This document shows, piece after piece, positions 1-12,783 of a stretch of DNA of 12,783 nt. The position numbers and the translations under genes were made by a program. The DNA is taken from IMG/VR virus record IMGVR_UViG_2636415418_000003; one strand, 5' to 3'. Under the pieces are notes generated by a model. The model saw only the letters and a program-made list of their open reading frames with translations, ran no database searches and was not told the origin of the DNA. The DNA is from a virus (taxonomy: Duplodnaviria > Heunggongvirae > Uroviricota > Caudoviricetes). Every line of letters starts with the position of its first letter. The first letter of the stretch is position 1.

Positions 1-6573: not shown

Positions 6574-8002
6574 CGCTATCTGTGGCAGTGGAAAAAGCTA
6601 CAAACTCAAACAATATATAAAGAACAATCCTGATAAACGAATCCTAATAGCTGTCCCAACACACGAATTAGCTTCTCAAACACAATCAGACCTCCAGAAA
6701 CTCGGCATTCCTGCATATCACAACCAGGTAGATAATGGCGAGAGCGCAACACGATCACTAATAAACGCGCTGGATGATGATTTTGGGCGAAACATTGTTA
6801 TTGTGACTCACGAATGCCTACTACATTTTTGTTTATATGCGTATCGTGATGAGAAAACCCAGAATAAATTACATCTGTTTGACATCTATATAGATGAAAT
6901 CCCCACAGCCTGGTACGGGGCTGAGGTTGATTATAAAAATGAGGAATATCGAAACTCCAACTTCCCATTTCTCGGATGGTTAGAGGAACGGGACGGTCTA
7001 CGTTTTGTTCGTCATGAGGACAGAGAAAAATTCCTCGCCTATTACCAGAGTGAACACGCTAACAGTAAACTGTTAAAACAGGCTCTATTTGCCTTGCTCA
7101 CAGGGCAGGGAATGCTGTTAGAGGAGGATAAATATTTTTTCTCGTTTACTGCTAACCCAATCCTGTATAGCGCCCTGTGGGCTAAATCATTCACTGTGTT
7201 AGGCGCTAACGTTGGGATTAGTGAGTTTGCCTACGCCGCTAAAACTATTCTGAATGCAGAAATCTCGCTGGCTGATGATGAGTTGCAGCCGGACCTGATG
7301 CGCCGCGTTCATACTGACACAAAAAGAATTGAACTGATCCCGGTGTTTAACCAGAAATGTACAAAAAAACTACTGAGTGAAAATTACAGCGATATCCTGA
7401 ACGGGACACGCAGAGCGCTGAGAGACGGCTTTATTTATACCAGCAACAACGATGAGCAGTACAGCAACGGGTTTTACTACGCCTCACATGCTGATGACGT
7501 GTTAGAAGGTGGTGAGCGTGTTTCAATGGCATCCTATGGCCTGAACCATTACCAGCACCTGAATAAAGCCGCATTCTTGGGATGTGCAAACCTCGACAAA
7601 ACAACCATTGGACACTGGCGCAAGTATTGTGATCTAAATGGCTGGGACTGGCGTGAGTTAGAGGAGAAACGGCAGGCAGCACTGAACTACGAAAAGGTTT
7701 ATCAATTCGTTTCCCGCTGTTCTGTCCGTGTTAGAGGGAACAACAATAAACAGGTTTATATCATCCCTGATGTCGGTTGTGCTGAATATCTCAAACAACA
7801 TTATTTTCCAGATGCAGTGATCAAACCAGCGATGATAAAAGCTGAAAGGAAAAAGAGAGATACGTCTAAAGGCGATTCGAAACTTCAGTTAATCAAGGGA
7901 CTATTGGACGAAGGTTATAAACAGAGTCAGATTATTGCAATCACAGGTTTTAAAGAAAATTCAGTTAAGGGATACTTAAAAAGAATCCGAAAAGCAGCAT
8001 AA
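6533..8002 (+). CDS. P-loop NTPase with helicase-like motifs and a C-terminal sigma-70 region-4-like HTH (489 aa)
   Basis: Walker A CGSGKS near the N-terminus; PTHELA (resembles helicase motif Ia); Walker B-like LFDIYIDE; C-terminal IAITGFKENSVKGYLKRIRK resembles sigma region 4 / LuxR-type HTH. ATG at 6533 with SD agagga (6522-6527) preferred over the TTG at 6518 in the ORF track. Confidence 0.85.
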   Translation: MQKTEQSLKLKIVNAICGSGKSYKLKQYIKNNPDKRILIAVPTHELASQTQSDLQKLGIPAYHNQVDNGESATRSLINALDDDFGRNIVIVTHECLLHFCLYAYRDEKTQNKLHLFDIYIDEIPTAWYGAEVDYKNEEYRNSNFPFLGWLEERDGLRFVRHEDREKFLAYYQSEHANSKLLKQALFALLTGQGMLLEEDKYFFSFTANPILYSALWAKSFTVLGANVGISEFAYAAKTILNAEISLADDELQPDLMRRVHTDTKRIELIPVFNQKCTKKLLSENYSDILNGTRRALRDGFIYTSNNDEQYSNGFYYASHADDVLEGGERVSMASYGLNHYQHLNKAAFLGCANLDKTTIGHWRKYCDLNGWDWRELEEKRQAALNYEKVYQFVSRCSVRVRGNNNKQVYIIPDVGCAEYLKQHYFPDAVIKPAMIKAERKKRDTSKGDSKLQLIKGLLDEGYKQSQIIAITGFKENSVKGYLKRIRKAA

Positions 8003-8006
8003 ATCA

Positions 8007-8060
8007 ACGGCGTCCGAAAATCCGGACGGCGTTAAATTAAACCCACCCGAAAGTTCGGGT
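8007..8060 (+). other. Two consecutive GC-rich hairpins between the ATPase gene and the next gene; possible partial terminator or RNA-processing / protein-binding site
   Basis: Hairpin 1: 8007-8016 pairs with 8023-8032 (one mismatch). Hairpin 2: acccg (8045-8049) / cgggt (8056-8060). Neither is followed by a clear T tract. Confidence 0.3.
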
Positions 8061-8089
8061 ACCGTTAAATAATAATCATTGGAGGAATA

Positions 8090-8452
8090 TTGGCATATGC
8101 ACGACAAAATGTAGTATTTGAGGAATCAACAGAAATCGGATTTAACAGCAGAACAAAAAAAGTAAAAATCCCTAAGAAGTTAAAACCTCTAAAAATAATC
8201 AAACTCTACGAAGAATCTGCACTACTGACACCAGAAGAACAATCAATAATTAACTCTATGGCTGGTGTAACGTGGAAGCCCCGCCAGAGGTATTCCGGAT
8301 TCAAGTTCAATCGTGAACCGCTCAAATTTGAGTACCTGTTTGATAACATCAATGAGTATGAGGGCTGGTTAGAATTCAATCGCCTTGAGAATGAAAACTT
8401 TAATGGGAATGATCTTGGACTAGATTTTGATGCCAACGGCATCTCTGATTAA
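8090..8452 (+). CDS. Hypothetical protein (120 aa) with probable TTG start
   Basis: Only in-frame start after the upstream stop is TTG at 8090, preceded by SD GGAGGA (8081-8086) at a short 3-nt spacing; acidic C-terminus. Confidence 0.55.
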   Translation: MAYARQNVVFEESTEIGFNSRTKKVKIPKKLKPLKIIKLYEESALLTPEEQSIINSMAGVTWKPRQRYSGFKFNREPLKFEYLFDNINEYEGWLEFNRLENENFNGNDLGLDFDANGISD

Positions 8453-8480
8453 TTATTATAAAAATAACAGGAAGGTAAAA

Positions 8481-8768
8481 ATGATTGATTTTGAACAACA
8501 CAAAAACATTGTAGAACAGTTTGTAGAACAGCATTACCCGCTCGCGCATAGTCTGATGTTGGATAGTTATATTGACCCAGAAGCCTATTATTCAAACTAC
8601 CAAATGCTACTAGAAGCGATGAATAAATTGCCTGAACATCCTGAGTGCTTTTTAGAGTGGCTCTTAGAAGCTGATGCAGCTTTGTATATTAATCTGATGG
8701 AACTTGTTGTAATAACCAGAACTATTCATAACGTGTTTGAACAAGTTTCGTCTGGAGGGATGGAATAA
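8481..8768 (+). CDS. Acidic hypothetical protein (95 aa)
   Basis: ATG at 8481 with SD aggaagg (8469-8475) at 5-nt spacing, preferred over the TTG at 8427 in the ORF track, which would overlap the upstream gene. Confidence 0.65.
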   Translation: MIDFEQHKNIVEQFVEQHYPLAHSLMLDSYIDPEAYYSNYQMLLEAMNKLPEHPECFLEWLLEADAALYINLMELVVITRTIHNVFEQVSSGGME

Positions 8769-9052
8769 TGTTTAAACGGAATAAACCCTCGGAGCATCCA
8801 ACAATCACCTCTGGAAGATATCATACACAGGACGGGAATATTTATATCCAACGTGATGATGGTATCTGGAAGCAAAATGTTAACTACCTCGCTGCTATTC
8901 CTAATCAGTACGGATGCACCACCTACGAGGAACAATTTGAGAAGATTATAGGTCACATCGATAACGGTAAATTACGTGGTACATACGCCTCTACGATGCA
9001 TTATAAAATGATAGATGGTAAACTCTATAGATTTAATGAGAAAACGTCTTAG
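8768..9052 (+). CDS. Hypothetical protein (94 aa) with repeated DG-x-IY / DGKLY beta-hairpin-like motifs
   Basis: ATG overlaps the upstream stop (TAATG); SD ggaggg (8754-8759) at 8-nt spacing; last gene of the operon. Confidence 0.65.
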   Translation: MFKRNKPSEHPTITSGRYHTQDGNIYIQRDDGIWKQNVNYLAAIPNQYGCTTYEEQFEKIIGHIDNGKLRGTYASTMHYKMIDGKLYRFNEKTS

Positions 9053-9111
9053 AATGCCACTTTTATACCCCTTTTTATACACCTTATCGTTTCTCAAAAA
9101 ATATTAAAAAT

Positions 9112-9137
9112 GTCTCTATTTAGAGACTCTATTTATT
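9112..9137 (+). terminator. Weak hairpin plus T-rich tract after the operon; possible terminator
   Basis: gtctct (9112-9117) / agagac (9122-9127) with 4-nt loop, followed by tctatttatt; the stem is short and AT-containing. Confidence 0.25.
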
Positions 9138-9164
9138 GACAAAATAATGTTTTAATGTTATTAT
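9136..9164 (+). promoter_or_regulatory. Near-consensus sigma-70 promoter (TTGACA, 17-nt spacer, TATTAT)
   Basis: -35 ttgaca at 9136-9141 (exact consensus), spacer 9142-9158, -10 tattat at 9159-9164; predicted start near 9171. Confidence 0.5.
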
Positions 9165-9309
9165 AAATATGTAGACAATAATCAACGGATGCTATACTTA
9201 GAATATTGTTTACTACAGAAAAAGTAGGCGTTACTGGCATTACGCCTTCCTTGGGAATCCTCACAGTTTGCTCCGGGACTAGTTCACCCATCCACGATAA
9301 CTGTGGGGC

Positions 9310-9349
9310 AATTCTCAATATATATTTTCGTGAGTGTATATTGAGAATT
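9310..9349 (+). repeat. Perfect 13-bp inverted repeat aattctcaatata / tatattgagaatt with 14-nt loop
   Basis: Read directly; inside the candidate leader RNA; could be an RNA hairpin or a DNA operator. Confidence 0.6.
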
Positions 9350-9401
9350 AATCCGCCAAAAAGTTTAGTTCAATGTTAATCAATTATTCTTCTTATGTTT
9401 T

Positions 9402-9437
9402 AAGGCCACTATTTCTGTGGCCTTTCTTTTATTCTTT
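9402..9437 (+). terminator. Intrinsic terminator about 30 nt upstream of the downstream module
   Basis: Stem aaggccac (9402-9409) / gtggcctt (9417-9424) with 7-nt loop, followed by a T-rich tract to 9437. Confidence 0.55.
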
Positions 9438-9465
9438 GCAAAGAAACAAAAGGATTTTAAAAATT

Positions 9466-9690
9466 ATGGTTACAATTACAAAAGGCGTCCAAACGTTTGA
9501 CGGGAAAATCCCCGTTACTCTGTTGGTTGATGATGTCGAAACGGCAAACGAGTTAATCAAGCTCGCTAAAGCTGCAAATGTCCCTGTAGTAGAACAGGAA
9601 GAAGATTTAAATAAATCTAAAAATAAAACTACTCAAGATAAACTAAAACAGATTATTAAAAACAAAGGGGTTCCTAATGGCACTAATTAA
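9466..9690 (+). CDS. Hypothetical protein (74 aa); start uncertain
   Basis: ATG at 9466 with weak SD aagga at ~11-nt spacing; the alternative in-frame ATG at 9373 would put the terminator hairpin inside the coding sequence and has no SD; 14-nt overlap with the next gene. Confidence 0.45.
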   Translation: MVTITKGVQTFDGKIPVTLLVDDVETANELIKLAKAANVPVVEQEEDLNKSKNKTTQDKLKQIIKNKGVPNGTN

Positions 9691-10027
9691 ATTCCCACAA
9701 CCTAATCTCAGCGTCTGCGACGTTCTGAGCCGTGAATTAAACGGCTACAGCCGAAAAGTTAAAGTTTTTCCAAAGATTCCTGATTGCGTCCCTGGAACTG
9801 TGATTGATGATAGCGGCGAAATTGTCGGTTCGGCTTCTACCTCTGCGAACGTGGTCCTTGAATATAAAGACGCAGACACTACGCCTGTCGCTGTTCTGGT
9901 AGCAAATACGAATATCCATATCAAGGATTTCAGTTTGGTTTGTGATGATGTAGCAAAAGCTAAAGAACTACTTTCTGCTGATCCTGCTGTTTATTTCAGC
10001 ACTGGCAATGATTTGCCAACTACCTGA
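9677..10027 (+). CDS. Hypothetical protein (116 aa)
   Basis: ATG at 9677 with SD aagggg (9665-9670) at 6-nt spacing; sits immediately upstream of the 346-aa gene, the position a head-decoration gene would occupy in a lambda-like head module (speculative). Confidence 0.6.
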   Translation: MALIKFPQPNLSVCDVLSRELNGYSRKVKVFPKIPDCVPGTVIDDSGEIVGSASTSANVVLEYKDADTTPVAVLVANTNIHIKDFSLVCDDVAKAKELLSADPAVYFSTGNDLPTT

Positions 10028-10068
10028 TTAAAATAATCCACAAACTAAAATAATAAAGGAAAAATAAT

Positions 10069-11109
10069 ATGTTTTCATATGATGCCTATAAAATGGTAGA
10101 CCTTGCCCCGATTTTTGAAGTTGCACCGAGTGAAGGTTACTTACTACAGAATTTAAACATCTTTGATAAATCTTCGAGTGACGGCATTTATGTCATGCTC
10201 GATCGCCTTATCGAAGATAATAAAACCCTCCTGAACCAACCGAAAAAACGTTACAGTTTTGAACACGATTCGACGGCCCGGACTCCCGCAAATAGTTTCC
10301 CGGTAGAACTTCTGCACCTGCACCGCGAGGATACTGTGAGCGCTGTTGATTTTCAGAAAGCTGGACGCAAACCGGGGACAGATGTTCAGGAAACCATGCT
10401 CGATATCGTCGCGGATTACACCCTCAAACACGCTAAATCCTATAAGCGCTATATCGAGGCTGCATACGGTGATGCTCTGTTTCGTGGGCTGGTTCAGACC
10501 CCGTACACTCAGGAAGCACCAGTTATTGATTATGCTGACAGTTTCGATGCCCCGATGATGGCAGACACTATCAATCTGTCCAACGGCTCTACCGATGCGT
10601 TGGAAGTGTTTAATGGCTTCTTGGATAAAATTAGCACTGCCACAGATGGTTTGTGGACTGATGTTCGCCGTGTTGTCTGTTTTGCATCTGCAAGCTTCTA
10701 TAATAGCCTGCGTTTTCATGCCTCTATGAAAAGCGCTTACCAGTACGTTGACCCATTTAACGAGATGAATATCGTTTATCAGCGCAAAGAGGTTTTGCCA
10801 AATGTGCAAACCTTCACCTTGCCAGGACTGAGCATAGACGTGATCAAGGTGACTGACCCGCTTCTTACTCCGTTTATCGCTGACGGTACAGCGGTCATGC
10901 TGCCAGTATTCCAAAGCAACACGAACGTTTATCAACATCTGTACGGTCCTGCCTCAGTTGATACTAATCTAGCGGCGTCTGGCATTACTCAAGAATATTT
11001 CTCCTATCAGTACGAGAAAGAGCGTGGTGAGGTTGAAATTGTATCAGAGGCGTCGGTGTTGCCTGTAAATCACGGTACCAATTTCAGTCTGGTTATCACT
11101 GCCAATTAA
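10069..11109 (+). CDS. Hypothetical protein (346 aa); candidate virion structural (capsid-like) protein, unverified
   Basis: ATG at 10069 with SD aagga (10056-10060) at 8-nt spacing; ordinary amino-acid composition, whereas the antisense ORF 10153-10938 is Cys/Trp/His-rich; size and gene order are compatible with a major capsid protein but I see no conclusive motif. Confidence 0.8.
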   Translation: MFSYDAYKMVDLAPIFEVAPSEGYLLQNLNIFDKSSSDGIYVMLDRLIEDNKTLLNQPKKRYSFEHDSTARTPANSFPVELLHLHREDTVSAVDFQKAGRKPGTDVQETMLDIVADYTLKHAKSYKRYIEAAYGDALFRGLVQTPYTQEAPVIDYADSFDAPMMADTINLSNGSTDALEVFNGFLDKISTATDGLWTDVRRVVCFASASFYNSLRFHASMKSAYQYVDPFNEMNIVYQRKEVLPNVQTFTLPGLSIDVIKVTDPLLTPFIADGTAVMLPVFQSNTNVYQHLYGPASVDTNLAASGITQEYFSYQYEKERGEVEIVSEASVLPVNHGTNFSLVITAN

Positions 11110-11119
11110 TGATCTTCGC

Positions 11120-11150
11120 AGCAGCATTAACCGTGCTGCTTGTTGAATTA
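11120..11150 (+). terminator. Weak hairpin after the 346-aa gene
   Basis: agcagca (11120-11126) / tgctgct (11134-11140) with 7-nt loop, followed by tgttgaatta; poor T tract. Confidence 0.2.
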
Positions 11151-11211
11151 TGGATTGGTGAGCGAATTCCAGTTCATATAATAATTATTCTATTGTGGAG
11201 ATTGTTAAAAA

Positions 11212-11415
11212 ATGACAGCACAAATAATCCTTAAAGATGAAAACGGAAACTTCGCTACTATTGACGATCTCAGCGATTGGGATTTATTTAGGTTAATCAA
11301 TATTACACGGTTAGCCAAAAAAACCGGGAGGAATCGTCATACTATTGCAGCACACGTATGCAGGCAATACCCCGATGGCGAGTATAGAAGTTTGGTAACA
11401 GCATTAAACAAATAA
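11212..11415 (+). CDS. Small hypothetical protein (67 aa) with possible helix-turn-helix
   Basis: ATG at 11212; SD ggag at a long ~11-nt spacing; segment INITRLAKKTGRNRHTIAAHV has an HTH-like pattern. Confidence 0.45.
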   Translation: MTAQIILKDENGNFATIDDLSDWDLFRLINITRLAKKTGRNRHTIAAHVCRQYPDGEYRSLVTALNK

Positions 11416-11431
11416 AAATTTAAATTATATA

Positions 11432-11467
11432 AAGCCTCTGCCCTGTTTGGTCAGGGGCTTTTTTATT
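11432..11467 (+). terminator. Bulged hairpin plus T tract; possible partial terminator before the last gene
   Basis: Outer helix aagcc (11432-11436) / ggctt (11456-11460) and inner helix ccctg (11441-11445) / caggg (11452-11456) as alternative pairings, followed by tttttatt; the next gene starts 12 nt later, so read-through is likely. Confidence 0.35.
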
Positions 11468-11478
11468 ATGGAGTAGCT

Positions 11479-12783
11479 ATGGCAACTAAGGTAGAAGCAG
11501 CAACACTGGTTAACAGGATTGTTTATAAGTCTGATTTAAACAGTCTGAAAAAAGTTAGAAATGACATGAAAAAACTGCAAAAAGACTTCAGCAAAACAGA
11601 GGGAACTATAGCCAAAGCAAAGATGCAGGCTCAAAAACAGGCGTACACTGCACAAATGCAGCAGCAGAAACAGGTTCAACAACAGCAGAAACAAGCTGCA
11701 AAACAACAAGCAGTAGATGCAAAGGCTAAGGCTAATGAGCAAAAAAAGCTGGCGGCAGCCCAGAGCATAGCGGCTAAAATCCAGCTTCAGCAGCAGGCTA
11801 AAACCGCTAAAACAAATGAAAACGCCATGCTGGCTCAACGCAAGGCTCTTTTCGACATCGGTAGGCTCCAGGGTCTAAATGGTACAGAGAGGTTGGCAGC
11901 AGCACGACACGCCCAGAATCTGGTTAAACAGTACCAAGCAGGTGCAATCAGCCTCCGGGATTTAAACAGCCAAATGGCTATACATATGGCTCAGCAAAAG
12001 GCCCTGGCAAGGAATAACAATCAGCAGGCAAAAAAATCAGGTCAGGGAAAAAAATCTGGTTCTTCAGGTTGGGTTGCACGTAATGCTGGCGCGATACTGC
12101 CCGTGGACAAAATTTTAGGACCCACAGCCGCTGCATATCTAGGTACTCAGGCCTACCAGATTATATCCGGAACACTGGCGGGAGCAGTAGAACGGAACCA
12201 GGGCAGGAAGATGATCCAGAGTTTTGGTGGAAACGACCTTGAGTATATGGCGTTGAGACAGGAATCTCTGAAAAGAACAGGTTTTGACATCTCTAGGGAC
12301 AAATACGCCGATATTAGTAAAGACCTAAAGGACCGCCAGGGTGATTTAACTTTTGGTAGCACTGATAAAAACGGCAATTTTACTGGTGGTGGTGAGTTCT
12401 CGGATTTGGTCAACGTCATGCGCCAGAGGATGGGTTACTCCAACGGCGGCGCTGTCAAACAGTTGCAGTCGCTAAAAACGCCAGTCGAGTTTGCTGTGAT
12501 GCTGCGCGGGATGCTTGAATCAGGCAAAATCACCACGCAGGAATTTGTCAATATGGGGGAAAGGATCAATGACGCCTCATATGTTCTGAATAGCGTTGAT
12601 TCTGGTGGTCAGAACCTGATAAAAACTATGGATACCTTGGTTGATTCTCATTTAGCACTAACGACTGCTCAACAGAAATCTATTAATAATCTAACAGAGA
12701 TGTCAGCAGTATTTAATCAAGCAAAAGAAGCTTTGGGTGATCAATTTGCAGCTTCCTTTAGCATGAAGTGGTTTACTGAATTT
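11479..12783 (+). CDS. Large Gln/Ala/Lys-rich coiled-coil protein, 3'-partial (at least 435 aa); tape-measure-like or scaffold-like, unverified
   Basis: ATG at 11479 with SD ggag (11470-11473) at 5-nt spacing; I translated the frame by hand to the window end with no stop; missing from the ORF track only because it has no stop in the window; N-terminal ~170 aa are Q/A/K-rich, followed by Gly-rich hydrophobic segments. Confidence 0.8.
   Translation, partial: MATKVEAATLVNRIVYKSDLNSLKKVRNDMKKLQKDFSKTEGTIAKAKMQAQKQAYTAQMQQQKQVQQQQKQAAKQQAVDAKAKANEQKKLAAAQSIAAKIQLQQQAKTAKTNENAMLAQRKALFDIGRLQGLNGTERLAAARHAQNLVKQYQAGAISLRDLNSQMAIHMAQQKALARNNNQQAKKSGQGKKSGSSGWVARNAGAILPVDKILGPTAAAYLGTQAYQIISGTLAGAVERNQGRKMIQSFGGNDLEYMALRQESLKRTGFDISRDKYADISKDLKDRQGDLTFGSTDKNGNFTGGGEFSDLVNVMRQRMGYSNGGAVKQLQSLKTPVEFAVMLRGMLESGKITTQEFVNMGERINDASYVLNSVDSGGQNLIKTMDTLVDSHLALTTAQQKSINNLTEMSAVFNQAKEALGDQFAASFSMKWFTEF

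What the first reader, a model, noticed from the sequence alone, without database searches (positions are those of the whole stretch)
9112..9466. Consensus promoter, structured leader and intrinsic terminator placed directly in front of the downstream gene module
A near-perfect sigma-70 promoter (TTGACA, 17 nt, TATTAT) is followed by about 265 nt with no SD-preceded ORF, containing a perfect 13-bp stem, and ending in a clean intrinsic terminator ~30 nt before the next gene. This is the architecture of either a stand-alone small RNA or a constitutively made short transcript whose terminator is overridden by a processive antiterminator, as with lambda pR'/tR' and 6S RNA. It would make expression of the downstream module conditional on a factor that may be encoded in the upstream operon.
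Basis: partly seen in the sequence, partly recalled or inferred. Interest (0 to 1): 0.75.

Follow-up and report, generated by a model that had tools for sequence, protein, structure and literature searches.

The report
Conserved structured leader RNA gating capsid genes
A strong promoter, a conserved folded non-coding RNA of about 260 nt and a terminator sit directly in front of the capsid genes of a roughly 12-kb mobile island found in E. coli, Klebsiella and Raoultella; they most likely act as an on/off gate for those genes, and the RNA matches no described family.

Summary
The best sigma-70 match in the window (TTGACA-17-TATTAT with TGn, 9136-9164) is followed by about 260 nt without a conserved ORF, then an intrinsic terminator (9402-9424 plus U-tract) about 32 nt before the next start codon (9466).

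Homologues were collected from E. coli, Klebsiella, Raoultella and gut metagenomes. All 16 whose upstream region was examined keep a strong promoter, and all 22 distinct core sequences keep the terminator. The core helices show compensatory changes (97% of cells paired; covariation 0.225 against 0.125 shuffled, 0/500). G·U pairs are tolerated only on the + strand. It is therefore a genuine structured RNA, absent from Rfam, the phage database and the searched literature.

The RNA always sits between the regulatory/replication genes and a capsid module of a ~12-kb tRNA-integrated, satellite-like island, even where the capsid gene is a 23%-identical allele. No promoter lies after the terminator. 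A second conserved strong terminator lies inside the module (11434-11464).

Best reading: a late-operon gate that needs antitermination, with the RNA core as the likely cis element and the terminated transcript accumulating as an sRNA. A Q/AlpA-type factor, or a purely trans-acting sRNA, remain live rivals. No antiterminator could be identified upstream.

The parts
9112..9139 (+). Palindrome GTCTCTATTTAGAGAC plus a direct repeat CTCTATTTA (9114 and 9127, 13-nt spacing) abutting and overlapping the -35. It could be an operator or a weak terminator of the upstream operon.
   Evidence: Conserved in 15 of 16 homologues, with the central ATTT/AAAT flipped in some. The exact motif occurs only here in the window. 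Function not tested.
9136..9164 (+). Sigma-70 promoter: -35 TTGACA, 17-nt spacer, TGn, -10 TATTAT. The predicted start is near 9171.
   Evidence: 11/12 match, the best in the window. All 16 homologues examined have TTGACA-17-TATTAT, TTGACA-17-TAACAT, TTGACA-18-TATAAT or TTGATT-17-TATAAT at the equivalent place. The start site is inferred, not measured.
9171..9225 (+). Variable 5' domain, short 'type A' form: an imperfect 5'-terminal hairpin GUAGACAAUA.../...UAUUGUUUAC. Other islands carry a longer, unrelated 'type B' domain of about 135 nt here.
   Evidence: The pairing register is ambiguous and there is no clear covariation. A -10-like hexamer AATAAT lies at about +7 to +12.
9227..9246 (+). 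Helix P1 (GGCGU/ACGCC). The UGGCAUU motif in its 10-nt loop (UACUGGCAUU) is invariant.
   Evidence: Compensatory GC to AU change in 7 of 22 distinct sequences. The loop motif TTGGCATT is invariant in all 22.
9247..9257 (+). Small hairpin Pa (UUCC-UUG-GGAA). Some homologues have a CC-UUCG-GG tetraloop version.
   Evidence: and the alignment. One homologue (L035) reads AUCC...GGAU, which I read by eye as a compensatory swap of the outer pair.
9259..9308 (+). Helix P2 (10 pairs, 9259-9269 / 9299-9308) enclosing a 29-nt internal loop with invariant CUCCGGG and UCACCC.
   Evidence: Three adjacent pairs switch together (CAG/CUG to UUA/UAA) in 11 of 22 sequences. G·U pairs are present. The segment 9226-9309 is 55% G+C amid flanks of 11-29%.
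9310..9349 (+). It is 15 pairs long with an 10-11-nt loop.
   Evidence: Four pairs show compensatory changes and two show G·U/G-C alternation.
9350..9401 (+). Unpaired A/U-rich linker of about 52 nt with conserved UCCUCCAAAA (UCCGCCAAAA in this window) and UUCAA(U)GUUAAUCAA motifs.
   Evidence: No conserved pairing. Motifs are conserved in 22 sequences. A 12-nt deletion is tolerated in L008.
9402..9433 (+). Intrinsic terminator t1: an 8-bp stem, 7-nt loop and U-tract UCUUUUAUU.
   Evidence: -13.4 kcal/mol. Present in all 22 distinct sequences, with an A-U to U-A compensatory change and a near-invariant U-tract.
9434..9468 (+). Short spacer with a Shine-Dalgarno sequence (AAGGA, 9451-9455) and the ATG (9466) of the first capsid-module gene (74 aa). 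There is no room for, and no match to, a promoter.
   Evidence: Spacer length and the GGATTT...ATG motif are conserved.
11434..11464 (+). Second intrinsic terminator t2 (GCCTCTGCCCTG...CAGGGGC plus T6) inside the same module, 15 nt before the ATG (11479) of the 603-aa gene.
   Evidence: Found in all 9 homologues checked, at -15 to -43 kcal/mol, with different but complementary stems.

Best explanation
This is the late-control region of a ~12-kb integrative, satellite-like island.

A strong sigma-70 promoter (9136-9164) makes a structured RNA of about 260 nt. The RNA has a variable 5' hairpin, a G+C-rich conserved core (helices P1, Pa, P2, P3), an A/U-rich tail, and an efficient intrinsic terminator t1 (9402-9433).

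t1 lies in the only transcriptional path into the capsid module: the 74-aa and 116-aa genes, the gpE-like major capsid protein, the 67-aa gene, then t2, then the 603-aa gene. By default the promoter therefore yields a short stable RNA and the capsid genes stay off. They are expressed only when RNA polymerase becomes terminator-resistant and reads through both t1 and t2.

I think the conserved RNA core is itself the cis element of that switch. It would either act on the polymerase directly (put- or conAn2-like) or recruit a protein to it (nut-like). The protein could come from the island (the always-adjacent p120 and p95 are candidates) or from a helper phage.

Shown: the promoter, RNA structure and both terminators exist and are conserved. 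The RNA is under structural selection on the + strand. No other promoter serves the module.

Inferred: transcription starts near 9171. t1 terminates efficiently. Read-through is regulated. The RNA core mediates it.
For: Conservation of the whole arrangement:
- 16/16 promoters conserved.
- 22 distinct RNA cores with t1.

Structural selection on the RNA:
- 97.2% of cells are paired.
- 10 pairs carry compensatory changes.
- Covariation is 0.225 against 0.125 in shuffles (0/500) and at most 0.078 in slid controls.
- G·U pairs fit only the + strand.
- Loop motifs are invariant.
- No ORF is conserved.

Position:
- The RNA is always immediately 5' of the capsid module, even when the module carries an MCP allele only 23% identical and the replication genes are swapped.

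Gating:
- No promoter-like site lies between t1 and ATG 9466.
- A second strong terminator t2 is conserved 15 nt before the 603-aa gene.

RNA rather than promoter DNA as the functional unit:
- The core is constant while promoter spacers (at least 3 types) and the 5' domain (2 types) are shuffled.

No riboswitch-type alternative:
- No conserved helix competes with t1, which points to factor- or RNA-polymerase-level antitermination.

Precedents for each element: lambda/Stx PR'-tR' (PMC7547250), AlpA (PMC7969949), HK022 putRNA (PMC9378689), conAn2 (PMC8191782).
Against: - There is no expression, 5'/3'-end or read-through data of any kind.
- No known antitermination signal was recognised. By eye there is no good boxA or ops match, and there is no Rfam hit.
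- No antiterminator protein was identified.
- A terminator placed directly after a constitutively acting antitermination RNA would be pointless, so a conditional partner must be postulated.
- t2 could simply set stoichiometry after the capsid gene, as terminators do in other phage structural operons.
- The diversity sampled is narrow (CM effective sequence number 1.36). Compensatory changes fall into a few allelic blocks, so they represent few independent events.
Confidence: 0.4

Rival explanations
1. Q/AlpA-type control. A DNA-binding antiterminator from a helper phage or the island loads onto RNA polymerase at the promoter and carries it through t1 and t2. Loading would use a site in or next to the promoter, plus a sigma-dependent promoter-proximal pause. 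The RNA is only the by-product of early termination and is conserved because it has acquired a separate trans-acting sRNA role, as StxS has in Stx phages.
For: The layout matches lambda PR'-6S-tR' and PalpB-tB: a near-consensus promoter, a short terminated RNA, then late genes (PMC7547250, PMC7969949). There is a conserved repeat/palindrome at the promoter. -10-like hexamers lie at about +7 to +14 in both 5'-domain types. Two terminators lie in series. The RNA ends in a hairpin preceded by an A/U-rich stretch, as Hfq-binding sRNAs often do (the Hfq generalisation is from my own knowledge).
Against: Promoter spacer and initially transcribed sequence are the variable parts and the downstream core is the conserved part. 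No Q or AlpA family protein was detected in the island. -10-like hexamers are common in A/T-rich DNA and were not tested statistically. This reading needs two independent functions.
Confidence: 0.25
2. An autonomous trans-acting sRNA gene. Its terminator is simply leaky, so the capsid module is expressed at a fixed low ratio by read-through, with no regulated antitermination.
For: It has its own strong promoter and terminator, a 5'-terminal hairpin, a conserved unpaired A/U-rich region next to the terminator hairpin, and conserved CU-rich anti-SD-like motifs (CCUUCC; UCCUCC in most homologues, UCCGCC in this window). Structure and loops are conserved.
Against: No target with above-background complementarity was found in the island. 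Host and helper targets could not be searched. It does not explain why the RNA is locked to the 5' edge of the capsid module across mosaic islands, why the module has no promoter of its own, or the second terminator.
Confidence: 0.2
3. A riboswitch-like sensor. The conserved core binds a small molecule, for example an infection-associated nucleotide signal, and controls t1.
For: Promoter, conserved multi-helix core with invariant loops, terminator and genes form the classic riboswitch layout.
Against: No conserved alternative helix competes with the terminator. About 52 nt of unpaired linker separate the core from t1. The P1-loop/terminator pairing that alifold proposes is not supported by covariation. 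There is no match to any Rfam riboswitch.
Confidence: 0.04
4. A DNA-level element, such as a cos/pac packaging site or an origin, at the head of the capsid module rather than an RNA.
For: It is a conserved non-coding block with palindromes at the start of the morphogenesis genes.
Against: Many helix positions tolerate G·U on the + strand, which would be A·C on the other strand. A conserved promoter and terminator frame it exactly. An iteron-like A/T-rich region that looks more like an origin lies elsewhere, at about 5340-5720.
Confidence: 0.03

Closest known systems
Lambdoid late control PR'-qut-6S RNA-tR', and its sRNA product StxS in Stx phages (PMC7547250)
   Same: A strong, apparently unregulated sigma-70 promoter. 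A short transcript ended by an intrinsic terminator immediately before the late/structural genes. Regulator genes just upstream and further terminators downstream. The terminated RNA can itself be a functional sRNA.
   Different: No Q-family protein or recognisable Q-binding element was found. The RNA is about 260-340 nt rather than 74-194 nt, and shows strong structural covariation. Promoter-proximal DNA is the variable part and the RNA core the conserved part. There is no sequence similarity. The element is a ~12-kb island rather than a complete phage.
Pseudomonas aeruginosa AlpA-PalpB-tB antitermination (PMC7969949, PMC9371919)
   Same: A promoter followed by an intrinsic terminator just upstream of the first gene of a tightly controlled module in a mobile-element-like context. 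A small protein makes RNA polymerase terminator-resistant.
   Different: The AlpA-binding element lies between -35 and -10. Here the conspicuous conserved repeat lies upstream of and overlapping the -35. No AlpA homologue was detected in this island. The alpB leader is not reported as a conserved structured RNA.
HK022 putL/putR antitermination RNAs (PMC9378689)
   Same: A structured nascent RNA just downstream of a strong promoter and upstream of terminators in an enterobacterial phage-type element. A -10-like hexamer lies in the early transcribed region, as proposed for putL folding.
   Different: put is about 70 nt with two stem-loops and a triplex. Here the core is about 125 nt with four helices and a large conserved internal loop. 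There is no evidence of RNA polymerase binding. A terminator sits only about 52 nt downstream, so constitutive action would make it useless.
conAn bipartite antitermination of Gram-positive conjugative plasmids: ConAn1 protein plus conAn2 RNA (PMC8191782)
   Same: Small protein gene(s) are followed by a 260-600-bp intergenic RNA element, with a locally G+C-rich segment and stem-loops, at the start of a long operon that contains internal terminators.
   Different: It is known only in Firmicutes conjugation operons. conAn2 has no promoter or terminator of its own flanking it. No similarity of p120 or p95 to ConAn1 was tested or seen.
Leader-encoded immunity RNAs: P1/P7 c4 and P4 CI (Rfam C4, RF01695)
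   Same: A structured RNA encoded in the leader of the operon it controls, in a phage or satellite of enterobacteria. It is made from a constitutive promoter and its action is linked to premature termination.
   Different: There is no Rfam match. No conserved complementarity was found between RNA loops and downstream sites (and inspection of the Shine-Dalgarno region). The RNA here is larger.

Membership tests
Lambda-type Q/qut late control | Strong sigma-70 promoter directly upstream of the late genes, producing a short transcript that ends at an intrinsic terminator. | tested here: met
   Promoter 11/12 with TGn, and terminator at 9402-9433. Both conserved in homologues. This is sequence-level evidence only.
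Lambda-type Q/qut late control | A Q-family antiterminator gene next to the promoter. | tested here: not met
   No Pfam, PHROG or NCBIfam antiterminator hit for the proteins of 6212-9052. p120 model unusable. p95 is a helical bundle with no PDB neighbour. A helper-encoded Q is not excluded.
Lambda-type Q/qut late control | Q-binding element in the promoter plus a sigma-dependent pause (-10-like element in the initially transcribed region). | tested here: inconclusive
   -10-like hexamers lie at about +7 to +14 in both 5'-domain types, and there is a conserved repeat at the -35. Such hexamers are frequent in A/T-rich DNA, and the promoter spacers differ between islands.
Hfq-dependent sRNA (StxS-like) | Binding to Hfq, and base-pairing to defined mRNA targets through a conserved seed. 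| not testable with these tools
   Only compatible features are seen: a terminator hairpin with U-tract, an A/U-rich conserved unpaired region, and no in-island target above background.
HK022 put antitermination RNA | An RNA of about 70 nt with two stem-loops that binds the RNA polymerase beta' zinc-binding domain and acts without protein. | tested here: not met
   The conserved core has four helices over about 125 nt with a 29-nt internal loop. Polymerase binding is not testable here. The features of put are taken from PMC9378689.
conAn-type bipartite antitermination | ConAn1-like protein gene followed by a large intergenic RNA element (G+C-rich segment plus stem-loops) upstream of operon-internal terminators. 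| tested here: inconclusive
   The architecture is analogous: p120/p95(/p94), then the RNA with a 55% G+C core, then t1 and t2. Homology to ConAn1 or conAn2 was not tested, and that family is known only in Gram-positives (PMC8191782).
Any Rfam 15 family (including C4/CI, IsrK, 6S, riboswitches, ribozymes) | Score at or above the family's gathering threshold. | tested here: not met
   No hits at gathering thresholds over the whole window. The best sub-threshold hit was RsaOG at 25.6 bits against a threshold of 50, E = 0.086.
Riboswitch / attenuator | A conserved alternative (antiterminator) helix mutually exclusive with the terminator. | tested here: not met
   Alifold on truncated alignments finds only 4-6-bp pairings of invariant segments with the terminator's 5' arm. 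Variation in that arm is not compensated.
Type III toxin-antitoxin (ToxI-like RNA, terminator, toxin) | Tandem repeats of the antitoxin RNA upstream of a terminator and an endoribonuclease toxin gene. | tested here: not met
   No tandem repeats in 9171-9401. The downstream genes are a 74-aa protein, a 116-aa protein and a major capsid protein.

The most novel reading that the evidence does not exclude
The conserved core (P1-Pa-P2-P3, with invariant UGGCAUU, CUCCGGG and UCACCC loops) is a new class of cis-acting processive-antitermination RNA in Enterobacteriaceae. It would be functionally akin to put, EAR or conAn2 but unrelated in sequence and fold. A widespread capsid-encoding satellite-like island would use it to carry RNA polymerase through two insulating terminators, alone or with the small island proteins p120 and p95. 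This would add a new RNA-based antitermination system to the few known, and the first in a phage satellite.
Probability: 0.25. Interest if true: 0.8.

Novelty: new variant of a known kind. Interest (0 to 1): 0.6.

Why it matters
- **Scale.** The capsid protein's 90%-identity cluster alone has 562 member sequences, seen on hundreds of contigs from clinical Klebsiella, E. coli and Raoultella isolates. An RNA driven by a near-consensus promoter would be a major, so far unannotated, island transcript in these isolates.
- **Biology.** It marks the decision point at which a satellite-like element commits to making its own capsid protein. Understanding it would show how such elements time their late genes relative to a helper.
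- **Mechanism.** RNA-based antitermination systems are rare, so a new one in enterobacteria would be mechanistically valuable.
- **Testability.** Whichever reading is right, the region gives a compact test object of about 330 bp: promoter, RNA and terminator.

Tried and rejected
- **Coding reading.** ORFs in the region differ in frame, start and length among homologues.
- **Known RNA families.** Nothing in Rfam at gathering thresholds, only chance-level sub-threshold hits. No tRNA or tmRNA.
- **Phage homologues.** BLAST against INPHARED found nothing, then only generic A/T-rich promoter similarity to Staphylococcus and Lactococcus phages. IMG/VR held no relative of the capsid protein, and its four hits to the 17-mer were chance matches.
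- **Antisense targets within the island.** The best helices (score at most 37) do not exceed shuffled controls (31-37). A first attempt with duplexfold timed out. A 7-bp match between GAAUCCU and the Shine-Dalgarno region of the 74-aa gene is not maintained where the Shine-Dalgarno varies.
- **Alternative antiterminator helix.** None is conserved.
- **Antiterminator among upstream proteins.** There are no family hits. The p120 family has only 25 representative clusters and its model is poor. The p95 model is confident only in the best of five models and has no structural neighbour.
- **Reaching distant relatives.** The species-representative genome scan gave one locus. Protein searches list only the top 120 hits, all at least 78% identical, so no remote islands could be fetched.
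- **Naming the island family from the literature.** No matching description was found. The conserved 15-mer occurs in no searched paper.
- **By-eye checks for RfaH ops (GGCGGTAG) and boxA (UGCUCUUUA).** Only partial, non-conserved resemblance, so both were rejected.
Full report
**Observation**

- The promoter is TTGACA (9136-9141), a 17-nt spacer ending in TGn, and TATTAT (9159-9164). It is the only 11/12 sigma-70 match in the window.
- The intrinsic terminator is AAGGCCAC-7 nt-GTGGCCTT (9402-9424) followed by TCTTTTATT. Its hairpin energy is -13.4 kcal/mol.
- The perfect 13-bp stem is at 9310-9322 / 9337-9349 and extends to 15 pairs.
- The next gene starts at ATG 9466.
- The predicted 266-nt transcript folds much better than shuffles (z = -4.6).

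An 11/12 promoter somewhere in a 12.8-kb A/T-rich window is not rare by itself: 35% of Markov resamples hold one. The case therefore rests on comparative evidence.

**Context**

The window is part of an integrated island from E. coli. Identical copies occur in five NCBI assemblies, and the capsid protein is annotated as E. coli and Klebsiella.

All genes from 6212 onward are on the + strand:
- two small proteins of 57 and 63 aa
- a DEAD-like 494-aa protein, the putative replication protein
- p120, p95 and p94
- the non-coding region
- a 74-aa protein and a 116-aa protein
- a lambda gpE-like major capsid protein (PF03864, E = 1e-19)
- a 67-aa protein
- a 603-aa protein
- a tyrosine integrase on the opposite strand

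Two Logan contigs of 12.1 and 12.6 kb contain whole islands. The ends of one share the 26-bp 3' end of a tRNA gene, which is an att repeat. No portal, protease or terminase was recognised among the proteins scanned. The element therefore looks like a phage satellite that carries its own capsid protein. I could not find it described in the literature.

**Homologues of the non-coding region**

- BLAST found related islands in an E. coli chromosome, three further E. coli chromosomes (two of them truncated by IS1), and two Klebsiella replicons recorded as plasmids.
- A pattern built from conserved bases found one species-representative genome (Raoultella planticola) and twelve metagenome contigs.
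- Protein-anchored look-ups, which are unbiased with respect to the RNA sequence, added more Klebsiella loci.
- A covariance model finds exactly one strong + strand copy in each of the 25 loci in the final search, always at the same place.
- There is no homologue in the INPHARED phage collection or IMG/VR, no Rfam family, and no paper containing the conserved 15-mer.

**It is an RNA, on the + strand**

In 22 distinct sequences the consensus structure has 44 pairs, with 97.2% of cells paired and 10 pairs carrying compensatory double changes.
- P1 switches G-C to A-U in 7 sequences.
- Three adjacent P2 pairs switch together in 11 sequences.
- Four P3 pairs change.
- One terminator pair changes.

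The covariation score is 0.225, against 0.125 ± 0.008 in column shuffles (0/500) and at most 0.078 when partners are slid by 1-3 columns.

Several positions alternate between G-C or A-U and G·U (for example P2 U·G 12 / C-G 7, P3 U·G 13 / C-G 9). These would be A·C mismatches on the other strand or in DNA. ORFs in the region are not conserved in frame, start or length.

Unpaired motifs are invariant in all 22 sequences:
- UUGGCAUU in the P1 loop
- CUCCGGG and UCACCC in the P2 internal loop
- much of the A/U-rich tail

The core 9226-9309 is a 55% G+C island in flanks of 11-29%.

A caveat applies. The sampled diversity is narrow (effective sequence number 1.36). The compensatory changes come as a few allelic blocks, so they represent few independent events.

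**Architecture is conserved while the surroundings are mosaic**

All 16 homologues examined keep a strong promoter. The forms are TTGACA-17-TATTAT, TTGACA-17-TAACAT, TTGACA-18-TATAAT and TTGATT-17-TATAAT. Predicted RNA lengths fall into two classes:
- about 250-263 nt for the short 'type A' 5' domain, as in this window
- about 326-344 nt for the long 'type B' domain (z = -4.9)

Promoter spacer type and 5' domain type are recombined independently of the core.

Around the RNA:
- the capsid protein can be a 23%-identical allele
- p95 drops to about 30% identity
- p94 is optional
- the replication genes are exchanged

The RNA nevertheless always sits between p95/p94 and the first gene of the capsid module. 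The spacer from terminator to start codon is conserved in length and is about 32-41 nt in this window. p120 and p95 are always upstream wherever that region is available.

**Gating**

No promoter-like site lies between t1 and ATG 9466, or within the RNA on the + strand. The capsid module can therefore only be transcribed through t1.

Inside the module, 15 nt before the start of the 603-aa gene, there is a second intrinsic terminator (11434-11464, then U6). It is conserved in all nine homologues checked, with different but complementary stems, at -15 to -43 kcal/mol.

Two conserved terminators in series without intervening promoters is the arrangement served by processive antitermination in lambda late operons and in the conAn-controlled conjugation operon (PMC7547250, PMC8191782). 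t2 could also be a stoichiometry device.

**Which mechanism?**

A riboswitch-type switch is unlikely. No conserved helix competes with t1, and about 52 unpaired nucleotides separate core and terminator. The short pairings alifold proposes with the terminator's 5' arm are not compensated where that arm varies.

A pure Q/AlpA-type model accounts for:
- the promoter
- the conserved CTCTATTTA repeat and palindrome at the -35
- the -10-like hexamers at +7 to +14
- both terminators

It does not explain why the promoter-proximal DNA varies while the downstream RNA is held constant. No Q or AlpA homologue was found either.

A purely trans-acting sRNA explains the conservation of structure and tail. 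It does not explain the fixed linkage to the capsid module, the missing promoter, or t2. No in-island target exceeded background.

I therefore favour, at about 0.4, a gate in which the RNA core itself is the cis element of antitermination, acting nut-, put- or conAn2-like. A conditional partner must be postulated, because a constitutive antiterminator directly in front of a terminator makes no sense. Under this reading the terminated RNA accumulates as a by-product that may also act in trans, as StxS does.

The adjacent proteins p120 and p95 are the obvious candidate partners.
- p120 has a basic N-terminus and its model is largely low-confidence.
- p95 is an acidic helical bundle.
- Nothing links either to known antiterminators.

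**Comparison with known systems and novelty**

Functionally the closest are:
- lambda/Stx PR'-tR' with StxS
- AlpA-PalpB-tB
- HK022 put
- conAn
- the leader-encoded immunity RNAs c4 and CI

Membership in any of these fails or is untestable: no Q, a non-put architecture, no Rfam match, no complementarity to downstream targets.

The kind, a promoter-proximal terminated leader controlling late genes of a phage-like element, is known. This RNA family and its host island appear undescribed, so I rate it a new variant of a known kind.

**Verdict**

The either/or interpretation is partly supported. The specific mechanism needs the experiments listed under next steps.

Noticed in passing
window 11434-11464: A second strong intrinsic terminator (GCCTCTGCCCTG...CAGGGGC plus T6) lies inside the capsid module, between the 67-aa gene and the 603-aa gene, 15 nt before its ATG. 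It is conserved with compensatory stem changes in all 9 homologous islands checked.
   Followed up: yes
window ~1900-12783 and beyond (L001 to 14496); whole islands L028, L029: The host element is a ~12-kb tRNA-integrated island. It carries a lambda gpE-like major capsid protein but no recognisable portal, protease or terminase, and its replication and capsid modules are mosaic (two capsid alleles only 23% identical in the same slot). It is common in Klebsiella, E. coli and Raoultella, absent from the phage databases searched, and I found no description of it. It may be an undescribed satellite family. Many public assemblies hold it as separate 10-13.8-kb contigs; one is bounded by a 26-bp tRNA 3'-end repeat.
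   Followed up: partly
window 9112-9139: The palindrome GTCTCTATTTAGAGAC and the direct repeat CTCTATTTA (13-nt spacing) abut the -35 of the RNA promoter. They are conserved in 15/16 homologues, with the central ATTT/AAAT inverted in some. This could be an operator for an island regulator (by eye the 63-aa protein at 6382-6573 looks ribbon-helix-helix-like) or a weak terminator of the upstream operon.
   Followed up: partly
window ~5340-5720: An A/T-rich non-coding stretch between the 140-aa gene and the early promoter (6028-6057) is full of reiterated CATAGC / ATAGTTAATAA-type words. It looks like an iteron-type replication origin.
   Followed up: no
window 9061-9084: A tandem 12-nt repeat TTTTATACCCCT / TTTTATACACCT lies just after the stop codon of the 94-aa gene. 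Islands that lack that gene instead have a 9-bp hairpin (CCTCTCAGA...TCTGAGAGG) at the equivalent place after p95.
   Followed up: no
window 9466-9690: The first gene after the terminator (74 aa) has weak similarity to the C-terminal region of FlhB/EscU-type export-switch proteins (TIGR01404 E = 0.037; one database source even names it EscU). In islands with the other capsid allele, a different 95-103-aa protein sharing an '...IPVxE...' motif occupies this slot.
   Followed up: no
window 8481-8768: p95, which together with p120 lies upstream of the RNA wherever that region is available, is predicted as a four-helix protein (best model pLDDT 88.9; the other four models 49-62). It has no significant structural neighbour in the PDB (best E = 0.83).
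   Followed up: yes
window 3524-4090 (-) and 3567-4133 (+): Two mirror-image 188-aa ORFs overlap on opposite strands. Only the minus-strand one is a small tyrosine recombinase (phrog_216, E = 1e-31). Some related islands carry a serine recombinase (Resolvase) in this accessory region instead.
   Followed up: partly
window 2701-2726: A perfect 11-bp hairpin (ATGAGAGGAGA-ATAC-TCTCCTCTCAT) lies right after the DUF2971 gene (1979-2680). It is the strongest terminator-like stem on the + strand of the window.
   Followed up: no

What the first reader, a model, noticed from the sequence alone, without database searches (positions are those of the whole stretch)
9466..12783. Downstream module of unrecognised proteins, possibly virion-structural
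Five co-directional genes follow the leader/terminator. The 116-aa then 346-aa pair has the size and order of a decoration plus major capsid pair, and the last gene is a long coiled-coil protein with Gly-rich hydrophobic segments (tape-measure-like or scaffold-like), yet no portal, terminase large subunit or protease is present in the window. The 346-aa and coiled-coil genes also look more G+C-rich than the operon upstream (by eye, not computed), suggesting mosaic origin. If structural, this would be a capsid-forming satellite-like element; if not, a novel effector module.
Basis: inference. Interest (0 to 1): 0.55.

Follow-up and report, generated by a model that had tools for sequence, protein, structure and literature searches.

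The report
Phage satellite with capsid and tape-measure genes
The five genes are the late operon of a 13.5-kb integrated island that carries its own capsid-shell protein, a probable capsid cement protein and its own tail tape-measure protein but no other virion genes, which fits a parasite (satellite) of large virulent phi92-like phages of Klebsiella and E. coli.

Summary
Five co-directional genes (74, 116, 346, 67 and >435 aa) follow a promoter, a structured leader and a terminator.

- **Capsid protein:** the 346-aa protein is an HK97-fold major capsid protein (Pfam PF03864, E=1.3e-19; AlphaFold model with Foldseek E=2.5e-20).
- **Cement protein:** the 116-aa protein is probably its cement/decoration partner.
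- **Tape measure:** the last gene (603 aa in full-length copies) is a tape-measure protein (TMP). It is homologous to the TMP of virulent Klebsiella myophage FBKp34 (E=9e-95), with near-identical ends even at the DNA level.
- **The island:** just past the window lie an integrase and a 34-bp tRNA-Thr repeat. They close a 13.5-kb island with no portal, terminase, protease, scaffold, tube, sheath or lysis genes.
- **Relatives:** islands in Klebsiella, Raoultella, E. coli, Enterobacter and a Pantoea-like scaffold keep the same backbone. Two of their TMPs score as TMP in PHROGs, and one of those matches Stephanstirmvirinae TMPs.

Best reading (inferred, about 0.6): a satellite of phi92-like virulent phages that builds its own small shell and puts its own TMP into stolen tails. 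That combines a PICI trick (SaPIbov5 Ccm, PmCI172) with a PLE trick (own TMP). I judge it a new variant of a known kind. No mobilisation evidence exists yet.

The parts
1142..1175 (.). attL: a 34-bp direct repeat identical to the 3' end of tRNA-Thr(CGU). The matching attR lies about 1.9 kb beyond the window end. Together they delimit a 13.5-kb island.
   Evidence: Repeat found. The full tRNA-Thr sits at the left junction in L004.
1979..2680 (+). Accessory cargo gene: a DUF2971 protein matching the PADLOC candidate defence family PDC-S31.
   Evidence: Pfam PF11185, E=3.3e-12. PADLOC PDC-S31, E=1.2e-36.
3524..4090 (-). Short (188 aa) tyrosine recombinase with the catalytic domain only. It is conserved in nearly all family members examined (the K. 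pneumoniae island L001 instead has a 183-aa 'recombinase family protein' with no detectable similarity).
   Evidence: Pfam Phage_integrase, E=6.5e-21. Conserved in relatives.
5642..5710 (.). 69-bp element in the intergenic region upstream of the replication module. It is 97% identical to Klebsiella phage FBKp34 positions 101240-101308, where it abuts the right-end-like repeat of a tnpB element.
6212..8002 (+). Putative replication module: two small ORFs (57 and 63 aa) and a 494-aa DEAD/ResIII-like helicase protein.
   Evidence: Pfam DEAD, E=3.1e-7. phrog_2467, E=3.2e-40. Replaced by an HTH_36 protein plus a 250-aa protein in other relatives.
8090..9052 (+). Three conserved small ORFs (120, 95-113 and 94 aa) of unknown function upstream of the late operon.
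   Evidence: 66-93% identical in the E. coli and Klebsiella relatives. No family hits.
9136..9164 (+). Sigma70-like promoter of the late operon (TTGACA-17-TATTAT with an upstream TG). A conserved inverted repeat at 9112-9127 lies just upstream of it.
   Evidence: 11 of 12 consensus matches. Conserved in five relatives.
9165..9432 (+). Structured leader RNA ending in an intrinsic terminator (stem 9402-9424 plus a T run).
   Evidence: Terminator. 10 of 60 predicted pairs show compensatory changes among 5 relatives. No Rfam family.
9466..9690 (+). g1: 74-aa protein of unknown function. The first 51 residues are conserved family-wide, and the C-terminus belongs to the swapped cassette.
   Evidence: No significant family hit.
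9677..10027 (+). g2: 116-aa probable capsid cement/decoration protein.
   Evidence: Sits immediately upstream of the capsid gene, as in FBKp34 gp179/gp178 and phi92 gp123/gp124. The two alleles are homologous by hhalign (94.8%). The family profile hits PDB 9zbi_G 'Decorating protein' at E=0.012. The AlphaFold model was unusable (pLDDT 50).
10069..11109 (+). g3: 346-aa HK97-fold major capsid protein of the lambda gpE / PF03864 family.
   Evidence: Pfam E=1.3e-19 over 4-322 of 329 profile positions. phrog_29. AF2 pLDDT 78.8, pTM 0.79. Foldseek PDB E=2.5e-20, TM about 0.7, to the ICP1, PhiTE, Bas63, Sf14 and lambda capsid proteins. Profile against PDB: P7-1 capsid 1.1e-15, Phi92_gp124 5.4e-14.
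11212..11415 (+). g4: 67-aa small protein, possibly a helix-turn-helix DNA binder. The last 19 residues are identical across cassette types.
   Evidence: Weak hits only: phrog_141 small-terminase HTH at E=0.029; Ner and EnrR at E about 0.2-0.3; HTH_35 and Sigma70_r4. Conserved position.
11441..11456 (+). Terminator-like hairpin between g4 and g5.
11479..12763 (+). g5: tape-measure protein homologue. The first 428 codons are in the window, of 603 in intact copies.
   Evidence: blastp E=9e-95 to FBKp34 gp168, which lies after the sheath, tube and tail-assembly-chaperone genes and before the baseplate genes. The 5' 51 nt are 90% identical and the last 50 nt 98% identical to the phage gene. Residues 269-492 match annotated TMPs of lambda-like vibriophages. 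Homologous relatives L018 and L022 score phrog_16051 'tail length tape measure protein' at E=4e-69 and 5.5e-101.
12764..12783 (.). 20 nt that do not belong to g5: either a contig end or the edge of an insertion.
   Evidence: L003-L007 continue the ORF here, and the window diverges.

Best explanation
The module is the late, morphogenetic operon of a 13.5-kb tRNA-integrating phage satellite. This looks like a family of Enterobacterales islands that I found no description of. The family parasitises large virulent myoviruses of the phi92 group (Stephanstirmvirinae).

**Shown**
- The island encodes an HK97-fold major capsid protein.
- Just upstream is a small partner gene that co-varies with the capsid gene.
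- It also encodes a tape-measure protein whose two ends are near-identical to the TMP of Klebsiella phage FBKp34.
- It has no other virion, packaging or lysis gene.

**Inferred mechanism**
1. In the resting state the strong promoter fires, but transcription stops at the leader terminator.
2. On infection by a helper, an unknown phage or island factor lets RNA polymerase read through. The capsid protein, cement protein, small HTH protein and TMP are then made.
3. The satellite capsid protein, stabilised by its own cement protein, assembles on the helper's portal and scaffold. The resulting shell is sized for 13.5 kb rather than about 140 kb, so the helper genome is excluded. This is the Ccm/PmCI172 principle.
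4. The satellite TMP keeps the helper's N- and C-terminal docking segments. In phi92 the TMP C-terminus is ordered inside the baseplate. The satellite TMP therefore replaces the helper TMP in otherwise stolen tails, as shown for PLE and ICP1. Those tails should be slightly shorter (603 aa against 647 aa).
5. Packaging uses the helper terminase, and the recognition signal is unknown.
For: **Identity of the genes**
- Capsid protein: Pfam PF03864 at E=1.3e-19. AlphaFold model with pTM 0.79, and Foldseek E=2.5e-20 to solved HK97-fold capsid proteins.
- The capsid family's nearest solved relatives are capsid proteins of virulent myoviruses: P7-1, phi92 gp124 and PhiTE.
- g2 matches the P7-1 decorating protein. 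It occupies the cement-gene position of FBKp34 and phi92.
- g5 is homologous to FBKp34 gp168 at E=9e-95, at the canonical TMP position.
- Related islands carry TMPs that score phrog_16051 at 5.5e-101. These are 42-43% identical to annotated TMPs of 134 phage records, mostly of E. coli and Klebsiella phages and including Phapecoctavirus and Justusliebigvirus.
- One relative adds a homologue of the gene after the phage TMP, the tube initiator.

**Link to a helper phage**
- The TMP termini are 85% identical (N-terminal 40 aa) and 19 of 20 identical (C-terminus). The last 50 nt are 98% identical, including synonymous sites, while the middle is about 37% identical.
- A 69-bp island element is 97% identical to FBKp34 and to no other of 50,697 phage records.

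**Discrete mobile element lacking everything else**
- att repeats, a tRNA-Thr target and an integrase delimit the island.
- No structural or packaging hits were found in any other ORF.
- The same backbone occurs in 11 IMG/VR loci and in Pantoea-like, Raoultella, Klebsiella and E. coli islands.
- The capsid protein's 90%-identity cluster (562 members) spans E. coli, Klebsiella and Raoultella, which indicates recent horizontal spread without conjugation genes in the island.

**Precedents**
- PLEs use their own TMP in chimeric tails (10.1101/2025.01.29.635557).
- SaPIbov5 Ccm and PmCI172 are satellite capsid homologues that give small capsids (PMC8569155; PMC6092414).
- PF03864 capsid genes occur in 356 published PICIs (PMC13230959).
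Against: - There is no direct evidence of excision, replication, packaging or particles. The predicted attP junction was not found in metagenome or viral contig collections. The stand-alone 11-14-kb contigs checked are not detectably circular.
- The island capsid protein is only 19-23% identical to any phage capsid protein, including FBKp34's. Compatibility with a helper portal and scaffold is therefore unproven.
- No small terminase, cos/pac signal or tail-assembly chaperone was identified.
- The TMP is dispensable in at least one branch, where Kiwa sits in its place.
- The TMP is interrupted or truncated in two E. coli copies: the window end and an IS2 insertion in L002.
- The decoration assignment rests on position, co-variation and one marginal profile hit (E=0.012). 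The g2 model failed.
- Only two sequenced phages carry the matching TMP.
Confidence: 0.6

Rival explanations
1. Interference-only island. The capsid and TMP homologues are dominant-negative decoys. They co-assemble with the structural proteins of an infecting phi92-like phage and poison head and tail assembly. This protects the population without the island itself being packaged.
For: - The helper-identical TMP termini would serve a poison subunit as well as a functional one.
- The TMP position is occupied by a bona fide defence system (Kiwa) in a relative.
- The island carries a candidate defence gene, PDC-S31.
- Tail-assembly interference is a known strategy of satellites: Tai (PMC11364771) and Rta of PLE11.
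Against: - A dedicated cement protein that co-varies with the capsid protein argues for stable, DNA-filled shells rather than mere poisoning.
- Capsid proteins at 90% identity or more in three genera imply efficient horizontal transfer, yet the island has no conjugation genes.
- In the known precedents (PLE, SaPIbov5) such homologues are built into functional satellite particles.
Confidence: 0.2
2. A PICI-type satellite of an as-yet unsequenced temperate phage. The similarity to virulent Stephanstirmvirinae reflects only the shared gene pool of large myoviruses.
For: - Most known enterobacterial satellites with a PF03864 capsid-like gene are PICIs of temperate helpers.
- Only two sequenced phages carry the matching TMP.
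- The capsid protein is not close to any sequenced phage.
Against: - The TMP ends are 90-98% identical at the DNA level to FBKp34.
- The 69-bp shared segment points to recent physical contact with that phage lineage.
- Two further relatives (L018, L022) carry TMPs that score as TMP in PHROGs, and L022's matches Stephanstirmvirinae TMPs.
- The PICI regulators AlpA and Stl, a primase and a small terminase were not detected.
Confidence: 0.12
3. A decayed prophage remnant that happens to retain capsid and tape-measure genes.
For: Phage-derived genes sit next to an integrase at a tRNA hotspot that also holds other islands in tandem.
Against: - The same compact gene set and order, with intact ORFs of conserved length, recurs from 40% to 98% capsid identity in many genera.
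- The roughly ten genes that separate the capsid gene and the TMP gene in the phage are always absent.
- The island has its own replication module, a regulated leader and precise att repeats.
Confidence: 0.04

Closest known systems
[quoted passage not shown]
   Same: - A small integrated satellite of a virulent myovirus.
- It encodes its own tape-measure protein, 20-41% identical to the helper's. That TMP replaces the helper TMP in chimeric, slightly shorter tails (10.1101/2025.01.29.635557).
- One relative of the present island also carries the tail gene that follows the TMP, loosely parallel to PLE's third tail gene, the baseplate hub BhuB.
   Different: - PLE steals the ICP1 capsid protein and resizes it with an external scaffold (TcaP). 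This island carries its own capsid and cement genes.
- No tail-assembly chaperone was found here.
- The hosts are Enterobacterales, not Vibrio.
- No similarity of any island protein to a PLE protein came up in any search, but PLE marker proteins were not compared directly.
- Here the TMP termini are near-identical to the helper's, even at the DNA level.
PICIs with a capsid-protein homologue: SaPIbov5 (Ccm), Pasteurella PmCI172, and enterobacterial 'type A' PICIs whose capsid-morphogenesis gene is PF03864
   Same: An integrated island of about 10-15 kb carries a homologue of the helper-type major capsid protein and no portal or terminase large subunit. The homologue is linked, or proposed to be linked, to small capsids (PMC8569155; PMC6092414; PMC13230959; PMC10085698).
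   Different: - The island has no detectable AlpA/Stl/MerR regulator, primase-replicase or small terminase.
- Its integrase is a different type (DUF6538).
- It has a cement partner gene and a TMP.
- The probable helper is a virulent 140-kb myovirus.
- Sequence similarity to the CFT073 capsid-like protein (PDB 3bqw) is only at fold level (rank 26).
Capsid-forming PICIs (cf-PICIs)
   Same: A satellite that makes the shell from its own HK97-fold capsid protein and takes tails from a helper.
   Different: cf-PICIs encode the full head and packaging set: portal, protease, adaptor, connector, TerS, TerL and HNH. None of these is present here. cf-PICI capsid proteins are PF05065, not PF03864.
EPIPs of Mycolicibacterium (preprint PMC12822802)
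   Same: Small satellites reported to encode both a major capsid protein and a tape-measure protein, with altered capsid size and tail length.
   Different: EPIPs also encode a small terminase, a head-tail adaptor and stopper, a scaffold and a serine integrase. They are actinobacterial, with a temperate siphovirus helper. No sequence relationship was tested.
Structural module of phi92-like phages (Stephanstirmvirinae): Klebsiella phage vB_KpM_FBKp34 and phi92
   Same: - The cement-then-capsid gene order is the same: gp179/gp178 in FBKp34 and gp123/gp124 in phi92.
- The TMP is homologous (gp168; phi92 gp134).
- The capsid family's nearest solved relatives by sequence include Phi92_gp124.
   Different: - The island keeps only these genes and lacks the other 20 or so structural genes.
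- The capsid protein is only about 19% identical to FBKp34's.
- The central part of the TMP has diverged and is 44 residues shorter.

Membership tests
Major capsid protein, lambda gpE family (Pfam PF03864, HK97 fold) | Sequence score above the curated Pfam gathering threshold over most of the model | tested here: met
   70.9 bits against a cut-off of 22.9, E=1.3e-19, covering profile positions 4-322 of 329. All 33 homologue clusters carry PF03864.
Major capsid protein, lambda gpE family (Pfam PF03864, HK97 fold) | HK97 fold (N-arm, E-loop, P-domain with spine helix, A-domain) | tested here: met
   AF2 model with pLDDT 78.8 and pTM 0.79. Foldseek against PDB: E=2.5e-20 to 1e-10 and TM 0.6-0.72 to the ICP1, PhiTE, Bas63, Sf14, YSD1 and lambda capsid proteins. 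BFVD top hits are capsid proteins.
Major capsid protein, lambda gpE family (Pfam PF03864, HK97 fold) | Assembles into an icosahedral shell | not testable with these tools
   Needs expression and electron microscopy.
Trimeric cement/decoration protein (lambda gpD / phi92 gp123 type) | Small gene immediately upstream of the capsid gene that co-evolves with it | tested here: met
   g2 ends 41 nt before g3. The two g2 alleles swap together with the two capsid alleles and are homologous to each other (hhalign 94.8%). FBKp34 and phi92 have the same order.
Trimeric cement/decoration protein (lambda gpD / phi92 gp123 type) | Sequence or fold similarity to a known decoration protein (beta-tulip) | tested here: inconclusive
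   The family profile hits PDB 9zbi_G 'Decorating protein' of Pakpunavirus P7-1 at only E=0.012. One member hits phrog_49 'head decoration' at E=0.01. There is no similarity to FBKp34 gp179. The AF2 model was unusable (pLDDT 50).
Tail tape-measure protein | Homology to a protein encoded at the canonical TMP position (after tube and assembly chaperones, before baseplate genes) | tested here: met
   E=9e-95 to FBKp34 gp168, which follows the sheath gene, the tube gene, the tail assembly chaperone (phrog_3840, 1e-34) and a 73-aa ORF, and precedes the baseplate genes. Residues 269-492 match TMPs that follow Phage_TAC_2 and Phage_tail_T genes in a lambda-like vibriophage.
Tail tape-measure protein | Match to a curated TMP profile | tested here: inconclusive
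   The window protein itself has no Pfam, PHROG or NCBIfam hit. Its homologues in related islands (blastp E=9e-13) hit phrog_16051 'tail length tape measure protein' at 4e-69 and 5.5e-101. FBKp34 gp168 hits the TMP families phrog_5255 and phrog_2854 weakly.
Tail tape-measure protein | Accompanied by a tail assembly chaperone pair with a programmed frameshift | tested here: not met
   The only upstream gene, g4 (67 aa), shows no similarity to FBKp34 gp169 or gp170. The island would have to use the helper's chaperones.
PICI (SatelliteFinder definition, PMC10085698) | Integrase | tested here: met
   A 420-aa tyrosine integrase lies next to attR, just beyond the window.
PICI (SatelliteFinder definition, PMC10085698) | AlpA, MerR or Stl regulator | tested here: not met
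   No such Pfam or PHROG hit was found in any island ORF. The AlpA gene in L003 belongs to the neighbouring island.
PICI (SatelliteFinder definition, PMC10085698) | Primase-replicase module | tested here: not met
   The island has a DEAD/ResIII-like 494-aa protein (phrog_2467) instead, and no primase domain.
PICI (SatelliteFinder definition, PMC10085698) | Capsid-morphogenesis gene (PF03864 type in Proteobacteria) | tested here: met
   g3 is PF03864. PF03864 proteins are reported in 356 published PICIs (PMC13230959).
PICI (SatelliteFinder definition, PMC10085698) | Small terminase or Rpp | tested here: not met
   The only trace is a phrog_141 hit at E=0.029 to the HTH of g4. There is no TerS family hit.
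cf-PICI | Portal, protease, head-tail adaptor and connector, TerS, TerL and HNH, in addition to the capsid protein | tested here: not met
   None was detected in the complete island.
PLE | PLE marker genes (capR, repA, nixI, lidI, tcaP) and a Vibrio cholerae host | not tested
   No PLE sequences were compared directly. The hosts are Enterobacterales. Only the TMP strategy is shared.
P4-like satellites | psu, sid, delta, alpha primase-helicase, and a cos site of a P2-like helper | tested here: not met
   No corresponding Pfam or PHROG hits.

The most novel reading that the evidence does not exclude
This is a previously undescribed family of Enterobacterales phage satellites that exploits virulent phi92-like myoviruses, a group used in Klebsiella and E. 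coli phage therapy.

It would supply just two determinants of virion geometry. These are its own shell protein (with cement) to set a small capsid, and its own tape measure, with helper-mimicking ends, to occupy the stolen tail. It would be the first enterobacterial counterpart of the PLE-ICP1 system.

A further speculative layer is that the helper fights back. FBKp34 carries a tnpB element whose guide-encoding flank is a 69-bp copy of a conserved island sequence. That would make it an RNA-guided anti-satellite nuclease, analogous to ICP1's CRISPR-Cas.
Probability: 0.4. Interest if true: 0.82.

Novelty: new variant of a known kind. Interest (0 to 1): 0.66.

Why it matters
Satellites of virulent phages are known in depth for only one system, PLE and ICP1 in Vibrio cholerae. 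There they decide the outcome of phage predation in patients.

A widespread island in Klebsiella, E. coli, Raoultella, Enterobacter and Pantoea-like bacteria that targets phi92-like phages would matter in three ways.
1. It would give a genetically tractable enterobacterial model for how a satellite builds particles from a mix of its own and stolen parts.
2. It would show that replacing the tape measure, described in PLEs and suggested for EPIPs, is a general satellite strategy. It would also point to the TMP termini as the docking determinants.
3. It has practical weight. Stephanstirmvirinae phages are candidates for therapy against K. pneumoniae and E. coli, and strains carrying the island could resist them or turn them into vehicles for island spread.

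The near-identical TMP ends and the shared 69-bp segment name a concrete helper candidate (FBKp34 or KP13-16), so the hypothesis is directly testable.

Tried and rejected
**Searches that found nothing or too little**
- Nucleotide search of the module against 50,697 phage records found nothing.
- The search against complete E. coli genomes found only one partial relative.
- The plasmid hits were Klebsiella records whose surroundings look chromosomal.
- The genome-contig scan with a TMP alignment returned a single locus because of poorly chosen patterns.
- IMG/VR scans with the TMP protein and with the TMP 3'-end DNA found nothing.
- Rfam found no family for the leader.
- A predicted attP junction was not found in metagenome or viral contigs.

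**Checks that failed or were uninformative**
- The AlphaFold model of g2 from a shallow alignment was unusable (pLDDT 50). An exhaustive profile search found only 7 representative clusters. The decoration call therefore rests on weaker evidence.
- The stand-alone 11-14-kb contigs checked were tested for circular overlap and none was found. Their size alone is not evidence of an episome.
- g4 was tested as a tail-assembly chaperone homologue and rejected.
- 'Vibrio phage 187P1', a 15-kb record, was examined as a possible TMP-bearing satellite. It is just a contig fragment of a lambda-like phage.

**Readings considered and set aside**
- The 69-bp island/phage match was tested as a common IS fragment. 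It is absent from 72,556 plasmids and from all other phage records, so that is unlikely.
- An encapsulin or GTA reading was rejected. The fold neighbours are phage capsid proteins first. The element also has an integrase, att sites and a TMP.

Full report
**1. What is in the sequence**

The region 9466-12783 holds five co-directional ORFs:
- g1, 9466-9690 (74 aa)
- g2, 9677-10027 (116 aa)
- g3, 10069-11109 (346 aa)
- g4, 11212-11415 (67 aa)
- g5, from 11479 to beyond the window

Upstream lie three regulatory features. There is a near-consensus sigma70-type promoter at 9136-9164. A leader of about 230 nt follows. It ends in an intrinsic terminator at 9402-9424.

The G+C impression holds when computed. 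g2, g3 and g5 are 0.436, 0.459 and 0.451, against 0.388 for the preceding operon.

Contigs that encode exactly the same 346-aa protein show what lies past the window. g5 is 603 aa. It is followed only by a 420-aa tyrosine integrase on the opposite strand, and then by unrelated DNA.

A 34-bp direct repeat identical to the 3' end of tRNA-Thr(CGU) lies at window 1142-1175 and again just after the integrase. One contig has the complete tRNA at the left junction. The element is therefore a discrete 13.5-kb tRNA-integrated island. Most of it is in the window.

The last 20 nt of the window are not g5 sequence. The contig probably ends inside an insertion.

**2. The capsid protein (g3)**

g3 matches Pfam PF03864 (phage major capsid protein E) at E=1.3e-19 over almost the whole model. 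It also matches phrog_29, major head protein.

An AlphaFold model built on 33 homologues has pLDDT 78.8 and pTM 0.79. Foldseek against the PDB returns only HK97-fold shell proteins at the top:
- the ICP1 capsid protein in the PLE-remodelled capsid (E=2.5e-20)
- PhiTE, Bas63, Sf14 and YSD1
- lambda gpE

A profile of the g3 family finds three capsid proteins by sequence: Pakpunavirus P7-1 (PDB 9zbi_A, 1.1e-15), Phi92_gp124 (5.4e-14) and PhiTE (6e-12). All three are myoviruses with genomes far larger than the island. Identity to any sequenced phage capsid protein is only 19-23%.

**3. The probable cement protein (g2)**

g2 has few relatives. Three lines of evidence point to a cement or decoration role.
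- It sits directly upstream of the capsid gene. This matches the cement protein of FBKp34 (gp179, phrog_2680 'head decoration') and of phi92 (gp123, a beta-tulip trimer).
- Islands with the same backbone carry a second allele of 127 aa. That allele is homologous to the first (hhalign 94.8%). It always travels with a second capsid allele that is only 23% identical to the first.
- The g2 family profile's best PDB hit is the decorating protein of the same P7-1 capsid (9zbi_G, E=0.012). The two share a GSV(I/L)D..G.LVT motif.

The AlphaFold model of g2 was unusable. This assignment is therefore probable, not proven.

**4. The tape-measure protein (g5)**

g5 has no Pfam or PHROG hit of its own. It is, however, homologous over its full length (E=9e-95) to gp168 of Klebsiella phage vB_KpM_FBKp34, a 141-kb member of the Stephanstirmvirinae. 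It is also homologous to the equivalent protein of phage KP13-16.

In the phage, gp168 follows the sheath gene, the tube gene, a tail-assembly chaperone (phrog_3840, 1e-34) and a 73-aa ORF. It precedes the baseplate genes. It weakly hits TMP PHROGs.

The central part of g5 also resembles annotated TMPs of lambda-like vibriophages.

More distant islands of the same family (capsid about 40% identical) have a 619-638-aa protein at the same position. That protein is homologous to g5 (E=9e-13). It scores phrog_16051 'tail length tape measure protein' at 4e-69 and 5.5e-101. The one searched against phages (L022) is 42-43% identical to annotated TMPs in 134 phage records, mostly of E. coli and Klebsiella phages and including Phapecoctavirus and Justusliebigvirus.

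One of those islands also carries a homologue of the gene after the phage TMP, E=3.6e-24. By gene order this corresponds to phi92 gp135, the tube initiator.

**5. The link to a specific phage lineage**

The similarity between g5 and FBKp34 gp168 is strongly uneven.
- The first 40 residues are 85% identical.
- The last 20 residues are 19 of 20 identical.
- The middle is about 37% identical, and residues 40-200 are essentially replaced by an Ala/Gln/Lys-rich coiled coil.

At the DNA level the first 51 nt are 90% identical. The last 50 nt are 98% identical, including synonymous positions. The same 3' block is kept in Klebsiella islands that otherwise differ by 20-30%.

In phi92 the TMP C-terminus is the ordered part that sits in the baseplate (PMC13450770). 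Conserved termini are therefore what a protein needs in order to dock into the helper's tail machine. The nucleotide identity points to recent exchange with the phage.

A second sign of contact is a 69-bp segment at window 5642-5710, in the intergenic region upstream of the island's replication genes. It is conserved in island relatives. It is 97% identical to FBKp34 and to no other of 50,697 phage records, nor to any of 72,556 plasmids.

**6. The rest of the island and the family**

No other island ORF has a structural, packaging or lysis assignment. The remaining genes are:
- a candidate defence gene (DUF2971, PADLOC PDC-S31)
- a short tyrosine recombinase
- a helicase-like putative replication protein
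- several small unknown ORFs

The window's exact capsid protein is annotated from E. coli. Its 90%-identity cluster has 562 members in the K. pneumoniae complex, K. aerogenes, Raoultella and E. coli. More distant homologues occur in Pantoea, Pseudescherichia, Enterobacter, Serratia and Sodalis.

The backbone recurs in every relative examined. Its order is short recombinase, replication module, small ORFs, leader, g1, g2, capsid, g4, cargo or TMP, then integrase.

A Pantoea-like relative, 13.5 kb between tRNA-derived repeats, has a Kiwa defence system where the TMP sits. The capsid block is therefore the constant part, and the TMP can be lost.

The leader is more conserved than the flanking genes. 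10 of its 60 predicted base pairs change in a compensatory way among five relatives. No Rfam family matches it. A second terminator-like hairpin precedes g5.

**7. How it most likely works**

*Shown:* the identity of the capsid and TMP genes, the absence of all other virion genes, the mobile-element boundaries, and the mosaic identity with FBKp34.

*Inferred:* the island is a satellite of phi92-like virulent phages, and works as follows.
1. The late operon is probably held off by the leader terminator. It is read through after infection.
2. The capsid protein with its cement partner would form a shell sized for 13.5 kb on helper portal and scaffold.
3. The TMP would replace the helper TMP in stolen tails.

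Each half has an experimental precedent.
- Satellite capsid homologues that give small capsids: SaPIbov5 Ccm (PMC8569155), PmCI172 (PMC6092414), and PF03864 genes in 356 published PICIs (PMC13230959).
- PLE-encoded TMPs built into chimeric, shorter tails (10.1101/2025.01.29.635557).
- Mycobacterial EPIPs reported with both a capsid protein and a TMP (PMC12822802).

I put this reading at about 0.6. The main rival, at about 0.2, is that the homologues act only as assembly poisons. A co-evolving cement protein and cross-genus spread of capsid proteins at 90% identity or more argue against that rival.

**8. Comparison with known families and novelty**

The island fails the PICI definition on three of five core components: regulator, primase-replicase and small terminase. 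It fails the cf-PICI definition on all head-completion and packaging genes. No P4 markers were detected, and PLE marker proteins were not compared.

It works like a combination of a Ccm-type PICI and a PLE. I found no paper that links satellites to Stephanstirmvirinae or Vequintavirinae.

I therefore rate it a new variant of a known kind. The concept of a satellite with its own capsid homologue or its own TMP is established. What appears new is this particular combination, this gene backbone, and the probable virulent enterobacterial helper.

**9. Limits**

- There is no evidence of excision, packaging or particles.
- An attP junction was not found in public contigs.
- The stand-alone contigs checked are not detectably circular.
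- g1 and g4 remain unassigned. g4 shows only weak HTH/Ner-like signals.
- The packaging signal is unknown.
- Only two sequenced phages carry the matching TMP.
- In this window's strain, g5 itself appears to be interrupted.

Noticed in passing
window 5642-5710; phage FBKp34 (MW394390) 101240-101308: A 69-bp island sequence is conserved in island relatives and 97% identical to a single phage, FBKp34. In the phage it starts exactly after '...GGATGGGGAGGATGTCAA', an IS200/IS605-like right-end/omega-RNA-like repeat 134 nt downstream of a tnpB-like gene. A second copy of that roughly 80-nt repeat lies upstream of tnpB. The 69-mer thus sits where a TnpB guide would be read. That suggests either a phage nuclease aimed at the island or capture of the IS plus its flank from an island.
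   Followed up: partly
window 9112-9432: The late-operon leader is a conserved structured RNA. It has an inverted repeat just upstream of the -35 element, two long hairpins and a terminator. 10 of 60 predicted pairs show compensatory changes among only five relatives. No Rfam family matches it. It looks like an antitermination-controlled switch in the style of lambda PR'/tR', but the factor is unknown.
   Followed up: partly
window 12764-12783: The last 20 nt (TGAAGTGGTTTACTGAATTT) diverge from all identical-backbone contigs, which continue the g5 ORF. From memory this resembles an IS3-family terminal inverted repeat. If so, g5 is interrupted in this strain and the contig ends at the IS. The E. 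coli relative NZ_AP027783 has g5 truncated by IS2.
   Followed up: partly
window 9622-11350 compared with L001, L002, L009 and L013: There has been a cassette exchange inside a conserved backbone. The C-terminus of g1, all of g2 and g3, and the N-terminus of g4 are replaced by a second allele set. The capsid alleles are 23% identical and g2 is 116 aa in one set and 127 aa in the other. The flanks stay 60-94% identical at the protein level. The second capsid allele has no tblastn match in 50,697 phage records.
   Followed up: yes
L014 9566-11108 (Pantoea-like scaffold, relative of the island): A Kiwa defence system (KwaA/KwaB) occupies the position of the tape-measure gene, between the g4-like gene and the integrase. 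This shows that the slot can hold defence cargo.
   Followed up: partly
window 1979-2680: A DUF2971 protein at the left end of the island matches the PADLOC candidate defence family PDC-S31 (E=1.2e-36). It is probably the island's accessory anti-phage cargo.
   Followed up: no
window 3524-4090 (minus strand): A 188-aa tyrosine recombinase consisting of the catalytic domain only is conserved in nearly all family members examined (27-92% identical), alongside the full-length integrase at the other end. The K. pneumoniae island L001 instead has a 183-aa 'recombinase family protein' with no detectable similarity. Its role is unknown.
   Followed up: no
window 1-1141 and L003 14645-21041: The island sits in a tandem array at the tRNA-Thr site. 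To the left is a remnant with a 4-fold beta-flower protein gene (365-796). To the right is another island with a P4-type integrase, AlpA, MobC and a relaxase.
   Followed up: no
window 11441-11456: A second terminator-like hairpin (CCCTGTTTGGTCAGGG followed by a T run) lies between g4 and the tape-measure gene. Expression of g5 may be gated separately from the capsid genes.
   Followed up: no
L018 11075-11749 (IMG/VR relative): A distant relative carries, after its tape-measure gene, a 224-aa homologue of FBKp34 gp167 (E=3.6e-24). By gene order this corresponds to the phi92 tube initiator gp135. It would be a second satellite-encoded tail component.
   Followed up: partly
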